From the NCBI GenBank assembly GCA_046293555.1, contig JBKBOT010000012.1, positions 1-44,245 on the forward strand: a DNA stretch of 44,245 nucleotides. Reading direction: 5' to 3'. The notes under the pieces are model-generated. The model saw nothing but the letters and a program-made list of their open reading frames with translations. It did not search any database and was not told the DNA's origin. The translations under genes and the position numbers were made by a program. Shown here in pieces: positions 1 to 44,245 of the stretch. The first letter of the stretch is position 1, and each line of letters opens with the position of its first letter. The DNA is from Pyrobaculum sp. (lineage in GTDB: Archaea; Thermoproteota; Thermoprotei; Thermoproteales; Thermoproteaceae).

Positions 1-59
1 GAGATGCCGCCCTCCAGACAGCTCTCGCAATTAAAAACACGGCGCCTAGGTTTAGACAT
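1..59 (-). CDS. Possible 5' end of a CDS running off the window (MSKPRRRVFNCESCLEGGI...)
   Basis: ATG at 59-57 with an open frame to the window edge and a CxxC motif; too short to assign. Confidence 0.35.
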   Translation of the reverse strand, partial: MSKPRRRVFNCESCLEGGI

Positions 60-120
60 CTAAAGACAATAAAAGTGGTGTTGTATGGAGATGAGGCTTT
101 TCAGATTTTTGTAGAGGTGT

Positions 121-528
121 TTAAGAAGACTCTACAGTAGGCGAGGTTGTGGCTTGTAACACCGCCTCTATGAGAGTTACAAATTCGCCCTCGTTTTTCA
201 TAGACCTTATATATTCCGCAAGTCTGGGGTCTCCGCCTAGGCTAAGTCTGTGGTCTATGTTTTTTATATATTCGGCAGTATAGCCGCTGGAGGTGGGGCA
301 TTTCTTATACACTCCTGTAGATATTTCTAAAAAAGCCTCTTCTCCCTCTAGCGTAACTGCAGCTATGGCGAAATTTCCAGCGCGGCAGTTTTCTACTCTT
401 GTAATGTCTTCTAGCGTGAGAGAGGCGCCTATGTAACCTCCTCTCCTTTCTATATAGAAGCTGTGGAAGTTGTTTTCACTACGGGCGATGTTGTTAAAGG
501 CTTCTACCCACCCTAGTATTTTTTCCAT
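121..528 (-). CDS. Hypothetical protein, 135 aa
   Basis: Clean ORF with GGAG upstream, divergent from rgy across an AT-rich spacer; no recognised motif. Confidence 0.7.
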   Translation of the reverse strand: MEKILGWVEAFNNIARSENNFHSFYIERRGGYIGASLTLEDITRVENCRAGNFAIAAVTLEGEEAFLEISTGVYKKCPTSSGYTAEYIKNIDHRLSLGGDPRLAEYIRSMKNEGEFVTLIEAVLQATTSPTVESS

Positions 529-543
529 CTATCTCTACTCTCC

Positions 544-564
544 TTAATATTTAAACGTTTTTAT
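544..564. promoter_or_regulatory. AT-rich, probably bidirectional TATA-box region
   Basis: ttaatatttaaacgtttttata between two divergent starts in GC-rich DNA. Confidence 0.5.
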
Positions 565-574
565 ACATCACAAT

Positions 575-3500
575 TTGCGTGCTGTGGAAGTGCCACTTGC
601 GGTGTATCTCCACAGCTGTCCCAACTGTGGTGGGCCTATAACCTCGACGCGGCTGGCGGCGGGCCTGCCTTGCGAGAAGTGTCTCTCCGCTCCGGCGGCC
701 TCGCTGCGTGAGGTGGTGAAAAAACTGAGGAGGGGGGGAAGGTTGTGGGGGTTGGCGTGGGTGTGGGAGTACTTTAGGAGGTATGAAGAGTTCTCTTATT
801 TCTTCAGGAGGGCCGTGGGGTTCGACATGTGGGGAGCCCAGAGGCTGTGGGCCCGGCGGTTTGTGAGGGGGAAGAGCTTCACCATCGTGGCGCCCACGGG
901 CTCTGGGAAGACCACCTTTGTGCTTACCGCCTCTCTCTACACGGCGCTTGGGGGAGGTAGGGTGTTGTTAATCTTCCCCACCTCGGCGTTGGCGCTGCAG
1001 GCATACAGGAGGCTGGCGGCATATATGGAGAGAGTTGGCGCCTCTGTGAGGGTAGTTGCCTACCACTCCATGCTTACAGAGAGGGAGAGGAGGGAGGCGC
1101 TTGAGGCAGTCGAGAGGGGGGATTTCGACGTCTTGGTGGTCACCACGGCGTTTCTCCCCAGGAGGTTCGAGCTGTTGAGTAGACATAAGTTCGGCCTGGT
1201 GGTGGCAGACGACGTGGATAGCATCCTGAGGGCCACCAGCAGGAATATAGACAGGGTGTTGAGGCTGTTGGGTGTTTCGGAGGAGGTATTAAACACGGCG
1301 CTGAGGGCTATCGACTTGGTTAAACAGCTGAGGCGGGCGGAAATTGTGGGCGACTTGAAGGAAGTGGAGCGGCTAGAGGGGGAGCTGGAGGGGCTGAGAG
1401 AAGAGCTGCGTAAAGCCGTGGCGGAGCTCAAGCTGGGGGTCTTCATCGCGTCGGGCGCCTTGGCTAAAGCCAGGAGGACCACCAGGCTGCTACTCTTCAG
1501 GGAGATCTTGGGTTTTGACATCGGGGGGAGGGCAGAGGGGTTACGTAATGTGGTTGATCTCTACACGGAGGCCGGGGGCGACGTGGTGAGACAGACGGTG
1601 GAGCTACTGAGGCGGCTGGGCCCCGGCGGCATTATCTACGTACAGGACAGAGAGCTGGGGATGGGGATCGTGGAGGCGGCTGGGGGGTCCGTGGAGCATT
1701 TCTTCAAGCCGAGACGTGGCGTCCTGGAGAGATTTGAACGTGGCGAGATTGCGGCGTTGGTGGGCATGGCGTCGCCACGTTCGGCGTTGGTGAGGGGGAT
1801 TGACCTCCCCCACGTGGTGAGATATGTGGTGTTTGTGGGGGTGCCTAAGTACAGATTTAGGCTGAGGGTCGAGGAGTTCTCCACAGCCGCCTACCTCACC
1901 CTTCTCTACAACCTCCGGCCTGTGTTGACGGGGGAGTGGAGATATAAGGCAGATAGGCTTATCGGCCAGCTGAAACGCCTGGCCCCATACCCCCAGGCGG
2001 TGCAGGAGGCCCTCAGGAAGGCAGCTGGGGGGGTTGAGCTCAGCTCTTTCGAGAGACATGTGGCTGAGGTGGCCAGGTCGGCTGTGGAGTTTGTAAGAGA
2101 GCTCCTACAGAGGGAGGAGGTGAGAAAGGCGATTGAGGGCACCGAGGTGGATCTAGCCTATATAGACGGCGAGCTATATGTGTTGGTTCCAGACGTCACC
2201 ACCTACCTTCAGGGCAGTGGGAGGGCCTCCAGACTTTACGCCGGGGGTCTCTCCAGGGGGGTAAGCATACTGCTGGTAGACAGCTGGAAGGTCTTTCACG
2301 CCCTTAGGAGGGAGGTGCGGCTTAGGTTCGACGAGGCTGAGTTTAGGCCTCTCTCAGAGGTAGACCTAGAGGCCGTGCTTAGAGAGGTAGATAGAGATAG
2401 AAAAGCCATTCGGGAGATCTTAGAGGGTGGAGCTGTGGCTAAGGGGGTAGACCTCATGAGGACGGTGTTGATGGTGGTGGAGTCTCCCACCAAGGCTAGG
2501 ACCATCGCCAACTTTTTTGGGAGGCCCGCCATGTTTATCGTGGGGGGGGTGCCGGTATATGAGGTCTCCACCGGCGACGCGGTGTTGATAATAACGGCGT
2601 CTCTAGGCCACCTGTATGAACTACCCACCTCGCTAGAGAGGGTGGAGCAGCGGGAGGCCCTCCGGCAGCGGTTTGGAGACTTTAGGTACGGCGAGTATGA
2701 TGGGGGGAGCTACGCCGTGTTGATTCACGACGGCGCCTTCGTCCCGGTGTACAACAAGATCTGGAGGTGCCGCGGCGGCACGTATGTAGACGATCTAGAC
2801 AAGCCGCCTGACTGCAGGCCGCTAGACGTCCTGGCCTCAATTAGAGACATGGCGGTAGAGGTAGATACAGTGTTGTTAGCCACAGACCCGGACTCGGAGG
2901 GGGAAAAGATAGCTTTTGACCTATATCTAGGCTTGAGGCCATATGTTTCAGACATCAGGAGGGTGGAGTTCCACGAGGTGACCAGAAGGGCCATACTGGC
3001 GGCTTTAGCTAACCCCAGGTCTATAAACTACAGCCTCGTGAAGGCCCAGATTGTGAGGAGGATTGAGGACAGGTGGCTAGGCTTCGGCTTGAGTAAAATC
3101 CTCCAGAGGCACTTCGGGAGGTCTAACCTCTCTGCCGGGAGGGTGCAGAGCCCCGTCTTGGGGTGGATCGTCAAGACGTATGAGGAGGCGAGGCGCCAGA
3201 AGGCCTACCGGGTGACGTTACAGCTCGACGACGTCGAGTTGACACTCACGCTCCCCGTGGAGGTGGCCAAGGCCCTGAGGGCGAGGGGGAAGGTGGCCGT
3301 CAGGCAGGTGGGGAGGGAGAGAAGGGAGTTAAACCCCCCGCCGCCCTATACCACAGACGAGCTTTTGAGAGATGCCGTGAGGAGGCTCGGCCTGTCTGCA
3401 GAACTCGCCATGAGGCTGGCGCAAGACCTTTTTGAAGGCGGCCTTATTACATACCACCGGACAGATAGCACCAGGGTTTCCAACGTGGGTATCGCCATAG

Positions 3501-4249
3501 CTCGGGAGTACATAGCTAAGAAGTTCGGCGAGGGGGAGTATAGGCCCAGGGCTTGGGGCGAGGGGGAGGGGGCACACGAGGCCATTAGGCCCACGAGGGC
3601 TGTAGATGTAGATGAGCTGAGGGGTCTTGTAAACGCCGGCGTGTTGCAACTAGCCATAAGGCCTACCGCCAGTCACTACAGGCTGTATGACCTCATATTC
3701 AGGCGGTTTATGGCCAGCCAGATGGCCCCCAGCCAGGTGGAGGTGGAGAGGTACTCCATCGAGATAGATGGACACGTGTCTCAGCTAGAGCGGGTGGTAG
3801 ACATAGAGAGGTGGGGGTTTCAACACATGTACACAGTAGCCGCCGTGGAGCAGCCCCTCCCCACCGGCGTGGTGGAGGTTACGGTAAAGAGGAGCCGCCT
3901 GGTGGAGGGAGTCTTGTCGCAAGCAGACGTCTTGGCGTTAATGCGCCAGAGGAAAATCGGCAGGCCTAGTACCTACGCCAGGATTTTAGAGACGTTGGCA
4001 AAGAGGTATTACGTCTTCGTGCCGAGGCAGAGCCGGGTTAAGCTCATGAAGCCCACCCAGCTTGGGAGAGATGTGTACCACTTCTTGGAGCAGAACTTCG
4101 GCAGTCTGGTAGACGAGGAGAGAACCAGGCTGATAGAACAGCACATGGATGAAATAGAGCGTGGGGGGGCTAAATACGGGGAGGTGCTCAACGAGCTGTT
4201 TGAAGAGTTTAGAAGAGAGGTTCTAGGCAAGATATATTCCGGGCCTTAG
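575..4249 (+). CDS. rgy: Reverse gyrase
   Basis: N-terminal Zn finger (CPNC...CEKC), Walker A APTGSGKT, DDVD, QGSGRASR, TOPRIM VESPTKA and ATDPDSEGE, and topoisomerase IA active site LITYHRTDS. The true start may be GTG 584. Confidence 0.98.
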   Translation: MRAVEVPLAVYLHSCPNCGGPITSTRLAAGLPCEKCLSAPAASLREVVKKLRRGGRLWGLAWVWEYFRRYEEFSYFFRRAVGFDMWGAQRLWARRFVRGKSFTIVAPTGSGKTTFVLTASLYTALGGGRVLLIFPTSALALQAYRRLAAYMERVGASVRVVAYHSMLTERERREALEAVERGDFDVLVVTTAFLPRRFELLSRHKFGLVVADDVDSILRATSRNIDRVLRLLGVSEEVLNTALRAIDLVKQLRRAEIVGDLKEVERLEGELEGLREELRKAVAELKLGVFIASGALAKARRTTRLLLFREILGFDIGGRAEGLRNVVDLYTEAGGDVVRQTVELLRRLGPGGIIYVQDRELGMGIVEAAGGSVEHFFKPRRGVLERFERGEIAALVGMASPRSALVRGIDLPHVVRYVVFVGVPKYRFRLRVEEFSTAAYLTLLYNLRPVLTGEWRYKADRLIGQLKRLAPYPQAVQEALRKAAGGVELSSFERHVAEVARSAVEFVRELLQREEVRKAIEGTEVDLAYIDGELYVLVPDVTTYLQGSGRASRLYAGGLSRGVSILLVDSWKVFHALRREVRLRFDEAEFRPLSEVDLEAVLREVDRDRKAIREILEGGAVAKGVDLMRTVLMVVESPTKARTIANFFGRPAMFIVGGVPVYEVSTGDAVLIITASLGHLYELPTSLERVEQREALRQRFGDFRYGEYDGGSYAVLIHDGAFVPVYNKIWRCRGGTYVDDLDKPPDCRPLDVLASIRDMAVEVDTVLLATDPDSEGEKIAFDLYLGLRPYVSDIRRVEFHEVTRRAILAALANPRSINYSLVKAQIVRRIEDRWLGFGLSKILQRHFGRSNLSAGRVQSPVLGWIVKTYEEARRQKAYRVTLQLDDVELTLTLPVEVAKALRARGKVAVRQVGRERRELNPPPPYTTDELLRDAVRRLGLSAELAMRLAQDLFEGGLITYHRTDSTRVSNVGIAIAREYIAKKFGEGEYRPRAWGEGEGAHEAIRPTRAVDVDELRGLVNAGVLQLAIRPTASHYRLYDLIFRRFMASQMAPSQVEVERYSIEIDGHVSQLERVVDIERWGFQHMYTVAAVEQPLPTGVVEVTVKRSRLVEGVLSQADVLALMRQRKIGRPSTYARILETLAKRYYVFVPRQSRVKLMKPTQLGRDVYHFLEQNFGSLVDEERTRLIEQHMDEIERGGAKYGEVLNELFEEFRREVLGKIYSGP

Positions 4250-7036
4250 CGGCAGGGATTGCCTCTTCTTGCCCCCCAGGTCTGGGGCGGCGTCGTCGTC
4301 GGCTTTATACACCTCCGGCGGCGCCCCCAGGGCTTTCTCTAGGTACCTGCCGTAGGCTCTCAACACCGCGGCCTCGTCGAAATTCTCCACCTGTCTCACC
4401 AAGGCCCTTATCTCGCCGCCTAGCGACCTCACGAGGTCTACCACCCTCTTGGCCGCCTGTGGGGGCGCCCCCGCCTCTATGACTGCCCTCACGTCTTCTT
4501 TAAGCCCCGCCTTAAGCCAGTGGAAATTGGGGTTTACGTATAGGACTACTTTCTTAACGCCCTGGCGGAAGGCGGGGATGTTTCTCACGTCTTCTACCAC
4601 CATGTCTACATATCTTTTTGCCAAAAGCGCGGCGGGGTCTGCCCTGAGTTTAGGCCAGGGCGCCCTTACGGCCAGCCCCCCGCCGCCCAGGAGGGACCAC
4701 AGCTCCTCGGCGAGGTGGGGCACTAGCGGCTCTAAAGCCACCACCCACGCCCTGGCGGCCTCCTGCGCCAGTCTGGAGGGCCTCTCCGCCATGGCTAGAT
4801 ACTGGTCGAGGAGGGACTTGGCGTTGTATAACACCTCTACTGCCGCCTGTCTGACCCGCGCCTTTTCGTACGCCTCCCTGGCTCTTTCTAGCAGCTGCGC
4901 CATCTCGGAGACAAGCCAGTGGTCAAGCCAGTCCTCTCTATCTACAGGCTGTGTGAACTTCTGCGCCAGCGTGTATATAGCCGCGAGCTGTTGGGCGTTC
5001 CTCCTGGCCTCGACATCTCTGAAGTCTAGGTCTTGTTCCACCTCTGCCGATATGGCTAGAGTAGCCCTGAGGGGGTCTGCGCCGTATATCTCCACCGCCT
5101 TGTCTAACGGCAAGACGTTACGTTTAGATTTAGACATCTTCTCCCCCTCTCTCAAAACCCAGCCGTTAGCCACTATGCTCCTTGGCCACTTTTCTCTGGG
5201 GAATATAGCCACGTGGTTAAATATAAAGAAGGTCAGGTGGTTGGGGATGAGGTCCTTGCCGGAGTTTCTAGAGTCTAGGGGGTACCAGTAGTCAAACTCT
5301 CTCCTTATCTCCTCCAAAGCCTCGGGGGACACGCCGGTTTTCTCCGCCACTTTAGCCAAATCGCCTTGACCCAAGAGGACGTAATCCCAAAATTCTTCAG
5401 TTAGCTGCTCCGGCCTTATACCAAACTGCCTGATCTTTTTTATCACAACATAGTAGGCCATGTATATAGTGGAGTCGCTAAGGCTCTCTATAACCCACCC
5501 CTGTCCCCACGGCAGCGGGGTGCCTAGCCCCCTGGTGCGGGCGCAAGCCCTCTTGTCTAGCCAATCCACCGTGGCCAGGAAGTGGGACCTGGCCTCCTCG
5601 GGCACTATGGACATCTCGCCCACGAGCTGCCTCGCCGACTGTTTCCACTGGCCGTCGCCGTAGTTTATAAACCACTGGTCCTCCAGCACCTTCACCACAA
5701 TCTCGGCGCCACACCTACAGTACACCGGCTTGTTCATCACGTCGTACACAACGGCCCCAAGGCCCGCCTCCACGAGCCACCTCTGTATAAACTCCCTAGC
5801 CTCCCTCACAGGCCGCCCGGCGAAATAGAGCCTAAAGGCCGCCCTCACCATAGATCTGGCGGGTTCCCCCAGGTGGAGGCCCACTCTCTCCGCCACGTCT
5901 AGCCTCATGACGCCTCTCGTATATTCGGCGGAGTAGACCTCTCTGGTTGCCTCCTCTAGCGCCGGGTCTGTCTGGCTGGAGATACCCATCCTCTCCACCA
6001 CCTCTCTCGCCGGGTGTTCCCCATAGCCCTCCACCACGATTAGGGGGATCAGCCTGACCGCCCCCAGGTCCCGCAGGGCGGCGTAGTCATATGGGGCGTG
6101 GGAGGGTACAGACATGACGAGACCTGTCCCCACCTTGGGGTCCACGAACCTCGCCCCGTATATGGGCACAGGCTCGCCGGTCACCGGGTTTAACACCTGC
6201 CTCCCCACGAGCTGCCTCCCCACGACTTTCTCGAGAATCCTAACCTCTGTCTGGAAGGAGAGGCTGAAGGCTGCCTCTCTGCTCACCACTGCCCTCACCC
6301 CATTTATCTCAGCCACCACGTATTCCCCCTCTGGGTTTATCCAGAGGTTTGTTACCCCCAGCACGGTCTCTGGCCTCAAGGTGGCCGTGGGGTAGGCCAG
6401 GTCGCCATCTCTAAAATATATCAACGTCCACTGTCCTATCTCGGGCTCCTTGTCGTCTTTTGTGTCATGTGCCCCCACGGGCATGGAGTGCCTTGGGCAC
6501 CACCCCACTGGATGTCTCCCCCTCACGATGAGGCCCCTTTTCCACAACTTCTCGAACTGCCACTGGATAAACCTCTGGTACTCCGGGTCTATTGTGGTGA
6601 ACTCGCGGCTCCAGTCTATCCCGAGGCCAAATCTCTCCATGGCCTCTCTAGACTGGCGGTGGAAATACCTGGCCAGGTGGAGGGGGTCGCCCATCTTTTT
6701 GACCTCCTCGGGGGGCACGCCGTATATCTCCATGTATTCCTCCATGATTGTCTTATCTCCAGCGGCTATAGCCTCCGCGATGGTCAAAATGGGGGTCCCC
6801 GTGTAGTGAAAAGCCATGGGGAACAACACGTTGCGGCCCATGTGCCTATGGAAGCGAGCCAACACGTCTGCAATTAGGTAAGTCCTCCCGTGGCCGATAT
6901 GGATGGCGCCGTTGGGGTATGGATATGCCGCAGTTATGAAGAACTTGGGGACGCCGGGGGCTGGCTCCGGCTCGTAGACACCCCTCCACCTCTCCTGCCA
7001 CTTTCTGGCAATAGAGTTGAAGAAAGAGGGGTCCAC
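4223..7036 (-). CDS. leuS: Leucyl-tRNA synthetase (archaeal type)
   Basis: YPYPNGAIHIGH, ATLRPET, GTGLVMSVPSHAPYD, GKDLIPNHL and KMSKS; convergent 27-bp overlap with rgy. Confidence 0.97.
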   Translation of the reverse strand: MDPSFFNSIARKWQERWRGVYEPEPAPGVPKFFITAAYPYPNGAIHIGHGRTYLIADVLARFHRHMGRNVLFPMAFHYTGTPILTIAEAIAAGDKTIMEEYMEIYGVPPEEVKKMGDPLHLARYFHRQSREAMERFGLGIDWSREFTTIDPEYQRFIQWQFEKLWKRGLIVRGRHPVGWCPRHSMPVGAHDTKDDKEPEIGQWTLIYFRDGDLAYPTATLRPETVLGVTNLWINPEGEYVVAEINGVRAVVSREAAFSLSFQTEVRILEKVVGRQLVGRQVLNPVTGEPVPIYGARFVDPKVGTGLVMSVPSHAPYDYAALRDLGAVRLIPLIVVEGYGEHPAREVVERMGISSQTDPALEEATREVYSAEYTRGVMRLDVAERVGLHLGEPARSMVRAAFRLYFAGRPVREAREFIQRWLVEAGLGAVVYDVMNKPVYCRCGAEIVVKVLEDQWFINYGDGQWKQSARQLVGEMSIVPEEARSHFLATVDWLDKRACARTRGLGTPLPWGQGWVIESLSDSTIYMAYYVVIKKIRQFGIRPEQLTEEFWDYVLLGQGDLAKVAEKTGVSPEALEEIRREFDYWYPLDSRNSGKDLIPNHLTFFIFNHVAIFPREKWPRSIVANGWVLREGEKMSKSKRNVLPLDKAVEIYGADPLRATLAISAEVEQDLDFRDVEARRNAQQLAAIYTLAQKFTQPVDREDWLDHWLVSEMAQLLERAREAYEKARVRQAAVEVLYNAKSLLDQYLAMAERPSRLAQEAARAWVVALEPLVPHLAEELWSLLGGGGLAVRAPWPKLRADPAALLAKRYVDMVVEDVRNIPAFRQGVKKVVLYVNPNFHWLKAGLKEDVRAVIEAGAPPQAAKRVVDLVRSLGGEIRALVRQVENFDEAAVLRAYGRYLEKALGAPPEVYKADDDAAPDLGGKKRQSLPLRPGIYLA

Positions 7037-7054
7037 GGCTGTACAAAGTGTCCT

Positions 7055-7543
7055 TTATATATTCTTTTGGTAGATGTATATCTTCAGCCTGGGGTTTTTA
7101 GCCACAAGAGTTAGCCCAGGTATTTCCCACATGTAGGACACCACGTAGGCAGAAGGCTTGAGCTCTCTGGCGAGCTTTTCCGCAAGCCTTATGTTTACAG
7201 AAGGCCACTGGAAGACGTAAACCACGTCTGCGTCCGAGAGGTCTACTTTAAACATGTCTCTTAGCAATACTACACATCTACATCTCAGCCGACATATTGC
7301 CCACCTGAGGGGATCTATCTCGACGCCTATAGGCACAGCCCCCATGGACCTGGCTAAAGTTAACACCACGCCGTATCCACAGCCCAGGTCGTAAACCCTC
7401 TTTCCCGCCACTCCGATCTGTCTGAAGGCCCAGGCGGCGGCCTCCTTCCTAGAGGTGCTATAGGCGGCGCCCCGCCTCGCCAGGTAGGGCCAGAGGAGGT
7501 GGGCGATGGCCGCCGCGGCGAGGAGGGCCACCACTTCTATCAT
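7055..7543 (-). CDS. Membrane-anchored class I SAM methyltransferase, aKMT/FAM173-like (putative protein lysine methyltransferase)
   Basis: N-terminal hydrophobic helix, VYDLGCGYG, GVEID, DMFKVDLSDADVVYVF and ELKPSAYVVSY. Confidence 0.8.
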   Translation of the reverse strand: MIEVVALLAAAAIAHLLWPYLARRGAAYSTSRKEAAAWAFRQIGVAGKRVYDLGCGYGVVLTLARSMGAVPIGVEIDPLRWAICRLRCRCVVLLRDMFKVDLSDADVVYVFQWPSVNIRLAEKLARELKPSAYVVSYMWEIPGLTLVAKNPRLKIYIYQKNI

Positions 7544-7881
7544 CTCCTCTCTGCCACCAGCCCCACGTCTGTCACGCCAGTTATTACAACCACGTCGCCA
7601 GGCCCGCAGCCCTCACATATCGCCCGCCAGTATACGCCCTCTATCTTCAACATGGCCCACACGCCGTCTGTCTCTACCACCACGCCTCTCTTGCCTAAAA
7701 TCTCTACTACAGACTTACGCCTCATGGCTTTAACCCCAGCGGCTAGGGCGAGGACATATATGGCTAAAAGCGAGCCGCCAATGGGGTAGCCCAGCCAGGG
7801 CGGCATGTACCCCAACGCCGTTAGTATTACCAACAGGCCCCCCAGGAGCCCCAGGGCTGAGGGAGACACGACACGTACCAC
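7540..7881 (-). CDS. NfeD-like short membrane protein (C-terminal OB fold)
   Basis: Two TM helices followed by GKRGVVVE...LKIEGVYWRA...GDVVVITGV, the typical NfeD C-terminal pattern. Confidence 0.8.
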   Translation of the reverse strand: MVRVVSPSALGLLGGLLVILTALGYMPPWLGYPIGGSLLAIYVLALAAGVKAMRRKSVVEILGKRGVVVETDGVWAMLKIEGVYWRAICEGCGPGDVVVITGVTDVGLVAERR

Positions 7882-7889
7882 ATATAAAA

Positions 7890-7963
7890 AGATGTATGCC
7901 CCTTGGAGGAGGCGCCCTCATAGACGCCCATACGGCGGCTCGGCGCCCCACGCCGGGGGGCCA
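7890..7963 (-). ncRNA. H/ACA box pseudouridylation guide sRNA, predicted target 16S rRNA
   Basis: GCCCC/GGGGC lower stem, pocket CCGGCGU/CUCCAA, upper stem GGGGCGCC/GGCGCCUC, K-turn (CCGA/UAUGAG), ACA about 13-14 nt below the pocket top, then a U-run. Confidence 0.85.
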
Positions 7964-7966
7964 TGA

Positions 7967-8635
7967 TTATATTTTGTAATAATAAAAATGTCTTCTCCTG
8001 CCTCTAAAAACCAACGCCGTGAGGGCGCCGGCGATAAAGCCGCCTATGTGGGCGAAGTAGGCCACGCCGGAGGGCTGCACCGTGAGGAGCTCCGCCACGC
8101 CGTAATATAGCTGGAAGAGAAACCAGAACCCTATGTAGGCCCAGGCGGGGATCTCTATGATGGTAATTATGAAGAAGAAGACCAACGTCTGGATCCGGGC
8201 GCGTGGGAATAACACCAGGTATGCGCCCAAGACGCCGCTAATGGCGCCAGAGGCCCCCAGCGCCGGCGTGAGCCACATCTCTCTAGCCGCCGGCTGGGCC
8301 GATATGGACAGTAGGTGGGCAAACGCCGCGGCGATGCCCCACGTGAGGTATAGGGCTAGAAACCTCAGGTGGCCGTAGCGGTCTTCCACATTGTCGCCAA
8401 ATACCCATAGGTATATCATGTTGCCCACCAGGTGTATCACGCCGCCGTGGAGAAACATGTGGGTTAGCCAGCGGTATGTCTCAATAAAGGCTAGGGCGGG
8501 GATGAAGGCGTACCTCAAGGCGATCTGCGGGGCGACCAGCTGGTATATAAACACGGCGATGTTTATAAAGACGAGGCTCTTGGTGACAATGGGGAAACTC
8601 CAGGTGGGGTTTATGTCGCGGAGGGGGATGGCCAC
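7967..8635 (-). CDS. Rhomboid family intramembrane serine protease
   Basis: THMFLHGG, HLVGNM, FGDNVED, GASG (catalytic Ser) and AHIGGF (catalytic His). Confidence 0.96.
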   Translation of the reverse strand: MAIPLRDINPTWSFPIVTKSLVFINIAVFIYQLVAPQIALRYAFIPALAFIETYRWLTHMFLHGGVIHLVGNMIYLWVFGDNVEDRYGHLRFLALYLTWGIAAAFAHLLSISAQPAAREMWLTPALGASGAISGVLGAYLVLFPRARIQTLVFFFIITIIEIPAWAYIGFWFLFQLYYGVAELLTVQPSGVAYFAHIGGFIAGALTALVFRGRRRHFYYYKI

Positions 8636-8655
8636 TTGTAGACATAACCACGGCC

Positions 8656-9528
8656 TTATAAACCTAGCAGGTGGCTGCCGTCACAATACGTCCCCGGGGT
8701 GTTTAAGTGGAAAAACTCCTCTCTACATATAGAGAACTGCAGGCCGCGGCTTTTCGCCATATGCGCCACGGCGGAGAGAACCCCCTCTCTATATCTCCGG
8801 GGGGCGTACCACTGGCCGTGGAAGTAGGTGCCCTCCCTGAAGTACATCTCTCTCCACAGGGGGGCCCTCTCGGGGATGACTTTTGCCAGCCTGGCGAGGT
8901 TGTCGCCCTTGGCCTTATACGTGCTGGCCACTATATGTCTAGCCCCGGCTTTCGCCGCGGCGTCTATCACTGCCTCTAGGTCGTCCAGCCTGTCGTTTAG
9001 ATATGGGATTATGGGGTCTACTCTCACGCCTACAGCTATCCCAGCTTCTGACAGCCTTCTGACTGCCTCAAGTCGTGCAGACGGCTTGGGGGCCCCGGGC
9101 TCCAATAGGGAGGCTAGCCTTTCGTCCAGCGTGGTGACTGTAAGTTGTACCACCACGCTGCCTCTCGTCAAGATGTCTAGATCTCTGAGGACTAGAGGCG
9201 ACTTGGTGGTTATTAACACCTTATAGCCCCCCTTCAAGAGGGTCTGAAGCGACTTTCTAGTATGGCCCAACGCGGCCTCAAGCGGCGTGTAGGGATCTGA
9301 GGAGTTAGAGAGAGCCACCACGGCGCCTTTAGGTATTTTCTCTAAATCCCGCCTTAATCTCTCCGCCAGCCTTTCTTTAGGCCTGGGGCTAAAGGCGTTG
9401 GGTATATAGGACGTGATGTAACAATAGTGACACTTATGGCCACAGCCGGTATATGGGTTAAGGCCGTATTTTGGGGGACAGGTGCAAAGGGGGTTTCCCC
9501 ACGGGTCAAAAGGCCTTACTAAACTCAC
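8656..9528 (-). CDS. Radical SAM protein, spore-photoproduct-lyase-like family
   Basis: LNPYTGCGHKCHYCY, SNSSDPY, ITTKS and LEPGAP. Start placed at GTG 9528, about 25 nt below a TATA box (ORF track: 9558). Confidence 0.9.
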   Translation of the reverse strand: MSLVRPFDPWGNPLCTCPPKYGLNPYTGCGHKCHYCYITSYIPNAFSPRPKERLAERLRRDLEKIPKGAVVALSNSSDPYTPLEAALGHTRKSLQTLLKGGYKVLITTKSPLVLRDLDILTRGSVVVQLTVTTLDERLASLLEPGAPKPSARLEAVRRLSEAGIAVGVRVDPIIPYLNDRLDDLEAVIDAAAKAGARHIVASTYKAKGDNLARLAKVIPERAPLWREMYFREGTYFHGQWYAPRRYREGVLSAVAHMAKSRGLQFSICREEFFHLNTPGTYCDGSHLLGL

Positions 9529-9629
9529 GACGTAGACATCTCCCAGATATATATCCATGGCGGCATGTCAACACGCCGCATTCTATGTCAAGCGAGGCTT
9601 AGTTTATATATTGTCTCAATGGGGGAAAT

Positions 9630-10346
9630 GTGGGCCTTCGGAGCGGCATCGACCCTCTTGATGCGTACTTGCCAGAAGGTCTTCCGGAAGGGTTTGTGGT
9701 GTTAATTGAAGGGCCTTTGGGCGTGGGGAAGACCTTATACAACATGGCGGCCTCTGCGGCAAGACAAGGCGCGCCGGTGTTATTCTTCCCTATTGACGCC
9801 TTTACAGACGAAGTTCTCGAAGAGCTAGAGAGGCGGGGGGCCCCTCTGGGGAGAGTGGTGGCGATAGACGGCTTTATTGCTCCCAGCGAGCGTTACGTCA
9901 AGTTGAAACCCGCCGTTAGACATAAGCTCGACGCTCCAGATGCCCACACGTTGATGAACAAACTCGTGGAGTTTTCTGACGACTTTAAAAAGGGGGTCGT
10001 TATTGTCGACTCGCTTAACGAGGTGATTATGAGAAGCCCGGGGTCCGCGCTGGAGGTCTTTAGGGCTTTTAAGATCTTTGCTAAATACACCAACTCCATA
10101 ATTGTGGCGACAATACATACAGACATGGAGGAGTTACGTAATGTGGTTGCCGTCATAAGACATCTCGTCGACATAGTGATAGAGCTTGAGGTTGACCCCA
10201 ACCTCGAGAAAATGGGGCTATATATGAGGAGGATGAGAGTTGTGAGAGCCAGGAGGATGCGGGTGCCACACGACTGGATACACTACGAGACAACAGACGG
10301 CAGGGTGGTAGAAGTAGATATAAAAACGATAAAAATCATAATTTAG
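9630..10346 (+). CDS. KaiC/RAD55-like RecA-superfamily ATPase, single domain
   Basis: SGIDPLDAYLPEGLPEG, Walker A GPLGVGKT, Walker B VIVDS, HLVDIVIEL and RRMRVVRAR. Confidence 0.85.
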   Translation: MGLRSGIDPLDAYLPEGLPEGFVVLIEGPLGVGKTLYNMAASAARQGAPVLFFPIDAFTDEVLEELERRGAPLGRVVAIDGFIAPSERYVKLKPAVRHKLDAPDAHTLMNKLVEFSDDFKKGVVIVDSLNEVIMRSPGSALEVFRAFKIFAKYTNSIIVATIHTDMEELRNVVAVIRHLVDIVIELEVDPNLEKMGLYMRRMRVVRARRMRVPHDWIHYETTDGRVVEVDIKTIKIII

Positions 10347-10359
10347 CAGATCGCAACTA

Positions 10360-10980
10360 ATGCGTCTCCTCATTGTTGCCGACATTCACGACGCTTTGGA
10401 CAACGTGAGGTCAATAGACGGCGTTTACGATGCCGTAATAGCCGCTGGAGATTTTACGTACAAAAGCCTGGAGGCAGCCGTAAGGGCGTTAAAGACGTTA
10501 GCCCACATAGCGCCGGTTTACTTTGTCCCCGGCAATTGGGACCCGCCGCAGCTGGCTGGCTACCAGGAGGGAGGCATATATCCGCTACACGGGAGGGTGG
10601 TCCAACTGGGGCCATATCGCGTGGGCGGCGTCGGGGGGAGTCTCCCCACGCCTTTTGACGATATGTTCCGTCTGTCGGAAGGGGAGATAGAGGGCTTGTT
10701 GGCCCGCCTGGCCCCCACGCCGCATATATTGGTGACACATATCCCCCCGCGAGGCTATTTAGACAAAGTGGGGAGGGTGAGACCTGTGGGGAGTCTCGCA
10801 GTGAGAAGATACATAGAGTCTAAACAGCCTCTACTCTCAATACACGGCCACATCCACGAGGACTGGGGGGTAGACGTCTTGGGGGAGACCGTGGTGGTTA
10901 ACCCAGGGCCCTTGGCCTTTGGGCAATATGCGGAAGCTGTAATTGGGGCTAAAGTGGAGGTTCAGATCAAACATGTTTGA
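10360..10980 (+). CDS. Calcineurin-like metallophosphoesterase
   Basis: ADIH, AGD, PGNWD, VTHIPP, HGHIHE and VVNPG motifs. Confidence 0.93.
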   Translation: MRLLIVADIHDALDNVRSIDGVYDAVIAAGDFTYKSLEAAVRALKTLAHIAPVYFVPGNWDPPQLAGYQEGGIYPLHGRVVQLGPYRVGGVGGSLPTPFDDMFRLSEGEIEGLLARLAPTPHILVTHIPPRGYLDKVGRVRPVGSLAVRRYIESKQPLLSIHGHIHEDWGVDVLGETVVVNPGPLAFGQYAEAVIGAKVEVQIKHV

Positions 10981-11343
10981 CGTACTGTACCCCTGGCTCT
11001 TATGGATAGGCGTTGGGGCCTCCCTCTTGTTTTTCGCCGTGGGGCTGGGGGCCTACAGGAGGGCCGTTTTATCTCACGGCTAGAGGGACAGATCCCCCTA
11101 GCTGTGCGGCTCAGACTCTGCCGCCGCCGGCATGAGCCTAAAAGAGATATTTACAATATTGGCAGGGCTGGGGCTCTCCCCGATAGATTCAGACGTGTCC
11201 TCTCTTAGCGAGAGGGGAGGTCTTACGGTAGAGGAGGCGTTGTGGCGTGTCGCCGAGGGGGTCCCCTCGCCGAATTTCAAGAGGTTTGTACTTATCGTCA
11301 CGGAGGCCGCCCGCTCTGGCGCCAGACTCCCAGAGGTGTTAAA
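10973..11343 (+). pseudogene. Frameshifted, truncated type IV pilus membrane platform protein (TadB/TadC/ArlJ-like)
   Basis: Pieces in three frames: MFDVLYPWLLWIGVGASLLFFAVG / RFISRLEGQIPLAVRL / DSAAAGMSLKEIF...GLTVEEALWRVAEGVPSPNFKRFVLIVTEAARSGARLPEVL (T2SS-F pattern). Confidence 0.75.
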
Positions 11344-11877
11344 TATTGGGACAAATATATGTATTACCTCCAGCGCGACCTTTTGGGCTACGGGAAGCTG
11401 GACCCAATGATGCGCGATCCCTACATAGAGGACATACATGTAGACAGCCCCGGCCACGTGTATATCTGGCACAGCAGATGGGAGTCCCTCAAGACAGATG
11501 TGACCCTTGCCGTAGAGGAGAGGACTATGTACAACGTATCTCAGTCCTCGTGGGGAAGACCATCTCTTACGCCAACCCCATTTTAGTTGCCAGAAGGATT
11601 CTGTATAGAGCTGGCCATACCTCCTGTCTCCTCCAAAGGCCCCTCTTTTGTCATCAGGAGGTATTTCGTACTGCCGTTAACGCTCATAGGTCTAGCCAAA
11701 ATGGGCACTATATCTCCAGAGGCGGTGGCCTACCTCTGGCTTATGTTAGATTACGGCCGTAATATAGTCATAGTGGGGCCTACAGGCGCCGGGAAGACCT
11801 CCCTTCTAAACGCCCTGCTTTATTTAATAAGGCCGGGCGCCAAGATTTTAACTATTGAAGACACCAGAGAGATAATA
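11340..11877 (+). pseudogene. Fragment of VirB11/TadA/ArlI-like type IV pilus assembly ATPase
   Basis: YYLQRDLLGYGKLDPMMRDPYIEDI / YVQRISVLVGKTISYANPIL / LPEG...GPSFVIRR...GPTGAGKTSLLNAL...TIEDTREI across three frames; the Walker B and His-box half is missing. Confidence 0.85.
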
Positions 11878-12378
11878 ATTGACGTCGTGCAGACTGAAAC
11901 TTGTCTCGACGAGGCGGCCGGCGGGTTGTATAAAGGGGTGTTGACGGCAGTAGTAGGCCCCATGGGGGCTGGAAAGACGTCATTTATGTTAAGGCTAGCC
12001 TCTTCTCTCAAAAAGCTGGGTAGAGAGGCGGCAATTATAGACGTCGGGGGCACTGGCGCCATCTATGCCGCGAGATATGGGGTGAGGTGGATTGGCGTAG
12101 ATCTAAACCTGGAGGAGTTAATGTGGAATATACACAAGCTGACAAACGAGGGGGTTGAGGCAGTGTTTATACGTGGGCTAGACCTCATCTCTACGCTTTA
12201 CGGCAGACATACGTTAATCACCACGTTGAGGATTTTAGGCAAAATGGCGAGAAGGGGCATCGCCGTTGTGACCTCCCTTAGAGATATCCAGAATGTAGAC
12301 ATACTTTTCGACGTGGTGGTTCAAGTGAATAAGGACAAGATAGAGGCGATTAGATCTCCCGTAGGGAGGGGCGGTTGA
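11878..12378 (+). pseudogene. C-terminal RecA/KaiC-like domain joined in frame to the ATPase remnant (ORF 11587-12378)
   Basis: LDEAAGGLYKGVLTAVVGPMGAGKTSF...AVFIRGLD...FDVVVQV; no start of its own. Confidence 0.65.
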
Positions 12379-12412
12379 GGTAAAATGTTAATTTTTCTAC
12401 CCCCCACATCTT

Positions 12413-13141
12413 GTGTTTACCTACTCGCTCAAATGTGACGTGGAGAAAGCCAGAGAGGCGCTGGGGGGTAACTACGCCGTGGTGGAGCTGGGAGGTGTGG
12501 TGAGAGTTGTAGATAATTTTGTCTCTCTCTACCATAGAGACCTGCCGCTTTGTGTATATAAAAGCTGGAGGATGACATATACAGACATCTCCCAGTTTGG
12601 CATAACGCGGGCAGAGGTCTTGTTGAGAGATAGGGCGATAATACGGCTGTTAAGAGCTGACGAGAGGGCAAACCTCCCCGAGGCCGTGGAGGGGGCGCCC
12701 TTTGTGGTACACGCCATGGATGTAAACGAGGGGGGCGTCATGTATAGAGTCTTCAGGATGGGGGGATATGTGGAGCTGGCGGCCAGAGGCGTGGCTGGAG
12801 GCGTGAGGGAGGCCTTTCACCCAAAGCGGGGGGTAAACGTGCTTGTAGTAGACATCCCGGCCACCCCGCGGTTTCGACATATGTTCCAAGAGGTCTTCGA
12901 GCTGGCTCGGGAGCATTTTGTAGAGCTACACACCACCATGATTTCAGACGTCTGCCCGCTCTGTGGGAGGCGTATGGAGAAGAGGGGGAGGCTGGTGTGG
13001 TGTCCACAGTGTAAAATCCAGCTAAGTAGAGACGTCAATGCGGTGTGGACATTAGTGCGAAACATCGTGAGGAGGCTGGGGAGGGGGCAGCAGCTGGCGG
13101 AACTACGGGAGATCTTTAGGCTTCACTACCCCAACGTCTAA
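12413..13141 (+). CDS. Compact TnpB (IS200/IS605 OrfB)-derived RuvC/Zn-ribbon protein, 242 aa
   Basis: VHAMDVNE (RuvC-I-like), VLVVDIP (RuvC-II position), SDVCPLCG...WCPQC Zn ribbon and SRDVNA (RuvC-III); no tnpA or IS ends seen. Confidence 0.75.
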   Translation: MFTYSLKCDVEKAREALGGNYAVVELGGVVRVVDNFVSLYHRDLPLCVYKSWRMTYTDISQFGITRAEVLLRDRAIIRLLRADERANLPEAVEGAPFVVHAMDVNEGGVMYRVFRMGGYVELAARGVAGGVREAFHPKRGVNVLVVDIPATPRFRHMFQEVFELAREHFVELHTTMISDVCPLCGRRMEKRGRLVWCPQCKIQLSRDVNAVWTLVRNIVRRLGRGQQLAELREIFRLHYPNV

Positions 13142-13170
13142 AATTTTTAAAAGGGGAAAATGGGTGAGAT

Positions 13171-13464
13171 GTGTCTGAATTTAGGACTCCGGGAGAGGGG
13201 GAGGTGTTGGGCAAGGTGTTAGAAATGTTGGGAGACGGCAGGTTTAAAGTCATCTGCGCAGACGGCGAGATACGAGTGGCGCGTCTACCCGGCAGGCTGC
13301 GAAGGAGGCTGTGGCTCAAGACGGGGGATTACGTAATTGTGGCATTATGGGAGTTTGAAAAAGACAAGGGGGACATAGTCCACAAATACGAGAAGAAAGA
13401 CGTAGAGGAGTTAAAACGCCGTGGTTACGCCGAGGCGGTGGAAAACCTGGAGAGATATGTGTGA
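13171..13464 (+). CDS. eif1a: Translation initiation factor aIF-1A
   Basis: GEVLGKVLEMLGDGRFKVICADG...RLPGRLRRRLWLKTGDYVIVALW...KGDIVHKY; TATA-like TTTTTAAAA upstream. Confidence 0.96.
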   Translation: MSEFRTPGEGEVLGKVLEMLGDGRFKVICADGEIRVARLPGRLRRRLWLKTGDYVIVALWEFEKDKGDIVHKYEKKDVEELKRRGYAEAVENLERYV

Positions 13465-13511
13465 CGACGAGTTGGAGTGCTGACTAGTGACGAGAGGCGG
13501 CATGCCGAGAT
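13458..13511 (+). ncRNA. C/D box 2'-O-methylation guide sRNA
   Basis: C GTGACGA (13461-67), 12-nt guide, D' CTGA (13480-83), C' GTGACGA (13487-93), 11-nt guide, D CCGA (13505-08): canonical archaeal spacing. Confidence 0.85.
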
Positions 13512-13940
13512 TCCCCCGTGGGGGTTGACCAAATCTTAGGCCTCCTCAAGGTGATACACGCCCTGGGGGGCCGTGTAGATGTGATGCATATAAACGAGGC
13601 CATCGACGTGGATTTGAGGGAGCTCTCCCACGTGATAGACGTGGCGGAGGCTCTGGGCTTTGTGAGGCACTCCGGCGGCGACGTCGAGCTAACTGAGGGG
13701 GGAGGAGGGCTGTGAAGATGCCCCTGCGGTACCTCCAGCTGGCGTTAAAAGCCAAGATGTTGGCTATAGAGCCCTTCGCCCAGCTTGTAGACCACCTAAA
13801 GAGGGTGGGTGAAGCCAGGCTGGAGGAGGTGTTGCAATACGTCGCAAGTCTTGGCTACATGGAGGAGGGGGCTAGAAAGATCACTGGGCTGTCTTCGCAC
13901 AGCTGGTGGAGATAGATGACGACGTGGTTAAACTCTCCTA
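13502..13940 (+). pseudogene. Frameshifted stand-alone AAA-associated (NitT/TauT ABC ATPase C-terminal, wHTH-like) domain gene
   Basis: MPRFP / VGVDQILGLLKVIHALGGRVDV...AEALGFV...GDVELTEGG / VKMPLRYLQ...IEPF / WAVFAQLVEIDDDVVKLS*; needs three frameshifts. Confidence 0.7.
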
Positions 13941-14285
13941 GATAGAGAAAAAGGTCAAATCCGGCACATGTGTGGAACGCGCTGTTAGACATTGAAAGAT
14001 AGAAAGGCCAAAATCATTGTGGTTAGATACAGACAAAACCTCCACGTCGCATGGAGGCCAGACATATATGCCGCACAGGATGGACTTCAGAAACCTCTCT
14101 GGCGACAACATTACATTCAGACGGCCAAAGATGGCGGTAGTCAAGGCACAGAGCGCAGGAGGGCAGCCAAGACAATTATAAGACAACTATGAGGCTCCGT
14201 CTAAAATTACAAAAGACTTCCAGTAAACACAACAAAAGCCATTCTATAGACTCAGTCCTTAATATATAGACACTTTTTTCTCCAC

Positions 14286-15581
14286 ATGTTCAAGTTGTTG
14301 TATGTAGTCACGGCCGTGGCGGTAATGTTGTTCGCACTGGTTGTGTACAACGTCTTGGAGTACAACAAGCTGAGTGACGCATACAACGCCTTGGCGGCGC
14401 AGTACAACGACCTGGTAAGCAGATACAACGACCTAAACGCAGCACACGCCAAGCTGGTCAATGAATACAACGAGCTGGAGGGTAGGTACAACAGCCTGGA
14501 GGCTGATTACAACCAACTACGTGGGGAGTATAGACAGCTGTACGACAGCCACACCGCCCTCCAGAACTCATACCGCCAGCTGGACGCAGCCTACGGCAAG
14601 CTCAAAAGAGAACACGAGGCGGCGGTCAACGAGTTGGCCAGACTGCGGAGTGACTACCGCACCCTCTCAGAGAGATATGCCAAGCTGCAGAGCGATTACT
14701 ATTCTCTTTCCGAGAGATATGCCAAGCTGGATAGTGACTACAGTTCTCTCTCCAAGAGATATATAGCTCTCGAACGGGATTATTACAACTTAAGGATGAA
14801 ATACATAGCCCTATGGAATAACTACACAATTCTCAGAGATATATATAACTCCCTATCGAGTCAGTACCCCATATGGAGGCAATATAACACAGTTATTTCT
14901 AGCTACAAACAGTGGTGGGAGTGGTACCTTACATTCATCAGCTGGGATCTCTCCATACCTAGAACGCTGAATGAAAGTGAAATCAGAAATCTCGTCCCTC
15001 TGGTCCGCAATTTGACAAATCCAAACGACGACTGGGGCAGCCTACTGGCCTTATACCGCTATGTGGTAGACAACATAGCATACGCTCACGACATCCCGAT
15101 GCCAATCGCCCCAAGGGTCGCCGAGCTCGAGTCTGGATATATTTCCTACATTCTTAGAGACGACTACGCCCAGTCTCCCAACATGACATTGACGTTGAGA
15201 CAGGGCGACTGTGATGACATGGCCATATTGCTATATGCTATGATTAAGGCATACGACTGGTACATACTGGGCAAAGACCACGACCTGTGGTTCATGTATG
15301 TGAAGTTTGAAGACAGCGCCCACCTGGCGCTGGCGTTCCCGTCAGGCAAAAACCCGACAAGACTGACGATACTGGACCCCGCCGGACAGTACTACACCGG
15401 CATGCCAGACGAGCTCGCCGCCAGAGATCCGCTGGACGAACTACTGCGGTATAAAGAGTACTGGGCCCAAGACGGCCACAAGATTGTGTACATCGCCATC
15501 TATGAGGTACGCGGCGGAGAAGCAGTATTGTTAGTAGATGGAAATATCGACAAGGTGGCGGACTATATCAGAAACCACTAG
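14286..15581 (+). CDS. Membrane-anchored coiled-coil protein with C-terminal transglutaminase-like (Cys-His-Asp) domain
   Basis: N-terminal TM helix, about 180 aa of YxxL heptads, then YRYVVDNIAYAHD, QSPNMTL..RQGDCDDMAIL, SAHLALA and ILDP; several N-x-S/T sequons. Confidence 0.88.
   Translation: MFKLLYVVTAVAVMLFALVVYNVLEYNKLSDAYNALAAQYNDLVSRYNDLNAAHAKLVNEYNELEGRYNSLEADYNQLRGEYRQLYDSHTALQNSYRQLDAAYGKLKREHEAAVNELARLRSDYRTLSERYAKLQSDYYSLSERYAKLDSDYSSLSKRYIALERDYYNLRMKYIALWNNYTILRDIYNSLSSQYPIWRQYNTVISSYKQWWEWYLTFISWDLSIPRTLNESEIRNLVPLVRNLTNPNDDWGSLLALYRYVVDNIAYAHDIPMPIAPRVAELESGYISYILRDDYAQSPNMTLTLRQGDCDDMAILLYAMIKAYDWYILGKDHDLWFMYVKFEDSAHLALAFPSGKNPTRLTILDPAGQYYTGMPDELAARDPLDELLRYKEYWAQDGHKIVYIAIYEVRGGEAVLLVDGNIDKVADYIRNH
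14649..14774 (+). repeat. Three imperfect 42-bp (14-aa) tandem repeats inside the coiled coil
   Basis: SDYRTLSERYAKLQ / SDYYSLSERYAKLD / SDYSSLSKRYIALE; gagagatatgccaagctg is identical in units 1 and 2. Confidence 0.85.
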
Positions 15582-15919
15582 CTTTATCTTCAAGTCACGT
15601 TTTTTATACACTCCACGATGTCCCCTCGATCTTGTGCAGTGAGTAGTGACTCTAACCACGCCCCCGCTTCAACTGCGTAATCATTAGAGGTATTTAACTG
15701 TTTCAATTCGCCAGTCCTCTGTCAGAAGTGGCGACCTTTTCGGCGGGTTTGGGCTGAGACATAGGCCCAACCTAAGCCTGACCTGACGGCAATATGGCCA
15801 TAAGTGCCGTCGTTCACAAGACTGTTTAAAGTCCACTAGATGTGTGCCGTCTGACCTCAGGCTGTTCTAAAGCCCCTCTCACGGACCTGGGGCTTAAAGT
15901 CCAGGGAGTTTTAGCCATA

Positions 15920-16018
15920 CTAGACGTAGGCATATAGTAGGTCGAGATATTTCTCGAGTGGCAGGTCTATAGCCGCGTCTGCCACAATTTTGGCCGCCCC
16001 CGTGTTTAGTGCCACATC
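15920..16018 (-). pseudogene. Possible gene remnant (DVALNTGAAKIVADAAIDLPLEKYLDLLYAYV*)
   Basis: Protein-like stretch with no credible start, followed by in-frame stops. Confidence 0.3.
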
Positions 16019-16417
16019 CTGTCGGCACCGCTTCGTCTACAGAGTGAGGAACTACCACCATGGTGTGAATAGTAGTAAGGTTGTCATGACACATGGCTAG
16101 CCCGCCTCGAGGCTTCCCGCAGTGGGGGGAGAGGTCATCCAGTCTGGCTCTACTGTAGGCAACCTGTCTGACGGCTTGTTGCATACCGCCAGAGGGCCTT
16201 CTCGAGGCCAGAGGCCGTCAACATGGCAGCGCCACGGGTCACAGACTGCAGGTGTCGAGCCTCTCTGTTTTTTGGCATGTCCTAGCGTGGACCGCCGCCG
16301 TGGGGGGTCAGGTGGCGGCGAGGTTACTACGGCGTCGACAACCCCATGTCGCCACCCCAGTAAATTCAGCTCTCGGCAAACTCCTCACAGGTCAGAGAGG
16401 TTCCCACACATCACGTC

Positions 16418-17098
16418 TTATCTAAGGGCCTTCTTTATATTTTCCACGTCGTCTGTAGCCACGCCGTCGACGCCTAGACTCCACAGCTCTCTGGCCTTTT
16501 CGGGCTGGTTTACAGTCCAGGCCACCACATATAGGCCGAGCCTATGTGTAAAAGCTATAGATCTAGCCGTGACGAGCCTAAAGTGAGGTAACACAAAGTG
16601 ACAGCCTAGCCTCTTGGCGTCTGCCACTCTGCCGGGAGGCTGGGCGTAAATTAAGCCCTTATATATCTCTACTCTCTCCAAGGCGGCGTCGTGAAAGCTT
16701 ATTACCGCCGCCCATCTCTCTGCCCCCACCTCTTTAATTACTTCCAACACTGTGTCGACATCTAGGGGGTTTTTCACCTCTATAAAGACGCCCGCCCTGC
16801 CGCCTATTGTCTCTAGGGCTTCTTTAAGTGTGGCCACTCTGTATTTACCCCTCTGTATCTTCTTGACTTCACTCCAGGTGGATCTCCTCACGTCAACCGC
16901 AACGCCGAAGGTCCTCTCTAGCGTCTCGTCGTGGCTTAATACCACCACGCCGTCGGCTGTGGTCTGTACGTCTACCTCCACCACCTCTGCGCCGTGCCTC
17001 AAGGCGGCTGTTATGGAGTCGAGGGTGTTTTCTAGCTCCAGCCGTGGGTACCCCCTGTGGCCTACCACAGCCCTGCGTTTAAAAAACTCGACGACCAC
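16418..17098 (-). CDS. Glycerophosphodiester phosphodiesterase
   Basis: VGHRG, ENT, VEVDVQTTADG, HD, IEVK, ISF, WTVN and GVATD; start placed at GTG 17098. Confidence 0.93.
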   Translation of the reverse strand: MVVEFFKRRAVVGHRGYPRLELENTLDSITAALRHGAEVVEVDVQTTADGVVVLSHDETLERTFGVAVDVRRSTWSEVKKIQRGKYRVATLKEALETIGGRAGVFIEVKNPLDVDTVLEVIKEVGAERWAAVISFHDAALERVEIYKGLIYAQPPGRVADAKRLGCHFVLPHFRLVTARSIAFTHRLGLYVVAWTVNQPEKARELWSLGVDGVATDDVENIKKALR

Positions 17099-17813
17099 AG
17101 ACCGGACAGCCCTCGTTGCGCATAAGGGAGATGGTGTCAAAAGACATGTGTTTTAGGTCTATGACGAGCAGCCTCCCCGCCAGCTTTGGGGACCCCAGCG
17201 CCAGGTTGAAAACCTCCAGCGCCATTAGCGACGCCACGATGCCAACCGCCGGGCCCAACACCGGACAGACGCCGGCGGCGCACGTGGGGAGAGATTTAAA
17301 CCTGCCAAATAGATCCTCCAGGCAGGGGGTCTCCCCCGGCACCACCGTGGTGACGTGACCATACCACTCCTGCACGGCGCCGTGGACAAGCGGCTTACCT
17401 GCAGCCACGGCGGACTTGTTGACCACATGTCTACCTGCCCAGTTGTCTAGAGCATCTACGGCGATGTCTACCTTCCTCAACACCTCAGCCGCCAGGCCGG
17501 GGCTTAAAGGCTCGGAGAGGGCCTCTACCTCCACCTCGGGGTTTACGGCCTTTAGTATTCTCGCCGCAACCTCCGCCTTGGGTTTCCCCACGTCTTCTGT
17601 GGTGTATAAAATCTGGCGGTGGATATCCGGAAGGGAGACCGTGTCGAAATCTACTAACGCCAACCTCCTGAAGCCCCCGCCAGCTATATATCTGGCCGCC
17701 AGCGTGCCAAGACCCCCGACGCCGAAGATGGCCACGGAGGTTTTAGAAATCCTTTCCTGACCCTCGGCGCCTATGACCAATATCTGCCTACTATAGCGGT
17801 CAAAAATCCTCAT
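17079..17813 (-). CDS. ThiF/MoeB/HesA family E1-like adenylyltransferase
   Basis: RYSRQI, GVGGLG, VDFDTV, HRQILY, GKPKA, DALDN, TPCLEDL, GPAVG and C-terminal CPVC. Confidence 0.95.
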   Translation of the reverse strand: MRIFDRYSRQILVIGAEGQERISKTSVAIFGVGGLGTLAARYIAGGGFRRLALVDFDTVSLPDIHRQILYTTEDVGKPKAEVAARILKAVNPEVEVEALSEPLSPGLAAEVLRKVDIAVDALDNWAGRHVVNKSAVAAGKPLVHGAVQEWYGHVTTVVPGETPCLEDLFGRFKSLPTCAAGVCPVLGPAVGIVASLMALEVFNLALGSPKLAGRLLVIDLKHMSFDTISLMRNEGCPVCGRRVF

Positions 17814-17952
17814 GTATAAACCGCGCTAAAAGCCAGAGGCCCACCGCCGGGATTAACAGCTTTTTGAACAGAGAGGCGCCGGCCGCGGGGATGAGGATTG
17901 ATGTTACCAATAGGCCAAAGAGGGCGAGCTTGAGGTTAGAGAATAACCTCAC
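17800..17952 (-). CDS. Small 50-aa two-helix membrane protein (MRLFSNLKLALFGLLVTS...)
   Basis: GTG 17952 about 25 nt below TTAATATATA; fills the gap between the HTH and ThiF genes; hydrophobic. Confidence 0.6.
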   Translation of the reverse strand: MRLFSNLKLALFGLLVTSILIPAAGASLFKKLLIPAVGLWLLARFIHEDF

Positions 17953-17975
17953 GTGGCAGATACCGTGGGTATATA

Positions 17976-18656
17976 TTAAGTTTTCTTGAAGACAAAAAGC
18001 TCTGTCTTCCTCCCGCCGCAGCTCTCCACTATTATGGTCCCCAGAAGCTCGTAGCGGTCTTGCGGCTCGTAGGTAGACTTTATCTTCACTGTCTTTAGGT
18101 CTATCTCCACGTTGCCACAAGTGAGGCATACCCCCACCGCCTTGTCTAGAAGATTTGAGGCACATATGTACTTAGCCCCCGTGGCCACTGGCGCCACCTT
18201 GTCCCAATCAAGCAGGGAGTTAAACGCCAGCGCCACAGCCCGCTCGCCGGGCACCACGCCCGTGAAGGGCTCCAGCCTTTTGGCTAAACCCTCCAGCTTC
18301 TTTATGGAGACAGACGGCGTGTATAACACCACGTCTGCCTTAGCTATTATGGAGATAGCTGTTGGCGTCAAGATGTCATCCGCCATGTCGATAAGGTAGA
18401 ACCCCTCTGGCTCTGGCTCCGGCAGTATCTTCTCTAGCCTCAGCCTGTGTATATGTCTCTTCCCCCTACCTGGCGTCATGTAGCTTTCAACAAATCCCCC
18501 CCTCCTCAGCGACGTGAGGGCAGCCCTTAAGGTCCTGGCGGCAAGCCCCGTGCCCCTTTGGATCTCCTCAAAGGTAAACCAGGTCTTCCCGTGGTATATA
18601 GCCTCAAACGCCATGTAGTACAACACTAGCCTCTGGGCTGGGGTGATGCGAGTCAT
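17976..18656 (-). CDS. Winged-helix DNA-binding protein with a degenerate tetrapyrrole-methylase-like C-terminal domain
   Basis: TFEEIQRGTGLAARTLRAALTSLRRGGFVES (wHTH), then FYLID...DILTPTAISIIAKADVVLY. Confidence 0.7.
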   Translation of the reverse strand: MTRITPAQRLVLYYMAFEAIYHGKTWFTFEEIQRGTGLAARTLRAALTSLRRGGFVESYMTPGRGKRHIHRLRLEKILPEPEPEGFYLIDMADDILTPTAISIIAKADVVLYTPSVSIKKLEGLAKRLEPFTGVVPGERAVALAFNSLLDWDKVAPVATGAKYICASNLLDKAVGVCLTCGNVEIDLKTVKIKSTYEPQDRYELLGTIIVESCGGRKTELFVFKKT

Positions 18657-19684
18657 GGCCCCAGTTTTTCAAGTAGTGGGAGGTATTTAAACAGGTGGTC
18701 GGGAAATACCAGCAGGTAGGTCCCCCCCTCGTCGAGTTGGCGAAACGCCGTATATACGGCGCCGGCGCTTGGCCCAATCAGAAGGCCGTGGCTTCTCGCA
18801 AAGTGCCTTACCCCCTCCAGCGCCTCTCTTAGCGACACCTCTCTCAACTCCGCGTCTATACACCTAACCCACTTCATGCCGCTTTCCACCCTCCGAATTC
18901 CTGGAATCCAGTCTTTAGGCTGTACGGCCACAACTCTCGCGCCGTACTTCACGCCGAAGTAAAAACCCACCGCCGAGAGGTGGCCAGAGGTGCCTATCGA
19001 GGCGACCACGTGGGTTGGCCTCCCCCCCACCTGGGCGAGCTGCCAGTCTATCTCCACCGCAGTCTTGAAGTGGATGAGGAAGTTAAGGTCGTTTTCAAAC
19101 TGGTTGGGGTGGACAGCCCCCTCCCTGATGTCTTTCTCCAGGTGTTCAAGAGCCTCCACAGTGAGCGTCACGTCTAGGACCTGGTGCTCTACGCCCAGCA
19201 CCTCTAGAAGTGGGGCCAAATAGCTGCCGGCAGAGGGGAGATATATCTTCACCTTCTTCCCCATGACGTTCCCAAGGGCCCCCATGGCGATAGCCATATT
19301 TCCGCTAGATACCTCCACAACCCTCTCGCCCTCCAGCTGCCCCAACAGGGCGTAAGCCGTCCTGTCTTTAATACTGGCGCTAAAGGGGTTAAACCACTCT
19401 AACTTCGCATAACTCTCTTTAGGGGGCTGAGAGATTTTTAACAACGGCGTGGGCCAGCCCCCCTTCAGGAGGTCTACAGGGCTTTGGAAGACTCTAGCCA
19501 CGTTAGGCCTCGGGGCTAGCTCCTCTAGAGATACCACCTCCCCTACCCCCACCCCACGGCGTAGAAGCAGAGAGAGACAACGTGCCTCCTCGCCACTGGC
19601 GGCCTCGGCCCGGCCCTCTACGACGAGGCGCCTGTAGTGTGGCAGACATTCACACACCCCCGCATGTCTCCACAAATCCGCCAC
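18653..19684 (-). CDS. PLP-dependent cysteine synthase family protein (CysK/CysM-like)
   Basis: PTPLLK, KLEWFNPFSASIKDR, EVSSGN, NQFEND, IGTSGH, IGPSAGA and FPD. The start may be GTG 19657. Confidence 0.92.
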   Translation of the reverse strand: MADLWRHAGVCECLPHYRRLVVEGRAEAASGEEARCLSLLLRRGVGVGEVVSLEELAPRPNVARVFQSPVDLLKGGWPTPLLKISQPPKESYAKLEWFNPFSASIKDRTAYALLGQLEGERVVEVSSGNMAIAMGALGNVMGKKVKIYLPSAGSYLAPLLEVLGVEHQVLDVTLTVEALEHLEKDIREGAVHPNQFENDLNFLIHFKTAVEIDWQLAQVGGRPTHVVASIGTSGHLSAVGFYFGVKYGARVVAVQPKDWIPGIRRVESGMKWVRCIDAELREVSLREALEGVRHFARSHGLLIGPSAGAVYTAFRQLDEGGTYLLVFPDHLFKYLPLLEKLGP

Positions 19685-19805
19685 TATATATACTTACCTC
19701 CGACCTAGCGTAAACCCCCGTGGGGGGCCTCCGCCTTGAACAATTGGGCCACCACGGCCCACCCCCCACCTCCCGTGCCCCGGCGTAGAGCCACACCAGT
19801 TACGC

Positions 19806-20993
19806 TTAGTTTTCTGCACTCCTGATCTGGAGCTGGCGGGTTAACGCCAGATGTATGGTGGTCATGGCGGCGAATATCCCCAGAGCCGCATGCGCCAGCC
19901 CGATTATCTCGGCGCCGTGGTATATTGTCGACATGGCGCCGGCGAGAAGGCTCCCCACCCCAATGCCGAGACCTAACATCACGCTGTATATCCCCATGAC
20001 GGTACCTCTATAGTGTATAGAGGCCTCGTCGCCAATTAGCGCCAATATGCTGGGGCCAATGGCGGAGGTTAGGAAGAGCAGGGGGGCCGTGGCGGCTATA
20101 GCCTCCACCGGGCTTAAGCCCAGATAGAGCGCGAGGTTAAGCACAATTAGTGCCGACAGGCCGCCCGACAGGCCGATTTTAAACACCTTTAGCCTCCCCC
20201 ATCTGTCTGCCAGCCTGCCGAAAAAGATGGCGCCGACGCCTAACAACAGGAGGGCGCCGATAAAGAGGAGGCCCACCGCCAGGTCCTCGCCCAGCTTCCC
20301 TGTAATAACAGCGCTATCTACCCGCAGGACTCTTGGTGCATACATGGCGAGACCGATTATGGCAGTTAAGGCAAACCATACGGGCAGCAAGGCCACGGCC
20401 GAGGGGGGGAGTACAGATAGGAGAAGCCTCCCCTCTGGGGGGGCCGCCGGCCTGGTCTCCGAGAGGAATTTGGCGAAAATGGGTGTGGCCACGGCGGTGA
20501 GCAGAGCTACGGCTAGATATGACGTGGCGTCTCTAAAGAGGGAGTAGAGGCCAGAGCCCAGGAGGTACCCCACGCCGTAGCTAAAGAAGTTTATAAACTC
20601 GAAGCCCCCCATCCCCACGCCGCGGTTTCTCCTCTCGGTGAGATCTGTGGCCATGGTGAGAGAGGCGGTGAGGATAAAGGCCGTGGTGAAGCCAATAACG
20701 CCGTTTAGCATGGCCTCCAGTAGGGGGGACTCGTGGGTGTAAAACGCCCACGCTAGTAGCAACATGGCGGCAGATCTAACCACGTAGCCCGTCAGAAGTG
20801 TCTTCTTGCGGCCCGCCAGGTCGGACCACCGCCCGGCAATTAGGGCGCCTATAGCCTCGAGGAAGGGATATGCCGCCAGGACTAAGCCGGCCTCCAGGTT
20901 GCCCCCACTGGCTAGCCTCACCACGAGGAAGGCACTTGCGCCAGAGCCTATACGTGCCGTCAGTATCGGCATGTATGACGTAACGAGCCTCAC
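19806..20993 (-). CDS. MFS transporter
   Basis: About 12 TM helices; motif A twice (GRWSDLAGRK, GRLADRWGR). Confidence 0.93.
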   Translation of the reverse strand: MRLVTSYMPILTARIGSGASAFLVVRLASGGNLEAGLVLAAYPFLEAIGALIAGRWSDLAGRKKTLLTGYVVRSAAMLLLAWAFYTHESPLLEAMLNGVIGFTTAFILTASLTMATDLTERRNRGVGMGGFEFINFFSYGVGYLLGSGLYSLFRDATSYLAVALLTAVATPIFAKFLSETRPAAPPEGRLLLSVLPPSAVALLPVWFALTAIIGLAMYAPRVLRVDSAVITGKLGEDLAVGLLFIGALLLLGVGAIFFGRLADRWGRLKVFKIGLSGGLSALIVLNLALYLGLSPVEAIAATAPLLFLTSAIGPSILALIGDEASIHYRGTVMGIYSVMLGLGIGVGSLLAGAMSTIYHGAEIIGLAHAALGIFAAMTTIHLALTRQLQIRSAEN

Positions 20994-21020
20994 GTCTATT
21001 ATCTAGAATTTTAATTTTTT

Positions 21021-22412
21021 CTATGTGTGGCCCAGCGCCCAGAAGAGGTCGTGTCTAGCTCTAAACACCTCCCGCGTCCTCCTGTCCATAATTTCAAACC
21101 CGTCGTCTACCTGCCTGACGACATAGGGGCCGATAGACTCTACAGCAGACCCGGCGGCAGATAGCGCTACATACATCATAATGGCCGTCAGCGGACCTCT
21201 TATCTTTGGGCAGTAGGCTAAAGCCACGTCGCCCCCCAGCTCTCTTATCTTCTCTAAGAACTGCCCCACTGGGCCGTCTATAAGCTCTAAAGCCCTCAAA
21301 GCCCACTTGACCACAATGCCGAACTCAATTCCCAACCTGGCGAAAAACCACCCGTCGCTAGTGTTGGCAGCCAGCTTGGCTCTCTGCGCCTCGAGAAGTT
21401 TTAACTCCTCTGTGGAGAGCCGGGAGTTATCTCCCCCCAGCAACACCATTATGTATTCCTTCAAAGCCTGTCGGCCCAGCCTGGCCCCAAAAGCCCGATC
21501 CACCTGTTCCCCCACCCAATCCACCAGTTTTCTTAACGGCTCTCGCCACGGCGCGGGGCCGCCGCAGCCGCAATCTCTAGTCCATCTACCCAACCCATGG
21601 GGGCAGCTCCAGGAGGTTTTCTCCACTATCTCCACCTCGCCCCTATATCCCGCCTCATATAGCCTCCCCATGTTTGTCAAACGGTCTTTATGGCTTGTAA
21701 CAAACTGGGCGAGCCCCGTCGCGCCGTCTTTAATATGGTGGCCAAAAGTCTCGCCGTCTACTGCCACAATTATGTCGCCATCTGTCTTGTCTAACAATTG
21801 GTAAAACTCTTCAAACCCGCCGAAAGCCAGGGCGTTTGATAGATCCTCATGTCTCACAAAGACGGCGATATTTCTGCCGCTTGGGAGGACCACCTTGTAG
21901 GGCCCCCCGGCCCCTCCCCCCCTCACCTGGCTTTGAGTCAAAATGGTGTAGACAATGCCGTAATCTGCCAACACCTCTAGAGTCTGGTAGTCCACGGCCA
22001 TCTCCGGCAGCCACATGCCTTCAGGCTCCCTCTTGAAATGTCTCTTGAAGTACTCCACGCCCCACCCTACCAACACCTCCCTGTCTTCCCGCGGCACTAG
22101 GGGCAGAATTACGTGGTAGTAGGGGTGCGCCACGGCGTTGCCGTGACCCCATCTCTCAAGCCCGGCCTTGTCGCCATCTAGGAGGGCCTTGTAGACCAGG
22201 GGCCTGTTTTGACGTAGCCAAGTCAACAGGGGGGGCCCCACGTCGAAATTCACCCAGCTGTAGTTACCAAGCTCCGCGTTGGGTTCATAACACTCATGTG
22301 AAATCCGCTCGTTCCAGTGCCTATAGGGCGACGCCGAGGGCTCGGGAAGGATCTGTTCCAGCCAGGGGTCAGCCCTCTCGGGCTGGTAGAGATGGAGGTG
22401 GAGAAGAAACAC
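21021..22412 (-). CDS. Glycoside hydrolase family 57 protein
   Basis: HLHLYQP, WNERISHECYEPN, HVILPL, GMWLPEMAV, DGETFGHH, SWSCPHGLGRW and SDGWFF. Confidence 0.92.
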   Translation of the reverse strand: MFLLHLHLYQPERADPWLEQILPEPSASPYRHWNERISHECYEPNAELGNYSWVNFDVGPPLLTWLRQNRPLVYKALLDGDKAGLERWGHGNAVAHPYYHVILPLVPREDREVLVGWGVEYFKRHFKREPEGMWLPEMAVDYQTLEVLADYGIVYTILTQSQVRGGGAGGPYKVVLPSGRNIAVFVRHEDLSNALAFGGFEEFYQLLDKTDGDIIVAVDGETFGHHIKDGATGLAQFVTSHKDRLTNMGRLYEAGYRGEVEIVEKTSWSCPHGLGRWTRDCGCGGPAPWREPLRKLVDWVGEQVDRAFGARLGRQALKEYIMVLLGGDNSRLSTEELKLLEAQRAKLAANTSDGWFFARLGIEFGIVVKWALRALELIDGPVGQFLEKIRELGGDVALAYCPKIRGPLTAIMMYVALSAAGSAVESIGPYVVRQVDDGFEIMDRRTREVFRARHDLFWALGHT

Positions 22413-22440
22413 GGCACCACAACTTTAATAGTTAAAAAAA

Positions 22441-22641
22441 GTGACGGCCGTGGACCCCCTACTGGCGTTGACGTTGGCCTCTCTCACCTACGCCGCGCTT
22501 CTAGCCGCCACCTATGTAGTCCTTTTGGCAAAATCGCCAAAGGGCTACAGGAGGCCAAAAGCAAAAGAGCTGGCCGTCCTAGCCGCCTTCCCCCTCCTCT
22601 TTTTTGTGTTGGGCTACCTCCTCCTGGTGGCAATTCAGTAA
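22441..22641 (+). CDS. Small membrane protein, 66 aa
   Basis: Two TM helices joined by a basic loop; shares an AT-rich divergent promoter with the GH57 gene. Confidence 0.7.
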   Translation: MTAVDPLLALTLASLTYAALLAATYVVLLAKSPKGYRRPKAKELAVLAAFPLLFFVLGYLLLVAIQ

Positions 22642-22929
22642 TACGGGCAGAACTGCCTCCGGGTCGTCGGGGCCGAGATATTTGATATTTATCAACTGTA
22701 CCCCCCCGGCAGATTGGAAATAAAGAAGCTCGCACACCCCCCTGAGGAGGGGTTTTCTCCTCCACAGTATTTTGTACCGCTCTGTGATCTGTAGGACCTC
22801 CGCGTCGGGAGGGGGGACGGGGAGCTGGTGGAATACATCTAGAGAGATGACGTACTGACCCCCGGCCTCCACTATGCGGGCTCTAGGCTCCCCACTTTCG
22901 TCAAAATAGATGCGGGTAGACACAGACAA
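22579..22929 (-). CDS. Hypothetical protein
   Basis: Globular-looking ORF downstream of the surface protein gene; 63-bp convergent overlap. Confidence 0.65.
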   Translation of the reverse strand: MSVSTRIYFDESGEPRARIVEAGGQYVISLDVFHQLPVPPPDAEVLQITERYKILWRRKPLLRGVCELLYFQSAGGVQLINIKYLGPDDPEAVLPVLLNCHQEEVAQHKKEEGEGG

Positions 22930-22942
22930 AAAGGTGGGGTTT

Positions 22943-24823
22943 TTAGATTTGTTCCACCTCGGCTACGGGCTCTCTCCTCCTGGTTAACGCGAGGTAAAGC
23001 CCAGCCGCCGAGAGGCCTCCAGCTGCAGCTAACGCGTCTAGCGTGGTTATGGGGACTCCGCCCACCATGGCCACGACGGGCGTCTTGATCACCTTCTCCA
23101 CGTCGCCGTTGACCTCAAGGAACTCGCCTTTCTTCACCCTGCCGCCTATATCCACGTTGACCCTATAGGTTCCGGCCAACACCTCTGGGAAGACCGCGGC
23201 GCCGTCGCTTCCCGTCCTGCCGGCAGCGGGGAAGCCCTCTATGGCCACAGAGGCGGCTGAGATGGGCTGGTTTAGGGCCCCCACCACCACCACCTTGACT
23301 GTATATATGCCTAACGTCACCGGCTGTGGCTCCGCCACCAGCGAGTTCACCACCACTCTCGCCGCCTTGACGCCCTTGTAGCTTATATCTAGCGTAAAGG
23401 GCTCCGGCTTGTATACCTTCACCTCCACATATCCCGTAGAGGCGGCGGCTTCGAACTTATCTGTAGATGCCGACAGGTAGCCCACAGGCTTGTTTCTAGT
23501 GTCCACCACGGCTATGCGCATAGGCCTCCAGTCGATCATAAAGACGTATACCCCCGCCTCCCTGGTCTCCCCCATCTGCGCCACGACGTATGCCTGTCTC
23601 CCATCTGGCGAGATGGAAACCATCCTCACGCCGCCGCCCCACACAAGGCCCACGTCTGTGGCGTTAGAGATAATGGCGTTACTAGGCGTCTTGATGGAGG
23701 CCACCCTGGCTATTTCGGGCAGTTGTAACACCACGGCGGTCCACTGCCCCTCTGCCAGCTCTGCCTCCGTGATGTTAACCAACGCCCTGTCTGGCAGCCA
23801 CCTGGCTTGCGCCTCCCTGTAGACAATGGGGATATATATCACGTTTACCGTGGTGGAGAGGTCTGTAGATACGGCAAACTGGCTGCCGTATACCAACGCC
23901 GCCTTGTATTTAATATATGCGTTCCATAGAGGCGGCACGAGGTAAGACACGCCCCTAATTATGACGTTCTGGCTGGCGTCTGTGATGATATCCACAAGCC
24001 CGCCCTGGATGTTTATATCGCCTGAGGGCTCTCTGCCCACTATATTCACGTCGCCGGTGTATGCAAACACGGCGTAGCCCAACAGCTGCCATCCATGGGG
24101 AACGCCCACCTCCGCGCCGGTGACTACAAGCTGGCCTCCTGGCGTCACCAACGCGTTTTGTTTAGCCAGGCTTTTTACCAACATGGCTGGGGGCAGGGGG
24201 TCCCCCGCCGCGATCTGTATCTTGTACCTCCCCACAGACCTTATCTCTACCGCCTTGGGCTCAACCCTATAGACCGCGGCCGGAGTGCCGTCGGGCTTCT
24301 CCACGGCCTTGACCACAAAGGGGGCGTAGGGCTCGATGGTGAGTCTAGCCACGGCGTTGAAGCCCGGCGCCAGCTTCCCCTCGGGGATATTTACCTCCAC
24401 CACCGTGTCGCCCTGGAGGGGCAGGTAGCGAGTCTTGGTGTAGATGTAGGTAACCCTGACCTTTACCTCCACCTGGCTTTTAGCAGTGTTTATAATAGAC
24501 ACCCTGGCGGCGTCTGGCCCCACGTAGGCGGCGGAGATAAAGCCCGTCTCGCCGAAAGTCCGGCTGAGCTGGCCGTCTGCCGCGATCTGTATGGAGGGGT
24601 AGGCCCCCAGGAGCTCTATCTTCATCCCGCTGTAGGCATAGCCCTCCCCCGGCGTGACGTATGGCCTAGATAGGGTGGCAGAGGTCTGGATTTTTAACAC
24701 CATCTCCTCGGTCTTGTATGCAATGTTCTCCAACTTCGCCATGGGGGGCACCACCACTGTGTTTACAGCTAGGAGCAGGGCCGCGAGACCCAGCGCCATT
24801 AGGATAGCCTGCCTCATGTCCAT
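22943..24823 (-). CDS. Cell-surface protein: signal peptide, beta-rich body, carboxypeptidase-regulatory-like domains, C-terminal TM anchor
   Basis: Signal MRQAILMALGLAALLLA; VKVVVVGALNQPISAASVAI...TGSDGAAVFPEVLAGTYRV; final TM helix followed by RRR. Confidence 0.85.
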   Translation of the reverse strand: MDMRQAILMALGLAALLLAVNTVVVPPMAKLENIAYKTEEMVLKIQTSATLSRPYVTPGEGYAYSGMKIELLGAYPSIQIAADGQLSRTFGETGFISAAYVGPDAARVSIINTAKSQVEVKVRVTYIYTKTRYLPLQGDTVVEVNIPEGKLAPGFNAVARLTIEPYAPFVVKAVEKPDGTPAAVYRVEPKAVEIRSVGRYKIQIAAGDPLPPAMLVKSLAKQNALVTPGGQLVVTGAEVGVPHGWQLLGYAVFAYTGDVNIVGREPSGDINIQGGLVDIITDASQNVIIRGVSYLVPPLWNAYIKYKAALVYGSQFAVSTDLSTTVNVIYIPIVYREAQARWLPDRALVNITEAELAEGQWTAVVLQLPEIARVASIKTPSNAIISNATDVGLVWGGGVRMVSISPDGRQAYVVAQMGETREAGVYVFMIDWRPMRIAVVDTRNKPVGYLSASTDKFEAAASTGYVEVKVYKPEPFTLDISYKGVKAARVVVNSLVAEPQPVTLGIYTVKVVVVGALNQPISAASVAIEGFPAAGRTGSDGAAVFPEVLAGTYRVNVDIGGRVKKGEFLEVNGDVEKVIKTPVVAMVGGVPITTLDALAAAGGLSAAGLYLALTRRREPVAEVEQI

Positions 24824-24889
24824 ACTACATGGAGGCTTATATAACGCCAGTGGGTAATTCAGAACTCGGATGGTGGCAATATTGAGGTA

Positions 24890-25822
24890 TTACAGCAGCT
24901 TGGCTAAATACTCCCAATAGGCGTCAACCTCCCTCTCTATTTCTGCGATCTCCTCGTCGGTCAGGTGGGCGAATCTGCCCTGTAGCTTTAAGAACTCCCT
25001 GAGTGGCTTCCGTCTAGATTTGTCCAGATGGCCGCTGCTGGGGGGGTTTAGCCTCAGCCTTCCCCCCTCCCATTCATACAGCGGGAAGTATCCAGTCTCT
25101 ACCGCAAGTCTGGCCACCTCCACGGTCTTGTTTTCCGGATATCTCCACCCCGGGACGCAGGGGGCAAATATGTGCATAAAGGCCGGCCCTCCTGACTCTA
25201 GGGCGGTTTTTATCTTGTTGACCATGTCGAGTATGTGGGAAATACTGGCGGTGGCGGCGTAGGGCACCCTGTGGGCCATGACTATACCCATGATGTCTTT
25301 TTTCCACTGTATCTTCCCCCTCACCGCCCCGCCCACCGGCGTGGTGGTAGTCCAGGCATGTCTCGGCGTGGAGCCACTCCTCTGGATGCCTGTGTTCATA
25401 TACGCCTCGTTGTCGTATAGTATATACAAGACGTCGTGTCTCCGTTCCAGCATCCCGCTCAACGCCTGGAGGCCAATGTCGTAAGTCCCCCCGTCGCCCG
25501 CAATTACCACCACCTTTGTGTCTCCCCCCTCCCACATGGCCTTCCGCCTTAACGTCTTTATGGCGGCCTCGACGCCAGAGGCTACAGCCGCGGCGTTTTC
25601 AAAAGCCACATGTATGTATGGATGCAGCCAGGCTGTCTCCGGGTAGGGCGTGGTGGTTACCTCCACGCAGCCAGTGGCGTTTACCACCACCGCGTTTGGC
25701 CCCATGGCCTTAGTTATCCACCTCATGGCTATCGCCGCGCCGCAGCCTGCACACATCCTGTGGCCTGGGGCGAAGAGCTCCTCCCGCGGCAGCTCCCTCA
25801 AGGTCTTGAAGTAGGTCCTCAT
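24890..25822 (-). CDS. porB: Pyruvate/2-oxoacid:ferredoxin oxidoreductase beta subunit
   Basis: GHRMCAGCG, ATGC, FENAAAVASG, TPP-binding GDGGTYDIG...DNEAYMNTGIQRS and PCVPGW. Confidence 0.96.
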   Translation of the reverse strand: MRTYFKTLRELPREELFAPGHRMCAGCGAAIAMRWITKAMGPNAVVVNATGCVEVTTTPYPETAWLHPYIHVAFENAAAVASGVEAAIKTLRRKAMWEGGDTKVVVIAGDGGTYDIGLQALSGMLERRHDVLYILYDNEAYMNTGIQRSGSTPRHAWTTTTPVGGAVRGKIQWKKDIMGIVMAHRVPYAATASISHILDMVNKIKTALESGGPAFMHIFAPCVPGWRYPENKTVEVARLAVETGYFPLYEWEGGRLRLNPPSSGHLDKSRRKPLREFLKLQGRFAHLTDEEIAEIEREVDAYWEYLAKLL

Positions 25823-26979
25823 GGCCTCACCCCCATGTACACCACCTCCCTCGAGGGCCTTTCTCTTAACATCTGGAACACCCTGTATATATCCTCCACA
25901 TATATAGTCCGCTGGCCGACGCCGTGGATTACGTTTAACGCCGGCTTCTCCACCCCAGATACATACAGGGCGGCCGCCACGTCTTTATATACAGGCCCCT
26001 CCACGGGGCTTCCAAACAAGATGGCTTTGTCCAACACGGCGAAGGCCTTCACTCCCTCTAGCGCCTCCACCACCTCCCTAGTGGGGAAGGGCCTATATAG
26101 CCTAATTCTCACAACGCCGGCGGCCACCCCCCGCCCTCTGGCCATATCTACAGCAGCCATGGCGTTTCCGTAGGCAGACCCGCCGTAGGTCACCACGGCG
26201 TAGTCCGCGTCATCCATCTTGTACAACTCCACCAGGCCGTAGCCACGGCCAAACCGCCTTTGGTACTCCCCATCCACCTCCCCCGCGGCCCTGTAGGCCT
26301 CCCTCATGGCTAACACCTGTTGGTACTTAAACTCGTAGTACCAATCCGGCGACGCCAGTGGGCCCATGGTGACAGGCCTCTTGGGGCTTAGGGAGTGGGG
26401 TCTAGGCCGCCTTGGGGCAAAGGCCCTCGCCTCCCCCTCGTCGTTTAGCTCCACTGGCTCCATGGTGTGGCTCATCAAAAAGCCGTCGTAAGCCACCATC
26501 ACGGGTAGGTAGACCTCTTCCGCCAGCCTATATGCTTGAATCACCGTGTCGTATACCTCCTGCGCGGAGGCCAGTATGTATATCACCCACCCCACATCTC
26601 TGGCGTTCATCACGTCGCTATAGTCGTGGTGGATGCTGATTGGCGCCGAGACGGCTCTAGCTGGCACAGCCATGACTATAGGTAGCCGCATGGCGCTGGC
26701 TATGTGCAACACCTCGTGCGCCAGCTCAAGCCCCTGGCTCGAGGTGGCGGTGAAAGTCCTGGCGCCAGCCGCAGACGCCCCCACCACCGCGGAGAGAGCC
26801 GAGTGTTCAGACTCCACATGTATCAACTCGGCGTCTAGCTCCCCGTTGGCCACAAACTCCGCCAGCTTCTCCACGATGGTGGTCTGGGGGGTTATGGGAT
26901 ATACCGCAATTACGTCCACATCCACAGCCCTCACGGCATGTGCAACGGCGTAGTTACTCGTCAACGCCTCTCTCCTCAT
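25819..26979 (-). CDS. porA: Pyruvate/2-oxoacid:ferredoxin oxidoreductase alpha subunit
   Basis: YPITPQT, ESEHSA, TATSSQGL, DGFLMSH and RLYRPFP. Confidence 0.96.
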   Translation of the reverse strand: MRREALTSNYAVAHAVRAVDVDVIAVYPITPQTTIVEKLAEFVANGELDAELIHVESEHSALSAVVGASAAGARTFTATSSQGLELAHEVLHIASAMRLPIVMAVPARAVSAPISIHHDYSDVMNARDVGWVIYILASAQEVYDTVIQAYRLAEEVYLPVMVAYDGFLMSHTMEPVELNDEGEARAFAPRRPRPHSLSPKRPVTMGPLASPDWYYEFKYQQVLAMREAYRAAGEVDGEYQRRFGRGYGLVELYKMDDADYAVVTYGGSAYGNAMAAVDMARGRGVAAGVVRIRLYRPFPTREVVEALEGVKAFAVLDKAILFGSPVEGPVYKDVAAALYVSGVEKPALNVIHGVGQRTIYVEDIYRVFQMLRERPSREVVYMGVRP

Positions 26980-27287
26980 GGCGTCTCTGGCACCATCTCT
27001 ATGGCCCTAGTGGGGCACTCGTTGGCACATATGCCACAACCCTTACAGTAGTCATAAACGATTTCGTACTTCACGTCGTATTTCCTACTCCCCGCCTGGA
27101 AGTCCCCCCTTATCTCCGCTATGGTGCCCTCCGGGCAGTATAGCCAACATAGCTGACATCTTATACACCTGTCGTCATGAATTACCGGCTTGAGTGTCCT
27201 CCAGCCCGCAGTGAGGTTACGTCGGGTGGAGCCCGGCTCAGTCACCACAGCCCCCATCGGCAGCTCTCTGGCGCCTGGAAGAGTCAT
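26976..27287 (-). CDS. porD: Pyruvate/2-oxoacid:ferredoxin oxidoreductase delta (2x[4Fe-4S]) subunit
   Basis: TAGWRTLKP, CIRCQLCWLYCP and CKGCGICANECP. Confidence 0.96.
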   Translation of the reverse strand: MTLPGARELPMGAVVTEPGSTRRNLTAGWRTLKPVIHDDRCIRCQLCWLYCPEGTIAEIRGDFQAGSRKYDVKYEIVYDYCKGCGICANECPTRAIEMVPETP

Positions 27288-27811
27288 AACTCTCTCACCT
27301 CGCGGTAAGCTGTCTCTACAAGCTTTAAGTTTAGCTCGTACAGCCTGCCCGAGAAGAACCTCTTAAGCGCCTCCCCTATTGAGGATAGCGACGCCACCTC
27401 CGTCGCTCTGGCCACTGCCCCCACCAACGCCGTGTTTACAATAGGCCTCCCCAACACCTTTATGGCCAACGTGGTGGCGTCTATGTAATAAGTCCTTATG
27501 GGGGCCTTATAGACGCCGTTGGTGACAGCTATAGAGGTTTCCTTCACGCCGTCTAGCGGGTTGTCTGCCTTAAACAGCGAGAGGTCTGCCACCACCACCA
27601 CGTCTGGCCGGAGGACGGGCTCCCTCACGTAGATCGGTCTGTCCCACACCCTTAGGTATGACCTCACGGGCGCCCCCCTGCGCTCTGGCCCAAACTCGGG
27701 GAAGGCTTGTGCATACAGCCCCTCGTAGATCACGGCGGTGGCTAGTATCTGCGCGGCGGTGACCACGCCCTGTCCACCACGGCCGTGAAACCGGAACTCT
27801 AAAGGCGTCAT
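27284..27811 (-). CDS. porG: Pyruvate/2-oxoacid:ferredoxin oxidoreductase gamma subunit
   Basis: EFRFHGRGGQG, AFPEFGPERRGAPV and PIVNTA. Confidence 0.96.
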   Translation of the reverse strand: MTPLEFRFHGRGGQGVVTAAQILATAVIYEGLYAQAFPEFGPERRGAPVRSYLRVWDRPIYVREPVLRPDVVVVADLSLFKADNPLDGVKETSIAVTNGVYKAPIRTYYIDATTLAIKVLGRPIVNTALVGAVARATEVASLSSIGEALKRFFSGRLYELNLKLVETAYREVREL

Positions 27812-27882
27812 GATGTATAATGAAACACCATTATTTAACCTTATCTATTTCGATATATGCGAAATTACCTATTGGAAAAAAG

Positions 27883-29709
27883 CTATATCCCCACCAACCT
27901 GTCTAACTCTTCTTTAAATCGAATCCACCACTCGTAGTAGTCGTCATAGTTTTCAAACTTCACCCCTGCCCCCACCTCCATGGCGAGTGTGGAGACAAGC
28001 TCTCTAGCCCTCTTGCTCTCCCAAGGCATGGGCTCCGCCCCAGCTAGCTTTGAGTAGTACGCCAGCTCTCTATACAGGTTGGGAGGCTTGACTCCAGCTA
28101 GCGCATAGAGGTCAGCCAGGAGGGGCTCCGCCCACCCTCTATGGAAGCGACAAATTCCGGCGTTGTCTATATAGGCCTCAGCTAGCGCCCGCTCGTAGGA
28201 AGATCTGGCGAACTCCTCGGGGGGCATCACCGTGGGGTTGTAATTACTCCAGTACCTCCCCTGTATGTACATGGGGGCCACCAAGCCGGGGGCCCAGTAG
28301 AAGTTGGGAGTCATGTAGCCCTCCGTGCCGTAAGCCACATATACCGCAAGATCCCTAAAGCGGGTCCCAGTGGCTCTCACCCTATCTGCAAACCTCCTCT
28401 CCAGCTCTCTGGCGGCCCTCCTGATGCCCAGCCTTGCGACCATGGCGAGAACTTCTGTAGAGTTGTAAACAAAGCCGTCTATCAGACGGGAGGCTAGCCT
28501 GGCGTTTTTCCGGGAGTCCTCCTCTGGCCTAAAGGCCGTGGGGTTAAAAGCCGGCGTGTCGTCCAGGTCTATCTCCTCCGGCTTGAGGAGCCCAACGTAA
28601 GCCGCGTCGAAAAGCCACGCGGCTAGATGGCCCATCTCTATGGCGTCTAGGCCGTATCTATCTATCTTATCCACCAGGGGGACCGCCTCCTCGAATATGT
28701 AGTTACCTATAAAGGGCCCCACGGCGTGGAGGGACTCGTAGTCTATCTTCTTCCCCCTCCACACCTTTTTACACACCACTGGACAGGGCTCGCCGCAGTT
28801 GTACCAGCTCCTACTTTTCTCAAATACCTCCACCTGGAAGGGCCTCCAGAATAGGCGGAGGACGAGATCTACATGTCTAATTCTCTCCTCTCTAGCCATA
28901 TATATGGACTTGTAGCCAAATAGGGGGATTAAGTCGCGGTAATGTACATAATTGACGCCAAAAGTGCCCCCAGTGCCTATCTTAGGGTCGTATCTATACT
29001 TTACTGTCTTCTCGTTTAAAACCTCGACATAGGGCCTGCCGGTTTTTTGTCTAAACAACTGCTCCACGGCCTCCCCCTTGATCTCACGCCACGGCTTTTT
29101 CGGCCCCCCCACCACGATAGCCGCCACGTTGTGTCCTTGTGCCAACACTGTGCCGGGGCCGCCGCGGGCTGCAAAATCCTCCGCGCCGTGTTTAAACTCT
29201 CCGTTAGACATGTCCACAGACACCACGGCGCCGTTGTAGGTGCTATACGCCGCAAGCCCCACCACAAGCGCCCTGGCGTCATTTTTCACAAAAAACTCTC
29301 TATGTTGTTCAAAAAGCCGCCTGGCGGTGCCATATGCCTCCCCGGGGGTGACCTCTGAAAACTCCACCTCGCCGTTGGCTATAAACACCGCCGTTGGCCT
29401 CTCGGCCCTCCCCACAATGGCGACAGCCTGTGCCCCCATCCCCATGGCCTTGTATGCCGCGCCGCTCATGGCGGAGACGTGTAGCGTTTTTGTCATAGGG
29501 CTTTTAAACACAAAGACGAGCTTGTGGACGCCAAACAGCCTGTTTCCCACAAAGGGGCCCACGCCGAAGACCACGGGGACTTGGGGGGAGAGTGGGGGGA
29601 GGCGCCAGGTCTCCCCGTGTATTAACAACGCCGCCTCCAGCGGGCCGGAGGCCTCTACCTCCCTCTTAGAGGTCACACGTCTCTCCACGTCGATTTCCAG
29701 TAGTATCAC
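27883..29709 (-). CDS. Glyceraldehyde-3-phosphate:ferredoxin oxidoreductase (GAPOR, AOR family)
   Basis: EDFAARGGPGTVLAQGHNVAAI, KYRYDPKIGTGGTFGVNY, CGEPCPVVCKK and DNAGICRFHRGW; start placed at GTG 29709. Confidence 0.9.
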   Translation of the reverse strand: MILLEIDVERRVTSKREVEASGPLEAALLIHGETWRLPPLSPQVPVVFGVGPFVGNRLFGVHKLVFVFKSPMTKTLHVSAMSGAAYKAMGMGAQAVAIVGRAERPTAVFIANGEVEFSEVTPGEAYGTARRLFEQHREFFVKNDARALVVGLAAYSTYNGAVVSVDMSNGEFKHGAEDFAARGGPGTVLAQGHNVAAIVVGGPKKPWREIKGEAVEQLFRQKTGRPYVEVLNEKTVKYRYDPKIGTGGTFGVNYVHYRDLIPLFGYKSIYMAREERIRHVDLVLRLFWRPFQVEVFEKSRSWYNCGEPCPVVCKKVWRGKKIDYESLHAVGPFIGNYIFEEAVPLVDKIDRYGLDAIEMGHLAAWLFDAAYVGLLKPEEIDLDDTPAFNPTAFRPEEDSRKNARLASRLIDGFVYNSTEVLAMVARLGIRRAARELERRFADRVRATGTRFRDLAVYVAYGTEGYMTPNFYWAPGLVAPMYIQGRYWSNYNPTVMPPEEFARSSYERALAEAYIDNAGICRFHRGWAEPLLADLYALAGVKPPNLYRELAYYSKLAGAEPMPWESKRARELVSTLAMEVGAGVKFENYDDYYEWWIRFKEELDRLVGI

Positions 29710-29805
29710 ACCCCCGCCCAAGGCGTTACCTAAAAAGCTTTTCGCATAGCACAAGTGTACTCATTACACCCAGTAATACTTTTAAAACAGAGATTCTATA
29801 CCTCT

Positions 29806-30189
29806 GTGAAGGTGGGGGACTTGTTGAAAAACGCTGTGATCTCCTGCCGGGAGGACGAGCCTATTGAATGCGCCGTGGTTAAGATGTATGCCAGCAATGT
29901 GGGCAGCGTGGTGGTGGTAGACAAGGCCAACAGCCCCGTGGGTATAGTCACGGAGAGAGACATAGTGAGGTTTATAGCCCAGGACATAGACCTAAAGACC
30001 CCCCTGGGCCATGTGGCGCGGAAGGGCTTAATCACGGCTTCTCCAGAAGACTCCATAATTTCCGCCGCCGTGAAGATGGTTGAGAACAATATCCGCCACA
30101 TGCCGGTAGTGGAGGGGGGCAGGTTGGTGGGGGTGATAAGCATTAGAGACGTCTTGAGGGCCCTACTGACCACAGAGGCCTTTCCCTAG
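29806..30189 (+). CDS. CBS-domain pair protein
   Basis: NVGSVVVVD...VGIVTERDI and NIRHMPVV...VGVISIRDV; start GTG 29806 below a TATA box. Confidence 0.93.
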   Translation: MKVGDLLKNAVISCREDEPIECAVVKMYASNVGSVVVVDKANSPVGIVTERDIVRFIAQDIDLKTPLGHVARKGLITASPEDSIISAAVKMVENNIRHMPVVEGGRLVGVISIRDVLRALLTTEAFP

Positions 30190-30230
30190 GCGGCAAGCCA
30201 CGGCGTGGGGAGAGAGACTTACTCTAGGCC

Positions 30231-30914
30231 ATGTCTGACGTCAAGAGGAGGCTCGCCCAGGAGGCGTTAAGATTTGTGAAAAGCGGCATGGTGTTAGGGC
30301 TCGGCTCTGGCACCACCGCCAGGGAGTTCATAAAGGCCCTGGGGGCGTTTAGAGGTGTGGACCTCACGCTGGTGGCCACCTCTACAGATAGCGAGCTGGC
30401 CGCATTTGAGGTGGGGCTTGGGGATAGGCTGAGGCCCATGTGGGCTGTAGATAGGATAGACCTTGCGGTAGATGGGGCAGATGAGGTCACTAGAGACAAG
30501 ACGTTCCTAAAGGGCCGTGGGGGGGCGCTGGTGAGAGAGAAGGTGGTTGACTACGCCGCAGGGACGCTGGTCGTCCTAGTGGAGGAGTTCAAGATTGTGG
30601 ACAAGATACCGAAGAGAAACCCAGTCCCCATAGAGGTGCTCCCGTGGGCGTGGAGACATGTGGCTAGAAAAATCGTGGAGAAATACGGCGGCGAGATTTG
30701 GCTTAGACAAGGCCAAGGCCGCCTCGGCCCCGTGGTGTCTGACAACGGCAACTACATACTGGACTGGGCCCCCCCCTCTGCGGTAGATCCAGCTCTTGAA
30801 GACTGGCTGAAGGCCATCCCCGGAGTTGTGGACACGGGCCTCTTCACGAAGAGGAGAGACGCCATCGTGCTGGCGGCGGGGGAGGGGGGCGCCGTCTATC
30901 AGTTATCCACATAG
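30231..30914 (+). CDS. rpiA: Ribose-5-phosphate isomerase A
   Basis: GLGSGTT, DGADEV, KGRGGALVREK, SDNGN and IPGVVDTGLF. Confidence 0.97.
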   Translation: MSDVKRRLAQEALRFVKSGMVLGLGSGTTAREFIKALGAFRGVDLTLVATSTDSELAAFEVGLGDRLRPMWAVDRIDLAVDGADEVTRDKTFLKGRGGALVREKVVDYAAGTLVVLVEEFKIVDKIPKRNPVPIEVLPWAWRHVARKIVEKYGGEIWLRQGQGRLGPVVSDNGNYILDWAPPSAVDPALEDWLKAIPGVVDTGLFTKRRDAIVLAAGEGGAVYQLST

Positions 30915-31594
30915 ATTATCTCATAGACGTCTACCCACGGCGCCGTGGAGTTTGTGGAGTAGACGACGTAATGTGTCGCATGGATGGAGGCGGAGAGGCG
31001 GCCTGGGATACATCTCAACGGCGTCTTGTCTGTCAACATGTAGACGCCGTGTAGATAGCCGGCGTAAGTCCCGTTTCCATACAGCCGCCCCCACGCCACG
31101 CCCCGCAGCACGGCCCCCCTGGGCGTCAACGCCCTGAGGGCCCCCTCTATCTCCCCCAGGTCGAAAGAGGCCCCGCCGATCAGACGGGCGGCGTGGATAA
31201 ACTCCGTGGGCCTAAGCCAGTCCACCACGCCGCCAGCCCTATGGCCCAGAAAGGTGGCGTTCCACGTAAACACATCCCCACGGAAGGCCCAACGGAGGTC
31301 TACCCCCTTCAGGAGGGTCTTGTTTCTAACTTCAGCCAACGCCCCCTCGAGGAGGGGCCCCAGCTCCCTGTACCTCCCGGCGTCTAGCGTCTTCACTGCC
31401 TCCACGGCCTTGGACTCGGCGGCCTTACATATGGCCTCCCCCAGCTGGCTTACAAAAGAGCGCCACTGGTCGCCGGCAAATTTAGCCAGCCTGAAGGCCT
31501 CCAGGGCCTCCGCGTAGGCGTGATGTAACGCCGCAAATACCCCAAACAGGAATAACAACAGTAGGGCCGCCGTGGCGAAATAGAGCCACCACAC
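30899..31594 (-). CDS. Hypothetical protein with N-terminal TM anchor
   Basis: Hydrophobic N-terminus and N-x-T sequons; follows thiL on the same strand. Confidence 0.65.
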   Translation of the reverse strand: MWWLYFATAALLLLFLFGVFAALHHAYAEALEAFRLAKFAGDQWRSFVSQLGEAICKAAESKAVEAVKTLDAGRYRELGPLLEGALAEVRNKTLLKGVDLRWAFRGDVFTWNATFLGHRAGGVVDWLRPTEFIHAARLIGGASFDLGEIEGALRALTPRGAVLRGVAWGRLYGNGTYAGYLHGVYMLTDKTPLRCIPGRLSASIHATHYVVYSTNSTAPWVDVYEIIYVDN

Positions 31595-31607
31595 CTACAC
31601 GCCGCCT

Positions 31608-32462
31608 TTATTTACTACTGAAATAACTCCACCCCCGCCACCCCAGCGGCTCCCCTCTCCACAAGACGCGGCCGGCGCCTTCTCTCACCTCTCCAAAAAC
31701 CACGTAGGGCCCCCCCACTGCGCAGTCTTTCTCCACGGCGAATACCGGCAGGAACTCCTCCCCGCCGTTAAACACAAGCTCCTCTAGGTCTAGGCCGGCC
31801 TCTTCCGCATATCTCCCAACCTCCTCTGTGGTGGGTAGGACATAGACGTGAATATCCACCCCCCTTGCCATGGACCAAAGCACGTCTGCCAGCCCGTCTG
31901 AGGAGTCCATACTGGCGACGACGCAGTCTTCTGGCGGCAGCGGCCAGAGGGGGAGAGGCCTCTTTAACATCTCTACGCCCTTCCTAACTGTGGGGTGGTC
32001 TAAGTCCCGCAGCCTGTAGGCCAGAGCGGTGTAGCCAAACTGCGGGATTGTGGCCAGAAGGCTCCCGGGCTTGGGCCTCCTGCCGACCCTCCTCCCGGCC
32101 CTCCCAACCATGGCCACATCTACCACCACCTCTCCCCCCTGGTTTAAATCCCCCCCCACATAGCTAAGAGAGAGGCTGCGTGACGCCTCTAACACGCCGG
32201 AAATGATCTCGCCCGCCGTCTCTATGTCCGGCGTGGTGACAGAGACAGCGAGGTGGATAGAGTCCACGTATTTAACCCTCATGTCGCTATAGGCGGCGGC
32301 CACGTTCCTCCAGCCGAAATCACCCCACGTCTGAAACGGCAGCTTGGAGGTAGAGGCAGAGGAGCCGTCGATCTTAAAGGCCAGTCCGTCTATATAAGCC
32401 ACGTCGTTATCCTCAACGCCCAGCGTAGCTAAAAGCCTCTCTAAAAACTTCTTCTCGTCCAT
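31608..32462 (-). CDS. thiL: Thiamine-monophosphate kinase
   Basis: DNDVA, KIDG, AAYSD, YVGGDLN, ASMDSSDGL, NGGEEF and C-terminal GWSYF; start ATG 32462. Confidence 0.9.
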   Translation of the reverse strand: MDEKKFLERLLATLGVEDNDVAYIDGLAFKIDGSSASTSKLPFQTWGDFGWRNVAAAYSDMRVKYVDSIHLAVSVTTPDIETAGEIISGVLEASRSLSLSYVGGDLNQGGEVVVDVAMVGRAGRRVGRRPKPGSLLATIPQFGYTALAYRLRDLDHPTVRKGVEMLKRPLPLWPLPPEDCVVASMDSSDGLADVLWSMARGVDIHVYVLPTTEEVGRYAEEAGLDLEELVFNGGEEFLPVFAVEKDCAVGGPYVVFGEVREGAGRVLWRGEPLGWRGWSYFSSK

Positions 32463-32503
32463 CTTGCCGCTTGAGTCAACCCGACGTCCGCCCTGGCCAA
32501 GAG

Positions 32504-32833
32504 CTACTCGGCGGTAATTTCTTCTAGAAGCCTCAAGCTGTCCCCACCGCCTTTTAGTTTTTGCCACAATGGGGAGTTCTTACAGAGGACGTAACGTGTC
32601 TTAGCTCTAGAGTCGTCTCTCTGTAGTACCCCGGCCTCCACCAGTTTTTCCAGCACGTGTTTTACCAACGTGAGGATTACCGGCGCCGTGGTGTCAATCC
32701 CGCCGAACTCTAGCACCTTTCTGGGGGTAAAGGAGACGCAGGACCCCCTGGCCTCCTTCACAATCTTCTCCATCCCCATGTGGACAGTTTTTAGCACAGT
32801 CTTGAACTCAGAGGGGTTAAAACGGTGGTTCAT
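32504..32833 (-). CDS. Small winged-helix-like putative DNA-binding protein
   Basis: SFTPRKVLE...LVKHVLEKLVEAGVL...KTRYVL; start ATG 32833 with its own TATA-like element. Confidence 0.65.
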   Translation of the reverse strand: MNHRFNPSEFKTVLKTVHMGMEKIVKEARGSCVSFTPRKVLEFGGIDTTAPVILTLVKHVLEKLVEAGVLQRDDSRAKTRYVLCKNSPLWQKLKGGGDSLRLLEEITAE

Positions 32834-32873
32834 GTATCTGTGGTGGCGACAAAATTTAAGGACATCAACTGAG

Positions 32874-33308
32874 TTAAGACATTTGTAATATATCCCTACC
32901 TGTATCACCTAACACCACCACCACCACATGTCTCGTCCTGGGGCCGTCCATCTCTACCAGCATTACCTCCTGCCAGGTGCCCCTCCTGAGCCTACCCCCC
33001 ACCACCGGCATCACCAGGTGGAAGCCAAGAAAGATGTTGGCAAGGTGGGCGTTGGCGTTGTCGTCAATCTCGTCGTGGCGGTAGCCGGCGCCCCGGGGGA
33101 ACAGGGATCTCAGCTTGTTGAGAATATCTTCCTTCAGTCTCGGCTCGTTCTCATTTGCGGTAATTACCGCAGTGGCGTGGGGGACATATATCAACACAAT
33201 GCCGTTTTTAACCCCACTCCTCTCCACAACCCCCTCCACCTGCCGCGTCACCACGACCACCTCCTCCCGCGCCTTGGTGGAGATTGTGAACTCCTCCACG
33301 TAGATCAT
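32874..33308 (-). CDS. yjbQ: YjbQ/UPF0047 family (secondary thiamine-phosphate synthase)
   Basis: PHATAVITANENEP, YRHD..DDNANAH, GTWQ and EMDGPR. Confidence 0.93.
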   Translation of the reverse strand: MIYVEEFTISTKAREEVVVVTRQVEGVVERSGVKNGIVLIYVPHATAVITANENEPRLKEDILNKLRSLFPRGAGYRHDEIDDNANAHLANIFLGFHLVMPVVGGRLRRGTWQEVMLVEMDGPRTRHVVVVVLGDTGRDILQMS

Positions 33309-34039
33309 AATATCGACAGAAGGCCTACAGACACGCCGCTGAGGAAATTCACAGCCTCGTTGTTCAAAAAGCCTCTCTCCACACAGCCAGCCCGCGGCGT
33401 TTCAGACATAAAGCCGTCGCATATATACTTCTTCTGCCCCAAGGCTCCCAACACGCTGTCTAACAACTCGCCGAGGTAGCCAAATGCGGCCACCTTCCAG
33501 AGAGACACCGGGGCCTGTATAAACCAGGCCAGCACCGCGATGAAGGAGGCGCCGGCGAGAGAGGCCGCCGACCCAGCCAGCGTTACGCCGCCAGAAAGGC
33601 CGGGCTCCACCTTCCTCCAGGGGGCCAGCACATACCTCGGGGTCCCCCCATACGCCACCCCCACCTCGCTTGCCCACGTGTCTGCCGTAGCTACGGCTAT
33701 TGCAACTACAGCAGCTCCTAAAAACTCCGCCCGCCCTGTGGCCATATACAAGGCGGCAAATACGGCCACAGGCCCCCCAACCCCAGCCACCTGCCTCAGG
33801 GAGCGGCCACCCACGTCCTTAAGGCCGAGGGACCTCTTCCAGTCCGCCCTCACTTTTGTCAACAGGGAGGAGGTGAGGAAAAATGCCGCCAACAGGGCGA
33901 AGAGAGCTGTGTGGGCTAGCGCCACCACTGATCCCACCACAATGGCGGAAATAGTGCCTCTCTGCGTTAAATACCCCCGCCTCAATGCGAAAAACGCGAG
34001 GAGGACGATAGAGGGGACCGCCAAGAAAGACATATCCAT
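33305..34039 (-). CDS. DUF92 / TMEM19 / VTE6-like membrane protein
   Basis: [44 protein letters not shown] and LNNEAVN. Confidence 0.92.
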
Positions 34040-34080
34040 GTAAGGAGGTATCCTATAAATATATATTAGTTTCTACCCCC

Positions 34081-35082
34081 GTGGACATCTTGTCTAAACT
34101 CCACAAGAAATACGGCGGGGAGATAGAGAGAGCCTTAGAGCGGTATCTCTCCATAGATCTCGCCCAGGACTTCAGAGAGACTGTGATGTATCAAGTAAAG
34201 ACAGGCGGCAAAAGGCTAAGGCCCCTATTGACGCTGGCGACAGCAGAGGTTGTGGCTAAAGAGTGGCGGCCTGCCCTCCCGGCGGCAGCCATAGTGGAGT
34301 TAATTCATAACTACTCCCTCATATATGACGACATAATAGACCGCGGCGACATCAGACGGGGTCTGCCCACAGTGAGAAAAGCCTTTGGGGATAACGCGGC
34401 GATACTAATCGGCATCTGGTACAGAGAGGCCATAGAGGAGGCAGTTTTAGACACCCCCAAGCCGTTAGTTTTCGCCAGGGAGGTGGCCAAGGTGATAAAG
34501 GCGATAGACGAGGGGGAGCGGCTAGACATCTTGTTTGAATATAGCGGTAGAGAAGACCCATATTTCGTAAAGGCCAGGTGGGAAAAAGTGACTCTAGAGG
34601 ATTATATACACATGGTCTCCCTAAAGACCGGCGTGTTAATTGCCGCAGCCGCCAAATGGGGGGTCCTCTCCGTATGTGACGACCCTAGGCTCGCAGAGGC
34701 GGCTTGGGGCTTTGGCCTAAATGCCGGCATAGCCTTCCAGATAATAGACGACGTGTTAGACATATATGGCGACCCGGCGGAATTCGGCAAGGAGATCGGA
34801 AAAGACATTAAAGAACACAAGAGGGGCAACGTGGTTGTGGCCATAGCCCTCCAGAGGCTAGACGAGAGGGAGGCAAGACGCCTTCTAGACATACTCTCCA
34901 GAGAGGTGGGTAAAAAGGAGGTAGAGGAGGCAGTAAGGCTGATAGACTCAGTTGGCGCGAGGGAGGAGGCGATGGGGCTAGCCGGCCGCCACAGGGCTGA
35001 GGCTGAGAGAAACTTGTCACAGCTGCCAGACGACGGGACTTTAAGAGAGCTACTCCAGTTTATCCTCGAGAGGCGGCGTTGA
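34081..35082 (+). CDS. Geranylgeranyl diphosphate synthase (polyprenyl synthetase)
   Basis: [39 protein letters not shown] and GKDIKE. Confidence 0.95.
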
Positions 35083-35798
35083 TGTATGTAATAAAGCTGG
35101 GGGGCTCCGCCATAACTGACAAGACGCGGCCTCACACCTACCGCAGGGGGAAGGTGCTAAACGTGGCCCGGGAGCTGAGAGGCCGGCCTGCAGCGTTAAT
35201 TCACGGCGGGGGCTCTTTCGCCCACCCCCACGTGAGGGCCTTCGGGCTGACGGGTTTGGGCATCGCCCTGACTAAGGCGGCTTTGAGGAGACTTACTGCA
35301 TATGTGGTAGAGGAGCTAGCTGAAGGAGGCATTGCCGCCATGCCTATAGAGCCCAGCGAGATCTTTTGGGGCGGGAGGCTGGCGAGACTTGAGGTCATAA
35401 CTCACGCCATAAGCCACGACCTCTACCCCCTTCTCCACGGCGATATAGTTCCCACAGACGGCGGATATATGGTGCTAAGCGGCGACGATATTGCGGTAGA
35501 GCTCGCCAAAGCCTTGCGGCCGAGGGCTGTGGTCTTCCTGATGGAGGTTGACGGCATATATACGGCACCCCCCGGCAGCCCCAACGCCGTGAAGATTGGG
35601 AAAATTGCCGGCGAGATCTCTATAGAGGGCACAGGCGGCGTGGACGTGACGGGCGGGGTAAGAAAGAAGGTGGCGGCTGGGCTGGAGATAGCGGGGCTGG
35701 GGGTGCCGGCTTTTTACTGCTCTATAGACGACAGGGAGTCCCTAAGGGCCATACTGGCTGGTGGGGAGGCGGCGGGCTGTACCCAGGTTATACCTTAA
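35079..35798 (+). CDS. ipk: Isopentenyl phosphate kinase
   Basis: [34 protein letters not shown] and DVTGGV; coupled to GGPP synthase. Confidence 0.93.
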
Positions 35799-36327
35799 CC
35801 CATGCCACCGCGTTGCCGCCCTCTAGCGTAACTCTCGCCGGGAGGTCCCCTATGTTTAATTTCGTGGCGACCGCCTGGAGCCAATCTGCCACCACTCTAT
35901 ACCACCTGTCCGACTTGGGGTATAGCAACACCACTGGGTTGCGCAGATCTTTTGGCAGGTCTATAAAGTCGGCGGGGTCCACATAGCCGGCCTGCACCGC
36001 CGGCAGTATGTAGACAGGCCTCTCGGCGGCGTCCAGGGTGATTCTGGCTAAAAGCTGTTCTGAAAGCCTCTGCCCAGTCCTATAGGGCAGGATGTATACA
36101 TACGTGGTGTCATAAAGGGGGGCGCCCCTCGTTATGTTCCCCCCAAAAAACACGTAGCCCTCCGACGCCTCAACCACGTCGCCAAAGCCGGCGCCGTGGG
36201 TGGGAGATAGAGGCAACAGGTGGATAAGGCCGGTGGTGCCCAGTATGTATCCAGCTTCGGCAAATATGAGCGCAGCCAGCGCCATGAAGAATATCTTGCG
36301 GCGTCTCTTCCGCCTGGCGTCTTTCAT
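35788..36327 (-). CDS. Hypothetical membrane-anchored protein
   Basis: Basic N-terminus (RRKRRRK) followed by a TM helix; TATA upstream. Confidence 0.7.
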   Translation of the reverse strand: MKDARRKRRRKIFFMALAALIFAEAGYILGTTGLIHLLPLSPTHGAGFGDVVEASEGYVFFGGNITRGAPLYDTTYVYILPYRTGQRLSEQLLARITLDAAERPVYILPAVQAGYVDPADFIDLPKDLRNPVVLLYPKSDRWYRVVADWLQAVATKLNIGDLPARVTLEGGNAVAWVKV

Positions 36328-36356
36328 ATGTCCGTCCTGGCCATTTGTTTAAAAGT

Positions 36357-36653
36357 TTAACAGTCTAGCAGAAAGCCGGGGCTGGCTTGAGTTAGCCATA
36401 TCGCCAGTAGGAATATCAACACGGCGGCTACCCCAAGGAGCTCTAGAAATTTATGCCACCTGCCAAACACCAGAAGGGACCCCGCCAACACGCCCCAGAG
36501 GAGGTAGCCAGCCAACATCCCGCAGTAGGGCTTGTAGACCAGACTCCAGAAGCCTGTAAATACCAACGTGATGAGGGCAACGGCGGCGACTCCCACCACA
36601 GCTTCGAACTTATCCACGACGTGTGGAATAGAGAGCTTTTTAAAGCTATGCAT
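36357..36653 (-). CDS. Small membrane protein (3 TM)
   Basis: Three hydrophobic helices; the real start may lie a few codons downstream. Confidence 0.65.
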   Translation of the reverse strand: MHSFKKLSIPHVVDKFEAVVGVAAVALITLVFTGFWSLVYKPYCGMLAGYLLWGVLAGSLLVFGRWHKFLELLGVAAVLIFLLAIWLTQASPGFLLDC

Positions 36654-36655
36654 CC

Positions 36656-37243
36656 ATGGGCCTTGTGGACAAACACGCGCGGGAGGTAAATAGAGAGCTT
36701 TTTAAATCCTATAGAGACGCGGCCGTCCTTTACGACGTCGAGACCACATGTCCGCTATGTGGGGCAAAGAGCTTTAGGTATGTAGAGATGTTATACCAAG
36801 CCCCCAACTTTGGAGACATATTTATACAAAACGGCATCTGTTCCACATGTGGCTACAGGTATTTCGACGTGGAGTATGCAGAGGTGGGGCGCCCACTGCG
36901 GGCCGTCTTTACGGCGAACGATAAAGACGACGTGGCTAAGACCTATCTTGTCAGGAGCAAAGCCGCCACTGTGTACTCCCCAGACCTTGGCTTCTCTCTG
37001 GAGCCTGGCGTATATGGGGAGGCCGTTATCACAACGGTAGAGGGGTTTCTATACAAGGTGATAGACTACGCGGAGAGGCTAAAAACCCTAGAGCCAGAAA
37101 AGAGCGAGAAGGTGGATAGGTTCATACAGCTCGTCGCCGAGAGGATAGAAAGGGGGGGCTTCACCCTGGTGGTAGAAGACCCCCTGGGGAAGTCTTTCTT
37201 CATACCGCACAAGCCAGAACGCGTGAAGGTGGAGTACCTCTAG
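36656..37243 (+). CDS. ZPR1-type zinc-finger protein
   Basis: CPLCG...PNFG...CSTCGYRYFD, VRSK, EPG, ITTVEGFL and EDPLGKS. Confidence 0.93.
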   Translation: MGLVDKHAREVNRELFKSYRDAAVLYDVETTCPLCGAKSFRYVEMLYQAPNFGDIFIQNGICSTCGYRYFDVEYAEVGRPLRAVFTANDKDDVAKTYLVRSKAATVYSPDLGFSLEPGVYGEAVITTVEGFLYKVIDYAERLKTLEPEKSEKVDRFIQLVAERIERGGFTLVVEDPLGKSFFIPHKPERVKVEYL

Positions 37244-37252
37244 CCGCGCGTC

Positions 37253-37780
37253 CTAGGGCAGCACCCCCCGGCAGTATGTAGCCACGTAGTCCTCAAGGAC
37301 GTGAGACAGGTCGTGGTAGTCCAGCAGCCTTTTGTATAGACTCTCCGCCAGGTCGTCTGTGGGGTACCCCAGCTGTCTGTACCTACAGGCTCTAATCAAC
37401 GTGGCGAGCTTATCCGCAAAGGCCACCACCCTCCCCACGTAGTTTGTCTCGTAACGATACCACCTGAAGAGCTCCGCCAGGTGGGGGAAGTGGGACCTAA
37501 ATACAGCCTCCTCAAGCTCCTCCCACCTGACCCTATCTCTCACCTCTCTGGCGGGGTGGCCTAAAGCCGCCTCCGCCAGGTCGTGAACGGCGGCTACGGC
37601 CAGCACCTTGGCTATATCTATCTCCACGCCCTCCGCCTGTAGCCTCGCGGCGATATCTCCCGCAACTAGCGTCACGAGGAGAGAGTGGCTACAGACGCTC
37701 TCCGCCGCGGCTACCCCCCTTTGGAGCCACCCCACCCTCGGGGTGTTACAAAGGGCCTCTACAGACTCCAGGAGGTTCAT
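37253..37780 (-). CDS. HD-domain phosphohydrolase (YfbR/HDDC2-like)
   Basis: PRVGWLQRGV, ESVCSHS, HDLAEA and ADKL; start ATG 37780 overlaps the gatD stop. Confidence 0.9.
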   Translation of the reverse strand: MNLLESVEALCNTPRVGWLQRGVAAAESVCSHSLLVTLVAGDIAARLQAEGVEIDIAKVLAVAAVHDLAEAALGHPAREVRDRVRWEELEEAVFRSHFPHLAELFRWYRYETNYVGRVVAFADKLATLIRACRYRQLGYPTDDLAESLYKRLLDYHDLSHVLEDYVATYCRGVLP

Positions 37781-39042
37781 AACTCCCCAAAGGCCAGCGG
37801 GTCGGACCTGGGGCTCATCTCGCCGGCCAGCGGGGTGGTCAACACGTGGGGCACCTCCTCCCTCTTGAAGTTGGCAAGAGCCCAAGACATCTTGACGTAA
37901 GCCACCTCTGGCAGCATGTCCTCTAGAGGCACCACGCCTAGAGACAAGAGCTCTCTCCCCCTCCTGTAGACATATAGGTTAGTCCTGCCGTATAGCGTCT
38001 GGCTCGTCATAGCCACCACAACGCCGGCGTCTATTAATTTCTTTACGGCAGGGAGCAGGTAGTCCCCCACGTGGCCAAAACCCGTGCCTTCAAGCACCAC
38101 GCCCCTTATCCCCATATCTACCAACGCCGTCAACATCTCGGGCCGCATGCCGGGAAAGAACTTCACCAAAGCCGCGTTGTCGTCAAACTTGGGCCTACAG
38201 ACGAGACCCCCCCTGGGCTTATACCTGTCGAGGATTTGCAGCAAGTCTCTATCTGGCATGTACTCCGCCAGAGGCCTCCCGTCTATTGACTGAAAGGCGT
38301 CACGTCTAGAGGTGTGCATTTTCCTAACCCGCGTGCCTCTATGTACCGCCGCCACCCCGTCGCCACTGGCTTTATGCATCACCACTACAGACTCGCCAAA
38401 GGGGGCCCTGGCGGCAACGGCCAGAGCCGCCTTGAGGTTCAACACGGCGTCTGTAGAAGGCCTGTCGCTAGACCTCTGGGCCCCTACAAGCACTATGGGG
38501 CCCGGCGCCTCCCGAAAGGCGAAAGCCATTGCGGCGGCGGTGTAGTGCATGGTGTCTGTGCCGTGGAGAACCACCACGCCCCTGGCCCCGCCCTCAAAGG
38601 CCTCTCTAGCCCTTTCGGCAACTAGACTCCACACAGCCGGAGTGAAGTCCTCGCTGAATTTAGACGTCACCTCAGCCAGCTCTATGGGCGACTCCAGCCC
38701 CCCCAGAAGCTCGAGGAGGTAGGAGACGCTTAAAGTTGGGTACACGCCCCCCGTCGTGTAGTCCACCTTTGAGAGTATGGTCCCCCCAGCCGCCAGCACC
38801 CACACCTTCTCCCCCTCAACTCCCGGCGGCTCCCCAGGGGGGGCTGCCGTAGGGACCTCGCCCAGCTCTACCAACTCGCCTATCTTCCCCCTCCTTACCC
38901 CCACGTTGTATCCATTTTTCAGCTTGACCACCACCACGTCCGGGTCGCTATATTGGGTGGGGGGGATTAAAACTCCTTCAAACACGTCGCCGTCTTTCAA
39001 CACCACCCTTACCCTCTTGTACACGCCCCACCCCAGCCACAC
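37777..39042 (-). CDS. gatD: Glu-tRNA(Gln) amidotransferase subunit D
   Basis: KLKNGYNVG, GGTILSKVDYTTGGV, HGTDT, GAQRSSDRP, RKMHTSRRDAF and DMLPEVAYVK. Confidence 0.96.
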   Translation of the reverse strand: MWLGWGVYKRVRVVLKDGDVFEGVLIPPTQYSDPDVVVVKLKNGYNVGVRRGKIGELVELGEVPTAAPPGEPPGVEGEKVWVLAAGGTILSKVDYTTGGVYPTLSVSYLLELLGGLESPIELAEVTSKFSEDFTPAVWSLVAERAREAFEGGARGVVVLHGTDTMHYTAAAMAFAFREAPGPIVLVGAQRSSDRPSTDAVLNLKAALAVAARAPFGESVVVMHKASGDGVAAVHRGTRVRKMHTSRRDAFQSIDGRPLAEYMPDRDLLQILDRYKPRGGLVCRPKFDDNAALVKFFPGMRPEMLTALVDMGIRGVVLEGTGFGHVGDYLLPAVKKLIDAGVVVAMTSQTLYGRTNLYVYRRGRELLSLGVVPLEDMLPEVAYVKMSWALANFKREEVPHVLTTPLAGEMSPRSDPLAFGEL

Positions 39043-39132
39043 TTATATAAAATTACCCCCACCGGCCCCATGGGGCACCCGGCGTGGTGCCGGCAGAGCT
39101 AAAATTTTTTAAGTAAAAAGGATGGTAGGGGC

Positions 39133-40584
39133 ATGAGATTCCCTATAAACAAGATAAATGACTTCATCTGGGAGATCCCACCCGGCGTGAAGCCATGCCA
39201 AAAGGTGCCCGTCAGGATCTACGCAGACTCGGCGTTGCTGGAAAAGATGAAGACCGACCTCACCTTAGAGCAAGGAGTCAACGTGGGCTGTCTCCCCGGC
39301 ATATATAGGTGGAGCATAGTCCTGCCAGACGCCCACCAGGGCTACGGATTCCCCATCGGCGGCGTGGCTGCGGTAGATGTAGAAGAGGGGGTCATATCGC
39401 CTGGCGGCATTGGTTACGACATAAACTGCGGCGTGAGGGTACTACGCACAAACCTCACGGAGGCTGAGGTGAGGCCAAGGCTGAGGGAGCTGGTAGACGC
39501 CATATTTAGGCTAGTGCCCCCGGGGGTAGGCGGCACTGGCCACCTAAGGCTGTCGCCAACAGAGTTCGACAGGGCGCTGGCAGAAGGCGTGGAGTGGGCG
39601 GTACAGAAGGGCTACGGCTGGCCGGAAGACATGGAGTACATAGAGGAGAGGGGGTCGTGGAAGCTGGCAGACCCCACAAAAGTGAGCGAGAAGGCCAAGG
39701 CCAGGGGGAGAGACCAGCTGGGCACCCTGGGCTCCGGCAACCACTTCCTAGAGATACAGGTGGTGGACAAAATATATGACGAGAAGGTAGCCAAGACCTT
39801 TGGCATAGAGCGGGAGGGACAGGTGGTGGTCATGATACACACCGGCAGCCGGGGCTTTGGCCACCAGGTGGCCACAGACTACCTGCTGACCATGGAGAGA
39901 AAGATGCGGCAGTGGGGCCTCAACCTGCCAGATAGAGAGCTGGCGGCGGCCCCCCTAAGGGACAGGGTGGCTGAGGACTACATAAAGGCCATGGCCGCCG
40001 CCGCCAACTTCGCCTGGACAAACCGCCACGTCATAATGCACTGGGTGAGAGAAGCCTTCAAGAAGGTGTTTGGCTCCCTGGAGAGGGTGGGGCTAGAGCT
40101 GGTATACGACGTGGCTCACAACATCGCCAAGCTGGAAGACCACGTGGTAGACGAGAGGGGCACCACAAGACGGGTGTGGGTGCATCGCAAAGGCGCCACG
40201 AGGGCCTTCCCACCAGGCAGGCCGGAGATACCCGCCAGATATAGAGAGGTAGGCCAGCCGGTGTTAATACCCGGCTCAATGGGCACAGCCTCTTGGATAC
40301 TTGTGGGGACGCCGGAGTCCATGACGTTGACCTTCGGCACGGCCCCACACGGCGCAGGCCGCGTGTTGAGCAGAGAGGCCGCCATTAGGATGTACCCACC
40401 GCAGAAGGTAAAAGACGAGATGGACAAAAGGGGGATAGTTGTGAGAAGCGCGGAGACCGAGGTAATCAGCGAGGAGGCCCCCTGGGCATACAAAGATGTG
40501 GACAGGGTGGTAGAGTCAGCACACCAGGTGGGGTTCGCCAGAAAGGTGGTAAGACAGAGGCCAATTGGGGTGGTCAAGGGCTAG
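39133..40584 (+). CDS. rtcB: RtcB 3'-phosphate RNA ligase (tRNA splicing ligase)
   Basis: PDAHQGYGFPIGG, GYDINCGVR, GTLGSGNHF, HTGSRG, HRKGAT, HGAGR and EEAPWAYK; no intein. Confidence 0.98.
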   Translation: MRFPINKINDFIWEIPPGVKPCQKVPVRIYADSALLEKMKTDLTLEQGVNVGCLPGIYRWSIVLPDAHQGYGFPIGGVAAVDVEEGVISPGGIGYDINCGVRVLRTNLTEAEVRPRLRELVDAIFRLVPPGVGGTGHLRLSPTEFDRALAEGVEWAVQKGYGWPEDMEYIEERGSWKLADPTKVSEKAKARGRDQLGTLGSGNHFLEIQVVDKIYDEKVAKTFGIEREGQVVVMIHTGSRGFGHQVATDYLLTMERKMRQWGLNLPDRELAAAPLRDRVAEDYIKAMAAAANFAWTNRHVIMHWVREAFKKVFGSLERVGLELVYDVAHNIAKLEDHVVDERGTTRRVWVHRKGATRAFPPGRPEIPARYREVGQPVLIPGSMGTASWILVGTPESMTLTFGTAPHGAGRVLSREAAIRMYPPQKVKDEMDKRGIVVRSAETEVISEEAPWAYKDVDRVVESAHQVGFARKVVRQRPIGVVKG

Positions 40585-40717
40585 GCGGCAGAAACCACGC
40601 CACAACCGCTTCAACACCTCCACCGCACCCTAGAACTTTACCTCAATAAGCCAACAATTAAACATCATAACGGCCGGTGGGTACTGTCGAGCATAGGCGC
40701 CGTTCTTTGTCCTCCGT

Positions 40718-41407
40718 CTAGTCTAAAGGGTAACACCGCGTCAAGTCGCCTTTGTATAGTGCGTAGCCCACTATGACGCCGTCAAACCCCGCGGCTAGCG
40801 CCGTCTCTACGTCTCCACATGTCTTGACGCCGCCGGCGTAATAAAGCCTTTTCGCCAGGGTTTTCAACATGGCCACGTCTATGTCTAGCTTTACCCCGCC
40901 GCCGGTGCCCTCCACCTCTACCGCCGTAACTACCAACGCGGCGTAGGGGGCGTGGCGTCTCAACAGACTTACCGCCTGTGGCAGACCTGCCGCCTGTCTG
41001 GTCCAGCCTTCAGTTAACACATGTCCCCAGCCGTAGTCTATAGACACCACAAGCCTCTCGCCGAATTGCCCAGCCGCCTCCCTAAAGGCTTGGGGGTTTT
41101 TGAAGGGGAGGGAGCCCACCACCGCGTATTGGCAGTGGGAGAGAGCCCACCCCACCGCCTCCACGTCTCTAAGGCCGCCTCCCAGCTGACACCTGCCCCC
41201 CAACGCGGCGGCCACCTGCCCCGCCGCCTCTATGTTTACCGGCCTGCCGGCCTCGGCGCCGTCTAGATCTACAATATGTACCAACGGCGCCTTTTTAAAC
41301 CTCTCCGCCAGCTCCAGTGGGTTTCCCACGTAGACATACTGCCCCCGCCTGCCTTGGACACGTTTGACCGCCCTCCCCCCCTCGAGATCTATAGAGGGGA
41401 TAATCAT
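40718..41407 (-). CDS. hisA: ProFAR isomerase HisA
   Basis: IIPSIDL.GGRAV, HIVDLDGA, QLGGGLR, EGTGGG and AGGV. Confidence 0.93.
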   Translation of the reverse strand: MIIPSIDLEGGRAVKRVQGRRGQYVYVGNPLELAERFKKAPLVHIVDLDGAEAGRPVNIEAAGQVAAALGGRCQLGGGLRDVEAVGWALSHCQYAVVGSLPFKNPQAFREAAGQFGERLVVSIDYGWGHVLTEGWTRQAAGLPQAVSLLRRHAPYAALVVTAVEVEGTGGGVKLDIDVAMLKTLAKRLYYAGGVKTCGDVETALAAGFDGVIVGYALYKGDLTRCYPLD

Positions 41408-41964
41408 AACACACCCTTGGTGCTCTGTATGCCCACAGCTGGCGACATGGCCTGCCTGACGGCGAGTCCCAGGGCCTTGTGGGCAGCCTCTATCTTGTGG
41501 TGTGGGTCAGAGCCACGCATGTATATATGGATGGTGGCTTTGGCCTCTGTGGCCAGCGTCCTCACCCAGTGGCGAAACATCTGGAGGGGGTAGCCCCCTA
41601 TCGTTATCTGGGGGATAGAGCCTCTCACCACCCAATACGCCCTCCCCCCCAGATCTACCGCAACAAGCGAAAAGGCGTCGTCCATAGGCACGGCGGCCCA
41701 GCCAAACCTGGCGATAGCCTTTCTATCCCCCAGCAGGACGTCTAGCGCTCTCCCCAACGCTATGGCCACATCTTCAACTATGTGGTGGCCGTCATCTAGA
41801 CGCCTCTTTTCTCTAACCTCCACCCGGCCCCCAAGCCCCGCGTAGAAGAGAAATGTCTCCACCATGTGGCTGAGAAAAGGCATGGGGGTCTCCACATGTG
41901 GCGCCCCGCCTGGCGTCAGGGAGATGGAGACATACGTCTCGCCGGTTTCCCTCTGGTAGGACAC
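41404..41964 (-). CDS. hisB: Imidazoleglycerol-phosphate dehydratase
   Basis: RETGET, FLSHM, DGHHIVED, PMDDA, DPHHKIEA and STKGVL. Confidence 0.96.
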   Translation of the reverse strand: MSYQRETGETYVSISLTPGGAPHVETPMPFLSHMVETFLFYAGLGGRVEVREKRRLDDGHHIVEDVAIALGRALDVLLGDRKAIARFGWAAVPMDDAFSLVAVDLGGRAYWVVRGSIPQITIGGYPLQMFRHWVRTLATEAKATIHIYMRGSDPHHKIEAAHKALGLAVRQAMSPAVGIQSTKGVL

Positions 41965-41996
41965 GCCCTATAAATCTTAAATAATAAATATTTCTA
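41965..41996. promoter_or_regulatory. 32-bp bidirectional promoter between hisB and hisF
   Basis: gccctataaatcttaaataataaatatttcta, AT-rich, between divergent starts. Confidence 0.65.
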
Positions 41997-42755
41997 ATGC
42001 CGGCCGTCCGCATAATACCGTGTCTAGACGTAGACGGCAAGGCTGGGGTGGTGGTAAAGGGGGTTAACTTCGAGGGGGTTAGAGAGGTGGGGGACCCGGT
42101 GGAGATGGCTGTGAGATATGAGGAAGAGGGTGCGGATGAGATTGTGATACTAGATATCACCGCCACGCCGGAAGGCCGCGGCACGTTTATAGAGCTGGTG
42201 AGAGCTGTAGCCACGGCGGTCACTATCCCAGTGGCTGTAGGCGGCGGCGTGAGGTCTCTAAAAGACGCAGAGGCGTTATTTAAGGCGGGGGCGGACAAGG
42301 TGTCTATAAACACAGCCGCAGTGAGAGACCCAAGCCTTGTGTCAAAACTCGCCGAGGAGTTCGGCAGCCAGTCCACAATAGTGGCAATAGACGCCAAGAG
42401 GGGGGGAGGGGGGTTTGAGGTATATATAAAAGCCGGAAGGGAGCCCACGGGGCTAGACGCGGTGCAGTGGGCTAGAGAGGTGGAAAGGCTTGGCGCCGGG
42501 GAGATACTCCTCACGTCAATAGACCGAGATGGCACCAGGCTGGGGTACGACCTGGAGCTACTAAGGGCGGTGACCACGGCTGTACACATACCGGTGATCG
42601 CCTCCGGCGGCGCGGGAGAGCTAACACACTTCCTAGAGGCAGTGAGGGCGGGGGCAGACGCCGTGTTGGCAGCAAGCCTCTTCCACTTCGGCATAATTTC
42701 GGTAAGGCAGATAAAGGAGTTTCTCAAAAAACACGGCGTGGAGGTAAGGCCATGA
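41997..42755 (+). CDS. hisF: Imidazole glycerol phosphate synthase cyclase subunit
   Basis: [40 protein letters not shown] and ASGGAG. Confidence 0.98.
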
Positions 42756-43894
42756 GGCGGCCTATCCCCCGCGAGGCGGTTAAGGCAGTGGAGCCTATAA
42801 TAGACGACGTGGCTTCTAGAGGCCTAGAGGCGGCTTTAGAGTATTCCCAAAGGCTAGATGGCGTCAAGCCGGAAAAGCCTCTCCTAACGCCTCGCGATGG
42901 CGGCAGCCCTGAGGTAGTGGCCGCAGCGTTGAAGACAGCTGAGGCGTTAGAAAGGCTTTATGCACAACTGACGCCTCGTAACGTCGTGGATTATCACGGC
43001 GGGGTGTTACGGACAGTGATCTGGAGGCCTGTGACCAGCGTGGCTCTATACGTCCCAGCCCGCTATATCTCCACGTTGGTGATGACGGCAGTGCCGGCGA
43101 AGATAGCCGGCGTGGGGAAAATCTACGTCGTCACGCCGCCGAGGGGGGCTACCGACGAGCTTCTAGCTGTGGCCAAGTGGCTGGGGGTAGAGGCGGTGTT
43201 ACAGCTAGGAGGCCCACATGGCCTTGCCTACGCCGTTTTTCACCTAGGTGTAGACATGGTGGCGGGGCCGGGGGGTCTTTACGTACAGGCGGCGAAATAC
43301 GTCCTCTCGCAACACGTGGGTATAGACGGCATAGAGGGCCCCACAGAGCTGGTGACATACGCCGAGGGGGTGCCGCCCGGGGTAGCCGCCGCCGGCGCGT
43401 TAGCCCAGTTGGAACACGGCCCGGCCTCCACCGCATATGTCCTGTCGCCAGATGGGGGGCTGTTGAGAGCTGTGGAGGAGATATACCGCAGGGAGAGGAC
43501 ATCCTCCATGGGCCCCCTAGAGGTGAGGAAGGTGGCTGACTACAGAGAGGCGGCGGAGGTGATAGACAGCATTGCGCCGGAGCATCTAGAGGTTTGGGGG
43601 AGGCGGGAGCTGGCCTATATGGTGAAAAACGTGGGCGCCGTGTCTGTCAACATGGCCAGCCCCTATCTAGACTACGCCGCCGGAATCTCCCACGTGTTGC
43701 CTACAGGCGGCGCCGCGAGGTGGCGCGGCATATTGACGCCAGCTACCTTCATGAAGCCAATCGGCATAGCCGAGGCGATAGGCCACCTAGAGCTACTCCA
43801 AGCCGCCGAAATACTGGCAAAATACGAGGGCTTCCAAAAACACCACGAGGCGTTACAAGTACACAAAAATAAGTGGGACCGCAGCTTTGTTTAA
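42752..43894 (+). CDS. hisD: Histidinol dehydrogenase
   Basis: [50 protein letters not shown] and EG...H. Confidence 0.95.
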
Positions 43895-44074
43895 ACCTCC
43901 TTTGTCACGAGCGCCGGCCGCCTAGATGCCGTCTGGCGTCTTCCTCAGAGAGAGCTGAAAAGAACCCCACACCTCCGCCTTGTACACAAGCCTGATCTTT
44001 AAACACAGTAGAGCACCTAAATCCTAAAGCATACGCCGCAGCTACAAACCTCACACACACTACTAGAATAAGGA

Positions 44075-44084
44075 AAAAAAGAGT
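44075..44084 (-). terminator. U-rich terminator after the pilin-like gene
   Basis: CTCTTTTTTT on the minus strand about 17 nt after the TAA at 44101. Confidence 0.5.
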
Positions 44085-44100
44085 TTGGGGAGATTTCACA

Positions 44101-44245
44101 TTACGGCTTTACTGCCGCATTGAACGGAAACGACTGGCCGCCGCTTAGTATCACTCTGCCGGGTACCATAGTGCCCGGCGTTAGTGTAACACCCGATACA
44201 GAGCCGAATAATTCTTTTTGTTCACCAACTGCTACTTTTACTGGC
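44101..44245 (-). CDS. 3' end of a putative type IV pilin-like protein (partial)
   Basis: Open frame ...PVKVAVGEQKELFGSVSGVTLTPGTMVPGRVILSGGQSFPFNAAVKP*; resembles the C-terminal strands of Pyrobaculum pilins as I recall them. Absent from the ORF track. Confidence 0.6.
   Translation of the reverse strand, partial: PVKVAVGEQKELFGSVSGVTLTPGTMVPGRVILSGGQSFPFNAAVKP

Follow-up and report, generated by a model that had tools for sequence, protein, structure and literature searches.

An sR201-family box H/ACA guide sRNA in Pyrobaculum and its predicted target in the helix-31 loop of 16S rRNA

Introduction

Does the short stretch between a rhomboid protease gene and an NfeD-like gene on a Pyrobaculum contig encode a guide RNA and, if so, which uridine does it direct to modification? 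The window analysed here, a stretch of 44,245 nucleotides, carries at this locus a hairpin that an initial annotation, made from the letters alone, read as a hidden H/ACA guide for the uridine in the loop of 16S helix 31. Hypermodification of this nucleotide is conserved from crenarchaea to humans. It is stacked against the P-site tRNA's anticodon, and in the Sulfolobus solfataricus ribosome the tip of helix 31 carries m1acp3-pseudouridine 930 (PMC11698992, in part). Thermococcus kodakarensis has m1-pseudouridine in helix 31 (PMC11551388, in part), and Pyrococcus abyssi is without the acp3 group (PMC11698992, in part). Little is known of helix-31 modification across Archaea, according to a 2024 paper (PMC11551388, in part).

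Results

Identity and layout of the gene

An Rfam scan of the whole 44-kb window at the gathering threshold returned a single match, RF02801 PyrR201 (E 4e-10), a family that Rfam describes as "Pyrobaculum sRNA 201", of type box H/ACA. Since the match is at gathering level, the feature is already catalogued, as the initial annotation had thought possible; the word hidden fits the raw sequence, but not a routine Rfam scan, which finds the gene. The segment is a canonical single-hairpin box H/ACA guide, orthologous to sR201; Pyrobaculum has two canonical guide sRNAs of the box H/ACA type, and sR201 is one of them. Pyrobaculum sR201 was reportedly described by Bernick et al. in 2012 (RNA 18:402). 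It was recognised in P. aerophilum before 2012 (PMC4652768, in part). The elements of the locus are the following.

7981-7988, minus strand: TATA-like A/T box TTTTTATT, about 24 nt upstream of the 5' G of the sRNA, inside the 3' end of the rhomboid ORF
7967-8635, minus strand: rhomboid protease gene, upstream neighbour (PF01694, 125.6 bits)
7893-7961, minus strand: sR201 box H/ACA guide sRNA, whole gene (RF02801, 65.7 bits against a gathering threshold of 49; model positions 1-68 of 68)
7957-7961, minus strand: lower stem (helix 1), 5' strand GCCCC
7950-7956, minus strand: 5' guide strand of the pocket, CCGGCGU, predicted to pair with 16S ACGCCGG (target scan and orthologue alignment)
7942-7949, minus strand: upper stem (helix 2), 5' strand GGGGCGCC
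7940-7941, minus strand: GA of the K-turn, non-bulged strand, invariant in 23/23 orthologues
7923-7939, minus strand: apical stem-loop (helix 3), comprising the C-stem of the K-turn and the loop
7918-7922, minus strand: bulged strand of the K-turn, a 3-nt bulge UAU followed by GA; U-G-A invariant in 23/23 orthologues
7909-7916, minus strand: upper stem (helix 2), 3' strand GGCGCCUC
7903-7908, minus strand: 3' guide strand of the pocket, CUCCAA, predicted to pair with 16S UUGGAG (target scan and orthologue alignment)
7898-7902, minus strand: lower stem (helix 1), 3' strand GGGGC
7893-7895, minus strand: ACA box, after an AU spacer, starting 14 nt past the last base of the upper stem
7884-7892, minus strand: T-rich tract UCUUUUUAU, directly 3' of the ACA; putative terminator by its sequence
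7540-7881, minus strand: NfeD-like small membrane protein gene, downstream neighbour (PF01957, 23.4 bits, below the cut-off of 29.1)

The minus-strand letters from 7963 to 7884 read exactly as first transcribed, and the lower stem, pocket, upper stem, K-turn and ACA box named there are all present, with helices that covary in 23 orthologues. A single G separates the GA of the K-turn (to 7918) from the 3' strand of the upper stem (from 7916) on the minus strand. The ACA (ANA) box of archaeal H/ACA guides is expected at the 3' end, some 14-16 nt from the pocket's top, and the spacing of 14 nt in sR201 falls within this range. The letters after the ACA are UCUUUUU on the minus strand; the tract at 7884-7892 is likely an archaeal terminator, judging from its composition, and its sequence is not kept in relatives.

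The rhomboid stop codon lies at 7969-7967, and the 3' end of this ORF contains the promoter-like box. An AT-rich tract had been noted there at about 25 nt upstream, which agrees with the box at 7988-7981, about 24 nt before the 5' G. In 12/12 aligned genus copies, an A/T-rich TATA-like box precedes the first G by about 24-27 nt, and the box of the window may be the promoter of the sRNA. The NfeD-like ORF starts 12 nt after the ACA. The rhomboid neighbour is thus as initially annotated, whereas the assignment of the NfeD gene reaches only a score below the cut-off.

In a permissive scan of 451 bases around the locus, the sister families PyrR207, PyrR208 and PyrR209 gave weak, sub-threshold matches. 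These families and sR201 have the K-turn hairpin core in common.

Distribution and synteny

Of the 29 genomes that the taxonomic family comprises here, 25 have a match to RF02801 above the cut-off, one each, and they belong to two genera: in the genome to which the window belongs, in 16 of the 17 other genomes of the genus, and in 8 of the 9 genomes of the second genus. The single genus genome without a match is 61% complete. The two genomes from the family's third genus, eight from other genera within the order and 14 control genomes gave no match, and a search at E <= 10 in five genomes of other genera of the order also returned none. The match in one relative, G012, is letter-identical to Pae_sR201, the P. 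aerophilum sequence given in the supplement of PMC4652768, and the genome of the window is thereby assigned to that genus. The stretch itself was matched in one DNA sequencing run, from a hot-spring metagenome, and in no RNA run.

Synteny was analysed by tblastn on the flanks in the 11 genus relatives whose flanking DNA was fetched, and the sR201 locus is largely syntenic among them. An NfeD-like homologue lies directly downstream of sR201 in nine of these relatives and a methyltransferase gene in ten, and a rhomboid gene is located within 1.5 kb upstream (<=1.5 kb) in seven. For the structural comparison below, 23 of the 25 RF02801 matches were aligned, two rows having been dropped as identical to others that were kept.

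The helix-31 loop as target

The host assembly of 145 contigs yielded no 16S, no 23S and no copy of the target 16-mer, and the target was therefore read from the rRNA of relatives. Every U in the 16S and 23S rRNAs of two genus relatives was scanned for contiguous pairing with the two strands of the pocket, with 1, 2 or 3 unpaired target nucleotides and without mismatches or bulges. The best site in both relatives is U932 of the 16S rRNA (numbering of the 1500-nt, intron-less 16S of these relatives), which lies in the context GGAG-U-CAACGCC at the tip of the helix-31 loop and is the equivalent of Sulfolobus U930 and yeast U1191. It offers 6+7 Watson-Crick pairs with three unpaired nucleotides, and the runners-up reach 7-8 pairs. 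The perfect 6+7 pairing around the helix-31 U that had been proposed in the initial annotation was hence recovered in the rRNA of relatives, and none of 2000 shuffled rRNAs equals its 13 Watson-Crick pairs (the maximum is 12, reached once). With G-U pairs allowed, 13 pairs occur in 3/500 shuffled rRNAs and in 2/500 shuffled guides.

The duplex energies are -12.4 kcal/mol for the 5' guide and -6.3 kcal/mol for the 3' guide, and the pairing conforms to the rule that asks for a minimum of 8 pairs in total, with no fewer than 3 on each flank of the U (PMC7991803, in part). Across both strands of the host genome (1.75 Mb, hence 3.5 Mb scanned), no site with 13 pairs was found even with G-U allowed; the maximum is 12, and 274 sites have at least 10 pairs. 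The only match of the invariant nine-letter guide core in the real rRNAs is the helix-31 site, a result to be read together with the 74 of 2000 shuffles that also reach nine. The target string quoted in the initial annotation, a 16-mer, is present exactly once in the 16S loci of each of 12/12 relatives and once in 19 of the 29 family genomes, including all the single-contig ones (0 in the reversed-pattern control). By this pairing, the helix-31 U is by far the best site for sR201 in the 16S and 23S rRNAs of the relatives.

The letters of the pocket are nearly fixed among the 23 orthologues. The 5' strand is GGCGU in 22 of them and GGUGU, still pairing by wobble, in one; the 3' strand is CUCC in all, followed in fifth place by a purine in 23/23, either A or G, each able to pair with U. 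It is precisely the letters unchanged in both genera that pair with the helix-31 loop.

A search of the literature found no statement of the target of sR201, with Bernick et al. 2012 and the main target table of PMC4652768 outside its coverage. Table S2 of PMC4652768 lists sites in its own 16S numbering, for which no single offset places a U of the G012 16S at six or more of the seven listed positions. The entry "S1724" is accordingly not placeable on the G012 16S.

These data also bear on whether the helix-31 U is the main or only substrate. sR201 could be a promiscuous guide like the sR435 of Sulfolobus islandicus, which has eight sites of 8-11 pairs with bulges and mismatches, among them 16S-U930 and tRNA-Pro(CGG)-U38 (PMC11077068, in part), or its physiological target could be one of the sites listed as alternatives for Pae201. 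Table S2 indeed gives tRNA-Pro(CGG) U38 and a second 16S site for Pae201 (PMC4652768, in part), and the tRNA-Pro(CGG) anticodon loop of the host itself can form 3+4 pairs around U38. We nevertheless regard this alternative as unlikely: other rRNA sites in the relatives have at most 8 contiguous pairs, compared with 13 at helix 31, the best tRNA site has 8 and the tRNA-Pro site 7, three of them wobble, and the conserved guide letters coincide with the helix-31 pairing. The tRNA figures come from 35 tRNAs predicted by ARAGORN, which handles these intron-bearing genes poorly, and weak secondary sites would escape a scan that allows no mismatches or bulges.

Protein machinery and the Nep1 context

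The genome to which the window belongs (96% complete) encodes Cbf5 (398.5 bits), Nop10 (81.4 bits) and L7Ae-family proteins (best 98.3 bits); for Gar1, a 76-aa ORF gave a weak match, whose 20.5 bits fall short of the cut-off. The methyltransferase Nep1/EMG1, invoked from the outset as acting on the same nucleotide, is encoded as well (175.3 bits). Nep1 was detected in 12 of the 13 genus genomes first sampled and in 8/8 genomes of other genera. The enzyme methylates only a pseudouridine that precedes CAAC (PMC2853112, in part), and U932 stands directly before CAACGCC, in the Nep1 recognition context. Matching contexts are GAU-psi-CAACGCC in Methanocaldococcus jannaschii (position 914), GAC-psi-CAACACG in human (1248) and that of yeast 1191 (PMC2853112, in part).

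A search for PF04034, the catalytic domain of Tsr3, gave no match in the genome to which the window belongs, in any of the 17 other genomes of the genus or in any of nine genomes of the sister genus. The domain is present in 2/2 genomes from the family's third genus, and in 3/3 and 2/2 genomes of two other genera of the order. Many of the Tsr3-negative genomes of the genus and sister genus are single-contig assemblies.

Geometry of the unpaired target

In the canonical arrangement, the unpaired target consists of the U and one 3' nucleotide only (PMC7991803, in part). sR201 departs from this spacer, as initially annotated: in the best pairing, U, C and A are all unpaired. An alternative register has two unpaired nucleotides and the second A bulged; a two-nucleotide register without the bulge retains only 6+1 pairs. 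The three-nucleotide arrangement is common to 23/23 orthologues; it is therefore fixed in the whole family and no oddity of the window copy.

Such a geometry raises the question of whether the RNP isomerises the U at all. The three-nucleotide spacer might misplace the U, so that the sR201 RNP would bind the helix-31 loop as a folding chaperone or placeholder and any pseudouridine there would be made by another enzyme; a "3nt target spacer" is classed among the pairing anomalies (PMC4652768, in part), and for an H/ACA RNP that does not modify, snR30 offers a precedent (PMC7991803, in part). This scenario appears highly unlikely, however. Archaeal Cbf5 tolerates atypical arrangements of guide and target (PMC7075261, in part), sR435, although it pairs weakly close to the equivalent U930, still modifies this U in vitro (PMC11077068, in part), and Nep1, which needs pseudouridine at this position (PMC2853112, in part), is kept in the genus at the frequency given above. 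The register with two unpaired nucleotides and one bulged A is, moreover, equally possible.

The window copy has peculiarities of its own. Its RF02801 score (65.7 bits) is the lowest of the genus, and its upper stem has a C-G pair where most copies have U-A. It also contains one extra C, giving CC before GGCGU where relatives have U or A, and this insertion extends the 5' duplex from six pairs, one of them wobble, to seven Watson-Crick pairs, with a change in energy from -8.4 to -12.4 kcal/mol.

Conservation of the fold

The proposed helices were compared with shuffled alignments of the 23 orthologues. Paired cells amount to 90.2%, against 81.6 +/- 1.2 in the shuffles, none of which (0/500) reaches this value; 10 of the 19 pairs are changed on both sides, a count reached by 2/500 shuffles; and the covariation score is 0.313, against 0.157 in the shuffles (0/500 reach 0.313). 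The initial annotation had made its proposal depend on stems that are conserved in relatives, and these figures bear it out. In a slid control, in which the partners were moved by 1-3 columns, 46-61% of the cells are paired. Within the genus alone (12 copies), 89.5% of the cells are paired and covariation is not above that of the shuffles, since these copies are too alike.

Compensatory changes occur in all three helices. In the lower stem, 100% of the cells are paired and two of the five pairs change from C-G to U-A in the second genus. In the upper stem, both partners differ in four of the eight pairs, G-C being replaced by A-U or by C-G, for instance; the same holds for four of the six pairs of the apical stem (for example, C-G to G-C), and the letters of the apical loop vary freely. 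By contrast, the GA and U-GA elements of the K-turn are invariant (23/23), with the flanking G-C closing pair kept in 22/23, and from these letters the K-turn would be the binding site of L7Ae. The 3' box reads ACA in 21 of the 23 orthologues; the two exceptions have AUA and UCA.

The predicted fold of the single sequence recovers the sR201 stems, with a folding energy of z = -1.25. The hairpin energy by itself is no evidence, as such a value is unremarkable for G+C-rich DNA; what places sR201 above chance is the covariance-model match together with the covariation in 23 orthologues. That the locus holds no RNA gene, the hairpin being a G+C-rich intergenic terminator of the rhomboid gene, a leader of the NfeD-like gene or part of a small ORF, is scarcely credible. 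In favour of it, 17/200 shuffles fold equally well, a T-tract follows the hairpin and the region is overlapped by ORFs of 73 and 53 aa; against it, the RF02801 match spans the full model, compensatory changes are seen in each of the three helices, the K-turn does not vary and the ACA hardly does, the upstream A/T box is conserved, and Table S2 marks Pae201 as expressed, conserved and promoter-bearing (PMC4652768, in part). A protein-coding reading of the locus was rejected, as neither of the two ORFs over the sRNA has a Pfam match.

Discussion

We conclude, with a probability of about 0.8, that window positions 7893-7961 encode an sR201 orthologue that guides pseudouridylation of the helix-31 U through a Cbf5 RNP, with Nep1 acting next. 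What the data show is that the RNA belongs to the family, that its fold is conserved and its guide letters are fixed, that one complementary site stands out, and that the genes for the RNP and Nep1 are present. Transcription in this organism and the subsequent steps may be pictured as follows. Transcription of sR201 would start from a TATA-like promoter of its own, within the final part of the rhomboid gene, and terminate at the T-tract, and the RNA would fold into a 5-bp lower stem, the pocket, an 8-bp upper stem followed by the K-turn with its tandem G.A pairs, and the apical stem. L7Ae would bind the K-turn and Cbf5 the lower stem together with the ACA, with Nop10 and Gar1 completing the particle. 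Both strands of the pocket would then clamp the helix-31 loop of the pre-16S rRNA on either side of U932, and Cbf5 would isomerise the helix-31 U to pseudouridine, which Nep1 would most likely methylate at N1. Since no Tsr3 was found in the clade, the end product is probably m1-pseudouridine without acp3, which should react with CMC, unlike m1acp3-pseudouridine (PMC11077068).

A broader reading, to which we give even odds, extends this pathway to the Pyrobaculum clade together with the sister genus. In both, a single canonical H/ACA RNA, itself conserved, would be dedicated to the helix-31 U. Its geometry, non-canonical through either three unpaired nucleotides or a bulged A, would be fixed and have been kept while the three stems drifted; the pathway would end at m1-pseudouridine as in Thermococcales, unlike in Sulfolobus, and the 5' duplex would have been strengthened to seven pairs in the window species by a one-base insertion.

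The object is a known, catalogued guide RNA, and the practical outcome is an ordinary gene of this kind, annotated by a routine Rfam search. Slightly beyond the catalogue entry are the fixed three-nucleotide spacer geometry and the failure to find Tsr3 in the clade. If the service of the helix-31 U by sR201 is confirmed, the first step of the pathway would be filled in for the Thermoproteaceae, and sR201 would provide a natural example of an H/ACA guide that works with a three-nucleotide spacer.

Comparison with known guides

The window copy resembles the Pyrobaculum sR201 of the catalogue in its match to the full model, its architecture, the core guide letters GGCGU and CUCC, and its genomic neighbourhood. 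It differs in the traits described above, namely the lowest score in the genus, the extra C, the longer 5' duplex and the C-G pair that replaces U-A in the upper stem. The atypical Pyrobaculum guides sR203-sR210 share the genus and the K-turn hairpin core with sR201, but are without the lower stem and often without the ACA box (PMC4652768, in part), both of which are present in sR201.

For sR201, the closest functional precedent in Archaea is sR435 of S. islandicus. This classic H/ACA RNA modifies 16S-U930 in vitro together with seven other sites, including tRNA-Pro(CGG)-U38 (PMC11077068, in part). Both are single-hairpin classic crenarchaeal H/ACA RNAs that address, in sR201 by prediction, the equivalent 16S U, with irregular pairing next to the target. 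U38 of tRNA-Pro(CGG), a target of sR435, is also listed as an alternative target of Pae201, and for this reason sR201 and sR435 may be functional equivalents. The two differ in that sR435 has eight sites with 8-11 pairs each, whereas sR201 has one outstanding site of 13 pairs; Sulfolobus, in addition, has Tsr3 and m1acp3-pseudouridine, while Tsr3 was not found in the clade of the window.

In eukaryotes, the corresponding guides are H/ACA snoRNAs of two hairpins that carry an H box as well as an ACA box and lack a K-turn or L7Ae site, and the human counterpart of yeast snR35 is SNORA13/ACA13. As is predicted for sR201, snR35 is a box H/ACA guide for the helix-31 loop U, which is then N1-methylated by Nep1/Emg1 (PMC2853112 and PMC11077068, both in part). 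The description of the locus as a local counterpart of snR35 is supported as a functional analogy, in that the same rRNA position would be addressed, rather than as a statement on sequence homology. The product of these eukaryotic guides is further modified by Tsr3, an enzyme not found in the sR201 clade, in which m1-pseudouridine itself would probably be the final form.

Breadth of the sR201 family

The box H/ACA guide sR201 (window 7893-7961, minus strand) belongs to Rfam model RF02801 (PyrR201). Matches above the cut-off (gathering score 49) were found in eight of the nine genomes of the sister genus (L038-L045), with scores of 51.6-67.5 bits. Because these copies pass the cut-off and carry compensatory changes in their stems, with guide letters unchanged, the family is wider than the 'Pyrobaculum' of its Rfam name. 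Three relatives also hold a second match that falls below the cut-off (31.9-36.1 bits):

G004:C1:90331-90406, weak second RF02801 match
G003:C74:6991-7060, weak second RF02801 match
G022:C1:1427206-1427271, weak second RF02801 match

These probably represent a different H/ACA or H/ACA-like family, such as sR202.

Genomic surroundings

The NfeD-like ORF directly downstream of sR201 is listed with a GTG start just 12 nt past the ACA box (region 7879-7892, minus strand). The T/A-rich tract between ACA and GTG could play a double role, terminating the sRNA and supplying a TATA box should translation begin at a later codon than the listed GTG. The NfeD homology of relatives begins ~35-40 nt past the sRNA. 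The window contains a further long reading frame:

4223-7036, minus strand, ORF of 937 aa; HIGH-like and KMSKS motifs can be seen in the translated product

Judged by these motifs, it looks like a putative class I aminoacyl-tRNA synthetase.

Predicted modification state of the helix-31 uridine

The G000 assembly, that of the organism itself (145 contigs, 96% complete), contains no 16S or 23S rRNA gene, and guide-target work on any of its sRNAs must therefore rely on relatives. The enzymes expected to act on the predicted sR201 target, the helix-31 U of 16S rRNA, were surveyed across whole genomes (G000-G036), a scope that carries no window coordinates. The catalytic domain of Tsr3 (PF04034), responsible for the acp3 step, was not found in the organism's own genome, in the 17 other genomes of the genus (0/17) or in the nine of the sister genus (0/9). 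Both genomes of the family's third genus carry it (2/2), as do two further genera within the order. Nep1, the N1-methylation enzyme, is retained almost everywhere among the genomes surveyed. Together with the failure to find the Tsr3 domain in the organism's own genus and the sister genus, this suggests that in these two genera the final state of this uridine is m1-pseudouridine, not m1acp3-pseudouridine.

tRNA-Pro(CGG) as a candidate second target

A tRNA at G000:C1:19288-19380 (complement) has the anticodon-loop letters UUCGGGU; it is apparently an intron-containing tRNA-Pro(CGG) misread by ARAGORN. Around U38 of this tRNA, the sR201 pocket could form 3+4 pairs, three of which are wobble pairs. 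The same position is listed in Table S2 of PMC4652768 as an alternative target of Pae201, the P. aerophilum sR201, and is a proven target (PMC11077068) of sR435, the classic H/ACA guide of Sulfolobus islandicus.

Follow-up and report, generated by a model that had tools for sequence, protein, structure and literature searches.

Mini-TnpB, a 242-aa protein encoded in the genome of a Pyrobaculum species, descends from TnpB, is immobile and has been inherited vertically under purifying selection, and a conserved cis RNA is absent at its locus. The explanation that we favour, with moderate confidence, is that it represents an immobilised crenarchaeal TnpB derivative retained by the host, a RuvC endonuclease without a guide RNA encoded beside its gene. 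TnpB is the root of both Cas12 and Fanzor, and its genes are among the most abundant in prokaryotes. To our knowledge, TnpB domestication has taken two routes, one by gain of domains, as in Cas12, and the other by inactivation of the nuclease with retention of the guide, as in TldR, Cas12k and Cas12m; mini-TnpB seems to be the reverse, with the recognition lobe and the guide locus gone and the carboxylates frozen by strong purifying selection in at least three genera.

The window, that is, the whole stretch of DNA analysed, comprises 44,245 nucleotides (positions 1-44,245, forward strand) of contig JBKBOT010000012.1 in the Pyrobaculum sp. assembly GCA_046293555.1. It was compared with 28 other genomes of the same family, probably Thermoproteaceae, which are divided here into genus 1 (n = 17), genus 2 (n = 9) and genus 3 (n = 2).

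Gene and locus

The open reading frame (P0001) and the box preceding it were located by the ORF list and translation and by reading of the sequence, respectively:

12381-12399, + strand: AT-rich TATA-like box TAAAATGTTAATTTTTCTA, at -32 to -14 from the GTG
12413-13141, + strand: mini-TnpB coding sequence, 242 aa, stop codon included

The frame starts with GTG and contains no internal stop codons upon translation, and this start is taken to be right because the orthologues begin at the same M/V-F/L-T-Y in the alignment. An earlier note on this DNA had described an intact 242-aa frame carrying D103, D147, C181/184/197/200 and D207, and translation, alignment numbering and codons place every one of these residues as described. 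The AT-rich box that it had reported before the gene is also there. A T/A-rich box occurs at a similar distance 5' of the gene in most orthologous loci, but is missing from both genus-3 loci; in the window it is a candidate promoter, and its placement would fit a leaderless mini-TnpB transcript of its own. The sequencing runs listed for positions 12300-13500 were all DNA metagenomes, one of which is probably the source sample. As had also been noticed earlier, the stop codon (TAA, 13139-13141) directly abuts the upstream sequence of the next gene, AATTTTTAAAAGG, the aIF-1A frame beginning at 13171 (Pfam eIF-1a, E 2.6e-24). The gene 5' of mini-TnpB is broken. Some sources annotate mini-TnpB as "putative transposase" or "transposase". 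Cultured species carry an orthologue, that of P. aerophilum being PAE1076, and no paper on the family or on PAE1076 was found in a literature search, in which PAE1076 matched only one yeast paper that is unrelated by title and abstract.

Relationship to TnpB and Cas12 proteins

The similarity to these proteins exceeds chance. PF07282 matches residues 153-212 with 27.4 bits, above the curated Pfam cut-off of 26.3, and an hhalign comparison with 16 full-length TnpBs from the order yields a probability of 98.6% (E 1.4e-15), with mini-TnpB columns 154-218 falling on TnpB 303-371. Upon alignment to one and then to 16 full-length TnpBs, only the C-terminal 58-65 columns pair, and RuvC-I and RuvC-II are not alignable by sequence. 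The predicted structure (pLDDT 89.9) matches TnpB and Cas12 structures and contains a RuvC fold split by a zinc ribbon; the top Foldseek matches are all Cas12f or TnpB, with probabilities of 0.99-1.00 (7wju, 8j12). A search of PDB sequences with the mini-TnpB profile gave only weak matches (best E 0.028), and PADLOC reported weak Cas12 matches to the C-terminal part (E 1.6e-4 to 4e-3), so that membership of a known defence system, which was considered, is without support.

Mini-TnpB has the combination of WED, RuvC and zinc finger in common with Cas12f and other small type V effectors. These effectors differ in size (about 400-530 aa for Cas12f) and in the possession of REC, CRISPR arrays and tracrRNA; no cas genes were found among the mini-TnpB neighbours, and no repeat-family or RNA match in positions 9000-16000. 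RuvC-type Holliday junction resolvases (poxvirus A22-like, RuvC, YqgF), which act as homodimers on four-way junctions and have a D-E-D-D site, lack the zinc ribbon and WED and carry other motifs than mini-TnpB. The sequence and profile evidence points to TnpB, rather than to the resolvases, as the kin of mini-TnpB.

A profile search of 1.84 billion representatives returned 13 matches, of which three are full-length clusters of the mini-TnpB family and the others are fragments, a repetitive 1348-aa artefact and short zinc-ribbon-only proteins; no wider family emerged from this search. The narrow distribution bears on the notion that mini-TnpB is a primitive, pre-REC TnpB, a relic of an ancestral WED-RuvC protein that has not been secondarily reduced. 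We consider this very improbable, given a restriction to one archaeal family with only these three full-length clusters, the resemblance of the motifs DVNE, VV-acid-x-P, the TS..CP.CG-like block and RDVNA to those of full-length TnpBs of the same order, and the presence already of the zinc ribbon insertion.

Predicted fold and the RuvC site

The model and the alignment suggest the following parts, all on the + strand:

12413-12691: predicted N-terminal domain, residues 1-93; beta-rich, with seven strands and short helices; WED-like (TnpB/Cas12), without a REC insertion
12692-13084: predicted RuvC (RNase H-like) domain, residues 94 to about 224; the zinc ribbon is an insertion ahead of the last catalytic helix
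12719-12721: D103 codon GAT, RuvC-I, motif HAMDVNE, at the end of model strand 97-105
12851-12853: D147 codon GAC, RuvC-II position, motif VVDIP, at the end of the fourth model strand, 141-147
12953-13012: zinc ribbon (TNB domain), C181-x2-C184 ... C197-x2-C200; PF07282 over residues 153-212
13031-13033: D207 codon GAC, RuvC-III, motif RDVNA, paired by hhalign with the DRDV motif of full-length TnpBs
13085-13138: C-terminal helix and tail, residues 225-242, almost invariant QLAELRE.F.L.YP.V; model helix 225-238

The N-terminal barrel is similar to the WED domain found in the IS200/IS605 and IS607 TnpBs, represented by ISDra2 TnpB (PDB 8h1j). In a structure search of this domain among 48,161 chains, the best seven were Cas12/TnpB-type effectors, with aligned chain ranges that span large inserts; for 8h1j, model residues 1-83 fall on chain residues 6-175 with 76 residues aligned and about 94 chain residues without a counterpart. 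According to PMC13639567, REC of ISDra2 TnpB reads the TAM and forms a wall of the guide-target channel. Full-length TnpBs of the same order measure about 360-510 aa, compared with 242 aa for mini-TnpB, which has no REC domain. The earlier counts of a 44-aa gap between RuvC-I and RuvC-II and of about 100 aa before RuvC-I hold, with 44 residues from D103 to D147 and 102 before D103; in a 424-aa TnpB the same gap is 92 residues, and the distance from RuvC-II to RuvC-III is 86 residues there and 60 in mini-TnpB. Under the favoured explanation, mini-TnpB has retained residues 1-93 as a WED-like beta-barrel, together with the zinc ribbon and a reduced RuvC core. It has lost the REC domain and a large part of the helical insertion that separates RuvC-I from RuvC-II, and probably also the lid region after RuvC-II.

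At the position of the D103 motif, the full-length TnpBs of the same order have IDVNEN. The RuvC-II position is occupied by Asp in place of the Glu that is usual in transposon TnpBs, and VVDIP around D147 resembles IVVERLP of one full-length TnpB. The assignment of D147 as the putative RuvC-II residue draws on the strand order of the model and on this motif likeness rather than on a residue-level superposition. A weak HMMER alignment (E 0.028) with a Cas12n chain of solved structure places the VNILIVD stretch opposite LNRVVLDAAFG, a motif that lies downstream of RuvC-II in TnpBs, and this alternative pairing makes D147 no more than a putative counterpart of the catalytic Glu. Together with the four cysteines, D103, D147 and D207 are invariant in all 25 aligned sequences, down to 41% identity, and so are the residues adjoining the carboxylates (DVNE, VD.P, RDVNA). 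Mini-TnpB is probably catalytically active and would act as a RuvC endonuclease that depends on metal, with D103, D147 and D207 at its active site.

It is quite unlikely that mini-TnpB is instead a non-catalytic protein that binds nucleic acids or regulates, with or without RNA, in a role like that of TldR or Cas12m, its acidic residues serving metal-dependent folding or binding only. Such a role would agree with the shorter side chain brought by the change from Glu to Asp at RuvC-II, with the possibility that loss of the lid and REC abolished substrate loading, and with the mostly regulatory functions reported for exapted TnpBs in a TnpB census (PMC10691335). It accords poorly with the invariance of the three carboxylates and their adjoining residues over 25 sequences at such divergence; moreover, Asp is still a carboxylate, TldRs and other regulatory derivatives were recognised by their lost triads (PMC10705468, PMC10691335), and the neighbours include no conserved partner gene of the target-adjacent kind, for example one for a sigma factor or for flagellin.

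For the C-terminal tail (residues 225-242), no TnpB counterpart is aligned; speculatively, it may be an interaction surface. A PCNA-binding (PIP-like) motif in ...REIFRLYYPNV, judged by eye, was rejected, the aromatic pair not being kept in genera 2 and 3. A homodimer prediction scored 0.09 against a mark of 0.42 and bears neither way.

Conservation and inheritance in the family

Orthologues of 242-245 aa, normally in one copy, are present in 26 of the 28 other genomes of the family (16/17 in genus 1, 8/9 in genus 2 and 2/2 in genus 3), and both genomes that lack one are incomplete (61% and 73% complete). Among 33 genomes from the two remaining families of the order, seven have matches, which are weak, confined to the C-terminal part and mostly located in frames of about 290-470 aa. 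The genera are reflected in the gene tree, with one change for each, and the neighbouring radical-SAM, KaiC-like and phosphoesterase genes are conserved across genera. dN/dS ranges from 0.044 to 0.154 in the 12 closest genus-1 pairs, with a median of 0.093 over the 95 of 136 pairs that have finite dS. These data show vertical inheritance, normally as a single copy, which would reach back approximately to the ancestor of the family to which Pyrobaculum and Thermoproteus belong. The earlier proposal of a miniaturised, host-fixed TnpB derivative is thereby upheld: of the three findings that it had named as contrary to it, none was obtained, since the length is shared by the 26 orthologues and not a one-off, dN/dS lies at 0.04-0.15 and not near 1, and the RuvC fold is predicted together with the zinc ribbon.

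A second copy in one assembly (G049:C20) is broken, and this assembly is probably mixed. A 33-residue insertion in a genus-2 copy (L026) was discarded as a variant, being a run of N in the assembly.

PF07282 matches range from 1 to 55 per genome, and full-length TnpBs from none to about 54 copies, with mini-TnpB constant throughout. This constancy is among the evidence by which the reading of mini-TnpB as a decaying IS200/IS605-type remnant, an internally deleted tnpB without function, is already contradicted and hardly credible. The transposase annotations and the broken 5' neighbour gene speak for it; they are opposed by the normally single copy of mini-TnpB as against the variable number of real TnpBs, by intact frames of constant length (242-245 aa) over three genera, by dN/dS of about 0.1, by the conserved genomic neighbourhood, and by the gene tree and saturated dS, which speak against recent horizontal copies.

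The aIF-1A gene lies within 1.5 kb of mini-TnpB in 12 of 16 genus-1 loci and in both genus-3 loci, mostly in divergent orientation, but in three complete genomes of genus 2 the two genes are 190-690 kb apart. The synteny with aIF-1A that the earlier note proposed as a check does not extend to these genomes, and the same distance rules out the functional link between the two genes that was considered. In three genomes of the other two families, none of the window's neighbours is found within 1.5 kb of the radical-SAM gene, and for this reason the ancestral insertion site is not reconstructable.

Immobility and the search for a guide RNA

No Y1 transposase TnpA (PF01797) and no full-length TnpB were found in the source assembly (96% complete, 145 contigs), nor any inverted repeats of at least 10 nt (seed 7, arms at most 60 nt apart) in positions 12100-13500, in agreement with the earlier statement that tnpA and an IS end hairpin are missing. 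Mini-TnpB is the sole PF07282 match in two complete genomes (G035 and G059). The flanks 3' of the gene differ between lineages, and in at least six loci the next gene lies within about 10 nt of the stop codon. In windows of 15 codons, synonymous diversity lies at 0.61-0.85 throughout and does not fall towards the 3' end. Because synonymous sites are close to saturation (overall pS 0.70), an overlapping RNA that is short or under weak constraint could be missed by this measure. Rfam gave zero matches at E <= 1 over positions 9000-16000. In contrast to a transposon TnpB, mini-TnpB is single-copy and vertically inherited, without tnpA, end hairpins, a conserved right end or omegaRNA. Since tnpA, end hairpins, a conserved flank and synonymous constraint were all not found, a cis-encoded omegaRNA is unlikely, and the last two of these absences make guide independence likelier.

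Mini-TnpB could still be RNA-guided if the guide were encoded in trans or were another abundant small RNA, with a partner or a second copy replacing the REC lobe and with the kept WED and RuvC surfaces holding the RNA scaffold. Cas12f, which dimerises, offers a parallel for the second copy. We regard this as unlikely. A WED-like domain is kept, all characterised active relatives of the fold in the match lists are RNA-guided, and, according to PMC10705468, the domesticated TnpBs known as TldR retained their guides. These points are weighed against a non-coding flank that is neither conserved nor roomy, the lack of constraint on synonymous sites towards the 3' end of the frame, where TnpB scaffolds begin, and the lack of an Rfam match. 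In addition, the REC residues for TAM reading and for the heteroduplex channel, as given in PMC13639567, have no counterpart in the 93-residue N-terminal domain, and the gene persists in complete genomes without any other TnpB, hence without an IS-borne omegaRNA to borrow.

Comparison with other domesticated TnpBs

The closest precedent is a sentence by Altae-Tran et al. (2023, PNAS, PMC10691335) on non-mobile halobacterial TnpBs of about 220 aa (e.g. WP_004214924.1) in which RuvC is apparently active. The kind is therefore not wholly undescribed, contrary to the view of the earlier note. These proteins and mini-TnpB have in common that they are archaeal, very short, non-mobile and lineage-fixed, with an apparently active or intact RuvC site. 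They are set apart by their description as RuvC alone (PMC10691335), to which mini-TnpB adds the 93-residue WED-like domain, and by their different phylum. They are not close in sequence, since the 13 proteins returned by the profile search of 1.84 billion representatives include zero full-length ones outside the mini-TnpB family. SI Table S5 of PMC10691335 may list the Thermoproteaceae mini-TnpB clade.

TldR and other inactivated exapted TnpBs, as described in PMC10705468 and PMC10691335, resemble mini-TnpB in their descent from TnpB, in the loss of mobility and in their retention by a host or prophage in a new function. TldRs, however, are bacterial or phage-borne, have lost the catalytic triad and have kept a near-full size and a downstream guide RNA, whereas mini-TnpB combines invariant carboxylates with the loss of the REC lobe, and a guide locus was not found for it.

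Proposed function and its implications

As an endonuclease, mini-TnpB would find its substrate by protein contacts, through the WED barrel, the zinc ribbon, the conserved C-terminal helix and perhaps a partner protein. It would act independently of a guide, on a substrate that may be DNA or RNA and may or may not be structure-specific. The retention of the WED domain, the Asp in place of Glu at RuvC-II and the broken second copy were counted against this best explanation. Tentatively, and as a possibility that falls short of probable, we propose that Thermoproteaceae have kept a minimal WED-RuvC-zinc-ribbon nuclease for the whole history of the family as a guide-free, protein-targeted (structure- or partner-directed) host enzyme.

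If the guide-free reading is true, mini-TnpB would be a reversal of the usual path of growth from TnpB to Cas12 and the first conserved guide-free cellular enzyme out of an RNA-guided lineage, and it would mark the minimum to which the TnpB/Cas12 fold can be reduced and still function. If mini-TnpB is active, it would show what a bare WED-RuvC-zinc-ribbon core does alone and would set a lower size bound, of interest for the engineering of compact editors. An active mini-TnpB would also be a lineage-specific nuclease added to the DNA or RNA metabolism of the hyperthermophilic Thermoproteaceae, in repair, RNA processing or defence.

The mini-TnpB gene and its flanks

Mini-TnpB, a 242-aa TnpB-derived protein, is encoded by an unbroken frame, as the earlier note had claimed, and the residues singled out in that note are all in place when the codons are checked: D103 (HAMDVNE), D147 (VVDIP), C181, C184, C197, C200 and D207 (RDVNA). 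The GTG start is correct, because orthologues open with the same M/V-F/L-T-Y. The gene and its neighbours in the window are the following.

10360-10980, + strand: calcineurin-like phosphoesterase, 206 aa, matching the PADLOC candidate defence family PDC-S10 (E 4.5e-19)
11132-11410, + strand: overlapping ORF in another frame, upstream of mini-TnpB
11242-12378, + strand: broken gene 5' of mini-TnpB, interrupted by an in-frame stop 114 codons in and carrying two Walker A motifs
12381-12399, + strand: AT-rich box, -32 to -14 from the mini-TnpB start
12413-13141, + strand: mini-TnpB, 242 codons, uninterrupted, GTG start
13141-13464, + strand: aIF-1A region, ORF start 13171 (Pfam eIF-1a, E 2.6e-24)
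13518-13915, + strand: two small ORFs, 65 and 67 aa, with a 4-nt overlap, 3' of aIF-1A
14286-15581, + strand: 431-aa protein with a long N-terminal coiled coil of repeated, heptad-like ...Y(N/S)xL... units and a globular C-terminal part

The box claimed as the gene's own AT-rich promoter is present and recurs in similar form 5' of most orthologues at the loci compared; its promoter role is putative, and its placement would fit a separate leaderless transcription unit. In genus 3 (loci L027 and L028), one of three sampled genera of the window's family, probably Thermoproteaceae, no clear AT-rich box precedes the ATG of the mini gene. At the other end, the stop codon abuts the AT-rich box of aIF-1A, in agreement with the earlier note; aIF-1A itself seems leaderless: it would start at the GTG at 13171, and its N-terminus, MSEFRTPGEGE, is shared with the orthologue at locus L011, which starts with ATG. 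The reported lack of tnpA and of IS end hairpins is borne out, with no hairpin-forming inverted repeats found on either flank and no Y1 transposase in the window's assembly (96% complete, 145 contigs). The "decaying genes" are represented by the broken frame at 11242-12378, in which a type II/IV secretion-type ATPase fragment is followed by a RecA/KaiC-like part, suggesting a fused remnant of a secretion-type ATPase; two other genus-1 loci (L010, L012) have intact relatives of its second half (43% identity) 5' of the mini gene.

Conservation of the neighbourhood

Comparison of 1.5 kb on each side of 26 orthologous loci revealed a neighbourhood of a radical-SAM gene, a KaiC-like ATPase, a calcineurin-like phosphoesterase and aIF-1A that is conserved yet reshuffled.

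Genes found within 1.5 kb of mini-TnpB (loci with the gene/loci compared)
Gene; genus 1; genus 2; genus 3
aIF-1A; 12/16; 0/8; 2/2
Phosphoesterase; 9/16; none found in flanks; none found in flanks
KaiC-like gene; 7/16; 8/8; none found in flanks
Radical-SAM gene; 2/16; 8/8; 2/2

Synteny with aIF-1A, proposed earlier as a check, thus holds for most genus-1 loci and both genus-3 loci and fails in genus 2, where the two genes are 190-690 kb apart in three complete genomes. Even where both are present, aIF-1A lies 3' on the same strand, the arrangement of the window, in only 3 loci and is divergent in 11. The radical-SAM gene is found 1.5-6 kb off mini-TnpB in eight complete or near-complete genus-1 genomes, and of the 9 genus-1 loci with the phosphoesterase, 7 carry it directly 3' of mini-TnpB in the same orientation, the match beginning 3-52 nt past the stop, so that the two genes may form a Pyrobaculum-specific operon or be otherwise coupled. 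No gene is a constant operon partner of mini-TnpB, and the linkage therefore looks like inherited position. Both small ORFs at 13518-13915, the first of which contains the AAA-associated C-terminal domain PF09821 (E 3.3e-7), adjoin aIF-1A in several genus-1 loci. In genus 3 (L027, L028), a RIO-type kinase gene separates mini-TnpB from aIF-1A, and the radical-SAM gene is located 3' of the mini gene on the same strand.

Descent, fold and size

Residues 153-212 match Pfam PF07282 (Cas12f1-like TNB domain, the TnpB zinc ribbon) with 27.4 bits, just over the curated cut-off of 26.3 bits. When the family profile was aligned with one built from 16 full-length TnpBs of 362-510 aa encoded in genomes of the same order, the probability was 98.6% (E 1.4e-15), with columns 154-218 alone covered. 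The AlphaFold2 model built with 25 orthologues as input is confident (pLDDT 89.9, pTM 0.87) and contains the RuvC fold whose presence was to be checked; its best Foldseek matches in the PDB are all Cas12f, TnpB (8h1j, 8iaz), Cas12g and Fanzor (probability 0.9-1.0). By its zinc ribbon and RuvC fold, mini-TnpB is a member of the TnpB/Cas12 superfamily. The motifs of a 424-aa TnpB from the same order and of mini-TnpB are alike (IDVNEN/MDVNEG, IVVERLP/LVVDIP and DRDV/SRDV, respectively), and the segments before, between and after them are all shorter in the latter.

Segment lengths, counted by hand, in mini-TnpB and one 424-aa TnpB of the same order
Segment; mini-TnpB; 424-aa TnpB; difference
Before RuvC-I; 102; 187; shorter by 85
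RuvC-I to RuvC-II; 44; 92; shorter by 48
RuvC-II to RuvC-III; 60; 86; shorter by 26
After RuvC-III; 35; 58; shorter by 23

The N-terminal 95 residues folded alone (pLDDT 89.7) were compared with 48,161 PDB representatives, and the top seven matches are all Cas12/TnpB-type effectors (Cas12g, Cas12X, Cas12-2, LaTranC, TnpB 8h1j, Cas12n and Cas12X2), each with 76-84 aligned residues and a chain range that covers a large insert; in 8h1j, chain residues 6-175 pair with model residues 1-83. An origin as a primitive form that predates REC is very improbable.

Distribution and selection

A search of 5.8 billion clustered proteins (E <= 0.001) returned 25 proteins, of which 22 are 237-243 aa long, share 62-88% identity with mini-TnpB and carry the source names Pyrobaculum or Thermoproteus, the other three being fragments of 143-190 aa. 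When 1.84 billion representatives were scanned with a HMMER profile, only 13 proteins emerged; three are full-length clusters of this protein family, and one of these is a divergent form of 229 aa from a metagenome. Full-length orthologues are encoded in 26 of the 28 other genomes of the window's family (16/17 in genus 1, 8/9 in genus 2 and 2/2 in genus 3, the last with 41-43% identity), and the two genomes without one are only 61% and 73% complete. The two other families of the order contain only weak zinc-ribbon matches, in 7 of 33 genomes and mostly in frames of about 290-470 aa. One change per genus suffices to explain the gene tree, in which support for genus 1 is weak (65/69).

By the Nei-Gojobori method, dN/dS falls between 0.044 and 0.154 for the 12 closest genus-1 pairs and between 0.075 and 0.119 for the 8 closest genus-2 pairs; dS is finite for 95 of the 136 genus-1 pairs, whose median dN/dS is 0.093. 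All 25 sequences compared share D103, D147, D207 and the four cysteines, and a further 55 positions are likewise invariant. A dead IS remnant would suit the broken gene upstream; with orthologues of the same length across the family and dN/dS far from the value near 1 that the earlier note named as refuting, this explanation is practically negligible, and mini-TnpB is fixed in its host rather than being a recent deletion.

An apparent insertion in the copy of genome G055 was rejected as a run of N. The genus-1 genome G049 holds the whole neighbourhood twice, with mini-TnpB and the radical-SAM gene on two contigs (C20 and C59), and is therefore probably a mixed bin of two populations or a mis-assembly; in its second copy of the mini gene (C20; locus L068, 957-1867), an internal duplication covering about residues 102-150 splits the frame.

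The guide RNA question

According to PMC10705468, a canonical omegaRNA extends over both the tnpB 3' end and the element's right end. Among the orthologous loci, the 80 nt 3' of the mini-TnpB stop are unrelated across lineages, and at least 6 loci have the next gene beginning within about 10 nt of the stop, in line with the earlier view that there is no room for an omegaRNA. Synonymous diversity in 15-codon windows stays at 0.61-0.85 throughout the ORF and does not drop towards the 3' end; the sites are near saturation, so only strong constraint would show. An Rfam search of 9000-16000 gave no match. The flank, synonymous-diversity and Rfam results argue against a canonical omegaRNA at this locus, and the first two make the putative guide independence likelier.

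A nuclease guided in trans is a possible, if unlikely, alternative. PF07282 matches vary from 1 to 55 per family genome while the mini gene is constant. In complete genomes G035 and G059, as in the assembly that contains the window, the mini gene is the sole TnpB-like gene, so it cannot rely on RNA supplied by resident IS copies. The complete genus-1 genome G038 accounts for the 55 matches, mostly TnpB frames of 360-520 aa, which suggests a lineage-specific burst of IS elements; other complete genus-1 genomes have 1-10.

Predicted activity and relation to known systems

In ISDra2 TnpB, as described in PMC13639567, REC residues Y52, S56, K76, F77 and Q80 and residues of WED jointly read the TAM, the heteroduplex channel is built from REC and RuvC, and D191, E278 and D361 form the active site. 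The mini-TnpB model lacks REC and places three invariant carboxylates at the ends of strands 1 and 4 and where the last helix of a predicted RNase H-like fold begins. Because REC is absent yet the carboxylates are invariant, an active metal-dependent nuclease is the most likely reading, and on balance we lean towards one whose substrate would be chosen by protein surfaces, possibly those of the WED-like barrel, of the zinc ribbon and of C-terminal helix 225-238, which is nearly invariant. D147, an Asp and not a Glu at the putative RuvC-II position, is the weakest link of this model-based reading, and in a weak alignment to one Cas12n chain the stretch around it falls on another motif. The shorter side chain of Asp would speak for a non-catalytic binder or regulator, a reading that the invariance of all three carboxylates makes unlikely.

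Transposon TnpBs are defined by REC, omegaRNA, IS context and mobility, and TldRs (TnpB-like nuclease-dead repressors) by a dead triad and a downstream guide; mini-TnpB has none of these. The nearest precedent is a short passage on nonmobile halobacterial TnpBs of about 220 aa with an apparently active RuvC in the 2023 TnpB census (Altae-Tran et al.; PMC10691335); compared by description with those proteins, the present family comes from a different phylum and contains a WED-like domain in addition. Our literature searches found no paper on the family and, by title and abstract, none on TnpB in Pyrobaculum or on the P. aerophilum orthologue PAE1076, although SI Table S5 of PMC10691335 may list the family, whose members are named "zinc ribbon domain-containing protein", "hypothetical protein PAE1076" or "transposase" in databases. 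That mini-TnpB represents a real, uncharacterised exaptation of TnpB is well supported.
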